Of a DNA stretch of 64,000 bases, positions 1-64,000 are shown in pieces. The notes under the pieces were generated by a model. That model was given only the letters and a program-made list of their open reading frames with translations. It was not told where the DNA came from and did no database searches. This stretch comes from an uncultured delta proteobacterium (GTDB lineage Bacteria; Myxococcota_A; Polyangia; Fen-1088). Every line of letters begins with the position of its first letter. Position 1 is the first letter of the stretch. The stretch lies in the NCBI GenBank assembly GCA_963824555.1, contig CAWGPW010000007.1, positions 26,186 through 90,185 of the forward strand, in the 5' to 3' direction. The translations under genes were made by a program, and so were the position numbers.

Positions 1-369
1 GGACATGCTCCGAAGCTCGCGTAGAAGGTCCATACCCGGCAGATCGCGCAGCCCCATTTCCGAGATGACCACATCCACCAGCCCCGACTGGACCAACGCA
101 AGTCCATCCCGTCCGCGCGTAGCCAATGCCACGGCCGCGCCGGATTGACGAAACTCTTCCAGCAGCCAGTCGCCCAAGTCCGCGTCGTCCGCAAGGACAA
201 GAATGCGCCGCCCACACGGGTGGCGAGCCGCCCGGGCACGAGGCCGGAGCGATTCTTCCCCCGCACCGGTGCCCGCCGAGCTCGCCAGCCAAACCCCGGG
301 CGGCCGCACCCCGGGAAGGGAAACCTGATGTTCCACGCCCATGAACTTGTCTTGTTCTCCACCTGTCAT
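1..369 (-). CDS. Response-regulator receiver-domain protein, N-terminal part (gene runs off the window start)
   Basis: Hand translation of the minus strand from ATG 369..367 gives MTGGEQDKFMGVEHQ...GRRILVLADDADLGDWLLEEFRQSGAAVALATRGRDGLALVQSGLVDVVISEMGLRDLPGMDLLRELRSMS. This is a CheY-like receiver pattern (DD pair, PG.DLL). It is not in the ORF track because it stays open to the window edge. Confidence 0.7.
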   Translation of the reverse strand, partial: MTGGEQDKFMGVEHQVSLPGVRPPGVWLASSAGTGAGEESLRPRARAARHPCGRRILVLADDADLGDWLLEEFRQSGAAVALATRGRDGLALVQSGLVDVVISEMGLRDLPGMDLLRELRSMS

Positions 370-399
370 GACTTCCTCTTTTGCATCCCGTCGATCGGA

Positions 400-435
400 T
401 AGGCGAGAGGGTTCATGATGCGTTCCTCTCGCCTA
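400..435. promoter_or_regulatory. Perfect 11-bp inverted repeat (hairpin or operator candidate) just upstream of the response-regulator start
   Basis: TAGGCGAGAGG (400-410), 14-nt spacer, CCTCTCGCCTA (425-435). No U/T tract follows on either strand, so the function is unclear. Confidence 0.3.
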
Positions 436-552
436 CCCGATCTCCTCCGCCCGCCCCCACCCATAAGCGAGGCTAGGACCCTATTGCCAGTCCCGGTGCG
501 ATCGACATCTACGCGTGTCTCGGCTCTCTCGTCCACCGGGAGAACGGCCGTA

Positions 553-1026
553 TTAGTAGCGCAGCCCCAAGGCTTTGCCATAGGGACGAGTCTGTATTTT
601 TTCGGCGAGCAACCGGGCATCGCGGATGTTGGCGACGCGTGCGGGGTTCTCTAGAAGCAATCGAAGTACATCAGCCGCAGGCAGCCATCGGTAGCTCTCC
701 AAGACCGTGGCCGTCCGCCTGCGAGCTGGTATCTTGGGGTCATGTCGCTGCATGGTCGCGTTCAAGGTGGCCGAATCATCATTCAGGAACTTGTCAATCT
801 CCCGGAGGGGACCGAGGTTCGCCTCGAGATTATCGAGCAGGAGGACGACCGCGATGGACTCGACGACAAGGATCGGGCTCGCCTCGAAGCCGCGATGGAC
901 GAAGACTGATAGGAGACTCAGGTACGAACCTGCCCGCTGTAGAGTTGGCCCATGGATTACTCCCATCGCCATTCTTCCTGCCTCGCGCGTTACAATCGCA
1001 GCGCCAACGAGCAACTGCTCGGCCAT
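553..1026 (-). CDS. Hypothetical protein, family not recognised, in a visibly lower-GC patch
   Basis: 157-aa ORF from the track (…LREIDKFLNDDSATLNATMQRHDPK…VLRLLLENPARVANIRDARLLAEK…). Its first ~25 codons are antisense to the DinB remnant, so the real start may be the internal MAMGVIHG. The call is weak. Confidence 0.3.
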   Translation of the reverse strand: MAEQLLVGAAIVTREAGRMAMGVIHGPTLQRAGSYLSLLSVFVHRGFEASPILVVESIAVVLLLDNLEANLGPLREIDKFLNDDSATLNATMQRHDPKIPARRRTATVLESYRWLPAADVLRLLLENPARVANIRDARLLAEKIQTRPYGKALGLRY

Positions 1027-1207
1027 CTGGCAGCCTAACGACTTGCGCGGCCATCCCAGGCGCTACTACGTTGGGGACGCTCTCGACCACATGTTCAACC
1101 ACCACACGCACCACCGCGGCCAAGTCTCGCAAATCCTCGACGAGATGGGCGTTGCCCGCGATTTCTCGAACCTCATCAGCGTGGCGAAGATCCCGGCGGG
1201 AGCGTAG
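952..1207 (+). pseudogene. DinB-family (DinB/YfiT-like metalloenzyme) remnant, internally deleted and frameshifted
   Basis: ATG 952 opens MDYSHRHSSCLARYNRSANEQLLGHLAA*, the DinB helix-1 pattern Y-N-x-x-A-N. After a +1 shift near 1036 it reads NDLRGHPRRYYVGDALDHMFNHHTHHRGQVSQILDEMGV…*, which carries the HxxxHHRGQ motif. That is only ~85 codons against ~150-170 in intact family members. Confidence 0.55.
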
Positions 1208-1298
1208 CGAATCAGAAAAGCTTGGACGCCCGCGCCAGCCGTGGTGCGGCCAGAAGTTCAGGGAATTCCGGAACCTGACGAAGCCGTGTTGAAGCTGC

Positions 1299-2589
1299 AT
1301 GTTCCGCCTCCCAACAGGTCACCCAGAGCTCGTCTTGGGTCTTCTCGTCATCGTGGGCGGCTGCTCGGTAGACCTCAGCAAGTTGCGCGTCAAGAAAGGG
1401 CTTGATTCGGGTAGCGCATCGGAGGTTGCTCCGTACTTCGGCGATATGTTTATCCAGGATGCACAGGACGATTCTGGTCTCGACCGCGGCGGTCGACGCC
1501 TGGACAGACGCCAATGTGAACTCCGACAGCGTGCCGGTCCCCACGCAGGACGGTCGGAGCGAAGGCGATGTGACTTCTTCGGTTGGGGGAGACGTCGGTG
1601 GAGGAGGTGGCGGAGCGGGAGGAGGAGGTGGTGGTGCGGCCGATATGGGGGGAGCCGGAGGAAGAGGCGATGCTCTGGGCTTTGATGCCGGAATTTGGGT
1701 ACTGGCCGACGCTCCCCCAAGTTCGGAAGCCGACGCCCGCGACGTCGGCGACGTCTCTAGCGCCGAAATGGGCGCGGACACTCTTGGCCATGACGATGCC
1801 AGTGGCAAGGACGACGTGGCTGGCGGAACCGATAGCCTTGACCTCACTGCGGGGACCGATGGACTGTTGCCCGGCACCGGCGGATTGACGGGCACGGGCG
1901 GAGCGACGGGCACGGGCGGTGTAACGGGCACGGGCGGAGTGACCGGTACGGGCGGAGTAACGGGCACGGGTGGGACAACAGGCTCGGGCGGAATCGCTGG
2001 CTGCGGCGCCACCCAATCGACCTTTTCGCAGACCTACTCGTTCGCAACCGGACTTGGCGCCCTGACACTCAACCGCGATGTAATGCCGGGCGCCCAACTA
2101 ACATTCGTGACCGCTGGTCCCACCTCCAATCCAGCCCTCTGCTCGGCAAGCGCAGGCTGTGCGGCCTTGTCCGTGCCCTACGCCACTGGAACATCTGTGT
2201 CGGCCGGGTGGGCTACCGCCTATGAGACCTTCTCGCCAAGGGCAAGTCTGCTTGGAGCAACGGTCACCCTCAGCATTGCCGTCGACAATCCTGGCACCAA
2301 AGTGCCGATCCAGATTCAAGCCTTCGCCCTGGGAGATCAAAGCACGAACTACAGTGCGACAACGCCCACAACCGCGAGTGGGTCTGGTTTGACCGCTTAT
2401 GCGCCGATCAACGGGTTCAACGACATCAGTTTGGTGATTACGGATCATATAGGCTCGCCGGGCACCTTTTGCGCCTCGGCCACGGCCTTCATCGGGCTGG
2501 AAGTCCAGAGCACGACAGCAATCACCAGTGCGAATCCTGGCATGGTGACCGTGTACATTCGTCGCATCACCGTCACGCCACCGCCCTAG
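1299..2589 (+). CDS. Secreted (lipo)protein with an acidic/Gly-rich tether and a C-terminal beta-rich domain of unknown family; 5' end possibly frameshifted
   Basis: ORF 1402..2589 has (GGxTGTGG)n repeats followed by a ~200-aa domain ending …MVTVYIRRITVTPPP. There is no signal peptide in that frame. ORF 1299..1685 starts MFRLPTGHPELVLGLLVIVGGCSVD (lipobox-like) and would join at ~1485 if one C were removed. The 3' two-thirds is confident; the 5' end is speculative. Confidence 0.6.
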
Positions 2590-2634
2590 CTCTGGCCTAA
2601 AGTTCTGGCACAACACTTGCAGTTCGAGTCCCAC

Positions 2635-3171
2635 ATGAAGGTGCGCCTCACGTTTGTCACTTGGTCCGTGCTCTTTGCCGTTGTCGCCCCATCACGCGCC
2701 GAAGAGCCCATGCCTGCACCTGTCGCCGTATCGGAGCCGACCTCGCCGCCTTCCGACCGGCATTTCGTGGAAATAGAAGTAGGGAGTACGTCGCCCATGG
2801 CCTTGGTCTACCGTTATCGGCTCTTCCACCCCCTCTTCGTGGAAGTGGGCGGATTCGGCGCTCCCGAAGCTCTTGCGATATTCACTGGCGGGATCATCGT
2901 GGCGCTCCACCAATCAGACCGGCTGATGGTCTATAGCGGTGTGGGTGCCAGCGCTTGTTTGGTCGGTGATACATCGCTCTACTTCTTGTATGGCCGAGTC
3001 GGGTTGGGCGTGAAGCTAGGGACCAGCCGACGACAGATGCTTTCGGCCGACATCGGTGTGTGGTCGGGATTGCATCGCAAATACGACCACGAAACCGGCG
3101 CGACAACGACCGACGAACGCTTCACCATCCCGATGGCCGGCCTTTCCTACGGCGTCGGCTTTGGTCTCTAG
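2635..3171 (+). CDS. Small secreted protein, probable outer-membrane beta-barrel
   Basis: MKVRLTFVTWSVLFAVVAPSRAEE is a signal peptide. It is followed by alternating hydrophobic strands (…LYFLYGRVGLGVKLG…IPMAGLSYGVGFGL*). Confidence 0.7.
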   Translation: MKVRLTFVTWSVLFAVVAPSRAEEPMPAPVAVSEPTSPPSDRHFVEIEVGSTSPMALVYRYRLFHPLFVEVGGFGAPEALAIFTGGIIVALHQSDRLMVYSGVGASACLVGDTSLYFLYGRVGLGVKLGTSRRQMLSADIGVWSGLHRKYDHETGATTTDERFTIPMAGLSYGVGFGL

Positions 3172-3591
3172 GAAATCAGGCAACTATCGTATTCGACGTC
3201 TTCGCCATCGCCTCGCACTATCACCCAGGCTTCGTGCGAGCCTGGTGTTCGACGCGAGACCCTGGCTACCCACTGTCGCGTCCGCGACTGTCGCCATGAC
3301 AACAAACCGGGGTGCGCGGTGAAGGAAGCCATCCGCACCGGCGATGCGCCTGAGGATCTCCGCTTCGAACATGTGGGCCATACGTGAGCCGGTGCGCGCC
3401 ACGGGACCTGTTCCACCTTCCGAGCCGCCAGCAAGGAGGCCGTCACCCGTTGGGCCGAAGCGACGCGGGGAGGCGCTAAGCGCCTTGACGGCCACCGGAG
3501 CGGCAGCTCGGCGGCCACGCCATCGCTTGGCAATCACCCGAACGCGAGATGAACCAGCGAGAGCGTGTCTGCTCGACTTGATGGGATTTGT

Positions 3592-6500
3592 CTAGTTGCC
3601 GCCGAAGCCCGTCGCCGAATTAGCATTCAAATAGATCTGGTCCATGGCGCCGCCTCCAGAGCTGGTGGCGAAGCATTGTATGTCGATACTGTGCGCCCCG
3701 GTACCAGCCGTGGCAGTCTGTGGAGGGTCATCCGCCCAGGATGTGGACTCCGTCGGGCCGAGATTGAACCAATCGGGTCCAACGCCATCCCCCGAGCAGT
3801 TGGTGCCAGTATAGAACGACCCGATACATCCCACGTTGCCCTTGCCCTTCATTCCAAGGTAATACGTAGTACCCTCTATCGCAGACTTGAAACAGTATTG
3901 GACGCCCCCGCCGGCGGCGAAGGAAACCGATCCGGACGTGGAGCAGCCATCGGCGTCATCGCTGCCATTCCAACTCACTCCTGTCCCACCGCTAGTGGTG
4001 GTCCAATTGCCAAGGTTGGCGCTGCTGTTGAATCCGCCACCGGGTATCAAGTTCAGGCTTGACTGTTGGGTACAGCACTTGCCGTTCGTGCAGGACTGGC
4101 CGATCCCGGTGTTGCAGGCCTGGCCGCAGCCCCCACAGTTGGCGGAGTCACTGCTGGTGTTCGTACAGGTCCCGCTGCACAGGGTTCCCGAGCAGCTGCA
4201 GTTGCCACTACCTGAGCATGTCTGATTTGTCCCGCAGCCCGTCGTGCCGCCCCATGTGTAGCTGTTTGTACATTGCTGGTATTGTGTTGTGTTTGCGCAC
4301 TGTTTTGTGCCGGGAGTGCAAACGGCGCCACACTGTCCAATAGTGATGGTCCCGTTAACCCATACTCCAGCTACGCATGATTGCGGCGTGGTTCCCGAGC
4401 ACTGTGCCGCGCCAGGAGTGCAAACGGCACCGCACTGTCCCGCGGTGATGGTCCCATTAACCCACGTCCCTTGACTGCCGCACGTTTGCGGCGTGGTTCC
4501 CGAGCACTGTGTCGCGCCAGGAGCACAGACACCCGTGCATACTCCGGTTGTAGCTACACACGTCTGATTGGTGCACGCGACGGAGCTCCCCCATGATCCG
4601 GTGGAGCTGCACGTTTGATAGGCGTTGCCCGGCGCGCACTGGGTTGTTCCTGGAACGCAGCTGCCTCCGCACGCCCCTCCGCTACACACGTACGGACACA
4701 CCGTGCCTGACGTTGGCCACTTTCCCGTCAAATCGCAGATCAGCACGGTGTTGCCGCTGCAGGTCTTGTCCGTGTTCGGAGTGCAAACAGCACTGCACTG
4801 CCCCGGGGTGATGGTTCCATTGATCCACGTCCCTTGACTGTTGCACGTTTGCGGTGTGGTTCCCGAACACTGCGTGGCGCCGGGGGTGCAAACGCCCGTG
4901 CATGCCCCGCCTACACACGCCTGGTTGGTGCATGCGGCGGGGTTACCCCATGTTCCGGAGGAGCTGCACGTCTGAACGCCGTTGCTCGAGCACTGTATGG
5001 CGCCAGGGGTGCATAGGCCGGTGCATGTCCCGTTCACGCACGCCTGGTTGGTACACCCGGCGGGTGTTCCCCATGTTCCGGAGGAGCTGCACGTCTCAAT
5101 GCCATTGTTCGAGCACTGTGTGTTGCCGGGAACGCAGAGGCCGGTGCATGTCCCGTTCACACACGCAGAGTTCGTGCACGCGACGGGTGTCCCCCATGTT
5201 CCGGAGGAGCTGCACGTCTGAACACCGTTGCCCGAGCAAAGCGTGCTCCCCGCGATGCAGACGCCCGCACACGCTCCTGACACGCACGTGGCCGTGCCGC
5301 AGGACGAAGCGGCGCCCCACGTGCCGGTCGCATCGCAGGTCTGCACGCTGTTGCCGGAGCACTTTACATCGCCCGGCGCACAGGCTCCACTGCATGTTCC
5401 GCCGACGCAAGCCTGGCCCGCACAAGCCTTCGCCGTCCCCCACGCGCCGCTCTGGTCGCAGGTCTGCACGCCGTTGCCGGAGCACTTCACATCGCCTGGC
5501 GCACAGGCTCCGCCGCATGTTCCGGCGACGCAAGTCTGGCTCGTACAAGCCTTCGCCGTCCCCCACGCGCCGGTCTGGTCGCAGGTCTGCACGCCGTTGC
5601 CGGAGCATTGGGTGTCGCCCGGCGCGCAGACTCCCACGCACGCCCCGCTGACACACGCCTGTGCTGAACAGGCATTCGCAGGCCCCCAGGTTCCCTTTGC
5701 GTCGCAGATCTGGACGGCACTACCCGAGCACTGAGTCGCCGCTGGCGCACACGTTCCGGTGCACGCGCCATTCGCACAGGCGCGGCCGGTGCAGTCGCTG
5801 GCAGGACCCCAAGCTCCGGTTGCGTCGCAGGTTTGTACGCCGTTGCTGGAGCATTGGGTACTGCCTGGCGTACAAGTGCCAGTGCACGCGCCGTTGACAC
5901 AGGCTTGGTTGGTGCACGCCTTCGACGTTCCCCAGGTTCCGTCAGAAGCACACGATTGGACACCGTTGCCTGAGCACTGGGTCTGGCCCGACGCGCAGCT
6001 GCCCGTACACGCGCCGTTCTTGCAAGTGGCGTTGCTGCCACACGGGTTGGCCGTGCTCCACGCACCGTTGGGGGTGCAAGTCTGGACCCCGTTGTCGGCG
6101 GAGCACTGAGTGCTGCCGGGTGAGCACGCACCGGCGCACGAGCCGTTCACGCAGGCTTGATTCGTGCAAGCGGAGACCGTTCCCCAGGTTCCGTCCTGGC
6201 CGCACGTCTGAACGCCAGCGGCATCCGCGGAACACTGAGTGCTGCCCGGTGAGCACGCACCAGCGCACGCACCATCGATACAGGCCTGATTGCCGCAGGA
6301 GAGGACCGGCCCCCAGTTTCCCTTCGAATCACATGTCTGCACGCCGTTGGTCGTTGAGCATTGTGTCGTTCCGGGGGTACAGACGCCGGAAGTGGTGCCG
6401 CCGTCCCCGGTCGACGTCGAGCCGCCAGCGGCGTCTGAACCAATGAGTGCGCCGTCCGGAGAGCTGCCACCGCTCGTTTCGCCACCTGCCGCTGCTGCCC

Positions 6501-6759
6501 CGTCCGATCCGCCTGCTCCGCCTTTGCCACCCTGTCCTGACGATAGAGGTACGTCGGCGCCGCTGTCGGCGTACCCTTGGACGCAGGTGCCGGTGGTCGT
6601 GTTGCAGGTGGAACCGCTCGGACAGGTCGAGCTGCTGTTGCACTTGACCTTCGAGACATCCAGGGTCCGAAAGCAAGCCGCGGTGTTCAGACAAAAAGCA
6701 ACGACCACCCACAAGCCGACGCCTCGGCGAAGCACTTGCGAGACAAACGCCGTTTTCAT
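3592..6759 (-). CDS. Large secreted Cys-rich tandem-repeat protein with a C-terminal CBM4/9-like domain
   Basis: An AGGAGG RBS precedes ATG 6759, and the protein starts MKTAFVSQVLRRGVGLWVVVAFCLNTAAC. After a Gly-rich tether come ~18 repeats of ~41 aa with the pattern C.PG.TQCSGNGVQTC...G.WG....C..QAC.NG.C.G.. The C-terminus reads LIPGGGFNS…NWTT…, like a carbohydrate-binding beta-sandwich. Confidence 0.9.
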   Translation of the reverse strand: MKTAFVSQVLRRGVGLWVVVAFCLNTAACFRTLDVSKVKCNSSSTCPSGSTCNTTTGTCVQGYADSGADVPLSSGQGGKGGAGGSDGAAAAGGETSGGSSPDGALIGSDAAGGSTSTGDGGTTSGVCTPGTTQCSTTNGVQTCDSKGNWGPVLSCGNQACIDGACAGACSPGSTQCSADAAGVQTCGQDGTWGTVSACTNQACVNGSCAGACSPGSTQCSADNGVQTCTPNGAWSTANPCGSNATCKNGACTGSCASGQTQCSGNGVQSCASDGTWGTSKACTNQACVNGACTGTCTPGSTQCSSNGVQTCDATGAWGPASDCTGRACANGACTGTCAPAATQCSGSAVQICDAKGTWGPANACSAQACVSGACVGVCAPGDTQCSGNGVQTCDQTGAWGTAKACTSQTCVAGTCGGACAPGDVKCSGNGVQTCDQSGAWGTAKACAGQACVGGTCSGACAPGDVKCSGNSVQTCDATGTWGAASSCGTATCVSGACAGVCIAGSTLCSGNGVQTCSSSGTWGTPVACTNSACVNGTCTGLCVPGNTQCSNNGIETCSSSGTWGTPAGCTNQACVNGTCTGLCTPGAIQCSSNGVQTCSSSGTWGNPAACTNQACVGGACTGVCTPGATQCSGTTPQTCNSQGTWINGTITPGQCSAVCTPNTDKTCSGNTVLICDLTGKWPTSGTVCPYVCSGGACGGSCVPGTTQCAPGNAYQTCSSTGSWGSSVACTNQTCVATTGVCTGVCAPGATQCSGTTPQTCGSQGTWVNGTITAGQCGAVCTPGAAQCSGTTPQSCVAGVWVNGTITIGQCGAVCTPGTKQCANTTQYQQCTNSYTWGGTTGCGTNQTCSGSGNCSCSGTLCSGTCTNTSSDSANCGGCGQACNTGIGQSCTNGKCCTQQSSLNLIPGGGFNSSANLGNWTTTSGGTGVSWNGSDDADGCSTSGSVSFAAGGGVQYCFKSAIEGTTYYLGMKGKGNVGCIGSFYTGTNCSGDGVGPDWFNLGPTESTSWADDPPQTATAGTGAHSIDIQCFATSSGGGAMDQIYLNANSATGFGGN

Positions 6760-7604
6760 CAGAATCCTCCTGTCAACACGGCGCCCGCTTGGCCAGGGCC
6801 AAAGGCAGGCAAGATAGCAACGTTCGTCGACGAGCTTGCGCCGGCCTTCAGTCCAAAACCGAATAGAATTGCGCCAGTAGCTATGCAGGCCGCGCCTACA
6901 CCGTACCCTACCCAAGCCATGGTTCTATAGGTCTTGCTCTCGGAGTCCTTGGCTGCGGAGTAGCTGACGCTGGTCTCCCATTGATTGATGATGCTATTGC
7001 TCATGAGGTTGAAAACCACCCCAGCGGCCACCGCCGCGACGCCGACGGATGCCGTGACGATGCCAGCGACTCGCAGACCCGACCCGCCATGGGTGGGCGC
7101 GGGCTGCGCCTCGGGTTGCGCGGCAATCGAGGTGGACGGCTCCGGAATCGAGGTGGGCTCCGGAGGTGCAGCGGGCGGAGGCGGAGGCGGAATAAACGGC
7201 TGGGGCGCCGACGCTTGGGACTTGCTCGATTGGTCGGGGGGCAGCCGATCCTTGCAATCCGAGATGTGCTTTTCGGCCGAGGCTCGGTCCGCCGCATCCA
7301 GCTTTGCGTCGGGCACGCGCAAGTATTCCTCGAACCTGGAGATGGCGTCCTCGTACCGATGGTTCTGTTCGAAACAGCGGCCCTGATTGAAAATGTACGT
7401 GGGGTCCTTAGTATCGATGAACAGATCCGCCAGAATGTTGACACCTTTGTTGTAGTCGCCGCCAAGGCACGCCTTTCGGGCAGCGCGCTCCTGGGTGTGC
7501 TTGTTCGCCGCGAGAGCGGGCGTGGTCGCAAGTGCCACGAGAACGAAAGCGGCCGAAGGCACGCAAAGAAAAGGGCTGGCTAAGCGTTCAATAGGTTGGC
7601 TCAT
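6759..7604 (-). CDS. Secreted/membrane protein: TPR-like N-domain, Pro-rich spacer, two C-terminal TM segments
   Basis: Starts MSQPIERLASPFLCVPSAAFVLVALATTPALA (signal peptide). Then …RYEDAISRFEEYLRVPDAKL…, PPPPPPAAPPEP and GIVTASVGVAAVAAGVVF / WVGYGVGAACIATGAILFGFG. Its stop TGA overlaps the downstream start in an ATGA at 6759. Confidence 0.8.
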   Translation of the reverse strand: MSQPIERLASPFLCVPSAAFVLVALATTPALAANKHTQERAARKACLGGDYNKGVNILADLFIDTKDPTYIFNQGRCFEQNHRYEDAISRFEEYLRVPDAKLDAADRASAEKHISDCKDRLPPDQSSKSQASAPQPFIPPPPPPAAPPEPTSIPEPSTSIAAQPEAQPAPTHGGSGLRVAGIVTASVGVAAVAAGVVFNLMSNSIINQWETSVSYSAAKDSESKTYRTMAWVGYGVGAACIATGAILFGFGLKAGASSSTNVAILPAFGPGQAGAVLTGGF

Positions 7605-7690
7605 AGCGGCGAATCTTGGCCAGATCGATGGACGATTGCAAGCACTTCTTGGGAGCATAGTGGTTTCAAGCACCATTCCTTCTTGACCAG

Positions 7691-7722
7691 ACAGCCTCTG
7701 GAAAACACAGCCTCTGGAAAAC
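7691..7722. repeat. Tandem 16-bp direct repeat (ACAGCCTCTGGAAAAC x2) ~90-120 bp upstream of gene 6759..7604
   Basis: Exact duplication read directly at 7691-7706 and 7707-7722. Confidence 0.6.
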
Positions 7723-7890
7723 GCCGATAACGCCTGATCTGTCAACGACGCCGCGTCGCGCTCTTACTGTCCCCTCTACCACGCCCGTTGGTGACTCCAC
7801 CGCCACCAATCGAGAGCACGCCAGCCGAGAGCCCCGTCGCCATAGAACCGCAAAACGCTGCATCGTCGCCACCAACTCCCCTGTCGATAG

Positions 7891-8105
7891 ATCTTCGGTC
7901 TACAAGTCGACAAGTGCGCTGAGTGCGGGGGCACGTGAAACTGCGCGCCCTGGTGCGCGACCCCGAGAGCATCGAGCGCTTCTTGCGCCACGAGGGCCTG
8001 TGGTCCGAACCGCGAGATCCTGCCCGCGCCCGCGCCCCGCCAAACCGCGGCCCCATGCCCCGTCTTGCCCCCTGCAGCCAACAGGATTTCGGCTTCGACA
8101 CGTGA
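7891..8105 (+). mobile_element. IS91-family transposase C-terminal remnant (truncated, frameshifted)
   Basis: IFGLQVDKCAECGG then, after a frame change in the G5 run at 7927-7931, HVKLRALVRDPESIERFLRHEGLWSEP…APPNRGP…*. This matches the C-terminal CxxCGG…(R/K)L.A.I.DP.SI.R.L.H.G pattern of IS91-type transposases. A stop lies immediately upstream and no N-terminal part is present. Confidence 0.55.
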
Positions 8106-8419
8106 GCCCCGGCCCGGTCTCATCTGACTCAGTCCAACGCCAACCCCTGCTCGTCGTCCACAACTGTAGTCGCGCCCACGAGGAAACCGCAGTTCAGAAG
8201 ACCTCCCAGCCAACCGACCCGCCGGTTCAACGCTTGCCGCCCGCCGGAAATCACCAGCGTCACCCATGCCCATTGCGGCCGGAAAGTCGATCGTTTCAAT
8301 TACGGCCCAGAACACTACGTGTGCGGCGCCGCCACCCGCGAAAGCCAGGCCAGGCGTGCTCAAAGCCGTCGCCGAGAGCGACGACGCAAGCGACGCCTGG
8401 ATAAGAAGAAGGCGCGAGA

Positions 8420-9805
8420 TCAGAACTGCGAGATGAACGCCCAGGCCAGCGGTGGAATAAAGGCCTTCAGGCCATCATCCCCGCCATTGGTCCCGTCATC
8501 CACGGCCGACGGAGTGTGTGCGCCATCGAACGTGCACACCTTGACAGGATAACCCGTCTTGCACCCTTCGAAGTCGTAGCAGACGTATTTCTTGCTGCCA
8601 ACCGTCGCCGTCGGGAACGTTGCGGGAACCGTGCAGCCATTGTCCGTGGCGTGCTGAATAACGCATGCTTTCCCGCCAGCGTTCCACCCACACGTATTAT
8701 CGCTCATGCCGGTCGTACTCATGTACGCGAGGGGCACATGATTATTCGTCGGTTGAGACAAAACGGTATTGGTCGGTGCCATCGTGACAGCGGCGCGCAG
8801 CTTCGTCGCACGCCCCACCGACAGCGTATAGCTAAACATCGCTCCGTAGCTGAAGCCGGTGGTGAAGACCCGGCTCTCGTCGATGCACAGGTCCGTGGTG
8901 ACTAGGGCGAGCAGGTCGTCGAAGTAAACGCTGTCCTTGTTGTAATCCCATAGCCCGCCGATGGGATCTGTGTCGGGGGCTACGAAAATGGCGGGTTGGT
9001 TCGCATCGGTCGCTTCGCGATGGAGCCCGAAATAGGCATAGTCTTTTGCGTCGAAGTTGGGACCATTAAATGCGGGATATAGGCCAGTCGCATTGCCGGT
9101 GTCCGAACCACCCATCTGGCGCCAGGAAAAGATCAGACGATACGGGTGCGTCGCATCGTAATCCGCCGGAATGTCGACGATGACGTCGCGACTAATGCCG
9201 CCACTCATAACCTTGAGTCTGGTCGACGTGGGGAGAGCGCCCGTAACCGACGTGCCGCCGGTCGTCAGCGTTTTCGCACCATCCGTGACGCCACAGCCTT
9301 TGCTCGGAACCGGTGCGGAGAGGCCTCCGGTACCGCCGTCCAAGCCGGTCGTGCCACCCGAGCCAGTCGCGCCACCCGAGCTTGTCGCACCACCCGAACC
9401 GGTCGCACCGCCACTGCCAGTCGCGCCGCCCAAGCGTGTCGCGCCACCCGAACCGCTCGCACCGCCACCGCCAGTCGCGCCACCCAGGCTGGTCGTGCCG
9501 CCCGAGTTGGCCGTGCCACCTGAGCTGGTCGTGCCACCCGAACCGCTCGCGCCGCCCGAAACGGTCGCGCCGCCCGAGCCGCGGCCACCACTACCGGTCG
9601 CACCGCCCGAGCTGGTCGCACCGCCCGAGCTGGTCACACCACCCGAGCTGGTCACGCCGCCCGAGCTGGTCGCGCCGCCTTTGCCCTGTGTGCCGCCATT
9701 GGCGCTGGCGCCTCCTTGGCCGGCAGCACCTCCGGTTCCTGAGGAACACCCGAGGAACCCAAGAAAGAGCGGGAGAGTGACCACAGTGAATCGTGCTACG
9801 CGCAT
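8420..9805 (-). CDS. Lipoprotein esterase, PHB-depolymerase / feruloyl-acetylxylan esterase (CE1-like) family, with a long Gly/Ser/Thr tether
   Basis: GGAGG RBS, then MRVARFTVVTLPLFLGFLGC (lipobox) and ~130 aa of GGATSSGG repeats. The catalytic part reads SKGCG…RDVIVDIPADYD…IFVAPD…RVFTTGFSYGAMF (GxSxG) …CTFDGAHT. The longer 789-aa track ORF is an upstream artefact. Confidence 0.9.
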   Translation of the reverse strand: MRVARFTVVTLPLFLGFLGCSSGTGGAAGQGGASANGGTQGKGGATSSGGVTSSGGVTSSGGATSSGGATGSGGRGSGGATVSGGASGSGGTTSSGGTANSGGTTSLGGATGGGGASGSGGATRLGGATGSGGATGSGGATSSGGATGSGGTTGLDGGTGGLSAPVPSKGCGVTDGAKTLTTGGTSVTGALPTSTRLKVMSGGISRDVIVDIPADYDATHPYRLIFSWRQMGGSDTGNATGLYPAFNGPNFDAKDYAYFGLHREATDANQPAIFVAPDTDPIGGLWDYNKDSVYFDDLLALVTTDLCIDESRVFTTGFSYGAMFSYTLSVGRATKLRAAVTMAPTNTVLSQPTNNHVPLAYMSTTGMSDNTCGWNAGGKACVIQHATDNGCTVPATFPTATVGSKKYVCYDFEGCKTGYPVKVCTFDGAHTPSAVDDGTNGGDDGLKAFIPPLAWAFISQF

Positions 9806-9930
9806 GCGAACCTCCAGGCTGAAAGCATCGTGCTCTGCATGGAGCGCTCCATGCACTCCTCGTCGAACGCCGACTCCGACGCTGGCGCACCAAGCCTGAC
9901 CATGGCTACTCCGCAGAACATCTTCATCGG

Positions 9931-9959
9931 TTGTGCAGTGGCGCGAGCGTGGCGATTCC
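9931..9959 (-). promoter_or_regulatory. Promoter-like element (GGAATC-N17-GCACAA) shared with the ECF sigma gene at 26069
   Basis: The coding-strand sequence cGGAATCGCCACGCTCGCGCCACTGCACAACC matches cGGAAACGGCACGCTGTGGCCACTGCACGAGC (25881-25912) at 25 of 32 positions in my hand alignment. It lies ~125 nt upstream of ATG 9805. Confidence 0.3.
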
Positions 9960-10207
9960 GTCTTGGCCCCCGATCCTGATGTGACGGCTCCGACGAGAGC
10001 TGCGACGACACCAGTCTGCCGGCCGGTGACGGGACCAACTCTGGCGAATTCGTGGTCCGTGCAGACGGGCTGACGGTAACCGGGCTTTAGCCCTCTGTTC
10101 GCCCAATGGCTGTTGCGGGATATGGTGGGAGTGCGTTGACGGTCAATGGGTCCAGGGGCCACCAGGAAGGCTTGGACGCCCGCGTAAGCCGTGGTACCAC
10201 CTCCGCC

Positions 10208-10993
10208 GTGAGCCTCGGACGTCGCAAGGTCGGTCTCGATGATCCCGCGCGATGGGTGTTCAATCGCATGGCCGACGTCTACGGTGCGCGGCCCGCCTAC
10301 CCGACAGCGCTGATCGATGTGCTGGCCGAGCTGGCACCCGGCCCGCGCGTAGGGGATCTGGGCGCGGGGATCGGGCATGTGGCGTTGCCCCTGGCCGAGC
10401 GGGGGTTCGACATCGTCGCCGTCGAACCGGCGCAGGCGATGCTGAATCGGCTGCGCGCGGAGGCGCGCAAACGCCGGCTGAAAGTCCGCGCCGTCCACGC
10501 GGCGGCCGAGGCCATGCCTCTCGACGAGGCCAGCTTGGATCTCGCGGTGGTGGCGGACGCGCTGCACTTCCTCGACGCCGAGCTCATCGCCAAGGAGGTG
10601 GCGCGCGTGCTTGCTCCCGAGGGTGCGCTGGCCATCGTGACCTGCGAGCTCGCCAAAACGCCGTTCATGCGCGGCCTGGTGGAGATCATCGAAGCGGCGG
10701 TGCCGAGGCGGCCACGCAAGCTGGACCACAACCTGGTTCAGGTTGCGGCGATCACCGGCGTCCGCTTCGCGCACGCGCGCCAGTTCCACGACGAGACGCC
10801 GGTGGACGGCGACACCCTCGAACGCATCTTGCGCTCCATTTCGTTCATCGGGCCGGCCATGAACCCGGCGCGCTTCGCCGCCTTTGGCGCGCGCGTTCGT
10901 GCCCTGCCGGGCCGGCCGACTTGGGCGCGAACCTTCACCTTGCGCGCGGGTCGGCGCCAGCGGCCATCCGGGGGTATGCTACGGCGGCGATGA
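10208..10993 (+). CDS. Class I SAM-dependent methyltransferase (start uncertain, 10106-10208)
   Basis: …ADVYGARPAYP…VGDLGAGIGHVALPLAERGFDIVAVEP… is the GxGxG SAM-binding motif, and …LDLAVVADALHF… follows. The ORF track frame is 10106..10993. Confidence 0.8.
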   Translation: MSLGRRKVGLDDPARWVFNRMADVYGARPAYPTALIDVLAELAPGPRVGDLGAGIGHVALPLAERGFDIVAVEPAQAMLNRLRAEARKRRLKVRAVHAAAEAMPLDEASLDLAVVADALHFLDAELIAKEVARVLAPEGALAIVTCELAKTPFMRGLVEIIEAAVPRRPRKLDHNLVQVAAITGVRFAHARQFHDETPVDGDTLERILRSISFIGPAMNPARFAAFGARVRALPGRPTWARTFTLRAGRRQRPSGGMLRRR

Positions 10994-11586
10994 GCGAATC
11001 CCAGCAGCGACTACCGGCGAGGCGCATCGAGCCCGAAGCGCGCGAGCGCGTGGCGCACGCGCTGGCCCACAACTTCGCCGCGGACCACCTCGATGCCGAT
11101 GAGCTGGAGGCTCGCCTGGCACGCGTCTACGCTGCCACGACGGCGGAGGAGCTGGCGGCCGTCGTCGCCGACTTGCCGGAAGTCGTCCCGGACGCCGCGC
11201 TGGCGCCGGCCAAAGCTCCCGAGGCCCGCCGCATCTCCGCCCTCTTCTCGGCCCAAGAGCAACGGGTGACCGGGATGGTTCCGCGCCGCCTCGAGCTTCG
11301 CAGCAAGTGGGGCTACGTCGAGCTCGATCTCACCCGGGCGACGTTCGAGCCGGGGCTCACCGAGATCGACGTGCGCGCATTCATGGGCTACGTCGAGATC
11401 CGTTTCCCGGCCGACGTGCGGATCGAGAGCGGCGGCCATGCGCTGTTCGGGTTCTTCTCGCTCAAGGGCGGCTCGGGCGACACCCCCTCGCCCTGCGTGG
11501 TCAGGATCACCGGCCGCGCAACCTTCGGCTACGCGGAATTCTTCGTGAAGAGAGACAAAAAGGCGTTGCCGCCCACTTCGGAATGA
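10990..11586 (+). CDS. DUF1707 / LiaF-C-terminal-like (cell-envelope stress) domain protein
   Basis: MSESQQRL…AADHLDADELEARLARVYAATTAEELAAVVADLP is DUF1707-like. It is followed by …WGYVELDLTRATFEPGLTEIDVRAFMGYVEIRFPADVRIE…. The ATGA start overlaps the methyltransferase stop. Confidence 0.8.
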   Translation: MSESQQRLPARRIEPEARERVAHALAHNFAADHLDADELEARLARVYAATTAEELAAVVADLPEVVPDAALAPAKAPEARRISALFSAQEQRVTGMVPRRLELRSKWGYVELDLTRATFEPGLTEIDVRAFMGYVEIRFPADVRIESGGHALFGFFSLKGGSGDTPSPCVVRITGRATFGYAEFFVKRDKKALPPTSE

Positions 11587-11589
11587 GCC

Positions 11590-12744
11590 TCACATCGCCC
11601 GAACCGTCGGCGGATGGGCGGTGCCTGTCGCGGTGGCGACGATCTGAAACAGGTTGAGCGCGCGGGCGCGGAATTGGGCCGCGCTGGTCAGAAGGTAGAA
11701 CTTCCACATGCGGTAGAAAGGGTCGCCGTAGCGCGCGCGCAGGGTCGGCCAAGCCCGATCGAATTTCGCCCACCAGGCCATGAGGGTGTGGTCGTAGTCA
11801 GGACCGATGTTGTGAACGTCTTCGACAACCAAGAGGTTGTTCATGGCCGTCGCCAATTGGCCCAGGGTGGGAATGACCGCATTGGGGAAGATGTACTTGT
11901 GGTACCAAGGATCGATCTGGGCGCGCGGTTCTTGGCCGCCGATGGTGTGGATGAAGACGATGCCTCCAGGCGCAAGGCAGCGCGCCGCCAGGTCCATGTA
12001 CGCGCGATAGTTCTTGGGGCCGACGTGCTCCATCAGCCCGATGGAGACGACGGCGTCGTAGCTGCCCGTCGCCTTGCGGTAGTCGTCGAGGCGGATCTCG
12101 ACCGGCAACTGCGCGTGGCGCTCTTGGGAAAAGGCCCACTGCTCGCGGGACACCGTGTAGCCGACGACACTCGCCCCATAGCGTTCGGCTGCGAACGCGG
12201 CGAAGCCGCCCCAGCCGCAGCCAAGGTCCAGAATGCGCATGCCCGGGCGGGCGCCGATCTTGCGACAAACCAAGTCGAGCTTCGCTTCCTGGGCGGCGTC
12301 CAGGTTGTCCGCGTTCTTCCAGTACGCGCAGGTGTAGACCATGCGCGGGCCGAGCATGGCCTGGTAGAGGTCGTTGCCAACGTCATAATGGCGTTCGCCC
12401 ACTTCGAAAGGCCGCGCGGCCTGCAGGTTGCGGATGCGCGCCTTGACCGCATTCGCCAGCAGAACCCAACTCTCGCTCAGCACGAGGTCGAGCTGCGCGC
12501 GCGTGACCCGCTCGAACATCTGGTCGATGGCCTGACAGTCCCACCAGCCCTCGACGTAGGCCTCGCCGATCCCGAGCGTTCCGTCGCGCAGGGCACGCAC
12601 GTAGACGCGCTGGTCGTGGACCTGGATGTCCCACGGGGCGTCGCCGCCGATGGTGATGTCGGCACGCCGGAGAAGCTCGCGCATGGTTTCGGCCGCGCGG
12701 CGCTCGTCGAATACTGACAGCAACCTCCGTGCTGTTCCAATCAT
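11590..12744 (-). CDS. cfa: Cyclopropane-fatty-acyl-phospholipid synthase
   Basis: …HYDVGNDLYQAMLGPRMVYTCAYW…ILDLGCGWGGFAAFAAERYGASVVGYTVS…SIGLMEHVG…FRMWKFYL… are the classic CFA synthase motifs. Start taken at MIGTARRLL (12744). Confidence 0.9.
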   Translation of the reverse strand: MIGTARRLLSVFDERRAAETMRELLRRADITIGGDAPWDIQVHDQRVYVRALRDGTLGIGEAYVEGWWDCQAIDQMFERVTRAQLDLVLSESWVLLANAVKARIRNLQAARPFEVGERHYDVGNDLYQAMLGPRMVYTCAYWKNADNLDAAQEAKLDLVCRKIGARPGMRILDLGCGWGGFAAFAAERYGASVVGYTVSREQWAFSQERHAQLPVEIRLDDYRKATGSYDAVVSIGLMEHVGPKNYRAYMDLAARCLAPGGIVFIHTIGGQEPRAQIDPWYHKYIFPNAVIPTLGQLATAMNNLLVVEDVHNIGPDYDHTLMAWWAKFDRAWPTLRARYGDPFYRMWKFYLLTSAAQFRARALNLFQIVATATGTAHPPTVRAM

Positions 12745-13955
12745 GCCGAACCGTCCGCTGTGTGACCGCGCCCGAGCCACCGGTCGGCCCCGTTCAAGGC
12801 GACGTCGATGAGATGGGGCGCGGGCAGGCGGGCGCCCGAGAACAACCAGGCAAAGCCCGAGCTGACCGCGTGCCTGGATCTTCGCGAGAGAAAACTATCG
12901 GAAGGCGCCGCAGGACGCGCGGGCGAGGATGGCGAGAAGCGGCTGCGCAAGGAGCTGGCGGTCTCGCGCAGGCGAAAGACGCGCCGGTAGTCCGCCAGCA
13001 CCGGATGGGCGGCAAGACGAGTCGGATAGCTCGCGGGCTCACCGGCTAGAATCGCCTCGGCGAGCAGGCGACCCGAAAGCGCCGCGGGCAAGATCCCCTC
13101 GGCGGTGATCGGTTGCGCAAGTCCCAGGCTGTCGCCGATGAGATAGACACCGCCCTTGCCATCGTCGGAGACGCGCGCGGCCCCGCGTAGGTGTTCCGGG
13201 TGGTAGAGGAAGTACGAGTACCCTTTCATGGCGTCCAGCTCGGGGTCCGAGTCGGCGGGCACGTGGCCAGCGGCACGGAAATTCGCGCGTGCGCTCTGCC
13301 AGGCGGTCCGAACGTCCTTGGGATCCACGGTGCCGGTTCCGATGTTCAGCCAATCGGTCTTGGGCACGTTCCAGGAATAGCCGGACAGATCGTCATGCAG
13401 AAGCAGTTCGGGCTCGCCGTCTCGGCCCAGGCGCGTGCGGGCAATAGCAGCCGGATCGGCGCGAAACTCATGTTCTTGCACGCCAACGGGGCCCATCGGT
13501 CGCGCCGGCGGAAACCGGCGAGCGACCGGGCAGTGCGTTCCGCCCGCGCCCACCAGGTGGCGCGCACGGAGACCTGCGACCGACCACGATCCGTCCCCGT
13601 CGCGCGCGATTTCGCCAACCGGGGCGCCGAGATGCAGCTCGGCGCCGCTTGTGCGCAACAGGAAATCGTCGAATTCGAAGCGGCGGACGAACCACCCGTG
13701 GCACGGGATGGCGCGATCTTCCCCGCCGTAGCGAACGTGGCAGGTACGCCACTCCCAGCGCCCGCCTGGATAGCCGTACGGGGACAGCTCGAGTACGTCC
13801 CAGATGGGCGGCGACAGCCAGCCCGAGCACAGTTTGACCCTGGGAAATTGGGAGCGATCCACCACGGCGACGTGTAAACCGGCCCGGGCCAGGAAGCGCG
13901 CGCAGGTGCTCCCCGCCGGCCCGCCACCAACGACAATCGCATCGAGGACATCCAT
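12741..13955 (-). CDS. FAD-dependent oxidoreductase (geranylgeranyl-reductase-like family)
   Basis: MDVLDAIVVGGGPAGSTCARFLARAGLHVAVVDR is a GxGxxG Rossmann motif, and …YLIGDSLGLAQPITAEGI… follows. Its stop overlaps the cfa start in an ATGA at 12741-12744. Confidence 0.85.
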   Translation of the reverse strand: MDVLDAIVVGGGPAGSTCARFLARAGLHVAVVDRSQFPRVKLCSGWLSPPIWDVLELSPYGYPGGRWEWRTCHVRYGGEDRAIPCHGWFVRRFEFDDFLLRTSGAELHLGAPVGEIARDGDGSWSVAGLRARHLVGAGGTHCPVARRFPPARPMGPVGVQEHEFRADPAAIARTRLGRDGEPELLLHDDLSGYSWNVPKTDWLNIGTGTVDPKDVRTAWQSARANFRAAGHVPADSDPELDAMKGYSYFLYHPEHLRGAARVSDDGKGGVYLIGDSLGLAQPITAEGILPAALSGRLLAEAILAGEPASYPTRLAAHPVLADYRRVFRLRETASSLRSRFSPSSPARPAAPSDSFLSRRSRHAVSSGFAWLFSGARLPAPHLIDVALNGADRWLGRGHTADGSA

Positions 13956-14036
13956 GGTCCGAAATCTAGCTCACGCCGCGCGAATTCCCAGCTCCGAGCG
14001 CATTTCGAAAGTAACGTGGGTGTAGAATCGGGCAGG

Positions 14037-15629
14037 CTAGGGACAGACCTTCGCGCCGCCGGCGCTGCGATAGGCGTTCGTCTTGCTGACGAAGTTGCCG
14101 CCATCGGTTTCAGGCGTCGTCGGGCCGTCCGCGCCGGCGCCGAAGTAGAGCCCCACGATGTGCGCGGCCACGACTTCGTCCATGTGCCCGAAGAAGTAGT
14201 CGAGCCGGTTGTCCTGGTAGTGATAGTTCGTGTTGTCGAGGCTCATGTTGCCGACCGGGATCTGCCAGTACAGCACGGGCAAGCCGAGGCCCTCCGCGAC
14301 TGCCTTCGTCCAGGTGAACGCCTGGTGAAAATTGGGCAGGGTGGCGTTGGTGTCGTCCCACCACGTGTCCCGACCCTGCGTCTTTTCGTAAAAGCCGGCG
14401 TCGCGATCCGACACGTCGCTCACGATGAAGTCGCCGTCCTCGGCGCCGAGCGCGGTCAGGAACGTCACCATCTTCTGCGCCTCGCCCAGCACGTCCAGTT
14501 TCGCATCGCTGTTGCCGAAGACGTCCATGCTGGTCCCCCACGCCGACGCATGCAGCCCGACCTTGGCATTAGGCGCGTAGATGCGCACCATGTGGATCAT
14601 GCATTGGGCGACTCCCGCGGCGCTGTTCTCGTAGCCCGCGCAGTCGGTTGCGTTGGCGCTGGCCACCTTGGCCGGCACTTTGTGCGGATCCGAGCTCAGC
14701 TGTTCGACGTAGCCCCAGAAGTCCGGCTCGATATGCAAGAAGGCCACGTGCGTTCCGATCTTCTGCAGCACGAAGCGCCAGTCGGCCAGGTAGCGCGTGA
14801 GGAAAACCGCATCGTCGAGCGCGGCGACCTGCGCGGTTCCCTCGGTCAGGCCCGAGGTCTGCAGCTCCTCGTAGTAGGTGAACATCGGGATCTGATTGGG
14901 CGACGCTTTCTCGTTGGTGCTGACGAAGCTCAGGACGTATTGCCCGGGCGGATCTTGGTCGTACTGCCAGCAACCCCACCAAGCACACGCGCCGCCGACG
15001 CAAGAGCTCCCGCCCGCGGTGCACCCCGTGGCACAGGACGCGCAAGGCGCGCTCCCATCGAAGAGCCCGCCCGAAAGGTACAGGTATCTGCCGTCGAAGG
15101 GCGCCTTGGCCGCGGTCGCGTCCTCCATCGCTCCGCCGATGAGCACCGAGTCCTTGCCGAGCGACGAAAGGAAGGCCGAGCCGATGCAATCGCCTGGGTT
15201 GGTGGCGCCATCGATGCCAGTCAGCCCCCCGCTTCCCGTGGAGCCGCCCTTGTCGGCAATCCCGCCCGTACCCACGCCACCATCCACACCCGTGTTCCCG
15301 CCCTTCCCCGTCGCACCGCCCGCGCCAGTCTTTCCGCCCGCGCCCAGCACTCCGCCGGCGCCTCCACCTTTGCCGCCGCTGGCAATATTGGCATCGGCAG
15401 GGAGGGATGCGTCCCTTGCGCCTCCCGTGCTCACGACGCCCCCCGTGCCCGTGACGCCTCCCATCCCCGTAGCGCCGCCCGTGCCTCCAGTTTCCACCCG
15501 TCCACCTGCCCCGGCGCCACCCGGCGTCGCTGCATCGACAGTCCCGCCGCTGGACGATGAACAGGCGGCCCCCACGACGATGCTGAGACAGGTGAACAAG
15601 GCAGCGTGTTGAATCCGGTGACTCGTCAT
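14037..15629 (-). CDS. Lipoprotein with Gly-rich tether and a putative glycoside-hydrolase-like domain (family not assigned)
   Basis: GGGAGG RBS, then MTSHRIQHAALFTCLSIVVGAAC (lipobox) and a Gly-rich tether. Then …FLHIEPDFWGYVEQ…VGLHASAWGT…LYWQIPVGN…. The IEPD and HASAWG motifs vaguely recall GH6-type sites, but this is not firm. Confidence 0.8.
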   Translation of the reverse strand: MTSHRIQHAALFTCLSIVVGAACSSSSGGTVDAATPGGAGAGGRVETGGTGGATGMGGVTGTGGVVSTGGARDASLPADANIASGGKGGGAGGVLGAGGKTGAGGATGKGGNTGVDGGVGTGGIADKGGSTGSGGLTGIDGATNPGDCIGSAFLSSLGKDSVLIGGAMEDATAAKAPFDGRYLYLSGGLFDGSAPCASCATGCTAGGSSCVGGACAWWGCWQYDQDPPGQYVLSFVSTNEKASPNQIPMFTYYEELQTSGLTEGTAQVAALDDAVFLTRYLADWRFVLQKIGTHVAFLHIEPDFWGYVEQLSSDPHKVPAKVASANATDCAGYENSAAGVAQCMIHMVRIYAPNAKVGLHASAWGTSMDVFGNSDAKLDVLGEAQKMVTFLTALGAEDGDFIVSDVSDRDAGFYEKTQGRDTWWDDTNATLPNFHQAFTWTKAVAEGLGLPVLYWQIPVGNMSLDNTNYHYQDNRLDYFFGHMDEVVAAHIVGLYFGAGADGPTTPETDGGNFVSKTNAYRSAGGAKVCP

Positions 15630-15788
15630 GGGGCCTCCCGATGTGACTGGGCAGGTCGATCATCTCTCGCTTGCGCACACGATGACCAGCAAAATCTTGG
15701 TGGCGACAATTCAGGTGATGCACTTCCACGTGCGTAAGGTGAGCTATTTCCCGCGCCTGACACGACTGCGTCCACGAGGAATCTCAAG

Positions 15789-17156
15789 ATGAAAGTCACG
15801 CCCGCCTATCACCGGCCTTGCCGCGTCTTCGCCTTTGCCGGCTTCGCCCTCCTGATCGCGCATTCCGCCGGCTGCTCCGACGGCAATCAGAAGGGTGGCA
15901 GCGGGGGAGGCTCGGGCAGCAACACCGGCGGTTCGACCGGGGCCGGCGGCTCATCTGGCAAGGGCGGCATGGGCGGGGGCTCGGGCGCCGGCGGTTCTGG
16001 CCTTTCGACTGACGGAGAGCATGGCGGCGGTGGAGGTGGGATATCCGGCGGTGCAGGCGGCGCGGACGCCGGGACTGGCCATGGTGGTTCGGGTGGCGCC
16101 GGAGGTTCGTCTGCCAAGACCGGCTCGGACATCGGCTCGGGCGGCAGCGGCACGGGTGGTGCGACCGGCGGTGCGACCGGCGGTGCGACCGGCGGAAGCA
16201 ACGGAGGTCTCGATGGCGGGACGCCTGACGTCGGGTCGGGCGGCACGGGCGGCGGGATCGGCGACGGCGGTCCACAAGGAACCGATAGCGCCTCGGGCCC
16301 CGCGGACGGCGACTCGAGCGGAAGCGTCGGCTGTGCAAGTTACCCGGTGTGGAACTCGAAGGTGACCTACGATACGGCCGGCCAACTCGTCGAGTACAAC
16401 TGCAAGCTCTACCAAAACCAGGGTTTCGCCTACGACGTGAACCCCGAAACCAACAACGGTCAGTACTACCAGTGGCTCTTGATGGGACCTTGCAGCGAAA
16501 ACAACTGCGCCATGGGCGAGGGTCCGTGGATCGCGTGCGGAAGCTATGACCACTGGACCAGCGGCGCCTACGAGGTCTTCAACGACGTCTGGGGCGGAGG
16601 CGCCGGGCCTCAATGCATCACCGCCTGGGACGGAAGCCACTTCGCCGTGCAAAGCACCCAGCCCGCCACCAGCGGCGTCAAGTCCTACCCCAACAGCGGC
16701 TTCCTCAACGTCGGCAAGACCATCAGCTCCCTGGCCACGTTCACCAGCAGCTTCGACATCACGGTCCCCAGCGATGGCGACTGGGAAGCGACCTACGACA
16801 TCTGGGTCCCGACCGAAATCATGATCTGGATGTACACGGTCGGGAACGTCGGTCCCATCGCGACCTCCTGGGATTCGACGGGCCAGCCAGTCCCGAGCGC
16901 CACCGACGTGACCGTGGGCGGGCACACCTGGAACGTGTATCACCAGAACGGCGGCAGCAACGTCATCTCGTTCGTGCGCACCACCAACACCACCTCGGCG
17001 ACGGTCGACATCCTGGCCCTGGTGAAGTGGGCGATAACCCAGAGCTGGATTCCCGACGGAACCATCGGGGCGGCTCAGTTCGGCTTCGAGATCAGCGGAA
17101 CGAACGGTGTGGCGACCGACTTCACCTGCAACAGCTTCTCGCTAACGGTCAACTGA
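15789..17156 (+). CDS. GH12 endo-beta-1,4-glucanase/xyloglucanase lipoprotein with a CBM5/12-like module
   Basis: Lipobox LIAHSAGC and a Gly-rich tether. The module CASYPVWNSKVTYDTAGQLVEYNCKLYQ…YQW is CBM5/12-like. The catalytic part carries PTEIMIWMY (the GH12 E-[IL]-M-I-W nucleophile motif) and QFGFEISG (acid/base). Confidence 0.9.
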   Translation: MKVTPAYHRPCRVFAFAGFALLIAHSAGCSDGNQKGGSGGGSGSNTGGSTGAGGSSGKGGMGGGSGAGGSGLSTDGEHGGGGGGISGGAGGADAGTGHGGSGGAGGSSAKTGSDIGSGGSGTGGATGGATGGATGGSNGGLDGGTPDVGSGGTGGGIGDGGPQGTDSASGPADGDSSGSVGCASYPVWNSKVTYDTAGQLVEYNCKLYQNQGFAYDVNPETNNGQYYQWLLMGPCSENNCAMGEGPWIACGSYDHWTSGAYEVFNDVWGGGAGPQCITAWDGSHFAVQSTQPATSGVKSYPNSGFLNVGKTISSLATFTSSFDITVPSDGDWEATYDIWVPTEIMIWMYTVGNVGPIATSWDSTGQPVPSATDVTVGGHTWNVYHQNGGSNVISFVRTTNTTSATVDILALVKWAITQSWIPDGTIGAAQFGFEISGTNGVATDFTCNSFSLTVN

Positions 17157-17197
17157 CATCGACATCGCCGAGAACATCGACCGACCATTTCGCGCGT

Positions 17198-19597
17198 CTA
17201 CTTGACGACGATGGCATCCACCGCGACCGGTCCTGGTCCGCGATTGATGATGGCGATGGCGTGCTGTCCTGAAATCAGGCCACTCACCTCGGACACCATC
17301 TGCTGGGCCTGGCGCGCACCTGTTGAGGACAGATCCGCCGTCGCCTTGGATTGTCCATCGATCTGAATCTCAATGCTTCCATCCCCGGATTCTTTCGGAG
17401 CGTAGACCGACACGTCAGTCCCGGTGAATGTGGAAGTCCAGGTATCCCCAGTGTTGGTGCTGGTGGTGAGATCGTTGTTGTAGTCACCCGTGCCCAGGTT
17501 GGACTTGCGAAGCCATCCGGGAGCCGCCGCCCCCGGATCGTCGTCGTTGATCCAGCCCTTGTCGTGGGTGATGCGCAGAACGCGCATCTTCGACGCCACT
17601 TGCTGATCGGAGATCCCCGACAGCGCCGATACCGACCCGCTGGGCGTCACCGTTAGACCTTGACTGCCTTGAGTAAACGTCATCGCAACCGTGGAGCCGA
17701 GCAGCTCGACTTTGGACACCTTGCCCAAGGTTGCCCCCCCGGTCTTCAGCGCCGGGAGGGTGACCGCGCCTCCGTTCCAACCGAGGAGCGTGGCGTACAC
17801 ATTGCCGTTGTTGCGCGTATAGAGGACCGTACTGTCGCCGGAGACTTCAAAGGGACGGGATGCATACACGGCCTCGCCGTTGACCTTCAACCAAGCACCA
17901 ATGTCTTGGGCGATCTGGGTACACTGGGGGTCGAGATTCCCCCGGCCGTGCTGCGTGAGGTTGAGCAGCAAGCTGCCATTTCGGGAGACGTTCTGCATCA
18001 GCGTCGTGACCAGACTCCCGGCGCTTGTGTATCCCGCCCCGGTCATGTAGTGCCAGTTCCCGCCCTGAATGTCGAGCTCTGTCTGGAAGGGATAGGCATT
18101 GATGTCGGCGAGGGTAACCGCCTCCGTGCTCGCGACCAGGGCGCGCTGAACGTAGGGGATCAGGGCTTCATTGTCTTGGAAGCTATCGTATTGTCCGCCC
18201 ACACCCTTCATGTTCATCACCACGTCCATCTTCCCCTGATTCCAGGTCAAGGATTTGTTGTAGTAGTTTGCCAAGATCGTCGTTGCAATAGAACCCAGCC
18301 CCATATGGACGCCCAGATCCGTTTGGGAATCGCCGGCGTGGTCGTCGAAGTAGACGACGTCAGGATGATACTTGTTGATGGCGTCATCGACTCGATACAT
18401 GAACTGGGTGCCATAGGCCGAATTGTTGCACGAGTTGTTCGAACAGTCGGTGGTGTGCTTGGGCCCATAAAGATCAGCAGGATTCATGCCCTCCCACCAT
18501 TTGCCTTTGCCATCCGCTGTCGTTAGCAGCGCATCGTAGGGTCCCTTCGCGTCGCTGGTGTAACGAATCGGCATCCACTGACCCCAAGTTCGAGCTGGCG
18601 TGTTGTGGAAGCCGATGCCGAACCGCAGACCCTTTTGGCGCGCGATCGGCTCCCAGGTGCCCACCATGTCCTTCTGCACTCCGACCCGGACGGAGTTCCA
18701 GGGCTGGTAGGTCGAATCGAAGTTGTCGAAGTTGTCATGGTGCGCGCCCATAGCCATGAAGAACTTGGCGCCCATTTGCACGTACAGATCCATCAAGGCG
18801 CTGGGATCCCACAGGTCGACCACCCAGTTCTTGCAGATGTCCTTGTAACCGTAGACGGACGGATCACCGAAGTGGCTGACGTTATAGTTGAAGTCGGCCG
18901 AGCCCTCCTGATACATGTGATAGGCGTACCAGTCGCCTTGCTCGGGCATGGATTGAGGATCCCAGTGAGCCCACGCGCCGAATTTGGCGTCACGCCACCA
19001 CTCCGGCGTTGCGTAGGCCAGGCCGAGCGCCTTCCAGTCGGCGGTATACGGGCCCGTGGCCACGGGGAACTTCGGCAGGTTCCAAATGTCCGTGCCCGCG
19101 ACCGTTCCCCCCGTGCCCTGCTGGCCCCCGGTCCCAGGCGAGCCCCCAGCGCCGCCGGTCGCGCTTGTACTCGCACCGCCGGTGCCTCCGCCTGCTGCAC
19201 CACCGGTGGCGTTGCGGCCACCAGACGCAAACATGCCACCGCTTGCAACCCCGCCCCCTTGGCCACCGCCTTGTCCTTGGGGACCACCACCCGAACCGGA
19301 TAGCGTGCCACCGGACGACGAAGTCGTGGAACCGCCCGCATTGCTCGTGCCGCCACTCGCGGCCACACCCCCGCCTCCTTGGCTTCCGCCTTGGCCCGGG
19401 ATGCCTCCTCCCGAACTGGAACCACCCGCGCTGGTGGTATTGCCTCCTACCGCTAGGCCTCCGCTCCCGAGCCTTCCACCGCTGTTGACGCTACCTCCCG
19501 TGGCAGCGCCAGGAGAGGTATTCCCGCTGCAGGCGACCGAGAACCCCATGACGCTAAAAACAAGAACCATTGCCGTCTGCCTTGTCATCATCTTCAT
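17198..19597 (-). CDS. GH29 alpha-L-fucosidase lipoprotein with a C-terminal CBM-like domain
   Basis: MKMMTRQTAMVLVFSVMGFSVAC and a Gly-rich tether. Then …AKFGAWAHWDPQS…GDWYAYHMY…GAKFFMAMGAHHDNFDNFDS…, the GH29 pattern. The C-terminal ~140 aa form a beta-sandwich-like domain. Confidence 0.9.
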   Translation of the reverse strand: MKMMTRQTAMVLVFSVMGFSVACSGNTSPGAATGGSVNSGGRLGSGGLAVGGNTTSAGGSSSGGGIPGQGGSQGGGGVAASGGTSNAGGSTTSSSGGTLSGSGGGPQGQGGGQGGGVASGGMFASGGRNATGGAAGGGTGGASTSATGGAGGSPGTGGQQGTGGTVAGTDIWNLPKFPVATGPYTADWKALGLAYATPEWWRDAKFGAWAHWDPQSMPEQGDWYAYHMYQEGSADFNYNVSHFGDPSVYGYKDICKNWVVDLWDPSALMDLYVQMGAKFFMAMGAHHDNFDNFDSTYQPWNSVRVGVQKDMVGTWEPIARQKGLRFGIGFHNTPARTWGQWMPIRYTSDAKGPYDALLTTADGKGKWWEGMNPADLYGPKHTTDCSNNSCNNSAYGTQFMYRVDDAINKYHPDVVYFDDHAGDSQTDLGVHMGLGSIATTILANYYNKSLTWNQGKMDVVMNMKGVGGQYDSFQDNEALIPYVQRALVASTEAVTLADINAYPFQTELDIQGGNWHYMTGAGYTSAGSLVTTLMQNVSRNGSLLLNLTQHGRGNLDPQCTQIAQDIGAWLKVNGEAVYASRPFEVSGDSTVLYTRNNGNVYATLLGWNGGAVTLPALKTGGATLGKVSKVELLGSTVAMTFTQGSQGLTVTPSGSVSALSGISDQQVASKMRVLRITHDKGWINDDDPGAAAPGWLRKSNLGTGDYNNDLTTSTNTGDTWTSTFTGTDVSVYAPKESGDGSIEIQIDGQSKATADLSSTGARQAQQMVSEVSGLISGQHAIAIINRGPGPVAVDAIVVK

Positions 19598-19876
19598 AGA
19601 CCAGCCCCCCTGGCATTTCGGTTCAGCAATCGTGAGGGACTTGTGTCGTTTTCCTGGGCCAAGCGCGATGGCTCGTGCCGGCTCGGACTCAAGACGTGTC
19701 CATGAATGGACCCGTCTTGAACATTGTGCCCCCACCTGCGGCCGAGCCCTCGGCTCGGCAACTCAGCGCCCACAGACCTACACATTGTCCAACATCCAGT
19801 TTCCGCCAGAACCTGTCGATTTCTGACCCGGAATGCGCGGACACGCGGTCTATCATTGTGAAACTCGCCCTACGTC

Positions 19877-20500
19877 ATGCCAACGCTTCCTTCCCACGTG
19901 CCCCTGTCCTTGGTAGTCGGCCAAGACCGCCGTGCTGCCAGCGATGGTGATGTCGCGCGGGCGCTGAGCGTCGGGGAGGCGTGGGCCGCGGTGGAAACGT
20001 GGCGGCGGTTCGCGCCCATGGTGCTCACGCTCGCGAGGCGTACCTTGGGCTCTCATTCCGAAGCGGAAGACATTGGGCAAGACGTCTTCTGCCGGGTGTA
20101 CCGCAAGGTAAGAACCCTGCGCGAGCCCGATAGCTTCCGCAACTTCGTTTATACCTGCGCCCTGCGGGTGATTCAGACCGAGCTTCATCGCAAGAAGATG
20201 CGTTCCTGGCTATCCTTCGCGCAGCCTGGCTTGCTGGATTGCCAAAGCTCAGGAACGCTGGACGTGGAGTCGCGCGATCTGTTGCGTAGGTTTTATCGTC
20301 TACTAGAACGCCTGGCACCGCGCGACCGCATCGTGCTCGTCCTTCGGCGCGTGGAGTCGATGAGCGTGGAAGAGATTGCCGCCGCGACGAAGTCTTCGGA
20401 ATCCACGGTGAAGCGCTCGCTGGCACGCGCTTCAAGCCGCATGTCTCGCTGGATGAATGACGAGCCACGATCGGCTGACGGAAAAAGGTGGGGACGATGA
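19877..20500 (+). CDS. ECF (group 4) RNA polymerase sigma factor
   Basis: Region 2 reads EAEDIGQDVFCRVYRKV. Region 4 reads MSVEEIAAATKSSESTVKRSLARA. Confidence 0.9.
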   Translation: MPTLPSHVPLSLVVGQDRRAASDGDVARALSVGEAWAAVETWRRFAPMVLTLARRTLGSHSEAEDIGQDVFCRVYRKVRTLREPDSFRNFVYTCALRVIQTELHRKKMRSWLSFAQPGLLDCQSSGTLDVESRDLLRRFYRLLERLAPRDRIVLVLRRVESMSVEEIAAATKSSESTVKRSLARASSRMSRWMNDEPRSADGKRWGR

Positions 20501-21793
20501 GAAGTACGATTGGCGAACCCAAGGAATCTCCCGCCCTGACCAAGGCGACCGACCTTTGCCGCAACACCCTGGGGCCGCCGACCCCGGCGGAGCTTGAGCT
20601 GGGACTCGACAGTTTCCTTGCGCGCATTGCCCCGAACAAGGAGCGCCCTCGGCGATTTCGATTTGTTCGTTGGTCACTGGCGGGTGCTACGGTGGCACTG
20701 TGCACCTTGGTTGCCTTGCAGATTGCTTCAGTCTATCGAACGCGCTGGTCTACTGGTAGGGCGCCAACGCTTGCTTACCGGGTCGATGGAGGCAGTGTTC
20801 TCGAAGGGGGCTATCTGCGTGAATCCGGTCACGCGGGCATGAACGTGGTGTTCAACGAGGGAAGCCGATTGACGCTCGCGCCGGGAACACGCAGCCGGCT
20901 CCGGGTGGTCGACCGCGACAGTGCCCACGTGGCCATCGAACGTGGCCGAGGATCTTTCCAGGTCGTGCACAAAAGCAATCGGCGGTGGTTGGTCGATGTC
21001 GGCCCATTTTTGGTCACGGTCACGGGAACCGTCTTCACGGTCTCGTGGGATCCGGTGCGCGAGGAGCTCGAATCTCAGGCTGCGAGAAGGCAGCGTCTTG
21101 GTCAGTGGCCCCGTCTCGGCGGGAGAAATAGCGTTGCGGGCTGGCCAGCGGTTGGTCGCAAACCTGGCAAGAGTCGAGACCGTCATCACGGAAGAGACGC
21201 CGGAGCAAGCGAGCAGTGAGCCACCCAGTTCTCCCCCTGCACCAGCCGTGGCTCCACCCGGACTGCAGCCGTCGACCCCTGGTCCCTCCCCAGCACCCGC
21301 TGCATCCACGGTCGCCAAGCTCGCGGGTGACCATCAATGGGGCCTCAAGTTGGCGCGGGGCCAATGGGACCGCATTCTCCAGGACGCCAACCGTATCGGC
21401 GTTGAGGCGACCCTGAGCGAAGCGTCCAGCGAAGACCTTTTCGCTCTTGCCAACGCGGCTCGCTACCGACACCGTTCCGATCTGGCTCGGTCCGCCCTGC
21501 TTGCCGAGCGTCGGCGTTTTCCCGAGTCGCCGCGTGCGCTCGAAGCGCTCTACCTGCTTGGTCGCGTGGAGGAAGGCCGGGAAACCGGGACTGCTCAGGC
21601 CATCGCGTGGTACGATGACTATCTCACCCGCGCGCCGACCGGCCCGCTCGTGGGAGAAGCTTTGGGACGAAAGATGACTCTCACCGACAAGCTCGAAGGC
21701 CCGGCCCGGGCGCGCTCCCTCGCGGAAGAATATCTTCGTCGCTTCCCCAAGGGGAACTATGCTGGATCGGCGCGCGAGCTTCTCGTCCCGTGA
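20497..21793 (+). pseudogene. FecR-domain anti-sigma factor with a C-terminal TPR-like domain; apparent +1 frameshift near 21073
   Basis: The ATGA start overlaps the sigma stop. Sequence: MRSTIGEPK…, TM WSLAGATVALCTLVALQIA, FecR core …NEGSRLTLAPGTRSRL…VTVTGTVFTVSWDPVREELE. It continues only in the frame of ORF 20921..21793 (LRLREGSVLVSGP…RFPKGNYAGSARELLVP*). May be a sequencing indel. Confidence 0.8.
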
Positions 21794-22840
21794 CCCAGGC
21801 CCATTGAACCGCCTGCGCCTTGCCCTCTGTCTTGTGGCGTTCCTCGTAGGGACGGTGCCCGCCCATGCGGCCACCGTAGCCATCTTGTGGCCGCCGACAC
21901 CTTCCGCCGATGTGACCCAGGCGTTGACTCTTCTGCGTGGAGAGTTGTTGTCGGTGGGCCTGGAGGTCACGGTGGCCGACCGAGCGGGCGCCCGCAGCGT
22001 TGGGGGAACCGATTCGGTGGCTTGGCTCGAAGCCTTTGCAGCACGGGGTACCAGCGCTGTCATCGACGCTGTCGGGGGCGATGTGCTGGAGGCGGTCGAT
22101 GTATGGATTTAAAGACGCACCCACGACGATTCGAGGTTACTCGAGTTGCCATCGAGCCCAATGTTCCACGACAGCCGGAAATGCTCGCACTTCGTGCCGT
22201 TGAGGCCTTGCGCGCAGGCCTTCTTCAGATCGATTGGGCAGAACGAAGGCGACGCTACGGACCCATCGCAGAGCCAGCCATGGCCGTAGCGCCCGCGGGC
22301 GAGCTAGAGAGGCCCACGAGCCGTGGCGAACGCGTTGGCATCGAGGTTGGCGCGGTTGCAGTGATGAGCACGGACGGCCTTGGCCCTGCGGTGTTGCCGA
22401 CCGTGCGCGTGGGCTGGGCGGCTCGCCCCTGGCTCGTGATGCAGGCTTCGGCGGCAGGCTTCGGGAGCCGGTCCGCGGTTGCGACCGCGGCGGGCAACGC
22501 GCGGGTTGCCCAGCAATACGCCATCCTGGGCGGGTTCTATCGCCTTCGCTCGGCCAAGCGGCTGTGGCCCTTCTTCGGCCTCGCGGCCGGGGCGCTGCGC
22601 ACGTCGGTCGAAGGGCAGGACGGCTGGGGCACGGGGGGCCACACCGCGGAGCAATGGTCGGGTTTGATCGACGTGAGCTTGGGAGCGGGGTTTCGCCTTT
22701 ACGGCCGCTCCTACTTGACCTTGGCCGCACATGCGCAGGTGGCCGTGCCCTACGTGGTCATTCACATCGTCGATACGGTCGGCGCCACCTCTGGGCGTCC
22801 CAATCTCCTCCTGACCCTCACCGTCGGAGCCTGGCTATGA
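21759..22840 (+). CDS. Signal-peptide protein with a C-terminal OM beta-barrel-like domain; either one gene with a -1 frameshift at ~22104-22110 or two overlapping ORFs (21759..22112 and 22103..22840)
   Basis: The first ORF has the signal peptide LALCLVAFLVGTVPAHA and ends …LEAVDVWI*. The second frame continues DLKTHPRRFEVTRVAIEP… with no signal peptide of its own and ends in barrel-like strands …LLLTLTVGAWL*. Restoring one G (TGG GAT) fuses them. Confidence 0.7.
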
Positions 22841-23943
22841 AGGCGAGCAAGTCGGGATCGACGATCGGACTGCTCTGCGTGTTGGGCATGCTGACCAACA
22901 CCGCCGCTTGCTGGCATATCGACGTTTACGCGGTGACACCCAGTGGCGGCACGGATGCCGGTTCAGGCGAGACAGGGACTGGCGAGGCGACTGGCGCAGG
23001 GGGCAGCTCTGGCGCGGTGCCGAGTGCGGGGTGCGGAAAGACCTCGGCGCTCACCTTCGGGGCGATCCCGAATCAGGACCCGAACGCGGCTCCAGGCTCG
23101 GGGAACACGGTGGGCCACGGCGTCGGCGGCTACGTTACGATTCAGAGCAGTGGGAAGACCCGGACCTTCACCATGAGGCTTCCCGATAACTACGACCCAA
23201 ACCACCCCTACTGGTTGAGCTTCACTTTTCACCCTGCCGGCGGCAACACCTACGGAATCGACAACGGCGGAAACAATGGGTACACCATGGCCTATTACGG
23301 GCTCCAGAAACTATCGAACAACGGCGCGTTCTTCGTCGCGCCCGACGGGTTGAACAGCGGCTGGGCGAATTCCAACGGAGAAGACCTGCAACTCGTCGAC
23401 GACATGGTCAAGCTGATCGAGGACAATTACTGTGTCGACACGACGCACCTTTTCGCCCAGGGGTTCGCCTGGGGCGGTGGCATGACCTACGAAATCGCGT
23501 GCGCCCGGGCCAAAGTCTTTCGTGGGGTCGCAATCTACGAAGGAGCGGTGTTCAGCGGGTGCGACAATGGCAACGACCCTATCGCGTATTGGCAGATGGT
23601 CGGACTTACGGACACCACGTGTACCATCGACATGGCAAGACCGATGCGCGACCAGTTCGCTACCAACAACGGCTGCACCATCCCCCAGACCGAGCCGCCC
23701 GAGCCGCCTCAGCCACCCCCCTATTTGAACCCCGGAGGGCACGTCTGCACTGACTACACCGGATGCTCGAGCGGTCACCCCCTGCGTTGGTGCGTGCACC
23801 AGTCAGGTCTCGGCAACGCCATCGTGGATGGAACCTCGGACCTCTACAATTCGTGCGCGACGGCTCCCAAGACCTGCTCGACCACCTGCCCTTGTACCTG
23901 GGTTCCGGAGGACGTGTGGTCGTGGATGACAAGAAACTTCTAG
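22837..23943 (+). CDS. Lipoprotein esterase-fold paralog lacking the catalytic Ser and His (pseudo-esterase)
   Basis: MKASKSGSTIGLLCVLGMLTNTAAC, short tether, then SAGCGK…FTMRLPDNYD…FFVAPD…. The nucleophile elbow is GFAWG, where the paralogs have GFSYG / GFSFG. The ATGA start overlaps the upstream stop. Confidence 0.85.
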   Translation: MKASKSGSTIGLLCVLGMLTNTAACWHIDVYAVTPSGGTDAGSGETGTGEATGAGGSSGAVPSAGCGKTSALTFGAIPNQDPNAAPGSGNTVGHGVGGYVTIQSSGKTRTFTMRLPDNYDPNHPYWLSFTFHPAGGNTYGIDNGGNNGYTMAYYGLQKLSNNGAFFVAPDGLNSGWANSNGEDLQLVDDMVKLIEDNYCVDTTHLFAQGFAWGGGMTYEIACARAKVFRGVAIYEGAVFSGCDNGNDPIAYWQMVGLTDTTCTIDMARPMRDQFATNNGCTIPQTEPPEPPQPPPYLNPGGHVCTDYTGCSSGHPLRWCVHQSGLGNAIVDGTSDLYNSCATAPKTCSTTCPCTWVPEDVWSWMTRNF

Positions 23944-24045
23944 AACGTCGGCGGGTAGAAGCTCGACGAGGACCGGGCGAGGCGAGGGCTCCGCTCCCTG
24001 TCCCTCTCCCTCAGGAGCCTGCTTTGGCGAATCGCGAACGGTGAT

Positions 24046-25596
24046 TCAGTTCGTCGACACAACCCCTGTTGCAAGGTTGATGGACCACTGCGCGGAGTAG
24101 GTCAAGTGCCAGGTCGTGCCGTCAAAGGTGAACGGCAGCCACAGATATGTCGACAGGCTCAGGTTGCTGGAGTTCCAGATGTCGCCCGCGTAGATATAGG
24201 TCGTCGTCTGGCTGCCGACGATCGGAATAACATAGGTGGGCTGAGAGCTCCAGGTGGAGCCATTCGCACCGACGGCCACGAAGCTACTGCTCCACGGTCC
24301 GGTGATCGATCCGGTGGAGGTCAAGTACGCTGCCTGGTTCGGAGCCCAGCCGGTCTGGGCCGAGCTGATGCCGTAGTACTTGCCATTGTCCTTCCAGAAA
24401 GCATAGGCTTCACGGGTCGTCGAAGCCCAAATCTTGGTGGTGTTCTGGACATTGAGATAGTCGCTCGAGAGCTGGTAGACCTCTGTGTCGCGAAAATCCC
24501 CGCCCGCGTTTCCGCCCGGTCCCCCCGTGGATACAAAGTAGGCGGTTCCATCCGGCTCCTGCCAAAGCGTGCAGTCGCGCGAGCTATTGCCGCCCCCAGG
24601 CTGGAAGTGTTTCACGTACGTGTAGTTGCCGTCCACCGTGGGACTGGTGAAGACGACCGCCTCCGAGTCACAATAGCCACCGCTCGCCCCAGTGCAGGCC
24701 TCCATATCCCAGTGGGCCCACATCACGTACAGCTTTGTGGAAGCGTTGTAGATAACTTTGGGCCGTTCAATGATCAGATTGACGTTGCTGAGCACCGGAT
24801 CCGTACTGGTCGTGACGACCGAGTTGCGATGCTCCCAGTTGGCAAGATCCTTGGAGGCGTAGCAGCTGATAGCGTGGAAGTTGCCCGTCCCATTCGTGTT
24901 CAGGGTCTTGTCTTCGCCGAACCAGTACCACGTATCGCAGACCTTGATCAAGCCACCCCCATGGGCCTGAATGTGCTTGCCCGTAGTGTCGTTCCAGGGG
25001 CCGCTGTTGCTGATGCTGCCTGTGATAACCCCGGCATCCACGGGTGGACAAAGGTCGTCTACCGTTCCGCCGGCTCCCGTGGTACCGCCAGCCCCGGCCG
25101 CGCCGCCGCTCCCATTCACGCCACCCGAGCCGTTCGCCGCGCCACTATCCGTCGCGGCGTCCGGGTGGGGCGTTCCCCCCGAGCCGCTTGCACCGCCGTT
25201 GCCGGTTGCCCCGCCCGAGCCCCGGCCACCAGTGCCCGTCACGCCGCCGTTGCCGGCTACGCCGCCACGGCCACTCACGCCCCCCGGGCTGGTCGCACCT
25301 CCGGAGCCAGCCATGGAGGTTGCCCCGCCCGAGCCGGTCACGCCGCCCGAGCCGATTGTTCCGCTCGATCCCGTAGCCCCGCCCGAGCCACGACCACCAC
25401 TACCGGCCACGCCGCCATAGCCGGTTGTGCCACCATTCCCACTCACGCCACCGCTGCTGGTCACGCCGCCGCTGCCCGCGGTACCGCCACTGCTTGCTCC
25501 CCCTCGGCCGGCAGCTCCTCCCGTTCCTGATGCCCCACAGCCTAACGGGCCAAGAAAAAGGGAGAGAGCGACACAATGGAATCTTCTTACGCGCAT
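24046..25596 (-). CDS. GH43-family (five-bladed propeller) glycoside hydrolase lipoprotein
   Basis: GGAGG RBS, MRVRRFHCVALSLFLGPLGC and a ~170-aa Gly-rich tether. Then …GPWNDTTGKHIQAHGGGLIKVCDTWYWFGEDK…KLYVMWAHWD…, as in GH43 exo-galactanase-type enzymes. Confidence 0.85.
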   Translation of the reverse strand: MRVRRFHCVALSLFLGPLGCGASGTGGAAGRGGASSGGTAGSGGVTSSGGVSGNGGTTGYGGVAGSGGRGSGGATGSSGTIGSGGVTGSGGATSMAGSGGATSPGGVSGRGGVAGNGGVTGTGGRGSGGATGNGGASGSGGTPHPDAATDSGAANGSGGVNGSGGAAGAGGTTGAGGTVDDLCPPVDAGVITGSISNSGPWNDTTGKHIQAHGGGLIKVCDTWYWFGEDKTLNTNGTGNFHAISCYASKDLANWEHRNSVVTTSTDPVLSNVNLIIERPKVIYNASTKLYVMWAHWDMEACTGASGGYCDSEAVVFTSPTVDGNYTYVKHFQPGGGNSSRDCTLWQEPDGTAYFVSTGGPGGNAGGDFRDTEVYQLSSDYLNVQNTTKIWASTTREAYAFWKDNGKYYGISSAQTGWAPNQAAYLTSTGSITGPWSSSFVAVGANGSTWSSQPTYVIPIVGSQTTTYIYAGDIWNSSNLSLSTYLWLPFTFDGTTWHLTYSAQWSINLATGVVSTN

Positions 25597-25881
25597 GCAA
25601 ACCTCCAGGGTGAACCTCCCGTGTTCTGCAGGGAGAACTTAGCGGACCTCTCGTCGGATCTCGATGTCGAGACTCGCGTGCCGAAACAGACCATGCAAGG
25701 TCACCATTTGTGCAGTGGCGCAAGCCCCTCATCTCCGTGTTGTCGCTGCGCGCGCTGACCATTCTTAGGCTTCCATGCCTGCGCACAGGCTTCCCGTGGT
25801 TTTGGGCCTGATTTGGATGTTGCCCGAGACCGTGCCAACTGGGGCACCGCGCCGCAGATGCTCCCGCTGAATCGCCGTGAC

Positions 25882-25910
25882 GGAAACGGCACGCTGTGGC
25901 CACTGCACGA
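25882..25910 (+). promoter_or_regulatory. Promoter-like element GGAAAC-N17-GCACGA upstream of the ECF sigma gene 26069
   Basis: Matches the element upstream of esterase gene 8420..9805 (see feature 9931..9959). A partial copy (GCGCCACTGCACAA) also lies upstream of the GH43 gene at 25708-25721 on the minus strand. Confidence 0.3.
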
Positions 25911-26068
25911 GCAATAGCGGATTTTTTTTAAGCCAAAGAGGACGGTAGGGATGACATCTGGACGCCAAGCGTAGCGGACGGGCGTCAGAGTCGGGCTTCA
26001 AAGAAATCGCTACAAGAAGGGCGGCGTCGAAACAGTCTCTGCTATGGAGACTTCCATGGGGGCGACAG

Positions 26069-26680
26069 ATGATTGAAAGCAATGCAAATGCCATTGTTCC
26101 CATCGCCCTGTCTCGTGCAACGGTTGGCTCGTGGCTCTCGACGTCGCCTCTGCCTCGCTTCGAGAACATCTACAAACAATTCTTCGACTTCGTGTGGTCC
26201 TCGGTCAGACACTTTGGCGTCGAAAGAGATGCCGTCGACGATGTGGTTCAAGATGTCTTCGTCGTGATCCATGCCAAGCTTGCCACGCTGCAACGGCCGG
26301 AGTCTCTACGGAGCTGGATCTACGGCATCGTACGCCGCACCGCGAGCGACCACCGGCGGTCAAGGCGGACGAGAGATGCCGCGCATGCGAGGCTCGGCAC
26401 CGAGCTCAAGTGGAGTCAGCCGGCCCGACCATCGCCTTTCGAGCTGGCCGAGAGGAATGCCGAGCTGGACCTGCTCGAGAGCATCCTGGCGGACATCGAT
26501 GAACCTAAACGGGAGATCTTCGTAATGGTGGAGGTTCTAGGCATGACAGTCCCGGAAGCGGTTCAAGCACTCGTGATACCCCTGAACACCGCCTATTCCA
26601 GGCTTCGGTTGGCGAGGCTGTCCTTCGAGAAAGCACTCGCCGAGCGTGAAGCGCTCGCCGATGCGAAGCAGCCTTCGTGA
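26069..26680 (+). CDS. ECF RNA polymerase sigma factor (no adjacent anti-sigma gene)
   Basis: …ERDAVDDVVQDVFVVIHAKL… is region 2. …MTVPEAVQALVIPLNTAYSRLRLAR… is region 4. Confidence 0.85.
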   Translation: MIESNANAIVPIALSRATVGSWLSTSPLPRFENIYKQFFDFVWSSVRHFGVERDAVDDVVQDVFVVIHAKLATLQRPESLRSWIYGIVRRTASDHRRSRRTRDAAHARLGTELKWSQPARPSPFELAERNAELDLLESILADIDEPKREIFVMVEVLGMTVPEAVQALVIPLNTAYSRLRLARLSFEKALAEREALADAKQPS

Positions 26681-26688
26681 GCACGAGG

Positions 26689-28308
26689 CTAGAACGCGAC
26701 GTACGGCCCTTGGCCGCCGGGGGTGTCTTGCTGCTCGATGGCCGTGTAGACCGTGCGACCGTAGAAAAAGGGGAGTCCCCAAAGGAAATCAGGCACGCTC
26801 GATGTCCCCGACGAGGGGAACCCCGGCATTTCTGCTCCGAGAGTGCCCAAAGCGGAAATGGTCGCGCTGATCCTGCTGGCGCTGGCGATGGTGAAGGTCG
26901 CGAGCGCGCTCGCGTTGTTCCCGCCGAAAATGGTGGCGCTGAGGTTCGTCGAAGTCGCGGGACAGTAGAACGATGACATCGCGGCCGAGGTGCACAACGC
27001 CAGACCCGACGTGGCCGAGTTGAGGAAGGTGTAGGTGTTGGTGCCGCTGTCCATGAACCCGGTGTATTTCGTGCCGCCGACCGGATAGGTGGTTCCCACA
27101 TTGCCGTAGTCATCGACCGGCGTAATCACCGTCGCGCTCCCCAGGCCGTTGTTCGCCTGCGTGCCGATGCCGAATATCAACTTACCCGTCGTTGAAGCCA
27201 GTCCGCCTGCGGGCACGCTGGGCAATTGAATGACAACGCCATTGTTGTCGACCGGGAAACTCACGATGGGGTTTCTTACCTGGGACTCGATGGAAACCGC
27301 TGTCGTCTTGCAGCCGCCGGCTTGGTTTGATGTGCAGGCAAAATACATTCCCGGGTTGTTGCGGCCCGTCTGCGCACATGCTGTGCCGCAATCCTGCTGG
27401 CCGATACCCACGCCGATGATTCCATTCGCCATCAAGGATTGCAGGTCGGTGATGGCCGGGCCACTCGAACAAAGGCCGGAGGTGGGCATGGGATAGGTCT
27501 TCTCGCCAATGGCTTGGATCGGGAGCGCGGCTGCTGTCTCGCCACTGATCTTGACGTCGGCGCTTAGAATCGGCCCCCAGGCCGTGCCATCCACGAATTG
27601 CGTGCAGGAACCCAGCGGGTTTCCAGAGGCGTCCTTGACGGCCGGCAAAACCGGCGTGATTGCACTCTCTAGCACCCGCAAACCATACGACCCGGTATCG
27701 ACGAGAACGTGATCAATCGATTGGCAGGTGCTCGTACCCGGTTGGCACAAAGTCACCGTGACGAACAAGCCGTTGATGTAGCCGATGTTCTGTGGCCCCC
27801 GATCGACGACCGCCTGGATGGTATTATTTTCGCTCCCGGACGAACCGCCGGAAACAGTGACACCGCCGCTTCCACCCGATGCCCCGCCCGCAGCAGTCGT
27901 GCCGCCCCCGCCCGCAGCGCCGCCAGCGCTCGTCGTGCCGCCTTGGCCGATGGCGCCGCCCGTGCGCGACGAGCCTGCGGCGCCACCCGCGCCCCCGGAA
28001 TCTGTTGCGCCCCCTAGGTGAGACGCCCCCCCGGAACCGGTCACGCCGCCGACTCCCGATCCCCCTCCGGAACCGCCAGCAAGCCCCGAGCCTCCCGAGG
28101 AGCCCCCGGAACTGTCGGCACCGCCCGCACCCGACGAACCGCCCGAACCGCGCGCGCCGCCTGTATTGCTGGCTCCTCCCGTGGCTGCACCTCCGCTAGC
28201 CGCACCCCCAGTCGATCCATTCCCACCGGCGGCGCCTTGGGTGCGTCCGCTGCCGGTGCAGTTGAGGAACAAGATGGAAGCCATTGCAATGGGAAGTAGT
28301 CTGCGCAT
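26689..28308 (-). CDS. DUF3443-family lipoprotein with a bilobal pepsin-like aspartic-protease signature
   Basis: MRRLLPIAMASILFLNC (lipobox) and a Gly-rich tether. Then …HVLVDTGSYGLRVL… and …TGFMDSGTNTYTF…, which are DTG and DSG motifs about 190 aa apart. Confidence 0.85.
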   Translation of the reverse strand: MRRLLPIAMASILFLNCTGSGRTQGAAGGNGSTGGAASGGAATGGASNTGGARGSGGSSGAGGADSSGGSSGGSGLAGGSGGGSGVGGVTGSGGASHLGGATDSGGAGGAAGSSRTGGAIGQGGTTSAGGAAGGGGTTAAGGASGGSGGVTVSGGSSGSENNTIQAVVDRGPQNIGYINGLFVTVTLCQPGTSTCQSIDHVLVDTGSYGLRVLESAITPVLPAVKDASGNPLGSCTQFVDGTAWGPILSADVKISGETAAALPIQAIGEKTYPMPTSGLCSSGPAITDLQSLMANGIIGVGIGQQDCGTACAQTGRNNPGMYFACTSNQAGGCKTTAVSIESQVRNPIVSFPVDNNGVVIQLPSVPAGGLASTTGKLIFGIGTQANNGLGSATVITPVDDYGNVGTTYPVGGTKYTGFMDSGTNTYTFLNSATSGLALCTSAAMSSFYCPATSTNLSATIFGGNNASALATFTIASASRISATISALGTLGAEMPGFPSSGTSSVPDFLWGLPFFYGRTVYTAIEQQDTPGGQGPYVAF

Positions 28309-28317
28309 GGCGGTTCC

Positions 28318-28803
28318 CTAGCGAATGTCTTCTGGGTGGAAACCTTGTGGCAGGAGGTCGGTGAGATACGCGTGTCCGAAGAAGGCGCGTTGGTGCCCAC
28401 CCATGACCACAACCAGGCCGGGGATCTCGATGCGAAGCGGGCCCCGCCCCATACGCTTCTCTTTGGCGGCGGCAAGATAGCGATCGTAGTGTTTGCCCAT
28501 GAGCGCGCGCAGATTGGGGCGCCAGCCACCCGACCAGGCAATCCCGAACACCTTTCCACTCTCGTTGACAAACTGGCGAATGTTGCCGCCACTTGGCACC
28601 TGCAATTCGTGCATGGTGCAGTTTTCCCTTTGCACAACTTGCAGGTTCGCGTGCAAGCGGATCTGGTCGGCGGCGACCGAGTCAGCATCTTCACCAAGCG
28701 CAGCCTGGGCACCGGAAGAGAAAGCAAGGCTCGCTGCCAGAGCACCCATGATGCCAAGCGCGCGGCAACCCCTGATCAACCTGCTGGACGCAAAAAGGTT
28801 CAT
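28318..28803 (-). CDS. DUF2844-family secreted protein
   Basis: MNLFASSRLIRGCRALGIMGALAASLAFSSGAQA (signal peptide). Then …GKVFGIAWSGGWRPNLRALMGKHYDRYL…GLVVVMGGHQRAFFGHAYL…. It ends 10 nt upstream of the DUF3443 gene. Confidence 0.75.
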   Translation of the reverse strand: MNLFASSRLIRGCRALGIMGALAASLAFSSGAQAALGEDADSVAADQIRLHANLQVVQRENCTMHELQVPSGGNIRQFVNESGKVFGIAWSGGWRPNLRALMGKHYDRYLAAAKEKRMGRGPLRIEIPGLVVVMGGHQRAFFGHAYLTDLLPQGFHPEDIR

Positions 28804-28958
28804 GACAATCCGAGAGTATATCGAGTCAAGCGTCAATCGCGCTAGGGGAAAGGAGCAGGACACCGCTGTAGCTTGCACAAAGTGCCCGAACCACGCCGTG
28901 GGCAGCACACACGAATCGATAGACACGTCTTGAGCCAGGCACGGAGGGATGAGGGAAA

Positions 28959-30299
28959 TTAGAACTGTGTGATGAACTTCCAGGCTTCCGGTGGATTCCA
29001 GCTCGTTGTCTGGCCGGGATCGATTGGATCCCACCCGTGCGGACCGTTGAAAACGCAGTATTCGGTCGGGTGCCCCGCCGAGCAGCCCTTGTAGTTCGTG
29101 CAAGTGTGCGGCTGGCCGCTGGCTGGGAACGTTGTGGACGCAGGCTCTGGCGTGCATCCATTGACAGCGGCGAACTGGGCTTGCTTCACTTCTCCGAGCA
29201 TGGGCGAAGTGGTCATCCCCGCGCTGTCCTGGCTGGCCTGCGACGCATAGTACGCAATCGGCTTGGTTAGCGTCGTGGGGCAGGAATTGGTGAGATCCGC
29301 CCCCGAGAAAAACGCGACGGCGCGGAACACGTCAGCCCGCGTGCACGCGAGGGCCATGGCCATGGCCGCTCCAAAGCTGAATCCGGTCGCGAAGACTCGA
29401 GTGGTGTCGATGCAGAGGTCGCCTTCGACTTGGGCGAGGATTGCATCGGTAAACGCCACGTCTGTGTTGCTCCAGGACCCGGCCCCGTTGGCAGCGTCGG
29501 GCGCGACGAAGATGGTGTTCTTGCTGTCCAAAGTCGCCATCGTGAAGTAATTCCGGTCCGCAACGGACTGGGCCGATGACCCGGACTCGGCGAAGGCGAG
29601 GACCAGCCGATAGGCGTGGCTGCTATCGTAGCCGCCGGGCACGTCCAGAATGTATTTTCGCGAGCCGTTGCTCTGAATGGTGAGGGTCCCGTTCTGGAGT
29701 GTCCGTGATTTTCCGCAGCCTGCGCTTTGCGCCACGCTGGCGTCTGCTCCCGAGACGCCCGAGCTGCCGCCCGAACCTGGCCCGGTCGCGCCGCCGGATC
29801 CTGGTCCGATCGCACCACCCGATTGAGAGCCGCTCGTGCCGCCCGAACCGGAAATCGCCGAGCCGCCCGACCCAAGGCCACCGGCACCGCCCGATGCTAC
29901 GGTACCGCCCGAAGCGCCAGGTACCGTGCCTCCGGTGGCGGTCGATCCGCCATCGACGGCACCTCCCGATCCCAAGCGACCTCCCGTGCCCGTTCCGCCG
30001 CTTCCCGGGCCGATGCGCCCACCACTGCCACTCGCTCCACCTGTTCCGGGCTGTGCGGTACCACCGCTTCCCATCGTTCCCCCCGGGCTAAACGCGCCCC
30101 CGGTGCCATCCGCTCCACCCGTTCCCGATTTTCCACCGCTTGCCGTCGTTCCCCCTTGGCTGGGCAATCCGCCGGTGCCATTCGTGCCACCGCTTCCCGC
30201 CGAAGAAGGCGAGCTGCGCGATGAACAAGCAGCTGCTAGAACTGCGAGCACCGCCGCCATCGAATGGACACGCAACCCTCCGAATGCAGAAGACATCAT
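28959..30299 (-). CDS. Lipoprotein esterase, PHB-depolymerase / CE1-like family (third paralog)
   Basis: MMSSAFGGLRVHSMAAVLAVLAAAC and a Gly-rich tether. Then SAGCGKSRTL…YILDVPGGYD…IFVAPD…RVFATGFSFGAAM (GxSxG)…CVFNGPHGW…. Confidence 0.9.
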   Translation of the reverse strand: MMSSAFGGLRVHSMAAVLAVLAAACSSRSSPSSAGSGGTNGTGGLPSQGGTTASGGKSGTGGADGTGGAFSPGGTMGSGGTAQPGTGGASGSGGRIGPGSGGTGTGGRLGSGGAVDGGSTATGGTVPGASGGTVASGGAGGLGSGGSAISGSGGTSGSQSGGAIGPGSGGATGPGSGGSSGVSGADASVAQSAGCGKSRTLQNGTLTIQSNGSRKYILDVPGGYDSSHAYRLVLAFAESGSSAQSVADRNYFTMATLDSKNTIFVAPDAANGAGSWSNTDVAFTDAILAQVEGDLCIDTTRVFATGFSFGAAMAMALACTRADVFRAVAFFSGADLTNSCPTTLTKPIAYYASQASQDSAGMTTSPMLGEVKQAQFAAVNGCTPEPASTTFPASGQPHTCTNYKGCSAGHPTEYCVFNGPHGWDPIDPGQTTSWNPPEAWKFITQF

Positions 30300-30584
30300 T
30301 CCGAGCAGTGGGATCAGGGATCGAGTTCCGTCACGTTGACTCGCGTCAACGTAGGGGGCATGGCCGATGACGCTAAGAGCCACCTCCTCTGTACGCAAGC
30401 GCAACAACACCGGAACGAGCACGTGAGATTTTACGACAAGTTTGGTCGTTGGAAAACTAGAAGAAACGACACCCGAATCATAACTTCGGCATGAAGGAAC
30501 AGCGCGCGAAATGGTGAAGATGCAACACGACGTGTTCGGAGCCGTGTCGGGCTCCAACGCCTTGCTGGAGGCCCTGCAAGCCGC

Positions 30585-31448
30585 GTGAGCGGAGACACGG
30601 CGTCGTCATCTTGGAAGGCGTCGCTGGCGCTGACCTTCGCCGCCAGGCAGGGGGCGACCCGGTTGCTTCGTCGCGGCCACTTTGGTCCCCTGGTGGTACA
30701 GCGACCGTTCTTTCCCGAGGGCCCCAAGGCATGCCACGCGTACATTCTGCATCCGCCCGGCGGCATCGTGCCCGGGGACACCCTCGGGCTGGACATCGCC
30801 GTCGAGGACGGAGCGCACGCGCTCATCACGGCCCCCGCGGCGACCAAGATCTATCGCAGCGACGGTCGCATTTCTCGCCAAGTGCAAACCGTTCGAGCAG
30901 CGGCGGGCTCGATCGTCGAGTGGCTGCCCCAAGAAACCATCCTCTTCGAAGGCGCCCGCGCACACCTCGCAACCCGAATCGACTTGTCCGGCTCCGCCGC
31001 GTTCATCGGCTGGGACATCCTGTGCCTTGGCCGGGCCGCGTGCGGCGAGCGTTTCGGCGCCGATTCCCTTTGCCGACAGCATTTCGAGCTGTGGCGCGAT
31101 GGCCGGCCCCTGGTCTTGGAACGGACGCGCTACGAAGGCGACGTTCAAGATGCGACCTGGGGTCTGCGGGGCGCAACCGTCACCGGGACGCTGCTTGCCG
31201 CTTTGCCGGGATTGACCGACGAAGGCCCGGCTCACGAAACCAAACAAGCCCTGCTGCACGCCTTGCGCGGGCTCGGCGAACGCGAAGGCGAGCGCATCTC
31301 CGCCAGCGAGGTCGGTGGCGCCTTGGTTCTTCGCTACCTTGGAAACGGCGCCGAGAGTGCCCGCATCCTATTCGAGAAGGCTTGGCGCATCTTGCGACCG
31401 ACGCTTCTCGGTCGTCCGGTTTGCCTTCCTCGCATCTGGTCAACCTGA
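30585..31448 (+). CDS. ureD: Urease accessory protein UreD
   Basis: GTG start. …[43 protein letters not shown]… is the typical UreD/UreH pattern. Confidence 0.9.
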
Positions 31449-31462
31449 TTCGTCGGAGATCC

Positions 31463-32092
31463 ATGGACCTACTTCCTCGTGAACAAGAAAAGCTTCTCCT
31501 CTTCGCGGCCGGCCTTCTCGCCGAGCGCAGAAAGGCCCGCGGGCTGAAGCTGAACTATCCCGAAGCCGTGGCGTACATCTCCGCCGCCATTCTCGAGGGC
31601 GCGCGCGACGGTCGAAGCGTGGCCGACCTGATGACCTACGGAACCCAGCTCCTCGGCGCCGACGACGTGATGGAAGGCGTGGCCGAGCTGATCCCCGAGG
31701 TGCAGGTCGAAGCGACGTTTCCCGACGGCACCAAGCTGGTGACGGTTCACCAGCCCATTCCTCTTTCCCATTCCGTTCCCGGCGAAGTGACGACCGCGCC
31801 GGGCGAGATCGTCCTCAACGAGGGTCGGACCACCCTCACCCTAGAGGTGGCCAACACCGGAGACCGACCCATCCAAGTGGGATCGCACTATCACTTCTTC
31901 GAGACCAATCCCGCCCTGCGTTTCGATCGCCCGAAGACGCGAGGCTTTCGTTTGAACATTCCCGCCGGCACTGCCGTGCGCTTCGAACCCGGGCAGACCC
32001 GCACCGTCGAGCTGTGCGCCTTCGCCGGCGACCGCGTGGTGCAGGGGTTCCGCGGCGAGGTGATGGGCCCACTCGACAAAGGTGCGTCATGA
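31463..32092 (+). CDS. ureAB: Urease gamma-beta fused subunit (UreA-UreB fusion)
   Basis: [39 protein letters not shown]… (gamma) continues without a stop into …[44 protein letters not shown]… (beta). 209 aa in total. Confidence 0.9.
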
Positions 32093-33801
32093 GACGCATC
32101 GATCGGCGCGCCTACGCCGACATGTACGGCCCCACCGTTGGGGATCGCGTGCGCCTCGGCGACACCGACTTGGTCGTCGAGGTCGAGCACGACCACGCCA
32201 TCTATGGGGAAGAGGTGAAGTTCGGCGGCGGCAAGGTCATCCGCGACGGCATGGGACAAAGCCAGCGCTTCGGCGCAGGTGTCGCCGATACCGTCATCAC
32301 CAACGCCGTGATCGTCGACCACTGGGGCATCGTCAAGGCCGACATCGGCATCAAAGACGGCCGCATTTCCGGCATCGGCAAGGCCGGCAATCCCGACGTG
32401 CAACCGGGCGTGACCATCGTCATCGGCCCCGGTACGGAAGTCATCGCGGGGGAAGGGTGCATCGCCACGGCCGGCGGCATCGATTCGCACATCCATTTCA
32501 TTTGTCCGCAGCAGGTTGACGAGGCGCTCATGTCCGGCATCACGACCATGATCGGCGGCGGCACCGGTCCCGCTGCAGGCACCAACGCGACCACCTGCAC
32601 GCCGGGGCCCTGGAACACGGCGCGCATGCTCGAGGCGGCCGACGCGCTGCCGGTGAATCTGGGCTTCCTCGCCAAGGGGAATGCCAGCCTGCCAGGTGGG
32701 CTGGTCGAGCAGATCGAGGCCGGGTGCATGGGTCTCAAACTGCACGAGGACTGGGGGACCACGCCGGCCGCCATCGACAATTGCCTGTCCGTGGCCGAGG
32801 CGCACGACGTGCAGGTGGCCATCCACACCGACACCTTGAACGAATCGGGCTTCGTCGAAGACACCATCGCCGCCTTTCGCGGCCGCGCCATCCACACCTA
32901 CCACACCGAAGGTGCCGGCGGCGGGCACGCGCCGGACATCATCAAGGTGTGCGGCGCCGCCAACGTGTTGCCGTCCTCCACCAACCCGACCCGGCCTTAC
33001 ACGATCAACACCGTCGACGAACACCTCGACATGTTGATGGTCTGCCACCATCTGGATCCGAGTATTGCCGAGGACGTGGCCTTTGCCGAGTCGCGCATTC
33101 GCCGCGAGACCATCGCCGCCGAGGACATCTTGCACGACCTGGGCGCCTTCAGCATGATGTCCAGCGATTCGCAGGCCATGGGCCGCGTGGGGGAGACCAT
33201 CACGCGCACCTGGCAGACCGCGCACAAGATGAAAGAGCAGCGTGGCCCCTTGCCAGCCGACGCCGCCGCTGGGGGCAAGAACGACAACTTCCGCGTGAAG
33301 CGCTTCATCGCGAAGTACACCATCAATCCCGCCATCACCCACGGTATTGCGCACGAAGTGGGTTCGCTCGAAGTGGGCAAGCTGGCCGACATCGTGCTGT
33401 GGAAGCCTGCCTTCTTCGGCGCCAAGCCTGCCCTGATCGTCAAAGGCGGATTCATCGCAGCCGCGCCCATGGGCGATGCCAACGCCTCCATTCCCACGCC
33501 TCAGCCGGTGCGCTTTCGCCCCATGTTCGGCGCCTTGGACGGCCCGCGCCAGAAGACCAGCGTGACCTTCGTCTCGGCGGCGGCGCTTGCGGCCGGCGTA
33601 GGCGAGCGACTGGGGCTACGCAAGCGCGTGGTCGCAGTCAAGGGAACCCGAACCATCCGCAAACGGGATCTTGTTCACAACGACTATCAACCGGTCATCG
33701 AAGTGGATGCACAAACCTATGCCGTGCGCGCCGATGGCCAGCCGCTCGTTTGCTCGCCCGCGCACAAGTTGCCGCTCGCGCAACGTTACTTTTTGTTCTG
33801 A
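32089..33801 (+). CDS. ureC: Urease alpha subunit
   Basis: [28 protein letters not shown]…[14 protein letters not shown]…[10 protein letters not shown]…. The ATGA start overlaps the ureAB stop. Confidence 0.95.
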
Positions 33802-33813
33802 AGGACGGGCTTC

Positions 33814-34290
33814 GTGTTGAACCTGCGCAGAAGGATCGGTGCAAGACCCGCCATCGAAGGTGGAGAGAGGATGGCGTCGCTGACGCTTTCGTTCGAGGCT
33901 CGGCGAAAAAGTCGCCTGCGCGCCAGTCTCGACGACGGTCGCGAAGTGGCGGTGTTTCTTGCCCGGGGAACGGTCCTGCGCGAAGGGGATTGTCTTTGCG
34001 ACGATGACGAGAAGGTGCCGGTCGTGGTCAGGGCCATTGCGGAGACCTTGTCCGTGGCGCGCACCGCGGATCGCCACCTCTTGGCTCGCGCCGCCTACCA
34101 CCTTGGCAACCGGCACGTCCCCTTGCAGATCGGTCCGGACTGGCTGGCCTACGGACACGACCACGTGCTCGACGACATGGTCCGCGCGCTCGGCCTGGCT
34201 GTGGCCGTCGAGCAGCGGCCCTTCGAACCGGAGGCCGGCGGATACAGCCATGGGCACGGGCATGGGCATGAGGAACAACATGGGCACTAG
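33814..34290 (+). CDS. ureE: Urease accessory protein UreE (His-rich tail)
   Basis: GTG start. …[19 protein letters not shown]… followed by the C-terminal tail [14 protein letters not shown]. Confidence 0.9.
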
Positions 34291-35012
34291 TTCTGCAGCG
34301 CAAGCGGAGCCTGTGCCGGCGTCGGCCTTCTCACCGGGTGTCGCGGGCGTGCCGCTTCTGCATCTCATGCACCTCGCAAGCTCCGCTCTCCCCATCGGGG
34401 CCTTCGCCTACTCGCAAGGGCTCGAACAAGCCATTGCACTTTCTTGGGTGAACGATGAGGCGTCCGCGGCCACCTGGATTCTCGGTCTGCTGTCGAATGC
34501 CGTGGGAAGATTGGATCTTCCAATCCTGGTTCGCTTGCATGAGGCGTTCGCGCGCGAGGACGATGGCGCCGCCCAGCGCTGGAGCGATTTCCTCTTCGCC
34601 TCGCGGGGAAGCTTCCGAGCTGCAGGCGGAAGAGCGGCACCTGGGCGGGGCGCTGGCCAAGGTTCTCGACGGTCTGGGCGTGGACGGCGCCCGCGCCTGG
34701 CTGGCGGAGCCGCACGTCACCCACGCCACCATGTTCGCCCTGGCCGCGGTCCGCTGGGAGATCCCCGTGACCTCGGCCGCGGCGGGATATGCCTTCGCGT
34801 GGACCGAAGCCCAGGTGGGCGCGGCCACGCGACTTTGTCCCCTCGGCCAAGGGACCGCGCAGCGGATCCTGTCTCGATCCCTGCCGGTCATCGACCGCGC
34901 GGTGACGAACGCTCACGCTTTCCCCGACGACGACCTTGGCACATCCGCGCCCGCCCAGGCCATCGCCAGCGCCTTGCACGAAACCCTCTACTCGCGGCTT
35001 TGCCGATCCTAA
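34280..35012 (+). pseudogene. ureF: Urease accessory protein UreF, disrupted by a 1-nt insertion in the G4 run 34605-34608
   Basis: Frame A reads …[24 protein letters not shown]…[10 protein letters not shown]. Frame B (ORF 34455..35012) reads [20 protein letters not shown]…[11 protein letters not shown]. Removing one G gives [16 protein letters not shown], the UreF consensus. May be a sequencing indel. Confidence 0.85.
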
Positions 35013-35023
35013 GGAGATCCATC

Positions 35024-35671
35024 GTGAACGAAAACCAACCCTTGCGCGTCGGTGTGGCAGGCCCTGTCGGGTCGGGCAAGACCGCCTTGGTCGATGCCCT
35101 TTGCAAGCAACTGCGCGATCGTTTCGACATCGCCGTCGTTACCAACGACATCTACACCAAGGAAGACGCCCAGTTTCTCGTCAAGAGCGGCGCCTTGCCC
35201 ACGGATCGCATCGTGGGCGTGGAAACCGGCGGCTGTCCGCACACGGCCATTCGAGAGGACGCCTCCATCAATCTGGCTGCCATCGACGACCTCATCCGGC
35301 GCTTTCCGCGCCTGGACATGATCCTGGTGGAAAGCGGCGGTGACAACCTGGCCGCCACCTTCAGCCCAGAGCTGGCGGACATCACCATCTATGTCATCGA
35401 CGTGGCCGGCGGCGACAAGATCCCGCGCAAGGGCGGTCCCGGCATCACCAAGTCGGATCTCCTGGTGATCAACAAGATCGACCTCGCCTCCTACGTCGGT
35501 GCGTCGCTCGAAGTCATGGATCGCGATGCACGCGTGCAACGGGGAACCCGGCCATTCCTGTTCACCAATATCAGGCAAGGCATTGGGGTGGCCGCGGTGG
35601 CGGACTTCGTGGTACAGCAGGGGCTCATGGACGTTTCACAGCGACGACCCGAGCAACGTAGCAACGTGTGA
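35024..35671 (+). CDS. ureG: Urease accessory GTPase UreG
   Basis: AAGGAG RBS and a GTG start. …[15 protein letters not shown]… is the P-loop. …VESGGDNL…VINKIDLA… follows. Confidence 0.95.
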
Positions 35672-35794
35672 CGCAATACCATCACCCTGAACGGAGCAGG
35701 GGGATACGACCTGGATGCGACCCACGAGGCTCGCTTGATCCGGGTACCTTCAGTAGGGCTGGTGCAGACGACGTGTAGACTCCCCTCACGCGAG

Positions 35795-37849
35795 CTACTT
35801 CCCGTACCCGGCCGCCACGATGTTCGCTTGCACCGCGTCTTCCACCGCATCCGTTGGGTAGCCGGTGACAATCGCACCTTCGAAGAAGATTCCCGAGCTG
35901 GCATTGGAGCCACAACCCGCGCACGGCTTGCAACAGTCGCCACCGCAGCCGAGGATGAGGGCACCTTGTTTCTTCATCGGGCTCCATCCTCCGGGGAGGG
36001 CACCTTTGTAGTAGGTGCTCAGGCTGCCGGTGGTCGCGTCGCTGCCCCTGAGTGCGTATTCCGTCGTACCATTGTTCTTCAGGACGGCGGTGACGAACGG
36101 GGCTGTCTGGGTTGGATCGTTCGCATTCTTGCTGGTGCTGCCTTGGGCGAAGAGTCCGTACTCGAGATCGGCCATCACCCACGGACCGGATCCCGACCCC
36201 GAGCCCCAGGCCGTGGTGGTGCTGAAGTTGAGAGAATCCATGGCACCGGCTCCATCGGCACTTCGGTCGGTTTCGCTGTTGCCATAGTCGAAGCAACACC
36301 CCGCGTTGGCGTGCCTGCTACTCGTCACCATGTACATCCCCTCGGGTTGGCTACCGGTTGCCATGCCTGACGAGGAACCGTCGTGCCAATAGCAATTTCC
36401 TGGACTGATATAGACCGAGTAAACCTTGTGCCCGCCGACGTTCACCGGATCGGTGGTTGCCTTCGCAGGGACGCTCGACGCTGGAGCGGGGACCTGGGTC
36501 GATCCCTGGTACCATAGGTCGTTTCCTTTCCCAGACTGGTCGTAGACCACGGTGAGGACACAGGTAGAACCGGCGCAGAACGTATCTTCGGGCGCTGTGT
36601 CGGCGATGCCACCAGGCGCCAGGGGCAAGATGTCCTTCGTGGTGTTGTCCGAGCGCCGGACCTGATAGAGCTTCCCGTTGTAGGCGCCGTAGAGTGCCCG
36701 CACCACACTGTGCGCGGCAACGCATGGCGCATTGGCGGCCGCATAAATATCGCAAGGCCCCGTGGTGCCGCCGGAGGCGGCGGACCCGCCTGAGCCGTTC
36801 ATTCCGCCCGAAGCGCTCTGCCCCGCTGCCCCGCCTGAGCCGCTCGTGCCACTGGCCCCGGCCAAGCCACTGCCCCCCGAACCACCCTGTCCCGTTGCAC
36901 CGCCGGCACCGCCCGAACCAGTGACGCCGCCCGCGCCGCCCGTGCCGCTCCTGCCCCCTACACCGGCCTGCCCAGTTGATCCGCCTACGCCTCCCAGGCC
37001 GGTGGCACCGCCTGCGCCACTCCTGCCACCCGAACCGACCTGCCCGCCGCTACCGGTCGCGCCGCCCGAACCCGTGTTGGCGCTCTTCTGGAGCACGATG
37101 GTTCCTGTCATGGTCGGCTTTGTACTCTGAGGGGTCATGGTCATCTGGTTTCCCGAAACGCAGTACGAGTACTTCGTGTCGCCCGAGTCGCCCGTGAGGG
37201 TCACCACGTTGTCGGAGATCGTGTAATTGCCGCTTGTCGACGGCGCCATGGACAGGAGCCCAATCCCGCCCGTCTGTTTCGCGATGGCCGAGCAGTCGCA
37301 CCCGCCGCCCGCAGCAGACGGGCAATCGAGCGAGGCATAGCCTAGGACGCTGGCTAGGAGGTTCGCCGCGCCGTCGCAGGTGACGGGTGTAGACGAAATC
37401 ACCAGGCAAGACGCCGCCAACGTGATCTGCTCGTCGCCCGTCGTGACCGTGTTGTCCGTATAGGTCCCGTTTGAGTTGGCGATCCACGTCCCACTTGTCT
37501 GGAGGGACCCCGTGACCGGCCCGGACGGGCAACCCGCACCAACCAACGACAGGTCCAGCTCGCCCGTCACCTTCAAACACGACGGCGTCACGGTCCAGGT
37601 TCCGACCACATCGCCACCGCATGGTGCCACGTCGGGCGTCACGTCGGAGCAGGACGCTCCGCCGCTGCCGGAGCTTCCGCCCACCTGTCCGCCACTGCTG
37701 GAGCTTCCACCGGTACCTTTGGCGCCCCCGTTGCTGCTGCTGCCGCCGCTCCCTGTTCCCCCGCCGCCGGAGCTTTGTTTACAGCCAGCGCTCACCATGG
37801 TCGAGGCGATCACCAACGCGCTTACGAGCCCGACAAGTATGCTTCGCAT
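35795..37849 (-). CDS. GH54 alpha-L-arabinofuranosidase lipoprotein with an extra N-terminal Cys-containing domain between two Gly-rich tethers
   Basis: GGGAGG RBS, then MRSILVGLVSALVIASTMVSAGC. The order is tether, ~190-aa unknown domain, second tether, then PCDIYAAANAPCVAAHSVVRALYGAY…CCFDYGNSETD…GPWVMADLEYGLF…VQANIVAAGYGK. The last part is the arabinofuranosidase B catalytic-domain pattern. Confidence 0.9.
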   Translation of the reverse strand: MRSILVGLVSALVIASTMVSAGCKQSSGGGGTGSGGSSSNGGAKGTGGSSSSGGQVGGSSGSGGASCSDVTPDVAPCGGDVVGTWTVTPSCLKVTGELDLSLVGAGCPSGPVTGSLQTSGTWIANSNGTYTDNTVTTGDEQITLAASCLVISSTPVTCDGAANLLASVLGYASLDCPSAAGGGCDCSAIAKQTGGIGLLSMAPSTSGNYTISDNVVTLTGDSGDTKYSYCVSGNQMTMTPQSTKPTMTGTIVLQKSANTGSGGATGSGGQVGSGGRSGAGGATGLGGVGGSTGQAGVGGRSGTGGAGGVTGSGGAGGATGQGGSGGSGLAGASGTSGSGGAAGQSASGGMNGSGGSAASGGTTGPCDIYAAANAPCVAAHSVVRALYGAYNGKLYQVRRSDNTTKDILPLAPGGIADTAPEDTFCAGSTCVLTVVYDQSGKGNDLWYQGSTQVPAPASSVPAKATTDPVNVGGHKVYSVYISPGNCYWHDGSSSGMATGSQPEGMYMVTSSRHANAGCCFDYGNSETDRSADGAGAMDSLNFSTTTAWGSGSGSGPWVMADLEYGLFAQGSTSKNANDPTQTAPFVTAVLKNNGTTEYALRGSDATTGSLSTYYKGALPGGWSPMKKQGALILGCGGDCCKPCAGCGSNASSGIFFEGAIVTGYPTDAVEDAVQANIVAAGYGK

Positions 37850-38019
37850 GAGACCTCCCATGTAGCCTGTCGATAGGAGCCCACTTGTGTAACGGAATCT
37901 GGCCTATCCTTCGCCGACTCCCAATCCTGCTTCAATGGTGAGGGTCATGGAGCTGTGTGTTGCACTGCCCTTCCCGCGGGCTCGAAATCCTGAAGATGGC
38001 CGGATCGACGGCGTCAGGT

Positions 38020-39054
38020 TCATCGCGCGGCTGCCGTCGCCTCTTCTAAGACGACCTCCGAGGCGGCCTTGTCCTCGCGCAAGCCGAGAAAAGTAGAATG
38101 GCGAAGCAAACCGTCCTGGGTGAATCCCGAGAAGGAAACCTCGGCCACGAGCTCGGGCTTGACCCAGTGGACAGCGCGCGCCTCGGCGCCGGTCGGCGCA
38201 TGCACGAGATCGGGTTGCTGGTCGCGCAGGAAAGAAAGCTTGGTGTGGAGGGTGCACAGAGAATTTTCGCTGAACCCGGTGCCGACACGTCCTCGGTACA
38301 CGAGCTTCCCTCCCGTGTGCGTGGCCAACAACAGCGCCCCGAGAAGCGTGCGCGAGCCCTTCGGATCGGTGAACCCTACCACGACAAACTCCTGGCGCTG
38401 GCTGCACTTCGTCTTCAACCAACTGCGGCTGCGCCCCGAGCGATAGGGCGCGTCCAGTCGTTTGGAGACGATTCCCTCCAGACCCATGCGGGCCGCCTGG
38501 GCGAGAAAGGCCGGTCCTTGCCCAATCACGTGGTCGCTCAGGCGAATCGTGTTGGCGAAGGGAGGTGGAACGCGGGTGAGCAACTCCGCCAGCAACGCCT
38601 TGCGCTGGGCAAGGCCCATGGCTTGCAGATCGACGCCGTTCAAGTACAGCAAGTCGAATGCGAAGTAGACGAGGAGAGCGTCGCGCGCGCCACCCAGCGC
38701 GTCCTGCAGGCGCTGGAAATCGCTCACCCCACGCTCGTCGAGGACGACCATCTCGCCGTCGAGCAAGACTGTCTCGGCCGGGATGCTTTCCGCTGCTTTC
38801 GCCAAAGTGGGCATGCGATTCGTCCAGTCGTTCCCTCGGCGCGAAAGCAGCGTCGCCTTGCCTCGCTTGACGCTCGCCAGGATGCGGTAGCCGTCGAATT
38901 TGATCTCATGCAGCCAGTCTTGTCCGGACGGGGGTGCGTCCGCGAGGGAGGGCAACTCGGGCTCGATCCGCTCGGGCAATGGCCCAATGGTCGCGCCGGA
39001 AGCCTTCGCAGCGTCGGTGCCGTATTTGCGACTTTTGGAGGGCGCGCCCGTCAT
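38020..39054 (-). CDS. Standalone ATP-dependent DNA ligase (LigD-type ligase domain with OB fold)
   Basis: Motif I WLHEIKFDGYR, motif III LLDGEMVV, motif IV LEGIVSK and motif V SWLKTKC are all intact. Confidence 0.9.
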   Translation of the reverse strand: MTGAPSKSRKYGTDAAKASGATIGPLPERIEPELPSLADAPPSGQDWLHEIKFDGYRILASVKRGKATLLSRRGNDWTNRMPTLAKAAESIPAETVLLDGEMVVLDERGVSDFQRLQDALGGARDALLVYFAFDLLYLNGVDLQAMGLAQRKALLAELLTRVPPPFANTIRLSDHVIGQGPAFLAQAARMGLEGIVSKRLDAPYRSGRSRSWLKTKCSQRQEFVVVGFTDPKGSRTLLGALLLATHTGGKLVYRGRVGTGFSENSLCTLHTKLSFLRDQQPDLVHAPTGAEARAVHWVKPELVAEVSFSGFTQDGLLRHSTFLGLREDKAASEVVLEEATAAAR

Positions 39055-39064
39055 GGTCGACGTC

Positions 39065-41233
39065 TCACCCGCGCCCGCGCTCGAGAGCTGCTCGCGCGGC
39101 CTTGATCTTGGCCGCGGTCAGTTTCTGGCGGACACTCCCGTAGCTCGCCCAGGGATCCTGTTCCGGGTACCAGCGGTCGACATCGCCGACGTGAAATGCG
39201 TCGTCGCGGGTTCCGAATCCCAGGGCATCCCATGCCACCGGCACCGAGACCGTCGCGGCTGGTTGTGCGCGCGACGAAAAGACGCTGACCGAGGTCGCGC
39301 CCCGGCGATTGCGAAGGTAGTCGACGAAGATCTTGTCGGTGCGGGGGGCCTTGGCCAAGCCGGCGGAGAAGCGCGCTGGCTCGTAGCGCGCCAGCGCCTG
39401 GGCCATGACCCGTGAAAACTCGAGCGTGTCCTCCCAAGTCGCGGCAGGGGTCAGGGGAACGACCACGTGCAAGCCCTTGCCGCCGGTGGTCTTGACGAAG
39501 CTCGCGAGATCGAGCGTCTCGAGCACGTCGCGCACGCGCCTCGCGCCGTCGACGATGTCCGACCACGGAACCTCCGGCCCTGGGTCGAGATCGAAGACGA
39601 TCCGGTCGGGCCGCTCGAGGTCGCGGGTGCGGGCGTTCCAGGGGTGGATCTCGAGGACGTTCATCTGCGCCAGGGTGACGAGGCCGCGCACATCGTCGAC
39701 GATCATGGCGGTGCCCGCGCCCGTGCCGCCGATGATCTCGAATTGCCTCAGCTCGGGCGGCGCCCAATCGCCGGCGTGGCGGACGAAAAAGCGCTGGCCG
39801 CCCATGCCGTTCGGAGCGCGTACCAGGGTCAACGGCCGGTCTACCAGGTGGGGCAGCATGCGCTCGCCGATGCGTTCGTAAAAGCGCGCGAGGTCGAGCT
39901 TGGTGATGCCGACGTCGGGATAGAGCATCCGCCCGGGGTGGGTCAACTTCACGCCCGCGATGCGCGGTTGGTTCAACGCCGGCTTGTCGGCCAGCTTCGG
40001 CGATGCCTCCGCCACGGACGCATCCCTGCCCTTGCTCGCGCCGTTCGTTCGGCAGCGGACGATTCGCCAGGCCGATGCGGGCGGCGGATAGCGGCTGTCG
40101 ACCTTCTTCGACACGATCCCCGCCGCGCCAAGTGCGCAGGCCTGGACGAAGATCTCGCGCCCTCGCCCCACGACATGGTCCGCGAAACGCAGCGCCGGCT
40201 CGGCCTTTACAACCAGGGAAGCGAGCGCGGATTTCCGTTCGCCGAGCGGAACCCGGGTCAGGTCGTGGCCGTCCAAATACGGCAGATCGATCGCGTACAG
40301 CGTGTCGGCCGGGCCATCCGCCCCCGAATGTCCGTCCGGTCGCAACGCCGTGGCGATGCCGTCGATCAAAGCCTGGCCTACGGGCAGGCTCCGGACCGCG
40401 CCGACCACGCCCACGAGCGCGGACGTGCGATCGTGCCCGTCGGCGCCGAGCAGTTGAACGCGTCCCCCATCCACGCGGGCCACGACCCGTTCGCCCACGA
40501 TCTCGATCTCGTGCAGCCACTCGTCCCCGTCGGGGACCGTGCGCGCGAGCCTGGGTCGCGCCGGGCGGATCCCTTCCGGCATCGGCGCCGCGCGAGCACC
40601 TAGCAGTGCGCCGGCGTCGCTCCGCCCGCGGTTGGAATGCCAGACGCGGTCGGAGGCCGCGGCGATGGCGTCCAGATCGCGCCCCGTAACCACGCTTTCG
40701 GGGCGAGCCTCGGTCACGCTCCATTCGGCCTCGGGACGCGCGTGCTCGTCGCGATCCTTGACCAGCAGCCAGCTCCGGTCGTCGCTACCGTGGCCGGCCC
40801 GCCCGCGTGCCTTCAACCGGACCAGTGCCCAGCGTCCGCGCAGCTTCTCGCCAAGCAGCTCGAACTTGAGGTGGCCGCTGGCGAGGCCCGCCCCCGGATC
40901 GAACAGCGGCTTCCACGTTCCCTTGTCCCACAGCAACACCGTGCCACCGCCGTATTGACCGGCGGGGATGATGCCCTCGAATCCACCGTAGTCGATGGGA
41001 TGATCCTCCACCGCGACCGCCAACCGCTTGGCCGAGGGATCGAAGCTCGGCCCCTTGGGAATGGACCAACTCTTGAGAACGCCGTCGAGCTCGAGGCGAA
41101 AATCGTAGTGCAATTGGCGCGCGGCGTGCTTCTGCACCACGAAGCTCCGGCCCGTCGGCGTCGCGCCCACGCGGGCCGGGGGCTCGGCCGTGACCGTGAA
41201 GTCGCGCTTGCGCTTGTACTCGTCGAGTGCCAT
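39065..41233 (-). CDS. ligD: Multidomain LigD: phosphoesterase, degenerate ligase-like module, polymerase/primase
   Basis: The N-terminal PE domain reads FVVQKHAARQLHYDFRLELDGVLKSWSIPKGPS…. The middle module has WLHEIEIVGER where KxDG is expected. The C-terminal Pol domain reads …FFVRHAG…IVFDLDPGP…FVKTTGGKGLHVVVPL…. Confidence 0.9.
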   Translation of the reverse strand: MALDEYKRKRDFTVTAEPPARVGATPTGRSFVVQKHAARQLHYDFRLELDGVLKSWSIPKGPSFDPSAKRLAVAVEDHPIDYGGFEGIIPAGQYGGGTVLLWDKGTWKPLFDPGAGLASGHLKFELLGEKLRGRWALVRLKARGRAGHGSDDRSWLLVKDRDEHARPEAEWSVTEARPESVVTGRDLDAIAAASDRVWHSNRGRSDAGALLGARAAPMPEGIRPARPRLARTVPDGDEWLHEIEIVGERVVARVDGGRVQLLGADGHDRTSALVGVVGAVRSLPVGQALIDGIATALRPDGHSGADGPADTLYAIDLPYLDGHDLTRVPLGERKSALASLVVKAEPALRFADHVVGRGREIFVQACALGAAGIVSKKVDSRYPPPASAWRIVRCRTNGASKGRDASVAEASPKLADKPALNQPRIAGVKLTHPGRMLYPDVGITKLDLARFYERIGERMLPHLVDRPLTLVRAPNGMGGQRFFVRHAGDWAPPELRQFEIIGGTGAGTAMIVDDVRGLVTLAQMNVLEIHPWNARTRDLERPDRIVFDLDPGPEVPWSDIVDGARRVRDVLETLDLASFVKTTGGKGLHVVVPLTPAATWEDTLEFSRVMAQALARYEPARFSAGLAKAPRTDKIFVDYLRNRRGATSVSVFSSRAQPAATVSVPVAWDALGFGTRDDAFHVGDVDRWYPEQDPWASYGSVRQKLTAAKIKAARAALERGRG

Positions 41234-41297
41234 CGCTTCAGCGACCGTTCCTTCTCGCGACGTGAATCCCCACGGCTTTCGTGTCAGAAGCAGGAGC

Positions 41298-42005
41298 GTG
41301 AAGACCTGGATCGGAACCAGCGGCTTCAGCTACCCCGCGTGGCGCGGAAGCTTCTACCCGGCGAAGATGCCGCCGGCGAAGATGCTGGCGTATTACGCCG
41401 AGCGCCTGACGACCGTCGAGATCAACAACACCTTCTATCGCATGCCCAAGGCCGAGATGCTGGCGGCCTGGGCCGCGACGACGCCGGCCGCGTTCCGCTT
41501 CGCGCCCAAGGCGCCGCAACTGATTACGCACCGACAGAAACTGGCCGGCGCGGCCGACGCCCTCGCCTATTTCCTGAAGGCGCTCTCGTCGTTCGGGGAG
41601 AAACTGGGGCCCATCCTGTTTCAGCTGCCGCCGTTCTTGCGCAAGGATGTCCCGCGCCTTGCGGACTTTCTCGCACTCTTGCCCCGCGAAACCCGCGCCG
41701 CCTTCGAATTTCGCCACCCCTCTTGGTTCGACGATGCCGTCTACGAGACCCTGCGCGCGCACGGCGCGGCCCTGTGCGTCGCCGACGCCGAGGAGCTGGC
41801 CACGCCGTTCGTGCCCACGGCATCGTGGGGTTACTTGCGCCTGCGCCGCACCGACTACGACGACGCCGCGCTTGCGGCCTGGGCCAAGAAGCTCGCAGCG
41901 CTGGAGCCCACCTGGGCCGACGCATTCGTCTACTTCAAGCACGAGGACGCGGGCCTCGGCCCGAAGCTCGCCGCGCAGTTCGTGGAAAAACTGTCCCAAG
42001 GTTGA
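41298..42005 (+). CDS. DUF72 (YecE-like) family protein
   Basis: AGGAG RBS and a GTG start. VKTWIGTSGFSYPAWRGSFYP…YYAERLTTVEINNTFYRMP…ILFQLPPF…FEFRH.SW… is the DUF72 signature. Confidence 0.85.
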   Translation: MKTWIGTSGFSYPAWRGSFYPAKMPPAKMLAYYAERLTTVEINNTFYRMPKAEMLAAWAATTPAAFRFAPKAPQLITHRQKLAGAADALAYFLKALSSFGEKLGPILFQLPPFLRKDVPRLADFLALLPRETRAAFEFRHPSWFDDAVYETLRAHGAALCVADAEELATPFVPTASWGYLRLRRTDYDDAALAAWAKKLAALEPTWADAFVYFKHEDAGLGPKLAAQFVEKLSQG

Positions 42006-42132
42006 TTGGATGTCGACCGAGCGTTGACGTCACGAGTTGCGAGAGCCGCCCGACGCTGCACGGCGCCATGGTACCGGACTCAAACAGTCCTTTTTTTGGC
42101 ATCGACCTCATTTCGGGATCAGAATTTGCTGC

Positions 42133-43092
42133 ATGGCGCGCGCAATTTCGACCGGCACGATTTCCTTCGGACTGGTATCGATTCCAGTCAAGCTCTACTC
42201 CGCGACCCAATCCTCCGCGGGGATTTCCTTCAACTTGCTGCACGGCAAGTGCGGCTCGCGGCTCAAGCAGCAGTACGTCTGTCCCGTGGACAACGAGGTC
42301 GTCTCGCGCGACGAGATGGTCAAGGGCTATGAGTTCGCGAAGGATCAGTACGTCACCTTCACGCCCGACGAGCTCAAGGCGCTGGAAGAAAAGACGACCC
42401 AATCCATCGAGATTGCCCAATTCGTCCCGCTCGAGAGCGTCGATCCCCTGTACTACGAAAAGGCCTATTACCTCGGCCCCGAGAAAGGCGGCGAAAAGGC
42501 GTACCGGCTCCTTGGCACGGTGATGCGCGAGGCGAATCGCGCCGCCGTGGCCCGCTATGCGGCGCGGGGCAAACAGTACATCGTCATGCTTCGTGTCTCC
42601 AACGACGCCCAGGGCGGGATTGGCCTCATCATGCAGACCTTGCTGTACGCCGACGAGGTTCGGCCCTTTTCCGAGGTTCCCATCCCGGATGCCGACGTCA
42701 AGGAATCCGAGGTCAAGCTGGCCAAGCAGCTCGTCGACCAAATCGGATCGGAGACGTTCAACCCGGCGGACTACGAAGACGATGTCCGCAAGCGAATCCA
42801 GGCCGACATCGAGCGCAAGGTCGCGGGCAAGGAAATCGCCACGGCGCCGACCGCGTCCGAAACCGGCCGAGTGATCGATTTGATGGAGGCCTTGAAGGCG
42901 AGCCTGGGCGAGGGGCGTCCGGCTGCCAAGGCCGCGACCGAGAGCGCCGACGCTGCGCCCATTGCGAGCCTGGCGAAGGCGGCGGAGGCGGAAGGCGTTC
43001 TCGAGCGCAAGCCCGCCCGGCGCGCCAACGCAACGGAGGATGCCGGGCCAGGTGCGAAGGTCGAGGCACGGAAGCGCGCGAGTAGACGGTGA
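42133..43092 (+). CDS. ku: Ku protein (NHEJ DNA-end-binding)
   Basis: MARAISTGTISFGLVSIPVKLYSAT…VVSRDEMVKGYEF.KDQYV….E…YY.EKAYYLGP is the bacterial Ku pattern. A basic C-terminal tail follows. Confidence 0.9.
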   Translation: MARAISTGTISFGLVSIPVKLYSATQSSAGISFNLLHGKCGSRLKQQYVCPVDNEVVSRDEMVKGYEFAKDQYVTFTPDELKALEEKTTQSIEIAQFVPLESVDPLYYEKAYYLGPEKGGEKAYRLLGTVMREANRAAVARYAARGKQYIVMLRVSNDAQGGIGLIMQTLLYADEVRPFSEVPIPDADVKESEVKLAKQLVDQIGSETFNPADYEDDVRKRIQADIERKVAGKEIATAPTASETGRVIDLMEALKASLGEGRPAAKAATESADAAPIASLAKAAEAEGVLERKPARRANATEDAGPGAKVEARKRASRR

Positions 43093-43159
43093 CCCACCCG
43101 GGCGGCCGGCACCGAAGGATCTTCACCTTGCCCCGCGAGGCGAGAGGATCGGATCGGTG

Positions 43160-45316
43160 CTAGGGCGGCGCTGGCCCTTCGGTCGGTGATGATGCGGGCT
43201 CGGCAGTCAGCAGGCGGGACAGGGTCATCCGCAAGTCGCGTAGTTGATAGGGTTTGGGCAGACTGCCGTCGAATCCGAACTCCTGCGGGCGGGCCAGCAC
43301 ATCGTCACCGGCATAGCCGCTCGAGGCCAGCACGCGAATCGTGGGATCCAGCCGTTTGAGCCGGTGAACCGTTTCCTTGCCGCCCGGGCCGCCCGGGATC
43401 GTGATGTCGAGGATGGCGGCGCGAAAGGGCCGGCCCGCGGCCAGGGCCGCGCTGGCCAGGTCCACAGCCTGCTGCGAGCTCTTGGCTTCAATCGATTGGT
43501 AGCCACAGCGGTGCAGCATGGCGCTGGCGACCTTCAGCACGAAATCCTCGTCGTCCATGACCAGCACCTGACCATGCCCCCCGTCGCCTTCGCTGGTGGA
43601 CGCATCCGAGCTCGCGATCGTGCTCGCCGCCCGCGGTAGCCAGACGTGGAACACGGAACCAACCCCCAGCTCCGATTCAACCTCGATGTGACCGTCGTGC
43701 TTGCGCACGATGGAATAGCTGGTGGCCAAGCCGAGCCCGCTGCCTTGCGCCTTGGTGGAAAAGAACGGATCGAAGATGCGCGGCTGGTGCTCACGTGGGA
43801 TGCCGACGCCGTGGTCGTGGATGGAGACGTGCACGTGGTCCGCGGCGGGCAGGTGCGCGGGCATGGCCGCCGAAGGAACATTCCTTATCCGCACCTCGAT
43901 GCGTCCACCGTCCGGCATGGCTTGCTTGGCGTTGATGACCAGGTTGTCGACAACCTGACCCATCTGGTTTTCGTCAACACTGGACAGCCATTTCGTCTTC
44001 TCGAAATCGAAAGACGCCTCGCAGTTCGATCCGGTGGTCGCGAAAGTGACGGACTTCCGCACCAGCTCGCCCACGTCTTGGATCTTGCGCAGGGGCGCCC
44101 CCCCCTTGGCGAAGGTCAGAAGTTGCTGGGTCAGGGCGCGGGCGCGGCCGGAAACCGAGAGCGCATCGCGCACGTTCTCCTCTGCTTCCTTGATGGTACG
44201 CTCGCGCAAGGCCTCCTTGGCCAATTCGAGATGGCCGAAAACACCCGCCAGAAGATTGTTGAAGTCGTGGGCGATGCCGCCGGCCAACACGCCCAGCGCT
44301 TCCAAACGCTGCGCCCGGCGCAAGACATCCTCCATGGCTTGTTTGGCGGTGACGTCCACGAGGGCACTGATGACACATGTCTCTTGACCGACGACGAACA
44401 CGCTCGAGGACAGGAGAACACGGATGATGGTGCCATCCTTGCGGCGAACATCCCCCTCGACCCCGCGCACGGTCTGTCGCTCCGCGAGCTCAGCCGCCAT
44501 ACGCTGGCGCAGAGAGGGATCGACCCAGAAATTCAAGTCGTCCTGCAATGCGCTGCGACCCAAAATCTCGTCCAGGACGTAGCCGGTCAGGGACAGGAAC
44601 GCATCGTTGGCCTTGAGGCACAGGCCGTCCGACAAGCGCGAGATCAGCAACGCATTGGGGCTGAGACGGAACATGGTCACGAAGCGCTCCTCGCTGCTGC
44701 GCAGGGCCTCCTCGCTCCGCTTGCGATCGGTGATGTCTCGCACGGCGGCCACGACGTATCGCTGGCCGCCCTCCGAGCCCGCGCCCAAGCTCACCTCGAC
44801 CCAAAAACAACTTCCATCACGACGTTGTGCGCGCCATTCGAAGCGTTGCGCCCCCTGCGCGACGCTCTCGTTCAGCCACTCCATGGCGCGACTCTGAGAG
44901 TAGCCCGTTTCATTGTCGGAGATCTCGCCGATGGACATGCCGATGAGCTGTTCGTGCGCGTAGCCGTAGATCTCGCAGGCGTGCTGGTTGCAATTCAAGA
45001 TGCGGCCCGACTGGGCCTCGTGGACGAAAATGGCCTCGTTCACCGTATTGTAGATGGCCTTGAGCTGCTCGGCGCCAGCCTTCATCGAGGCTTGTCGCTC
45101 CTCGATGGCGTGGTCACGTCGCCGGAGCGCCCCGTACAGTAGCAACGCCGTCGTGGCCACGAAGAGCCAGCCCTTGCTGGTACTCAGCTCCTCCACCACG
45201 GTGGGATCCCTCGAGATGCGGCTCACCAAGTGGTCGGAGGACACGATCCACAGTGCGGAAACGACGACGTAGGCTCCGACGATAAGTCGCAGATTGGAGC
45301 GCAGTGAGTCCTTCAT
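43160..45316 (-). CDS. Hybrid sensor histidine kinase / response regulator (2 TM, 2 PAS, HisKA, HATPase, REC)
   Basis: Starts MKDSLRSNLRLIVGAYVVVSALWIV…. Has PAS-like segments, the H-box GGIAHDFNNLL, G-boxes DHGVGIP…GSGLGLA, and a C-terminal receiver VLVMDDE…AAILDITIPGG. Confidence 0.9.
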   Translation of the reverse strand: MKDSLRSNLRLIVGAYVVVSALWIVSSDHLVSRISRDPTVVEELSTSKGWLFVATTALLLYGALRRRDHAIEERQASMKAGAEQLKAIYNTVNEAIFVHEAQSGRILNCNQHACEIYGYAHEQLIGMSIGEISDNETGYSQSRAMEWLNESVAQGAQRFEWRAQRRDGSCFWVEVSLGAGSEGGQRYVVAAVRDITDRKRSEEALRSSEERFVTMFRLSPNALLISRLSDGLCLKANDAFLSLTGYVLDEILGRSALQDDLNFWVDPSLRQRMAAELAERQTVRGVEGDVRRKDGTIIRVLLSSSVFVVGQETCVISALVDVTAKQAMEDVLRRAQRLEALGVLAGGIAHDFNNLLAGVFGHLELAKEALRERTIKEAEENVRDALSVSGRARALTQQLLTFAKGGAPLRKIQDVGELVRKSVTFATTGSNCEASFDFEKTKWLSSVDENQMGQVVDNLVINAKQAMPDGGRIEVRIRNVPSAAMPAHLPAADHVHVSIHDHGVGIPREHQPRIFDPFFSTKAQGSGLGLATSYSIVRKHDGHIEVESELGVGSVFHVWLPRAASTIASSDASTSEGDGGHGQVLVMDDEDFVLKVASAMLHRCGYQSIEAKSSQQAVDLASAALAAGRPFRAAILDITIPGGPGGKETVHRLKRLDPTIRVLASSGYAGDDVLARPQEFGFDGSLPKPYQLRDLRMTLSRLLTAEPASSPTEGPAPP

Positions 45317-45513
45317 GGCGGGCGTCCGGCTTCCGAGTGTACTCCGACCTTTGCCGCGCTGCCGAGGGGAACCACGCACGGGTAGACAGGTGAAATCGTG
45401 TCGCTGCCAACCCCGCAGCCCGGACTGCATTTCCGCCGTAGCGCTGCCGGGGGTCTGGTGGGTATCATAACCCGATGAAGACTTGCGGCTTCTCTCGTCG
45501 GCAGAAGGATCCC

Positions 45514-46539
45514 ATGCGGAGATTTTGCGCCCTCGCGGCTGGGCTTCTCGCCTCGCTTGCGTTCGCGACGGGCGTGCATGCCAAGACCGTCGAGTACCTC
45601 TCGCAGCACCCGGTGCCGCACAAGTACGGGGGCGGCTTCTGCAACATCGAGGTTCCCCACGTGCACAACTATCCCCCTGACGATCCACGCATGTACCGCG
45701 AGACCAACGGCCAGCTCTACTTCGTCGGGGATCCTGCCCCCTTCGGCTACGATGGTCCACGCTATACGTACTACGGCGCCCATCCCGTGGTCGATGCCGA
45801 GGTTCGATTCGGTCGTCCGGTCTATTGCTACATCAAGGGTCCCCACTACCACTGGTACCAGCCGCCAGCCCAGGCCCAGTTCCAACTGTCGGGAGGGGCC
45901 TACTGGTACGTGGGCAGCTTTCCGCCCGCCTACTACGACGATCGGCCGCGCTACGCTGCAATCAACGATGCCTACGCCCCCTTGCCCTACACACGCCCCG
46001 TGGTCGACGTTCAGGTCGCGCCACCCTCGGTGCGCGCGGAGATCTCCATCGGTGGACCGGGCTGGCGGGCCAGCGCCGTGGTGGGCGGACCGCCCGCGCC
46101 CGGCTATGTGGCTCCGCCGCCGCCCCCGCCCGGACCGGCCCTGCAGATCGGCGTCGGCATCAACCTGGGTGGGCCGCCGGTGGTCGGCGGTCCCATGATC
46201 GAACGCCGCGAGATCATCGAAGACCGGCGCGACCACGACCACGGACGGCACGAGGGATGGCGAGAGCCGCCGCGTTTTCGCGACCACGGCCACCGTCCGG
46301 CGCCGGCCCGCTATGCGCCGGTCCGCGCCCCCGTCACCGCGCCCCTGTTGCATCGCGCAGAGCCGCGGCGGCCGGGTCCAAGCCCTCGCTTTGCTCCGGC
46401 AACCGCGCCGATGCGCGGCCCCGCCCCGAACCAACCAAGACGCGGCCCTGCCCCGACCCAACCCGGTCACGCCATGGGCCCGCCCACGCGCGGTCCAGCG
46501 CCGACGGCGCTGGCGAAGCACGACGACCGCCATCGTTGA
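45514..46539 (+). CDS. Secreted protein with two copies of a CxIxxPHxH module and a Pro/His/Arg-rich tail
   Basis: MRRFCALAAGLLASLAFATGVHA (signal peptide). The two copies are FCNIEVPHVHNYPP…YFVG…YDGPRY and YCYIKGPHYHWYQPP…YWYVG…YDDRPRY. The tail reads RRDHDHGRHEGWREPPRFRDHGH…. Confidence 0.75.
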   Translation: MRRFCALAAGLLASLAFATGVHAKTVEYLSQHPVPHKYGGGFCNIEVPHVHNYPPDDPRMYRETNGQLYFVGDPAPFGYDGPRYTYYGAHPVVDAEVRFGRPVYCYIKGPHYHWYQPPAQAQFQLSGGAYWYVGSFPPAYYDDRPRYAAINDAYAPLPYTRPVVDVQVAPPSVRAEISIGGPGWRASAVVGGPPAPGYVAPPPPPPGPALQIGVGINLGGPPVVGGPMIERREIIEDRRDHDHGRHEGWREPPRFRDHGHRPAPARYAPVRAPVTAPLLHRAEPRRPGPSPRFAPATAPMRGPAPNQPRRGPAPTQPGHAMGPPTRGPAPTALAKHDDRHR

Positions 46540-46552
46540 GGGAAGGTCATCC

Positions 46553-47002
46553 ATGCGACGAGCACCATTCTTTCTCCCCATCCTTCTCCTCCTTGCCGCG
46601 ATTCCCGCGTGCAGCAGGAACAAGGCTTCTGCGTCGTCCGCTCCGGCGACGCCGGCTGCCCACGTGCAAGGCACTCCACACACCGACGAGGTCCTGAATG
46701 CCTGGCGCAACGCCGGCTTGGCCCCCGAGGGTTTCGCGCGCGTCGACCCGGCGCCGGACAGCGCCGCCTACTGCGAACACGGCCAGGTTCACGGGGTCGA
46801 CACCCTGGTCTGCGAGTACGCCAGCGAGGAAGCGCTGACCAGCGGAACCCAGCAGGTGAAGGAAGGTTGGGCGCGCGTGGACGCGCACACCGGCGCGATC
46901 CTGCGCGCAAAACGCACCACGATGGTCGTGGTGGACCGAGAACGCCGCGAACCCAGCGGCAAGACCATCAACCAGATGGCCAAGGTCTTCGAGAAACTCT
47001 AA
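46553..47002 (+). CDS. Small lipoprotein, unknown function
   Basis: MRRAPFFLPILLLLAAIPAC (lipobox). 149 aa, 13 nt downstream of the previous gene. Confidence 0.75.
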   Translation: MRRAPFFLPILLLLAAIPACSRNKASASSAPATPAAHVQGTPHTDEVLNAWRNAGLAPEGFARVDPAPDSAAYCEHGQVHGVDTLVCEYASEEALTSGTQQVKEGWARVDAHTGAILRAKRTTMVVVDRERREPSGKTINQMAKVFEKL

Positions 47003-47015
47003 CGGCGAACAAGAA

Positions 47016-47708
47016 ATGGAACATTTCATCCTCGCGCTCGCCGCCCTGCTGGCGGCAAAGCACGAAAACGCCGCCGCCGAGCCTCGCCTCGAGGTGTGGG
47101 CCGGCCATCAGGTCTTGAACGGCAAGCGCAAGATTCCGCTTTACGGCGAAAAGGAGACCCACACCGAGAACTACATCATCGCGGAAGTGACCCGAACGGC
47201 GTCGCGCATCGACATCCGGCAGAAGCTGTGCCGCATCGACATCCGCCCCATCAAGGGCGTGCTGGCGAGCATGAAACCGGAAACCGTCGCCCACCTACCA
47301 AGGACGCGCATCACGTTCGATGAGAGCGCGGACGGATCGCTGGCCGCCACACCGTGGTCCACCGGCTGGGGCGCCGAGGACATCGACCTCGATGGCAAGC
47401 CCGGCGCCACAGTCAAAATTTCCGGGACAAGCTGCTCGGGCGACGTCTACGTTTCCAACCAGTCCGTGACGTCCCTGTTTTCCGGCCATGCCACCGACGA
47501 CGGCGCCGCGGGCGAAATCTCCGTGAAGCTCAAGCAGAAGATCCTCGGCGCCAGCGGCCTTTGCTTGAAGCTCATCGCTGGCGACAGCGATGAAACGCAA
47601 ACCGGCTGGTTCGCCTACCGCCGCGTCGAGCCCGGCACGACCTGCCGTTCCCTCGTGGGCAAACCCTGGCCGGCGAAGGCGGAACCACCACCGCCGGCTC
47701 CCCACTGA
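47016..47708 (+). CDS. Hypothetical secreted protein
   Basis: MEHFILALAALLAAKHENAAA is signal-like. 230-aa ORF, 13 nt after the preceding gene. No family recognised. Confidence 0.65.
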   Translation: MEHFILALAALLAAKHENAAAEPRLEVWAGHQVLNGKRKIPLYGEKETHTENYIIAEVTRTASRIDIRQKLCRIDIRPIKGVLASMKPETVAHLPRTRITFDESADGSLAATPWSTGWGAEDIDLDGKPGATVKISGTSCSGDVYVSNQSVTSLFSGHATDDGAAGEISVKLKQKILGASGLCLKLIAGDSDETQTGWFAYRRVEPGTTCRSLVGKPWPAKAEPPPPAPH

Positions 47709-47844
47709 CCAAGCCGGATCGGATGCCGAGGCGAGGTAGCCGACTTTTCCGACAATCATGCTTTTCGGAACGCGTTTGCCTGCATGCTCTTCCCGGCCAG
47801 GGGGCGATGGTGTAGACAGCTACCGTCTCAAAGGAGGTTCGCGA

Positions 47845-48537
47845 ATGATCTACTCGACAGAAGTCGAACACATGACGTGCGTGGCGAAAGGGCCGAACCA
47901 CGGTCCCGCGCCCATCCCGGAAGAAGGCCGCTGGGTCCAAGCCAAGGAGATCAAGGACATTTCCGGCCTCACCCACGGCGTGGGTTGGTGCGCTCCCCAG
48001 CAGGGTGCCTGCAAGCTGACCCTCAACGTGAAGGATGGCGTGATCCAAGAAGCCCTGGTCGAGACCATCGGCTGCTCCGGCATGACCCACAGCGCGGCCA
48101 TGGCCGCGGAGATCCTCTCGGGCAAGACCATTCTCGAAGCCCTCAACACCGATCTCGTGTGCGACGCCATCAACACGGCCATGCGCGAGCTGTTCCTGCA
48201 GATCGTCTACGGCCGCACGCAGACGGCCTTCTCGGAGGGCGGCCTGCCCATCGGCGCCGGCCTGGAGGATCTGGGCAAGGGCCTGCGTAGCACCGTCGGC
48301 ACCATGTACGGCACCGTGGCCAAGGGCGTGCGCTACCTGGAAATGGCCGAGGGCTACGTGACCCGCCTCGGGCTCGACGAAGGCGGCGAGGTCATCGGCT
48401 ACGAATTCGTCCACCTGGGCAAGATGATGGAATCCATCAGCAAGGGCGTGGAGGCCGGGGAAGCCTTGAAGAAGGCCACCTCGAAGTACGGACGCTTCGA
48501 CGAAGCGGCCAAAACCATCAACCCCCGCCACCAGTAG
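47845..48537 (+). CDS. NifU/IscU-like Fe-S scaffold homolog with a C-terminal extension
   Basis: AAAGGAGG RBS, then MIYSTEVEH…GWCAPQQGACKLTLNVKDGVIQEALVETIGCSGMTHSAAMAAEILSGKTILEALN…LVCDAINTAM. The three Cys sit at IscU-like positions. Confidence 0.8.
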   Translation: MIYSTEVEHMTCVAKGPNHGPAPIPEEGRWVQAKEIKDISGLTHGVGWCAPQQGACKLTLNVKDGVIQEALVETIGCSGMTHSAAMAAEILSGKTILEALNTDLVCDAINTAMRELFLQIVYGRTQTAFSEGGLPIGAGLEDLGKGLRSTVGTMYGTVAKGVRYLEMAEGYVTRLGLDEGGEVIGYEFVHLGKMMESISKGVEAGEALKKATSKYGRFDEAAKTINPRHQ

Positions 48538-48552
48538 CAGGAGACATCGATC

Positions 48553-49554
48553 ATGGCTCTGTTTGAATCCTACGAACGCAGAATCGGCCAGATCACCCCG
48601 GTGTTGGCCAAGTACGGCATCGCGTCCCTCGAAGACGCGAAAAAGCTCGTCGATGCCAAGGGCGTCGACGTGTACAAGATCGTCAAGGAGATCCAGCCCA
48701 TCGCCTTCGAGAACGCCTGTTGGGCGTACATTGTCGGCGCGGCCATCGCTCTCAAGAAAGGCCAGAAGAAGGCCGTGGACATCGCCTGCTCGCTCGGCGA
48801 AGGCATGCAGTGCTTCTGCATTCCCGGTTCGGTCGCCGACGATCGCAAGGTCGGCATCGGCCACGGCAACCTGGCCTCGATGCTGCTCAAGGAAGAGACC
48901 AAGTGCTTCGCCTTCCTGGCCGGGCACGAGTCCTTCGCCGCCGCCGAGGGCGCCATCGGCCTCGCCCGCAGCGCCAACAAGGCCCGCAAGCAGCCCCTGC
49001 GCGTGATCCTCAACGGTCTCGGCAAGGACGCGGCCCAGATCATCAGCCGCATCAACGGCTTCACCTACGTGCAAACGAAGTTCGACTACGGCACCAGCAA
49101 GCTCAACATCGTCCGCGAGATCGCCTATTCAAAAGGTGAGAAGGCGAAAGTCCGCTGCTACGGCGCCGACGACGTGCGCGAGGGGGTGGCCATCAACCAC
49201 CACGAGGGCGTGGACGTGTCCATCACCGGCAACTCCACCAACCCGACCCGCTTCCAGCACCCGGTGGCCGGTACCTACAAGAAGGAATGCCTCGAACAAG
49301 GCAAGAAGTACTTCTCGGTCGCGAGCGGCGGCGGCACCGGCCGCACCCTTCACCCCGACAACATGGCCGCCGGTCCCGCCAGCTACGGCATGACCGACAC
49401 CATGGGCCGCATGCACAGCGACGCCCAGTTCGCGGGCAGCTCGTCCGTGCCCGCGCACGTCGAGATGATGGGCTTCCTCGGCATGGGCAACAACCCCATG
49501 GTCGGCGCCAGCGTGGCCGTCGCGGTCGCGCTCGAGCAGGCGCAGGCCAAGTAG
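48553..49554 (+). CDS. GGGtGRT-motif protein (conserved protein of unknown function)
   Basis: 333 aa containing …KKYFSVASGGGTGRTLHPDNMAAGPASYGMTDTMGRMHSD…. To my knowledge this family is named after that motif and usually sits next to a NifU-like gene. Confidence 0.85.
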   Translation: MALFESYERRIGQITPVLAKYGIASLEDAKKLVDAKGVDVYKIVKEIQPIAFENACWAYIVGAAIALKKGQKKAVDIACSLGEGMQCFCIPGSVADDRKVGIGHGNLASMLLKEETKCFAFLAGHESFAAAEGAIGLARSANKARKQPLRVILNGLGKDAAQIISRINGFTYVQTKFDYGTSKLNIVREIAYSKGEKAKVRCYGADDVREGVAINHHEGVDVSITGNSTNPTRFQHPVAGTYKKECLEQGKKYFSVASGGGTGRTLHPDNMAAGPASYGMTDTMGRMHSDAQFAGSSSVPAHVEMMGFLGMGNNPMVGASVAVAVALEQAQAK

Positions 49555-49573
49555 TGACAGCTCCTCGCGGAGG

Positions 49574-49599
49574 CCGTAGTCAGCCATTGACTTCTACGG
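49574..49599. terminator. Candidate bidirectional stem-loop between convergent genes
   Basis: CCGTAGTCA-GCCAT-TGACT(TC)TACGG is an imperfect hairpin. It lies between the stop at 49554 (+) and the stop at 49643 (-). There is no clear T tract. Confidence 0.35.
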
Positions 49600-49642
49600 T
49601 CTCCGTCGAGGAAACCAGACCGCCCGAGAAGAGGCCCCTCGC

Positions 49643-50491
49643 CTATTTCTTCTTCTCTTTCTCTCGTTTGGGCGCGGTCGCTGGCGTAGGGTGCGCGGCT
49701 GGCGCTCCGTGCGCGGCAGGCATCGAACGCCCTGCGGGTGCCCCCGGACCATGCACGGGGCCGGGTGCCGCGTGCTCCATCCCCCTATGCTCTGCTTCGC
49801 GGTGTTCTGCCTCGCGATGTTCCGGTTCCCGATGCTCCATCTCCCGATGCTCCATCTCCCGATGCTCTGCTTCGCGGTGTTCGAGCCCCTCACGACGTTC
49901 AACCCCTTCGCGATGCTCCATTTCCCGTCGGTGCTCGATCCGGGGAGCCTCGCGCCAGCCACCTGGAGGCGCGCCAGGGGCACGTCGCCACGCTGTGCTA
50001 TGATTCGAATCAGCACGCCAGTACCGTGGCTCGTAGCGCGGACGCGCTACCCAGCCTGGAGCGATCATGCCCCCGCCGCCGTAGGCGTAGTCTCGATAGC
50101 CGTCAGACCGTTGCCAGTAGCCGCGGTAGTAGACCGGTTGACCACTCTCCCAAATGAAGCGTGGGCCGAAGTACGACCACCCAGGTCGCCCCTGAGCCCA
50201 GTATCCGTTGTTCCAGGCCCAATCGTAACCGGTCCAGTCCCAGTACCCGTTGACCCAGGTAAAGCCCCATCCGGGCGAAGGCGGTCGGTACTCCGGGATC
50301 GGATCCGGCGGCAGCGTCTCAGGGTACACGGTCGGACCGGCGACGTAGGCCTCGGGCGGCGGCGGCGCGTACTGCGCGTGCACTTCGCCGGCCTGAGCAA
50401 AGGTCAGGATGCCTCCCACGATCGACAGGCAGGCCGCGCGTCTCAGTCGTCGCGCGCTGACCGGCATGGATTTCGGCGTCGGTGTGCTCAT
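49643..50491 (-). CDS. Secreted WxxGxW-repeat protein with a C-terminal (E/M)HRE-x pentapeptide repeat tract
   Basis: MSTPTPKSMPVSARRLRRAACLSIVGGILTFAQAGEVHA (signal peptide). Then …FTWVNGYWDWTGYDWAWNNGYWA…, followed by IEHRREMEHREGVERREGLEHREAEHREMEHREMEHREPEHREAEHREAEHRGMEH. Confidence 0.8.
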   Translation of the reverse strand: MSTPTPKSMPVSARRLRRAACLSIVGGILTFAQAGEVHAQYAPPPPEAYVAGPTVYPETLPPDPIPEYRPPSPGWGFTWVNGYWDWTGYDWAWNNGYWAQGRPGWSYFGPRFIWESGQPVYYRGYWQRSDGYRDYAYGGGGMIAPGWVARPRYEPRYWRADSNHSTAWRRAPGAPPGGWREAPRIEHRREMEHREGVERREGLEHREAEHREMEHREMEHREPEHREAEHREAEHRGMEHAAPGPVHGPGAPAGRSMPAAHGAPAAHPTPATAPKREKEKKK

Positions 50492-50543
50492 CGTATTTCC
50501 TTTCCTAAGTTGATTTCGAAGGGAGCGTTCAAGGGCGGTTTTG

Positions 50544-50915
50544 CTAGGGCGTGCAGAGATCAACTGAGCCGAGGGTGCTGTCGAAGGTGAAACAGTCCTG
50601 GTCATAGGGACACGTGGTATTACCCGCGGGGCAGGTCAGGTAGCATTGGCTGTCGATGCAGACGGAGTTGTAGTTACCCACAAGCTGGAAGCAGTCACTA
50701 TCGTAGGTGCATCCGGACGTGCAAAAGAATCCCGTGTACCCCGACGATGCCGGAAGGGTTGTAGCCGCGCAAGTTAGGCCGTCCGAGCAAACGTCTCCCG
50801 CGTAACAAGTCTCGTAGGGGTCGTCGACCATGGGCGTGTCGTTGTTGGATTTGGTGCTACCGCAACCAGCCACCAGAACGGCCCCGAAAATTGTCCAAGT
50901 CAGAAGTCGCGACAT
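50544..50915 (-). CDS. Small Cys-rich lipoprotein
   Basis: MSRLLTWTIFGAVLVAGC (lipobox), then 13 more Cys in ~100 aa. The segment is visibly lower in GC. Confidence 0.7.
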   Translation of the reverse strand: MSRLLTWTIFGAVLVAGCGSTKSNNDTPMVDDPYETCYAGDVCSDGLTCAATTLPASSGYTGFFCTSGCTYDSDCFQLVGNYNSVCIDSQCYLTCPAGNTTCPYDQDCFTFDSTLGSVDLCTP

Positions 50916-51059
50916 ATCGATGCAAGCCTCCATGTTAGGTTGATGTCGATCAAGATGATTCCCAGAAAACAGGTTTGTTTGCAAGTGCTACGAGTGCAGG
51001 CTCAACTGCTTCGGTGCGCTCACCGTGGAGCAACGGGCGCGGCAAGTGAGGTAGGTACG

Positions 51060-52727
51060 TTAGTGAAGCGGACCGCAGTTCGGTACGCGTGTCGTGCCCA
51101 CGTGGTTGGCCGCCATGCCAATGTGATACATGCCGTCGCTGGTCAGGTACCGAATATCGGCCCCGGTGCCACCGAGAGCCGCAACGCTGGTTACGCCAAA
51201 GTCGGTAGGATAGGACTGATAGCCATACCCCCAACAAAGGAGCGTATTCGTGGTGGTCAGTGCGCAGAAGTTTGCGAACTCATTGTCGCCACCGTGCAGA
51301 TCGACGACATTGTCAAGTGCGGTCGTCCCGCCCATCAAGGTGACCAGCGCCGGGGACAACACGGGAGAGGTTGTCGTTCCGTTTCCAGTCTCGCCTTGAA
51401 CGTTGTAGCCAAAGCAGCGAACGTTGGTGCCGTCGAGAACGCAGGTTGTTCCTTCATAGTCATTCGCCAATACCTTGATCGGATTGGTGAACCCCAGGAC
51501 TTTGGTTGGGTAGCGGCGGGTCGTCTTATCCCCCAAGCCGAGGTTCCCGTTGGGGTTATACCCCCAGCACCAGACTTCCTTGGAGGAGACCCCTTGGACG
51601 ATGGCGCAGGCGTAGCTCCCGGCAGAGTAGAGGCCAACCCTCAGAACACCAGTAAATGGGGAAGCCCCGTCGGTGGTAATCGGTACGGCGTAGGCCGAAG
51701 TGAGCGCCGTGCCGCCGTTCGTGAGGTAGGTCAAGGTTCCCCAGCAATAGAGTTTTCCGTCCCCTGTCACCGCACACGCGCTGTCTCCGCCGTTCACATA
51801 AGGAACCTCACTGTCCGCGATGGCAACGACGTTGGTGAGAGGCGTGTTGGCTGCGGTGAGAACCTGCGTCGCCTGGAACGACGTCGTCAAAGAATCCGTG
51901 CTCCCGTTCCCAAGCTGCCCGTAGGCGTTGCCATTGGCACCCGTCCGCCAACACCAGGCTGTTTGCGACGAACCCTGTACCGCACAACCATGGTAGGTGC
52001 CTTCCTGAACTCCGGTCATGCCCACGAGCGGGAGACCGGTGGTGGCGTCAAGGACCGGCGTCTGGGCCGTCGATGTCGGGTCGGTTTCGTACAGAACAGC
52101 CCCATCCGCACGGACCAGATAGCGACCGTAGAGTGCCTTCGCGCAGCTGCAAGTCGTACCATTCAAGCAGCTGAGGCTGCTATCGCAAGTATTTCCAGGG
52201 CAACACGCTTGCGAGAGTCCGCCGCAGGTAGGCACATCCGGCCCACTCGCAGCGTCTGGGCTTCCGCTTGCGAGGTCGCCGACGGCCTGAGCATCCAAGG
52301 GGATGCCAGTCGGTCCATCTGCCGGATACGCTATATCCGGGCCATTATTGGATGGAACGTCACTGCTCCCTGGCCTGTCCGGCTCGGACGAAGAATCAAC
52401 GGATGACCCGGCAGGGAGATCTGTCGAAGAACCAATCCCCACATCCTTTCCGGCAAGGTCGTTGAGTACGACGGCGTCTGCAATTGTGGAAGGCCCGTCA
52501 ATTGCGAAAGGTCCGTCGGTGCTCGCGGGTCCATCTGGCAGTGGCAGGGAGTCGTGCGCGGTGCCAAGAGGAAGATCACTCGAAATCGCTGACGTGCTGT
52601 CCATCTTGGCGGAGTCCGCTGCAGCGTCTTGATTGTTGTTGGTACTGCTGCTGCTGCAGCCCCAGAGGAAGGATACTGAGACCAGCGACAGGAACACAGG
52701 CGTGACGAACCGAGCAAATGCGGCCAT
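51060..52727 (-). CDS. RCC1-repeat (beta-propeller) lipoprotein
   Basis: MAAFARFVTPVFLSLVSVSFLWGC (lipobox) and an acidic/Ser/Pro-rich spacer. Repeated …CWRTGANGNAYGQLGNG…, …CWGYNPNGNLGLGD… and …CFGYNVQGETGNG… are RCC1 blades. Confidence 0.85.
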   Translation of the reverse strand: MAAFARFVTPVFLSLVSVSFLWGCSSSSTNNNQDAAADSAKMDSTSAISSDLPLGTAHDSLPLPDGPASTDGPFAIDGPSTIADAVVLNDLAGKDVGIGSSTDLPAGSSVDSSSEPDRPGSSDVPSNNGPDIAYPADGPTGIPLDAQAVGDLASGSPDAASGPDVPTCGGLSQACCPGNTCDSSLSCLNGTTCSCAKALYGRYLVRADGAVLYETDPTSTAQTPVLDATTGLPLVGMTGVQEGTYHGCAVQGSSQTAWCWRTGANGNAYGQLGNGSTDSLTTSFQATQVLTAANTPLTNVVAIADSEVPYVNGGDSACAVTGDGKLYCWGTLTYLTNGGTALTSAYAVPITTDGASPFTGVLRVGLYSAGSYACAIVQGVSSKEVWCWGYNPNGNLGLGDKTTRRYPTKVLGFTNPIKVLANDYEGTTCVLDGTNVRCFGYNVQGETGNGTTTSPVLSPALVTLMGGTTALDNVVDLHGGDNEFANFCALTTTNTLLCWGYGYQSYPTDFGVTSVAALGGTGADIRYLTSDGMYHIGMAANHVGTTRVPNCGPLH

Positions 52728-52947
52728 TCTAATCTCCTGGTTACGTGGGCGTTACCCGCCAATGCACCTGCTGTACTCACTTTGAGTGATTGCAATGAAT
52801 TGTCAGGTATGAATTTCTCCTTCGATTCCCAACCACACGAAAGGTTTCGCAACAAAGTGTTCCCGGCCGCGAATCCATCCCAGCCAAGAACACGCGCTGC
52901 GTCGCTACGCTCGCAGGTCGTCGTGGATACCCGCTCGCCCGCTCTCC

Positions 52948-53070
52948 TCAGCCGACTTCCCTGCCGGGCTCAGCCAGGGCCTCGACATCGAGAAGATCCT
53001 GCGGACGGCCGCTTGCTCGCTTGCTCGTGATCAGGTCGTCCTTGCTGATGACCGAAACGGAGACGCCGTC
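52948..53070 (-). pseudogene. C-terminal fragment of a small nucleotidyltransferase-like (TA-module-type) protein
   Basis: The minus strand reads DGVSVSVISKDDLITSKRASGRPQDLLDVEALAEPGREVG*, with an in-frame TAG immediately upstream. The motif (I/V)S.EDLI..K.ASGR.KD..D.E.L is recalled from memory only. Confidence 0.35.
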
Positions 53071-53272
53071 CTAGCTCGCACGTATACGCAGGGCGAGGCA
53101 CGCGGAAAAATCCCCACCGGGAACGCCTTCCACCACGTCAATTCGGACTGGCCGACGTGGCCGACCGCTTGGCCTACGCTCCCCGAGCCTACAAGCGCTG
53201 GCGTCGGGCCGCGATGCCGGTGTCACCGGAGTGAGTTGACCGGGCAGGGGAACAGGACCGGACCCCTGCCTC

Positions 53273-54700
53273 CTAGGGGAACTTCAGCGATGTAAAGGCC
53301 GCTTGGATGTTCGCCATCATTGCCTGGATTTCGCTCGCGCTCATGACGTTATTCGTAAAGAGAGACTCGCGCATGAGGACCGGATCCGGCTGGCTCAAGT
53401 CGCCCCCGCCGCCAAGGTGGATGGCCGTCCCCGCGTTGAGCTTCCCCGCCTTGGGAGGCGATTTCGTAACCCCTTGGTTGCTGTTCAGGTTAATAATCAC
53501 AGCGTTCGCGGTCGGGTCGTACTGGGTCACGACCATGGCGTTGTCGACGGGTGACGTACCGTAGTCGTACATGTCGTTGTTTTCCTCCTCCTCTGCGCCG
53601 ACGCAATATTTGTTGGATGCTCCGCAGTTGGTGGCAATGCAGCAGCCGCCCGAATCCTTCCACCCGTACGCCAGGGCGAGCATGAAATCGGTCCCGGTGG
53701 TGTCGCTCGCGTTGTACTTGTGGGTAAGGCCGATGACGCCGCAACAATAGACTTGATTGGCGACCGGCTTTCCATTGTACATGATGCCCATGGCCTTCGA
53801 CCCACCGTTGATGCCGGTCGCAAAATTGTCGCCGGAGAGCGCATATTCCTGCGGCGAAACCGTCGTGAGGATCGGCAAGCCCGTCGCCGACTCGATCGTG
53901 AACTTCGCGGCGCAAGTGTAGCCGCCGGCGCTGCAGTCCGGCTTCCAGGGTGTGTTCCACACGCCCGGTACTAGATCGTTACTCCCTTTGTGGATCTGGG
54001 CGTAGATCTTCGAGACCACGCAATTCGACTGGCTTGAGCCGCAGTAGGCGCTCCAGGTCGTCATGTCCGCCTTGTGGTCGCTGGTCTGGCCGATATCGAG
54101 CGTCGCCGCTTTCGCGTCCGAGGCCTTTCCGAGCTGAAAGAGCGGCCCTGTGTAGCTCGCCGTCATGGCCCTCGCCACGCTGTACGCCTCCGCGCACCCG
54201 CTGCCGAGCACATCACAGGGGCCTTGGTAGGCCACTTGGGTGCCGCCTGCCCCGGTCTGGCCACCGCTTCCCGTGGTCCCACCGGAGGCCGTCGTGCCGC
54301 CGGAAGCTGTTGCTCCCCCGCGAGCAGTCGCCCCGCCCCCTCCCTGTTGACCGCCAGAGCTGATGATGCCGCCGGTGAGGGTGGCGCCTCCACTGCCGCT
54401 GGTGCCGGCGCTCGAAGTCGTTCCACCCTTGGCCGTGATGCCGCCGCTGCCGATCGCGCCGCCAGCTGAGCTGGTCGTGCCGCCGGCTGAGCTGGTCGTG
54501 CCGCCGGCTGAGCTGGTCGTGCCACCGGCCGAGCTGGTGGTCCCGCCGCTGCCCGAGCTGCCGCCGGCGCCACCCGATTGATCCTGTCCACCGCTACTCG
54601 TGGTGCCTCCTGATTGCGCCGCTCCACCCGGGGTGGTCGTGCTGCAACCTGAAAGAGCCAGGAGTGTGGCTACACCTGAGAAAAGAACACGAACTCTCAT
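53273..54700 (-). CDS. Lipoprotein with a divergent GH54-catalytic-like (ConA-fold) domain
   Basis: AAGGAG RBS, MRVRVLFSGVATLLALSGC and a Gly-rich tether. Then GPCDVLGSGCAEAYSVARAMTASYTGPLFQL…, which aligns with the PCDIYAA…ALYGAYNGKLYQV start of the GH54 gene. The CCFDYGN motif is absent. Confidence 0.8.
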   Translation of the reverse strand: MRVRVLFSGVATLLALSGCSTTTPGGAAQSGGTTSSGGQDQSGGAGGSSGSGGTTSSAGGTTSSAGGTTSSAGGTTSSAGGAIGSGGITAKGGTTSSAGTSGSGGATLTGGIISSGGQQGGGGATARGGATASGGTTASGGTTGSGGQTGAGGTQVAYQGPCDVLGSGCAEAYSVARAMTASYTGPLFQLGKASDAKAATLDIGQTSDHKADMTTWSAYCGSSQSNCVVSKIYAQIHKGSNDLVPGVWNTPWKPDCSAGGYTCAAKFTIESATGLPILTTVSPQEYALSGDNFATGINGGSKAMGIMYNGKPVANQVYCCGVIGLTHKYNASDTTGTDFMLALAYGWKDSGGCCIATNCGASNKYCVGAEEEENNDMYDYGTSPVDNAMVVTQYDPTANAVIINLNSNQGVTKSPPKAGKLNAGTAIHLGGGGDLSQPDPVLMRESLFTNNVMSASEIQAMMANIQAAFTSLKFP

Positions 54701-54880
54701 GTGACTGCTCCTTCGGCGGTTAAGACTCTCGGCGAGCTGCACTCGAGCCCTATCCAAACTATCCCCTCTACCCAAGGGAAGACAACCCCTATTTGCTCAG
54801 GTGGTTCCACTCTCCCTGCGAGCCGGGTGTGGAAAACTCCCGCTTGAATCGCGTGGGTCGAGCTTCTACGCTCTTGCCCC

Positions 54881-57009
54881 GTGCAGGCGAGGTACCCACG
54901 GAGCCCGGTCCCGAGCTCGGTCCGACGACGTTTCCGCAATGGCCGAGCGCCGCGGGTCGGCCTGACCTCCCTGGTGCTCGCCGGTCTTTGGGCCGGCAAC
55001 GGACGCGCGGCGCAGCCGGCACCGGTGGCCCAAGCGCCGCCAGCGGCTCAAACGGCGCCGGCCCGCGGCGGGCTCATGGTGGTCGAGGGGGGACGCTTCG
55101 TGGGCCAGACGACGCCCGAGAACGCGCGCCGGGACGGGTTCACCGTGGTCGATCTTTCGGATAACTGGCTGCAGCACATCTTCTCGGAGGAGCCCGGCAA
55201 ACCGCAGCCGCTGCGGCCCGATTTGATCGCCCTAGCCAACGGACGGCTGCCCGGGGAAAAACCTTCGCGCGCGCCCGCGAAGACCGTTACTTCGAAGCCT
55301 TCGGAGTGTTCCCCAGCCTGAACCTGCTGCGCCGGCGGCTGGCAGACAGCAAGCGCCACGCTTGCCACGACAAGGTGGCGGACAAGGCACTGGAACAGAT
55401 GTCCCCCAAGAGTGTGATCGTGCCGGAAGAGCCGGAGAAGTCCTCGAGCACCCCGGAAGACGGCGCACCGGCCGACCTCGCGCCCGCACCGGAGGCGCCG
55501 CCGCGGAAGCCCTTGAGCCCCGCGGCTCAGCGGGCGGTGATCGCGATGCAGGCGCACCTGCGCTGCGAAGGCCTGCTATTGCACGGGGCAAAGCGCGCCC
55601 GCATGGATCCCCGGACGGTCGCGGGCCTGCAGCTCTATCAGCGGATGCTCATGATCGCGGACAACGGACGCATCGATCTCGAGACCCGCACCGCGCTGTT
55701 GGCCGATAGCCGCGAGCACGACTTCCGGGCGCTGCTGCGCGCGCTTCGCGAGCGGGTTGTCGACGTCACCGGGCTGATCGAAGACGGCTCGGCCCTGGGT
55801 GTCCTCGGCGAGGTACAGGGGCGCGTGCTCGACAGCGCCGAGTTCCGGCCGCTGCCGGTAGAAGCGACCGGTGCCGGCACCAAGGTCACGCCGGCGCCGG
55901 ATCTGATTGCCGCGGCCACCCAGGCCGCCAGCCAGGCGCTGGGGTGGACGTCGCCCGACGCCGTCCTCGCGAGCACGCTGGTGGTGACTCCTGCGCCGCC
56001 GCCTGCCTCGCGACGGCCCCCACACAAAGTGGCCGCGTCCGGTGCGCTTGCGCCCTTGCCCACGGCCGTCGCCATCCGCCTACCGCCGCTGCCGGCCTAC
56101 CACGGCCCCAAGATGGATCTACGGGCGGAAATCGATCGCGGCGAAGTTGTCCTGAAGCGGCCGGCCCTCGACAAGGACGGCAAGAAGAAGTGGCATCCTC
56201 CCGTCGCCGATCGCCCGACCCTCACGTTGTACGCGCGCGTGGGCGAACGCGAGGTGGCGCTGTGCCGCTGGCCAACCACCATCGGGGGCTGGAAGACCAT
56301 CGAGCGCTCCGACGGTACTATGGCGCTCAAGTACAAAGAGTCCGTCACGGGCGAAGCCCTATGGCCCGAGATTCTCGCTACCCCGACCTGGCACCCGTCG
56401 TCGGGCCTGCCCACCCGCAGGCTGCTCGTCAAGCGGGGCGACGGCTGGGCGCCCAAGGCCGAGGTCATCGGCCCAGGCTACCGCGCGGCCTACGGGCTGG
56501 TGGCGATCACCCACCTGCAGATTGAGGGGCGCGACGAGCACGGCGAACCGCAGCTCATGGACCACCGTATTCGGACCCACGGCACACCCGCCTACCGATC
56601 GGTCAAACGCGGCGAGAGCAGCGGCTGCCACCGGCTGTACAACCACCTGGCCCTGCGCCTGGCCGGCTTCCTGGTGCGACACCGGGCGAACATTCGCCAA
56701 GGCCTCGTGCCCGAGGATTACGTGCGACACCTCCAATACAAGGGCCAGGAAGTGGACCTCGAGGACGACAACAAGGGCTACCGCTTCGAGCTCGTGCCGC
56801 CCGTGCCCGTGACCATCCTCCACGGCGACGTCCGCGGCAGCGCCAGAATCCGTCAAGGGCACGGTGCCGCTGATGGTGGAACCGTAGGGGCGAGTCGTGG
56901 ACCACGAGTCACGTGCCCTCGATTCATGAGCCGGCCTCCCGGCCTGACCGAAGGTAATGCCCCACCCTGGCCTCCCAGCCGGCCTCCCGGCCTCCCTGAC
57001 CGAAGGTAA
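54881..57009 (+). pseudogene. L,D-transpeptidase (YkuD-domain) protein; apparent -1 frameshift in the A5 run 55257-55261; 3' end runs into a repeat array
   Basis: ORF 54881..55321 has a signal peptide and ends …ALANGRLPGEK. ORF 55306..57009, whose frame is open further upstream, reads TFARAREDRYFEAFGVFPSLNLL…. A6 instead of A5 fuses them. The YkuD catalytic motif is IRTHGTPAYRSVKRGESSGCHRLYN. The last ~25 codons are translated REP-like repeats, so the true stop is uncertain. Confidence 0.8.
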
Positions 57010-57494
57010 TGCCCCACCCTGGCCTCCCAGCCGACCTCCGGCCTCCCTGACCGAAGGTAATGCCCCACCCTGGCCTCCCAGCCGACCTCCGGCCTCCCTG
57101 ACCGAAGGTAATGCCGGCCTCCCTGCCTCCCTGACCGAAGGTAATGCCCCACCCTGGCCTCCCAGCCGACCTCCCGGCCTGACCGAAGGTAATGCCCCCG
57201 GGCACGGTGCCGCTGATGGTGGAACAGTAGGTGCGGGGAACTACCTTGGTGAGACGGCACGATCTCGATTGAGCTTTCTCAGATCGCGCTCGTAGCACGG
57301 CTGGCTGCCCTGCTTGTCCCTGTGCAGGACCACCATCCTCTTTTCCCCTGCTCGCCCTACCGCTTGGTGATTTTCGGCCCCACATACGCCACCCCCACCC
57401 CTACCCCCACCCCGGTCTCCCTGACCGAAGGTAATGTGCGGCGGCCTTGACCCTTGGCGGACCGAAGGTAATGCGAATCGCGACCGACGGTAAT
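56944..57494 (+). repeat. Array of at least 9 REP-like motifs (CTGACCGAAGGTAATGC; core ACCGA[A/C]GGTAAT), all in the same orientation
   Basis: Core starts read at 56947, 56999, 57050, 57101, 57134, 57182, 57424, 57461 and 57483. Spacing is 33-52 bp within the main block. Confidence 0.85.
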
Positions 57495-57674
57495 GAAAGG
57501 TCGCATGACAAACGACAGGGGTGACAGCGGCTTCGGCCATGAGACAGGGGTCAGGAATGGCTGTGACACGCCTCTCACGCATGCGTCACGCTCCACAGGG
57601 TGGCATTTACTCTAGACATGAGTGCAGGCGCATACCGTGCCGAGGCGGCAAACCGACGATCAGCTCGCGACTGG

Positions 57675-58625
57675 CTATGTTGGCGCCGCGCGTCCTACAG
57701 GTAGCGCCGACGCCGTTCGCACGGTTTCGACGATATCGCACAGAACGCGCGCGAACTTGCGCATCCAGTAGGTGCCGCACGGGAAGCGCACGTCGGCGAT
57801 ACCAGCCATCCACGATTTGATCGCGAACTTGTAGCTCTCGAGAAACGCCTTGTTGCGCTGGATAGCCTCGATTCTCGACCACTTGTCTTTGGCTGCAATG
57901 CGCGGGCAGACACCGAAGCGGGGGGCGGCGCTTTGCGGAGAATCGAACGGCTTTTGCGCAAGAACCGCCTGCCGCCCTAGAACGCTTTTGGCGGCAACAA
58001 GTCGACGCTCGCGATGTTCCGCCTCGGCAGCACGCACGCGCTCGGCGACGAGAGCGTGCCATTCCTCTTCGGCCTGGCTGGCGAAGCCGCGCGGACGGCA
58101 GATGGGGACAGCGACGACCTCTGGCTGCTCCCCGTCTGGCCGGAAAAAGAAGGTGGGGCGTGTTGCTGTCATCTGGCATGTTGAGAGTGCATTCCGGAAG
58201 CTGCTGACCCCAGGCCATTCTTCAGCGGTGTCAACGAGGCCAGCAGCACAAGGGTTGGCGTAGGCGTAGACCATTTTTGCGAGGACATCGTCGGGCTCGA
58301 CCAGTCGGACAACAGACGTTGGGTCGGACGACCAGAATGCCTCGAAGCGGCCGAGATGGGTGTTCAGGCAGCGAGCAAGGAGAGCGTGAAAATGCTCGGC
58401 AAAGACCGGGAAATTGCCGTCTGGGTCGTGCACGCCCGCGTGATAGTGGTTGGACATTGCGACGACAAAAAGGATGTCGACCTTTGCCCGGCGGGCAGCG
58501 AGAGCAAGACAGTAGATGAATGCGTTGTTGGTTTCCTGGTCCGGAAGCAGGAAGAAGCGCCGCTCGGAACAGCGGCGAGTGATCATATAGTCGCAACCGG
58601 GCAGGACTTGGCGTGGGAGGGTCAC
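57675..58625 (-). CDS. REP-associated tyrosine transposase (RAYT)-like Y1/HUH transposase
   Basis: GTG start. …GCDYMITRRCSERRFFL…ILFVVAMSNHYHAGVHDP (HUH = HYH)…MVYAYANPCAAGLV (Tyr motif Y..NP..AGLV). 316 aa, flanked by inverted REP-like arrays. Confidence 0.85.
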   Translation of the reverse strand: MTLPRQVLPGCDYMITRRCSERRFFLLPDQETNNAFIYCLALAARRAKVDILFVVAMSNHYHAGVHDPDGNFPVFAEHFHALLARCLNTHLGRFEAFWSSDPTSVVRLVEPDDVLAKMVYAYANPCAAGLVDTAEEWPGVSSFRNALSTCQMTATRPTFFFRPDGEQPEVVAVPICRPRGFASQAEEEWHALVAERVRAAEAEHRERRLVAAKSVLGRQAVLAQKPFDSPQSAAPRFGVCPRIAAKDKWSRIEAIQRNKAFLESYKFAIKSWMAGIADVRFPCGTYWMRKFARVLCDIVETVRTASALPVGRAAPT

Positions 58626-58654
58626 GCTGGCTTATCGGTGGCCGGCACGGGGAA

Positions 58655-59175
58655 GTTGCTTGGGAATTACCGTCGTTCGGGGTTCCGGGAAAATTCCGTT
58701 GGGGTTCCCGGGAAAATTACCGTCGGTTGGGGTTCCGGTTGGAGGGGTCCCGCCCGGTTGGGGTTCCGCCGGGGTTCCGCCGGGAAAATTACCGTCGGTT
58801 GGGGTTCCGCGGTTCCTGCTTGGGAATTACCGTCGTTCGGGGTTCCGGGAAAATTACCATCGGTTGGGGTTTCGGGGTTTCGGGGTTTCGGGAGGGGTCC
58901 CGCCCGGTTGGGGTTCCGGCGGGGTTCCGCCGGGAAAATTACCGTCGGTTGGGGTTCCGCGGGGTTGGAAAATTACCGTCGGTTGGGGTTCCGGAGGAGG
59001 GGTCCCGCCCGGTTGGGGTTCCGGCGGGGTTCCGCCGGGAAAATTACCGTCGGTTGGGGTTCCGGGGTTCCGGGGTTGGAAAATTACCGTCGGTGGGGTT
59101 CCGGGTTCCGGGAAAATTACCGTCGTTTGGGGTTCCGGGGTTCCGGGTTCGGGGTTCCGGGGGTTCCGGGTTCCG
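58655..59175 (-). repeat. Array of at least 11 REP-like motifs (GGGAA(A)ATTACCGTCGGTTGGGGTTCC), the reverse complement of the left-array core
   Basis: ATTACCGTCG occurs near 58666, 58716, 58788, 58826, 58853 (variant), 58938, 58971, 59043, 59081 and 59116, with a degenerate copy near 58692. Higher-order ~70-160-bp duplications are visible. Confidence 0.9.
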
Positions 59176-59527
59176 GTTGGGGTCAGCCGAGCCCCAACGC
59201 TTGGTATCCGGCCAACCTCGCCGCACTCGTCGTGGGGAATTCCGAGCCCGCCGCGGGACGCTTCCTTTTCGGGTCCGGACACCGCGCGTTCGCCATGGCC
59301 ACACACGCCGAAGTCGCGTTCGCCCTCGCCGGCAACCTGTGCCTACTGGCGTCCTTGCTGAGGCGTCGGATGGGCGCGGTCCTTCATGACCTGGACCCGG
59401 CGGCACGGGACGTCCGCCACCCTAGCGTAGCGTTCGGCGCGGCGTCTCCCCTTGCCCGGCCAGTGAATCGACCCAAGCGCGAACGCGCGAGATCTCGCCG
59501 TCGAATACCGTTGGTGCGCATCGCTCC

Positions 59528-59557
59528 TTGACATGCAAGCGTTTACTTGCATATTTA
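59528..59557 (+). promoter_or_regulatory. Sigma70-like promoter (TTGACA-N18-TATTTA) overlapped by a 7-bp inverted repeat (ATGCAAG-N6-CTTGCAT), a candidate ArsR operator
   Basis: TTGACA at 59528-33, inverted-repeat arms at 59533-39 and 59546-52, TATTTA at 59552-57. The ATG at 59565 follows 8 nt later, which implies a leaderless or near-leaderless mRNA. Confidence 0.45.
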
Positions 59558-59564
59558 CCGCACT

Positions 59565-59912
59565 ATGAGCGACGCGGATTTGCTGTTCAAGGCGCTAGCC
59601 GACCCGGGGCGGCGCAAGCTCATGGACCGTCTGCACGCGCACGATGGCCAAACGTTGAGCGCGCTGTGTCGGCACTTGGACATGACCCGGCAAGGTGTCA
59701 CCCAGCACCTTGCCCTGCTCGAGGCGGCCAACCTGGTAGCAGTGCAGTGGCGTGGGCGCGAGAAGCTGCACTTCCTCAACCCGGTGCCGCTGCAGGAAAT
59801 CTACGACCGCTGGATTTGCAAGTTCGAGCGGCCACGCCTCAAGGCGCTGCGCGACTTGAAACGCCGTCTGGAGAAACACCCTGACAACAACCCAACATGG
59901 AGAACGCCATGA
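59565..59912 (+). CDS. ArsR/SmtB-family transcriptional regulator
   Basis: MSDADLLFKALADPGRRKLMDRLHAHDGQTLSALCRHLDMTRQGVTQHLALLEAANLV… is a winged HTH. The track ORF starts earlier at a TTG that lies inside the promoter. Confidence 0.9.
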   Translation: MSDADLLFKALADPGRRKLMDRLHAHDGQTLSALCRHLDMTRQGVTQHLALLEAANLVAVQWRGREKLHFLNPVPLQEIYDRWICKFERPRLKALRDLKRRLEKHPDNNPTWRTP

Positions 59913-60371
59913 ACACATCGAACCGAAGCCACTTCGTCTACGTCACCGTCATCCGCACCACGCCCGCGAAGCTGTGGGAGGCGCTGACCGAGCCGCAGTT
60001 CATCCGCCAGTACTGGTTCGGCACCACCATCGAGTGCGGCTGGAAGAAGGGGTCGCCCTGGAAAATGGTCAGCCCGGACGGAACCCTGACCGACATGGGC
60101 GAGATCCTGGAGATCGACCCGCCCCGGCGCATGGTCATTCGCTGGCTGCACGCGTGGAAGCCCGAGCTCAAGGCCGAAGGCCCAAGCCGCTGCACCTTCG
60201 AGCTCGAGCCCGTGGACAGCGCGGTGAAGCTCACTATCACCCACGAAAATCGACCGGCTGGAGTCCAAGCTCATCACCGCCGTGTCCGGTGGCTGGCCGC
60301 TCATTCTCTCCAACCTGAAGTCGTTGCTTGAAACAGGCGAGGTCGCCCTCACGACCCATCCCGCGCATTGA
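59909..60371 (+). pseudogene. SRPBCC / AHSA1-like protein; 1-nt insertion in the A4 run 60246-60249
   Basis: MNTSNRSHFVYVTVIRTTPAKLWEALTEPQFIRQYWFG…VKLTITHE, then a frame change to IDRLESKLITAVSGGWPLILSNLKSLLETGEVAL…*. Removing one A restores the family C-terminus GW..L..LK.LLE.G. The ATGA start overlaps the ArsR stop. Confidence 0.8.
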
Positions 60372-60500
60372 GGAATCGCACTCAGACCTTGGTCGGCGCG
60401 CTCGTGCCGGAAAATCCCCGGCGCAAACTGTGGATGGTGGAGCCCGGCCGCGTTCGCGAGCACGCCGTAACAGAGTAGCTCGGCCAACCGGAGCAGGTCG

Positions 60501-61193
60501 TCATGCCTCGCTCTCCACGATCTTGCCATCGTCCACATGGACCACGCGCTTGGCGTGCTTGGTGACCCGCGGGTCGTGGGTCGAGAACAAGAAGGTCACG
60601 CCCTTCTCTTGATTCAGCCGCTGCATGATGGCTATGATCTGCTCGCTGGTCTTGGAGTCGAGGTTGGCGGTCGGCTCATCGGCGAGCACGAGCTCCGGGT
60701 TGGTGATGAGCGCACGGGCGATGGCAACCCGTTGCCGTTGCCCACCGGACAGCTCGTCCGGGCGATGCTTGAGGTAAGGGGTCAGTCCCACCTCGTCGGC
60801 TAGCGCGTGCACGCGGCGACGCAGCGAAGAGGCCGACTCGCGCTGCTTGCGCATGAGGCACGGGAACTCGATATTCTCTACCACGTCGAGCACGGGAATC
60901 AGGTTGAACGATTGGAAGATGAAGCCGATGTTCTCGTTGCGCAGGCCGGCCAGCTTGTCGAAATCGCGGTCGCCCACATCGGTGCCTTTGAACTGGTAGC
61001 GTCCGCTGGTGGGACGGTCGAGGCAGCCGACGATGTTGAGCAAGGTCGACTTGCCCGAGCCCGACGGGCCCATGATGACGGTGAACTCGCCCTTTTCGAC
61101 ATGGAGATTGACGCCCTGGAGGGCGGGCACGCGGGTCTTGCCGAGGTCGTAGATTCTGGTGACGTCTTGCATGGATACGAGCGTGTTTGGCAT
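60501..61193 (-). CDS. ABC transporter ATP-binding protein (LolD/MacB-type)
   Basis: Walker A GPSGSGKST, signature LSGGQRQRVAIARAL, Walker B LVLADEPT. Confidence 0.95.
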   Translation of the reverse strand: MPNTLVSMQDVTRIYDLGKTRVPALQGVNLHVEKGEFTVIMGPSGSGKSTLLNIVGCLDRPTSGRYQFKGTDVGDRDFDKLAGLRNENIGFIFQSFNLIPVLDVVENIEFPCLMRKQRESASSLRRRVHALADEVGLTPYLKHRPDELSGGQRQRVAIARALITNPELVLADEPTANLDSKTSEQIIAIMQRLNQEKGVTFLFSTHDPRVTKHAKRVVHVDDGKIVESEA

Positions 61194-61223
61194 GGTGGTC
61201 CTTTCGTTGTCTTTGGATCGAAT

Positions 61224-61462
61224 CGCGTGGTCCGCGCCGAGCTATGCTCGGCGCGGACCATCGCGGGAAGGTTTGGAAACCCTCCCAGGGTTTCCATCTC
61301 AGCGCGTGGGGAGCCGCCGAGCTATGCTCGGCGCGAACCATCGCGGGAAGGTTTGGAAACCCTCCCAGGGTTTCCATTTCAGCGCGTGGGGAGCCGCCGA
61401 GCTATGCTCGGCGCGGACCATCGCGGGAAGGTTTGGAAACCCTCCCAGGGTTTCCATTTCAA
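61224..61462. repeat. Three tandem ~80-bp repeats, each with two strong hairpins, filling the intergenic space inside the ABC/LolA-like operon
   Basis: The landmark GAGCTATGCTCGGCGCG occurs at 61239, 61319 and 61399, giving an 80-bp period. Hairpin 1 is CCGCGCCGAGC-TAT-GCTCGGCGCGG. Hairpin 2 is GGAAACCCT-CCC-AGGGTTTCC. The array abuts the stop codon at 61459-61461. Confidence 0.9.
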
Positions 61463-62916
61463 TAGTACCCGCGCGCTTCGCAGAGCACGCGGAAGGCGTA
61501 GGGCACGACGCCGTATTCGCTGAAACTATCGTCCCCGACGCGAACCTCGCCGACGCCGAAGCCATGGACCGGAACGAAGCCGTAGAGTCCCAGGTTCAGC
61601 CACTCGCGGATGTTCCACGCCACCGACGGTGACAGAATCCCCGAGGAATCGCGCAGGCCTGCGATGAGCACCGCGCCAACAGTCCAGTCGTCCGCGATGT
61701 GCGGCTTGCTGTAGCTGACGATGAGGTAGTGCCGGCGCAGCGGATCGAAGGCGTAACGCTGAGGCAGGGCGCTGCCGGAGACAGCGCTGGTCACGCTCGG
61801 CTGGCTCTTGGCGTAGCTTTGAAGCGCGATCGCGTCGGCGAGCTCCTGGTCGCTGTAACCGTCGCGTTGGTAGTAGTACTCGACCGACAGCAGGCTTTCG
61901 TCGGCGAACATGCGCCGGGTGCCGGCGATCATGCGTGGGTAGAAGGCCGTGCTATCGGTCTTGCTGGTCGCGAAGGGCGCGCCGCCGGCGCACGCTGCCA
62001 GGTCCGCCACACACGCGTGGACCGGAAAGCTGCGCGCGGAGCCGCGGGTGAGCAACGCCTCGGCGTGCAGTTCGTAATCGGTGAAAAAGTAGCGCGACAG
62101 GCTGAGGCCCAGGCGGGACGTGTTGCGGAAGTCGTCTTGGTACGCGTTCGAGAAGTAGTAGATGAGATTCACGTCGGTGCTGGCCAGCAAGGCATAGAGC
62201 CGTCCCGCCAGGAGGTAGTGCGAGGTTTGATCGCGGGTATCCGCTCCAGTGGCCGGCGCGTAGCCCGGATAACGCATGAACGCGTAGGGTAGCCCGCTCT
62301 GCGTGTAGAGGGCTTGCGGTGCAAACAGCGCCGAGAGCGTGAACGTCTCGAACGGCAGCTCCACCCGTGCCAGCCAATTGCCGGCGCGCTGGTAGCTCGG
62401 GTCGGTGGGATCCTTGGGCGGATTGATCAAATCCGTTGGATTGAAGGCGAAACCGGCGCCCCAGGTGATGCGCTTCTTGCCGATGAGCACGTTCAACCAG
62501 GGCTTCGGCGACAGCGATAGATAGAGCTCGCTCGGCACCACCGCCGGGTGCAAGGCTGGCACGTCGTGGTTGGGCACCCGCGCGCGACCGCCGTTGCCGT
62601 CATCTTCGTAGAACAGCCAGCCGCCTTGGTACACCAGCGACAGATCGGCGTACGCGAACGAACCTCGTGTGCCCAAATTCACTTTCAGTTGCACGTTGGC
62701 CTCGGTAAGGGTGGCCAGGTTGGGCAGGTCCCGCGTGGCAATCGGCACGTCCGGCGTGATCTGTTGGTAGGCCGCGCGTTGGCTGATATAGCCGTTGACC
62801 TGGGCCTTCTCGTGCGGCGCCTCCACCTCTTGTACGTCTTGTGCAGAAACCGACGGAGACGAGAGGAAGACCAGCATGGCGATGGCTGCGCGAAGCACGT
62901 CAGCGTCCCAAATCAT
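61459..62916 (-). CDS. Outer-membrane beta-barrel (porin-like) protein associated with the ABC/LolA-like system
   Basis: Signal peptide …AAIAMLVFLSSPSVSAQD. The body is long, amphipathic and rich in aromatics, ending …GVVPYAFRVLCEARGYY*. No named family recognised. Confidence 0.8.
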   Translation of the reverse strand: MIWDADVLRAAIAMLVFLSSPSVSAQDVQEVEAPHEKAQVNGYISQRAAYQQITPDVPIATRDLPNLATLTEANVQLKVNLGTRGSFAYADLSLVYQGGWLFYEDDGNGGRARVPNHDVPALHPAVVPSELYLSLSPKPWLNVLIGKKRITWGAGFAFNPTDLINPPKDPTDPSYQRAGNWLARVELPFETFTLSALFAPQALYTQSGLPYAFMRYPGYAPATGADTRDQTSHYLLAGRLYALLASTDVNLIYYFSNAYQDDFRNTSRLGLSLSRYFFTDYELHAEALLTRGSARSFPVHACVADLAACAGGAPFATSKTDSTAFYPRMIAGTRRMFADESLLSVEYYYQRDGYSDQELADAIALQSYAKSQPSVTSAVSGSALPQRYAFDPLRRHYLIVSYSKPHIADDWTVGAVLIAGLRDSSGILSPSVAWNIREWLNLGLYGFVPVHGFGVGEVRVGDDSFSEYGVVPYAFRVLCEARGYY

Positions 62917-63628
62917 CGAGCACGAACTTCTGCGCTGGCGCCAGGACGCCCGCCCTCATGTCGACCATGGTCATTTCCGAGAAGCGCTTGGTGGCGAGCT
63001 CGTTGCGCATCACGATCCGCGCCGGTCGTTCCAGGCCATGAAAGGTCTTCGTGTTTTCGAAGGTCGCCGAGCGCAGCAGCTTGCCCGAGGCCGCGTAGTA
63101 CTCGGCCTTCACGGGTAGGCGCTTGGCCTTGCCGAGCCACAGTCGAATGCGGTCATAGCTGGCTTCGTTGCTCTTGGCGGAAAGCTCCACCGCCCACGCC
63201 GATGCGTCGACATCGGGCAAGAGCTTGGCGTCGTAGTCGGCCACGTAATTCACGCGCATGATGTCGCCGTTGTTGAAATCGCCGCCCTGGAAGCTCTCGC
63301 GCGATGCGATCCGCAGCGCGCGCTTGAGGTTCGGCATGTAGACCCACATGTTGTCGTCGACCTTCAGCATCTCTTGCCCCATGGCCGAGGCTGGTTCGAG
63401 GAACCACACGCGGGTTTTGTCGTTGCCAAGCTTGAGCACGCGGAGCTTGTAGCCGCGCGTGCTGCCGTCCTGGCGATGCGCGACCATTTCCATGACGGCC
63501 TCGAAGGTTTTGGGAGACATCACCTCGTCGTAGCGACGGACGAGCTCGTCGGCGGTCGGTGGGTTGGCGAGTGCGAGGCCGGTGGCGAGGACCAGGCACG
63601 CGAGGGCGAGACAGGGTGTTTTGATCAT
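62900..63628 (-). CDS. Outer-membrane lipoprotein-sorting (LolA-like) protein
   Basis: MIKTPCLALACLVLATGLALA (signal peptide). …DELVRRYDEVMSPKTFEAVMEMV…RVWFLEPASAMGQEML…MWVYMPNLKR… is the LolA-like family pattern. Confidence 0.85.
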   Translation of the reverse strand: MIKTPCLALACLVLATGLALANPPTADELVRRYDEVMSPKTFEAVMEMVAHRQDGSTRGYKLRVLKLGNDKTRVWFLEPASAMGQEMLKVDDNMWVYMPNLKRALRIASRESFQGGDFNNGDIMRVNYVADYDAKLLPDVDASAWAVELSAKSNEASYDRIRLWLGKAKRLPVKAEYYAASGKLLRSATFENTKTFHGLERPARIVMRNELATKRFSEMTMVDMRAGVLAPAQKFVLDDLGR

Positions 63629-63643
63629 GGTTGTGATTCCTTC

Positions 63644-64000
63644 CTAGTAGGCACGAAGTGCCTCGACTGGGTGCAGGCGCGAGCCTTTCCATGCGGGATA
63701 GAGCGCCGCGACCAGCGCGCCCAGGACGGCGAGCAGCACGACCGTAAGCAAGAAGCCGGTGCTGACCGCCGGGTAGTAGGTGACCGGCTCATTGGGACCG
63801 AAGGCGTGCGTGAAGCCGCCACGGCCGATGAGGTGCACCACCAGCGCGCCGAGAGCCGAGCCGCCGAGCGCACTGCCGAGCGCCATGAACACGGCCTCGC
63901 ACACGAACAGCAGGCGAATCTGACGGCGCCGAACCCCGACCGCGAGCATGGTGCCGATCTCGCGGATGCGCTCGTAAACCGACATCAGCATGGTGTTCAC
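63644..64000 (-). CDS. ABC transporter permease (FtsX/MacB-type), C-terminal part; gene continues beyond the window end
   Basis: …ERIREIGTMLAVGVRRRQIRLLFVCEAVFMALGSALGG…YPAWKGSRLHPVEALRAY* is the FtsX-like C-terminal TM bundle. Confidence 0.85.
   Translation of the reverse strand: MNTMLMSVYERIREIGTMLAVGVRRRQIRLLFVCEAVFMALGSALGGSALGALVVHLIGRGGFTHAFGPNEPVTYYPAVSTGFLLTVVLLAVLGALVAALYPAWKGSRLHPVEALRAY

Follow-up and report, generated by a model that had tools for sequence, protein, structure and literature searches.

The window analysed here is a 64-kb stretch of DNA (GC content 64.4%) from an uncultured delta proteobacterium, in which a gene on the minus strand is bracketed by arrays of short repeats. 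The locus comprises the following features.

57675..58625, minus strand: Y1 HUH protein gene (316 aa, GTG start)
58626..58677, minus strand: 51-nt conserved leader and gene-proximal unit (core 58666-58677, AACGACGGTAAT)
58655..59182, minus strand: upstream array of 10 core copies plus a degenerate one, oriented like the gene
58730..59081, minus strand: 97-nt higher-order block in three copies (58730-58826, 58880-58976 and 58985-59081; 76-89% identity)
57500..57516, minus strand: hairpin resembling a terminator, past the stop codon and before the first of the downstream units (consensus scan only)
57406..57494, plus strand: proximal downstream sub-array of three units, opposite in orientation to the gene
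56929..57198, plus strand: distal downstream sub-array, six units with a 51-nt period
56857..56892, plus strand: 36-nt direct repeat, first copy, in the 3' tail of the open reading frame 55306..57009
57200..57235, plus strand: 36-nt direct repeat, second copy, 94% identical to the first

The repeats are far more frequent than expected in the 64-kb window. The core ACCGWMGGTAAT has 15 exact matches (0.01 expected), and ACCGAMGGTAAT with up to one mismatch has 19 (0.16 expected), nine on the plus strand at 56947-57494 and ten on the minus strand at 58666-59127. One extra degenerate unit is located near 58689, whereas the ~61 kb of the window beyond both arrays contain no copy. The left and right arrays are mutually inverted, as the original prediction had stated. 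Two separate sub-arrays of six and three units make up the left side, where CTGACCGAAGGTAATGC is present in six exact copies and three variants; the distal sub-array is bracketed by the pair of 36-nt direct repeats and is C-rich on the plus strand (C 128, G 63). On the right side GGGAAAATTACCGTCGGTTGGGGTTCC occurs in four exact, six near and one degenerate copies. The gene-strand form of each unit of this upstream array is CCCCAACCGACGGTAATTTTCC, and its plus strand, which has runs of GGGGTTCC, is G-rich (219 G, 117 C). The higher-order duplication proposed for the right array was recovered as the three 97-nt blocks, for which Tandem Repeats Finder reported a period of 105 with 93% matches. 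A 14-nt inverted match between codons 7-11 of the gene and the 97-nt block was discarded as compatible with chance and block triplication.

The motif had also been described as palindromic, but the units are not hairpin-forming palindromes. They fold no better than shuffled sequence (z-scores +1.8 to -1.95) and share no pairing beyond a 3-bp ACC/GGT stem. Their conserved core, CCGANGGT(A), lacks symmetry, and GTA(G/A/C) is found at its 3' end and not 5' of a stem. The mini-palindrome ACCG-N-CGGT does exist in the window but is specific to it and not conserved in the family. Rfam returned no match, and a sigma-70 promoter scan found nothing for gene 57675..58625.

The encoded protein

The assignment as a RAYT-like Y1 transposase of 316 aa, about twice the size of classical RAYTs, held up in structural and profile comparisons. 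The protein contains both SNHYHAGVH and VYAYANPCAAGLV and displays the class-2 signature Y-x3-NP (YAYANP), with the tyrosine only 58 residues past the HUH motif. H60, H62, Y120 (Y..NP) and N124 are invariant in 93 sequences of 33-83% identity, and the position of Y...NP is unchanged in every representative sampled. An AlphaFold model based on this diverse 93-sequence alignment reached a pLDDT of 94.9; an earlier run with 15 close sequences had been poor (pLDDT 68). Residues ~1-175, the N-terminal part, adopt a TnpA_REP-like fold in the model, and a family-specific C-terminal half is packed within the same compact structure. The top Foldseek match was E. coli TnpA_REP (4ER8; E 3.9e-7, TM-score 0.75 on the target), and 29 of the 30 top matches were TnpA_REP, IS608, ISDra2 or IS200, the last three with E 1e-4 to 1e-5.

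Comparison with hhalign aligned HUH and Y..NP with E. coli RayT (probability 89%) and the HUH and Tyr motifs with the K. versatilis TIRYT aba2776 (probability 98.7%, E 2.7e-16, residues 3-229). The NCBIfam model REP_Tyr_transpos (NF047646) was matched over nearly its whole length (residues 7-138 versus model positions 6-144 of 146) with 37.5 bits and E 2e-9, but this lies under the 80-bit equivalog cut-off, and Pfam, including Y1_Tnp (PF01797), gave zero matches to the window protein at E<=1. Precomputed Pfam assignments were likewise lacking among 120 homologues, and an exact look-up of the window protein (P0001) retrieved no identical record. A sequence-profile search of the PDB with the same protein yielded nothing significant, so that the relationship to known enzymes is visible by fold comparison and hhalign only. 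Sequence and modelled fold identify the window protein as a true Y1 HUH enzyme within the RAYT lineage, predicted to cleave and rejoin single-stranded DNA through a 5'-phosphotyrosine. Its family is large (4546 clusters at 50% identity), unannotated and made up of proteins of about 300 aa; the close relatives are uniform (316 aa, 62-84% identity, >100 clusters). This family is invisible to Pfam and merits its own profile model.

Arrays in relatives and strains

The inverted-array architecture is present at every sufficiently flanked locus of the close relatives (62-84% identity), which amounts to eight independent loci: the window, L001, L003, L004-7, L008-11, L019, L020 and L037/38. A unit in these relatives consists of a C-rich flank, CCGANGGTA and a T-rich flank, and each side carries 3-15 units, upstream ones direct with the gene and downstream ones inverted. 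A scan around 11 gene copies gave 57 core matches on each side: 51 of those upstream point the same way as the gene, and 51 of those downstream are inverted. In most relatives a GTAG tetranucleotide is included within the unit. Two distant relatives (37-42% identity) have kept the flanking repeats only in altered form; the 37%-identical homologue retains the leader and downstream-type GTCGGTGGGGTTTG units.

Eight scanned loci have an upstream array, and in six of them the closest upstream unit is positioned at -51/-52 relative to the start codon. The closest copy in the window, the variant AACGACGG, escaped the scan pattern and was assigned to -51 manually. Within the leader, the blocks GCAAC, TGCCG and CCGAnA recur in the window, in L008 and L038, and in L039 with its 37% identity, and homology between the paralogous copies in L038 and L020 begins at about -57. 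A function of leader and gene-proximal unit as promoter or operator is possible.

Between strains that match in protein sequence and in the flanks compared, the arrays vary by insertions, deletions and duplications of whole blocks. L008 and L009, with the same protein and identical compared flanks, are distinguished by a 160-nt insertion that duplicates a unit, the leader and 33 nt of coding sequence, and by an additional 78-nt indel. A two-unit difference separates L004 from L005, and an 87-nt duplication was found in L008. In L038 the gene is present twice in full (93% identity) and four times as a 5' fragment (~600, 267, 180 and 60 nt), and all of these begin at the gene-proximal unit; the 3' ends of the ~600- and ~267-nt fragments are fused directly to array units. 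Homology between copies extends from the gene-proximal unit to 20-35 nt past the stop codon and not to the outer edges of the arrays. Six gene-carrying metagenomic contigs end in or beside arrays, which break metagenome assemblies. Array polymorphism could also be generated without an enzyme, by replication slippage or by homologous recombination between repeats.

Known systems and the nature of the locus

REPtrons, in which tnpA_REP/RAYT is flanked by inverted REPs, are known from E. coli, Stenotrophomonas and Marinomonas (PMC3333891, PMC8266576, PMC2817692). The very local amplification that had seemed unusual has a precedent in Marinomonas, where REPs are concentrated next to tnpA_REP (PMC8266576). 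The window locus resembles REPtrons in this concentration around the gene, in the Y1 HUH class-2 Y..NP signature and the best structural match to 4ER8, and in the inverted short repeats with a GTA(G)-type tetranucleotide in the unit. It differs in that the units are non-hairpin, that the tetranucleotide is 3' of the core and not 5' of a stem as in REPs, and that no dispersed copies were found in the window, the related flanks and one related population. The core is conserved across close relatives (62-84% identity), whereas REPs vary between species. Compared with RAYTs, the protein is twice as long and carries a family-specific C-terminal half; its score stays under the NCBIfam RAYT cut-off, and Pfam Y1_Tnp does not match it. 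RAYT genes are usually single-copy and seldom found on plasmids; 72,556 plasmids yielded no homologue of the window protein, but one assembly has three full copies plus fragments.

TIRtrons and their TIRYTs (subclass 2.1 of TnpA_Y1, or group 1 of Bertels) have TIR families that are at times small or missing from the rest of the genome (PMC3733652, PMC6006769), a trait that the window locus may share. TIRYTs are closest to the window protein by sequence (hhalign 98.7% to aba2776), share the N-terminal LPR.V.PG...R., are likewise longer than RAYTs and have non-hairpin flanking inverted repeats. In contrast to them, the window protein is devoid of a C-terminal HTH (Bac_DnaA_C, HTH_23, HTH_28) by Pfam, WQ is replaced by FW(S/T)S, and arrays of 3-15 short units take the place of one long TIR. 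GGGGWSAS has 19 matches in the window versus 27 expected, none as inverted flanks.

TnpA_Y1 subclass 2.3 is described with NHYH, a median length of 325 aa, no REPs, a 55-aa insertion between beta3 and alphaC, the Y motif YVDLNP and the W motif WE, and is restricted to Chromatiales and Alteromonadales (PMC6006769). NHYH, a similar length and the lack of a reported REP association are common ground, but the insertion would push the tyrosine much further from HUH than the 58 residues seen here, and the two motifs and the host range also set subclass 2.3 apart by description. With IS200/IS605 TnpA the HUH/Tyr fold is shared. The protein is nevertheless not an ordinary member of that group, in agreement with the original prediction: it has Y..NP in place of Y...Q and 316 instead of about 150 aa, the locus lacks tnpB and IS200-type ends with subterminal hairpins on one strand, its ends are inverted, and paralogues are only 92-93% identical where many near-identical copies would be typical.

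With a probability of about 0.6, we consider this a REPtron/TIRtron-like locus of an unannotated class-2 Y1 HUH subfamily that is kin to TnpA_REP/RAYT and more closely to TIRYT. The array units would be the cognate sites of the enzyme, which would bind them and, through its HUH/Tyr centre, nick and rejoin single-stranded DNA at or beside a unit, most likely during DNA unwinding by replication or transcription. A cut at one unit and rejoining at another of the same polarity may lead to local expansions and deletions, and the same reaction could duplicate adjacent sequence; the 36-nt repeat in the window, the 87 nt duplicated in L008 and the series of nested 5' fragments in L038 would be examples. 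The gene-proximal unit at -51 may double as an operator. It speaks against this view that known Y1 enzymes recognise folded hairpins, while these units fold no better than shuffled sequence, and that the protein fails the Pfam Y1_Tnp model entirely.

To our knowledge, no cellular role has been established for domesticated Y1 transposases (RAYTs and TIRYTs). The family of the window protein supplies an unusually clear candidate substrate, with a shared short motif, a fixed position and natural rearrangements between strains, so that binding, cleavage-site mapping and in vivo instability are directly testable. It could reveal whether such enzymes act on non-hairpin sites and purely locally. We regard as unlikely the more far-reaching proposal of a self-contained, non-dispersing HUH system in which a nick at the gene-proximal unit would start one-ended, rolling-circle-like copying into the gene. 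Such copying would leave nested duplications with fixed 5' and variable 3' ends, the enzyme would also continually remodel two outward-facing, G-rich, telomere-like arrays, and the locus would persist as a hypervariable enzyme-driven DNA structure and not as a supplier of repeats to the whole genome.

It is also doubtful that the locus is an autonomous, insertion-sequence-like TIRtron, whose gene and arrays would move together with the arrays as multi-site terminal inverted repeats. Inverted ends, fragments and other insertion sequences clustered around the copies, and three full gene copies (92-93% identity, two contigs) plus fragments in the metagenome assembly ERZ25039590 are compatible with such an element. 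The window has no synteny with its closest relatives P0002 and P0004, all three having unrelated neighbouring genes; at ~83% protein identity, however, mobility and ordinary rearrangement would look alike in this respect. Homology between copies stops short of the outer array edges, where no target-site duplication was seen, and the copies are not near-identical and mostly lie within 10 kb, all of which argues against transposition as a unit. So does the unusual uniformity of the protein, together with its distribution: 72,556 plasmids contained no homologue, and the family is essentially absent from viral contigs, in which the protein scan found a single 5' fragment and the array-pattern scan chance matches or unrelated tandem repeats, none adjoining a homologue.

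A classical REP/RAYT system, in which the units would be REPs or REPINs spread through intergenic regions and the arrays their local part, is quite improbable. The RAYT-like enzyme, the REPtron-style inversion of the repeats, GTAG in most relatives' units and the contig breaks at arrays fit this explanation; the missing hairpins and the position of GTA(G/A/C) do not. Nor does the motif occur outside the locus in the rest of the window or outside the homologous loci in about 130 kb of their flanks. The scan of related populations covered one population with an exact 22-nt pattern, and in the JGI sample with the P0013 locus (154-kb contig) the only other exact match was in the adjoining contig. 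From about 190 kb of sampled DNA and this one related population, the sites appear confined to the locus and not spread genome-wide as in classical REP/RAYT systems, which leaves the dispersal suggested by the original prediction unsupported. In the metagenome motif scan 14 of 16 matches came from a single conserved position within the coding sequence of a PfkB-like gene and are therefore chance matches, and CCYRACCGAMGGTAATKYYCC, which represents both unit types, had seven single chance matches in unrelated genomes of a collection without the source genome.

Very improbable is an explanation of the arrays as protein-binding sites only, for example operators or iteron-like platforms bound by this protein or a different one, with another substrate for the enzyme and the variation due to slippage: the nearest unit fixed at -51 beside a conserved leader, the short non-hairpin core expected for duplex recognition and a motif conserved across the family without co-varying with the protein would suit it, but the two sides carry as many as 15 units each in strictly inverted polarity, more than regulation needs, and rearrangements that duplicate non-repeated flanking DNA are not simple slippage.

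A Y1 HUH enzyme gene between inverted arrays

The open reading frame 57675..58625 (minus strand) encodes a protein of 316 aa that carries SNHYHAGVH and VYAYANPCAAGLV. With at most one mismatch, the 12-mer ACCGAMGGTAAT is matched 19 times in the window versus 0.16 matches expected by chance, and a repeat comparison found the two flanking arrays to be mutually inverted, which bears out the RAYT-like gene between inverted motif arrays of the original prediction. The segmental duplication proposed for the right array was recovered as well, as a 97-nt block present three times (repeat finder period 105). The left side is composed of two sub-arrays.

Repeat features flanking the gene in the window
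56947-57494, plus strand: nine copies of ACCGAMGGTAAT (at most one mismatch), downstream side of the gene
58666-59127, minus strand: ten copies of ACCGAMGGTAAT (at most one mismatch), upstream side of the gene
56929-57198: distal left sub-array, six units, 51-nt period
57406-57494: proximal left sub-array, three units
56857-56892 and 57200-57235: 36-nt direct repeat around the distal sub-array, copies 94% identical

The neighbouring ORF, 55306..57009, has the 36-nt direct repeat in its 3' tail; because the copies enclose the six-unit sub-array, this ORF now runs into array sequence (tail ...PPGLTEGNAPPWPPS...). The second copy is followed by an alternative tail for the ORF and by a degenerate inverted unit, AACTACCTTGGTGAG.

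The window protein is a Y1 HUH enzyme. A Pfam search with it gave no match and a sequence-based profile search of the PDB returned nothing, and the NCBIfam RAYT model matches it nearly end to end (E 2e-9) at 37.5 bits, the cut-off being 80. AlphaFold, supplied with a diverse 93-sequence alignment, predicted the whole protein as one compact model (pLDDT 94.9, pTM 0.91), for which Foldseek ranked first the complex of Escherichia coli TnpA_REP with a REP hairpin (4ER8; E 3.9e-7, TM-score 0.75 on target), with the IS608, ISDra2 and IS200 transposases next. Comparison by hhalign with sequences taken from supplement 5 of PMC3733652 gave 89% probability for E. coli RayT, with HUH and Y..NP aligned, and 98.7% (E 2.7e-16, residues 3-229) for aba2776 of Koribacter versatilis, a TIRYT, that is, a Y1 protein whose gene is flanked by terminal inverted repeats. 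H60, H62, Y120 and N124 are invariant among sequences 33-83% identical to the window protein; the HUH and tyrosine residues named in the original prediction thus hold up in a proper profile alignment.

The family to which the protein belongs is large and unannotated. A word-index search returned more than 1481 matches, the best 120 of which are nearly all 299-332 aa long (mostly exactly 316 aa), 62-84% identical to the query and without any Pfam domain on record. An exhaustive profile search yielded 4546 clusters (50% identity) at E<=1e-3 and 891 at E<=1e-30, nearly all aligning along the full ~300 aa. No homologue was found in the 72,556 plasmids searched, and viral contigs contributed only one 5' fragment. 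This fragment, on a contig labelled viral (IMGVR_UViG_3300044712_002666, 380-800), covers residues 1-60 only, is cut at the HUH motif and is preceded by CCCTGACCGAGAG-type units.

Conserved layout and repeat unit

Both the cis-architecture and the motif are conserved among relatives. The same layout is found in eight independent loci, namely the window and the metagenomic loci L001, L003, L004-7, L008-11, L019, L020 and L037/38, where upstream units share the orientation of the gene and downstream units are inverted; across 11 scanned gene copies, this held for 51 of 57 core matches upstream and for 51 of 57 downstream. The common unit consists of a C-rich flank, CCGANGGTA(G/A/C) and a T-rich flank, and its central N differs even inside a single locus. 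Eight scanned loci have an upstream array, and in six of them the nearest upstream unit lies 51-52 nt before the start codon; the nearest unit in the window is a variant outside the scan pattern and was put at -51 by hand. The leader between this unit and the start codon contains the blocks GCAAC, TGCCG and CCGAnA, whose conservation reaches as far as a homologue of 37% identity; this homologue also retains downstream-type GTCGGTGGGGTTTG repeats. A 42%-identical homologue is located on a 1.4-kb contig, the two ends of which are different short repeats.

Assembly ERZ25039495 carries two homologues 62-68% identical to the query (contig_49853, L003, and contig_57377, L019), with one pair of unit variants each: ACCGAGGGTAGTTTG with TTACCGTCGGTCAGGGATTT, and GTCCGAGGGTACTCC with AACTACCCTCGGAGC. 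These may be two paralogous systems of one genome or may stem from two organisms. In L001, an ordinary IS200-type gene (1173-1667, 164 aa, Pfam Y1_Tnp), bounded by the 20-nt repeat AACCCCTCGCCTTCAGGCGA with a hairpin inside, lies between the homologue and the downstream array. A locus of this kind has thus been the target of a classical Y1 insertion sequence.

Folding, strand bias and dispersal of the units

The units lack the hairpin character of REPs. When either strand was folded as single-stranded DNA, neither individual units nor blocks of several units outperformed dinucleotide shuffles (z +1.8 to -1.95), and the sole common pairing was a 3-bp ACC/GGT stem. The palindrome ACCGNCGGT is present only where the central N is C. 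The two strands of the arrays differ strongly in composition: on both sides of the gene, the G-rich strand points outwards in its 5' to 3' direction and carries telomere-like runs (GGGGTTCC in the window; GGGATTT, GGGTTTGA and GGGGATTCC in relatives). Of 11 G-quadruplex-type motifs in the window, three are located in the arrays. The array motif is surpassed as a REP-like palindrome by a sequence at 61235-61461 that occurs nowhere else in the window: an intergenic 80-nt tandem repeat (2.8 copies, 97% identity) after an ABC-ATPase gene, each repeat unit of which contains two perfect hairpins, CGCCGAGC-TAT-GCTCGGCG and GGAAACCCT-CCC-AGGGTTTCC.

The ~61 kb of the window outside the locus contained no extra motif copy, and no extra unit was detected in ~130 kb of DNA flanking homologous loci, where other 8-mer matches were without unit flanks. 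A 21-nt degenerate pattern for both unit types gave only seven single chance matches, in unrelated genomes, in a genome collection that does not include the source genome. JGI metagenomes were scanned with a 22-nt pattern for the population of one homologue, P0013. In the sample holding the P0013 locus on a 154-kb contig, this pattern matched that locus and one other contig only, which starts in the downstream array and is then identical to the DNA beyond it. The other 14 metagenome matches were ruled out as dispersed units, since all represent a single conserved site in the coding sequence of a PfkB-like gene.

Array rearrangements and their interpretation

The arrays are unstable. At two metagenomic loci, L008 and L009, the encoded protein is the same and the compared flanks are identical. 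After 33 nt, the coding sequence of L008 is interrupted by a 160-nt insertion, in which additional units and partial ones are accompanied by a repeat of unit, leader and the initial 33 nt of the gene. The insertion re-supplies these elements and the intact gene is therefore restored. The 36-nt duplication of the window is likewise of A-insert-A form. On the downstream side, an insertion of 78 nt (L009 6218-6295) distinguishes L009 from L008; its borders are the hexamers CTAGAG and CTCTAG, inverted to one another. Between L004 and L005, the difference amounts to two units. Part of the 78-nt segment also occurs in opposite orientation beside unrelated sequence in L031 (1-95).

A 13-kb stretch of ERZ25039590 contig_23052 (L038) contains two full gene copies with 93% identity to each other as well as four 5' fragments; a further gene copy is on another contig of this assembly. 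The fragments (17490-20510) are nested and 5'-anchored, of about 60, 600, 267 and 180 nt with array units between them; all begin at the gene-proximal unit (unit and leader) in one shared orientation, and at their 3' ends the ~600- and ~267-nt fragments run straight into an array unit at its C-rich edge. In one copy an internal stretch is deleted, so that the initial ~120 nt of coding sequence now adjoin ~57 nt from near the 3' end. Homology among copies extends from about -57 to 20-35 nt past the stop codon, and six of the gene-carrying metagenomic contigs end in or beside arrays. An IS21 element (IstA/IstB, 7361-9669) splits one upstream array of L038, and group II intron reverse transcriptase-like sequence and toxin-antitoxin genes follow a copy missing its downstream array in L020 (11200-13900).

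Y1 genes between inverted repeats are established for REPtrons (PMC3333891, PMC8266576) and TIRtrons (PMC3733652); REPs are concentrated around the gene in Marinomonas (PMC8266576), and Quentin et al. (PMC6006769), who distinguished 12 subclasses, described the long class-2 subclasses 2.1 and 2.3 without REPs. The present locus departs from these systems in five respects. Pfam misses the subfamily of the protein, whose C-terminal half is distinct; a short motif that forms no hairpin is arrayed on both flanks; this motif is conserved across close relatives (62-84% identity); the first unit keeps a fixed register relative to the gene; and the copies appear purely local.

On a joint reading, to which a probability of about 0.6 is assigned, the units would be the cognate sites of the enzyme, the rearrangements would arise when the enzyme nicks at one unit and rejoins the DNA at another unit of like polarity, and the unit at -51 may in addition have a regulatory role for the gene. 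It is unlikely that gene and arrays together constitute a mobile element. A classical dispersed REP/RAYT system, as originally envisaged, is slightly less likely still: the scans of the window, the ~130 kb of flanks and one JGI sample argue against REP-like abundance, though less firmly so for the source organism itself. Passive binding-site arrays that vary by slippage are the least probable.

Elsewhere in the window, 53273-54775 (minus strand) encodes a predicted lipoprotein of 500 aa with a long Gly/Ser/Thr repeat region (GGTTSSAGGTTSSAGG...), overlapped by spurious ORFs on both strands.
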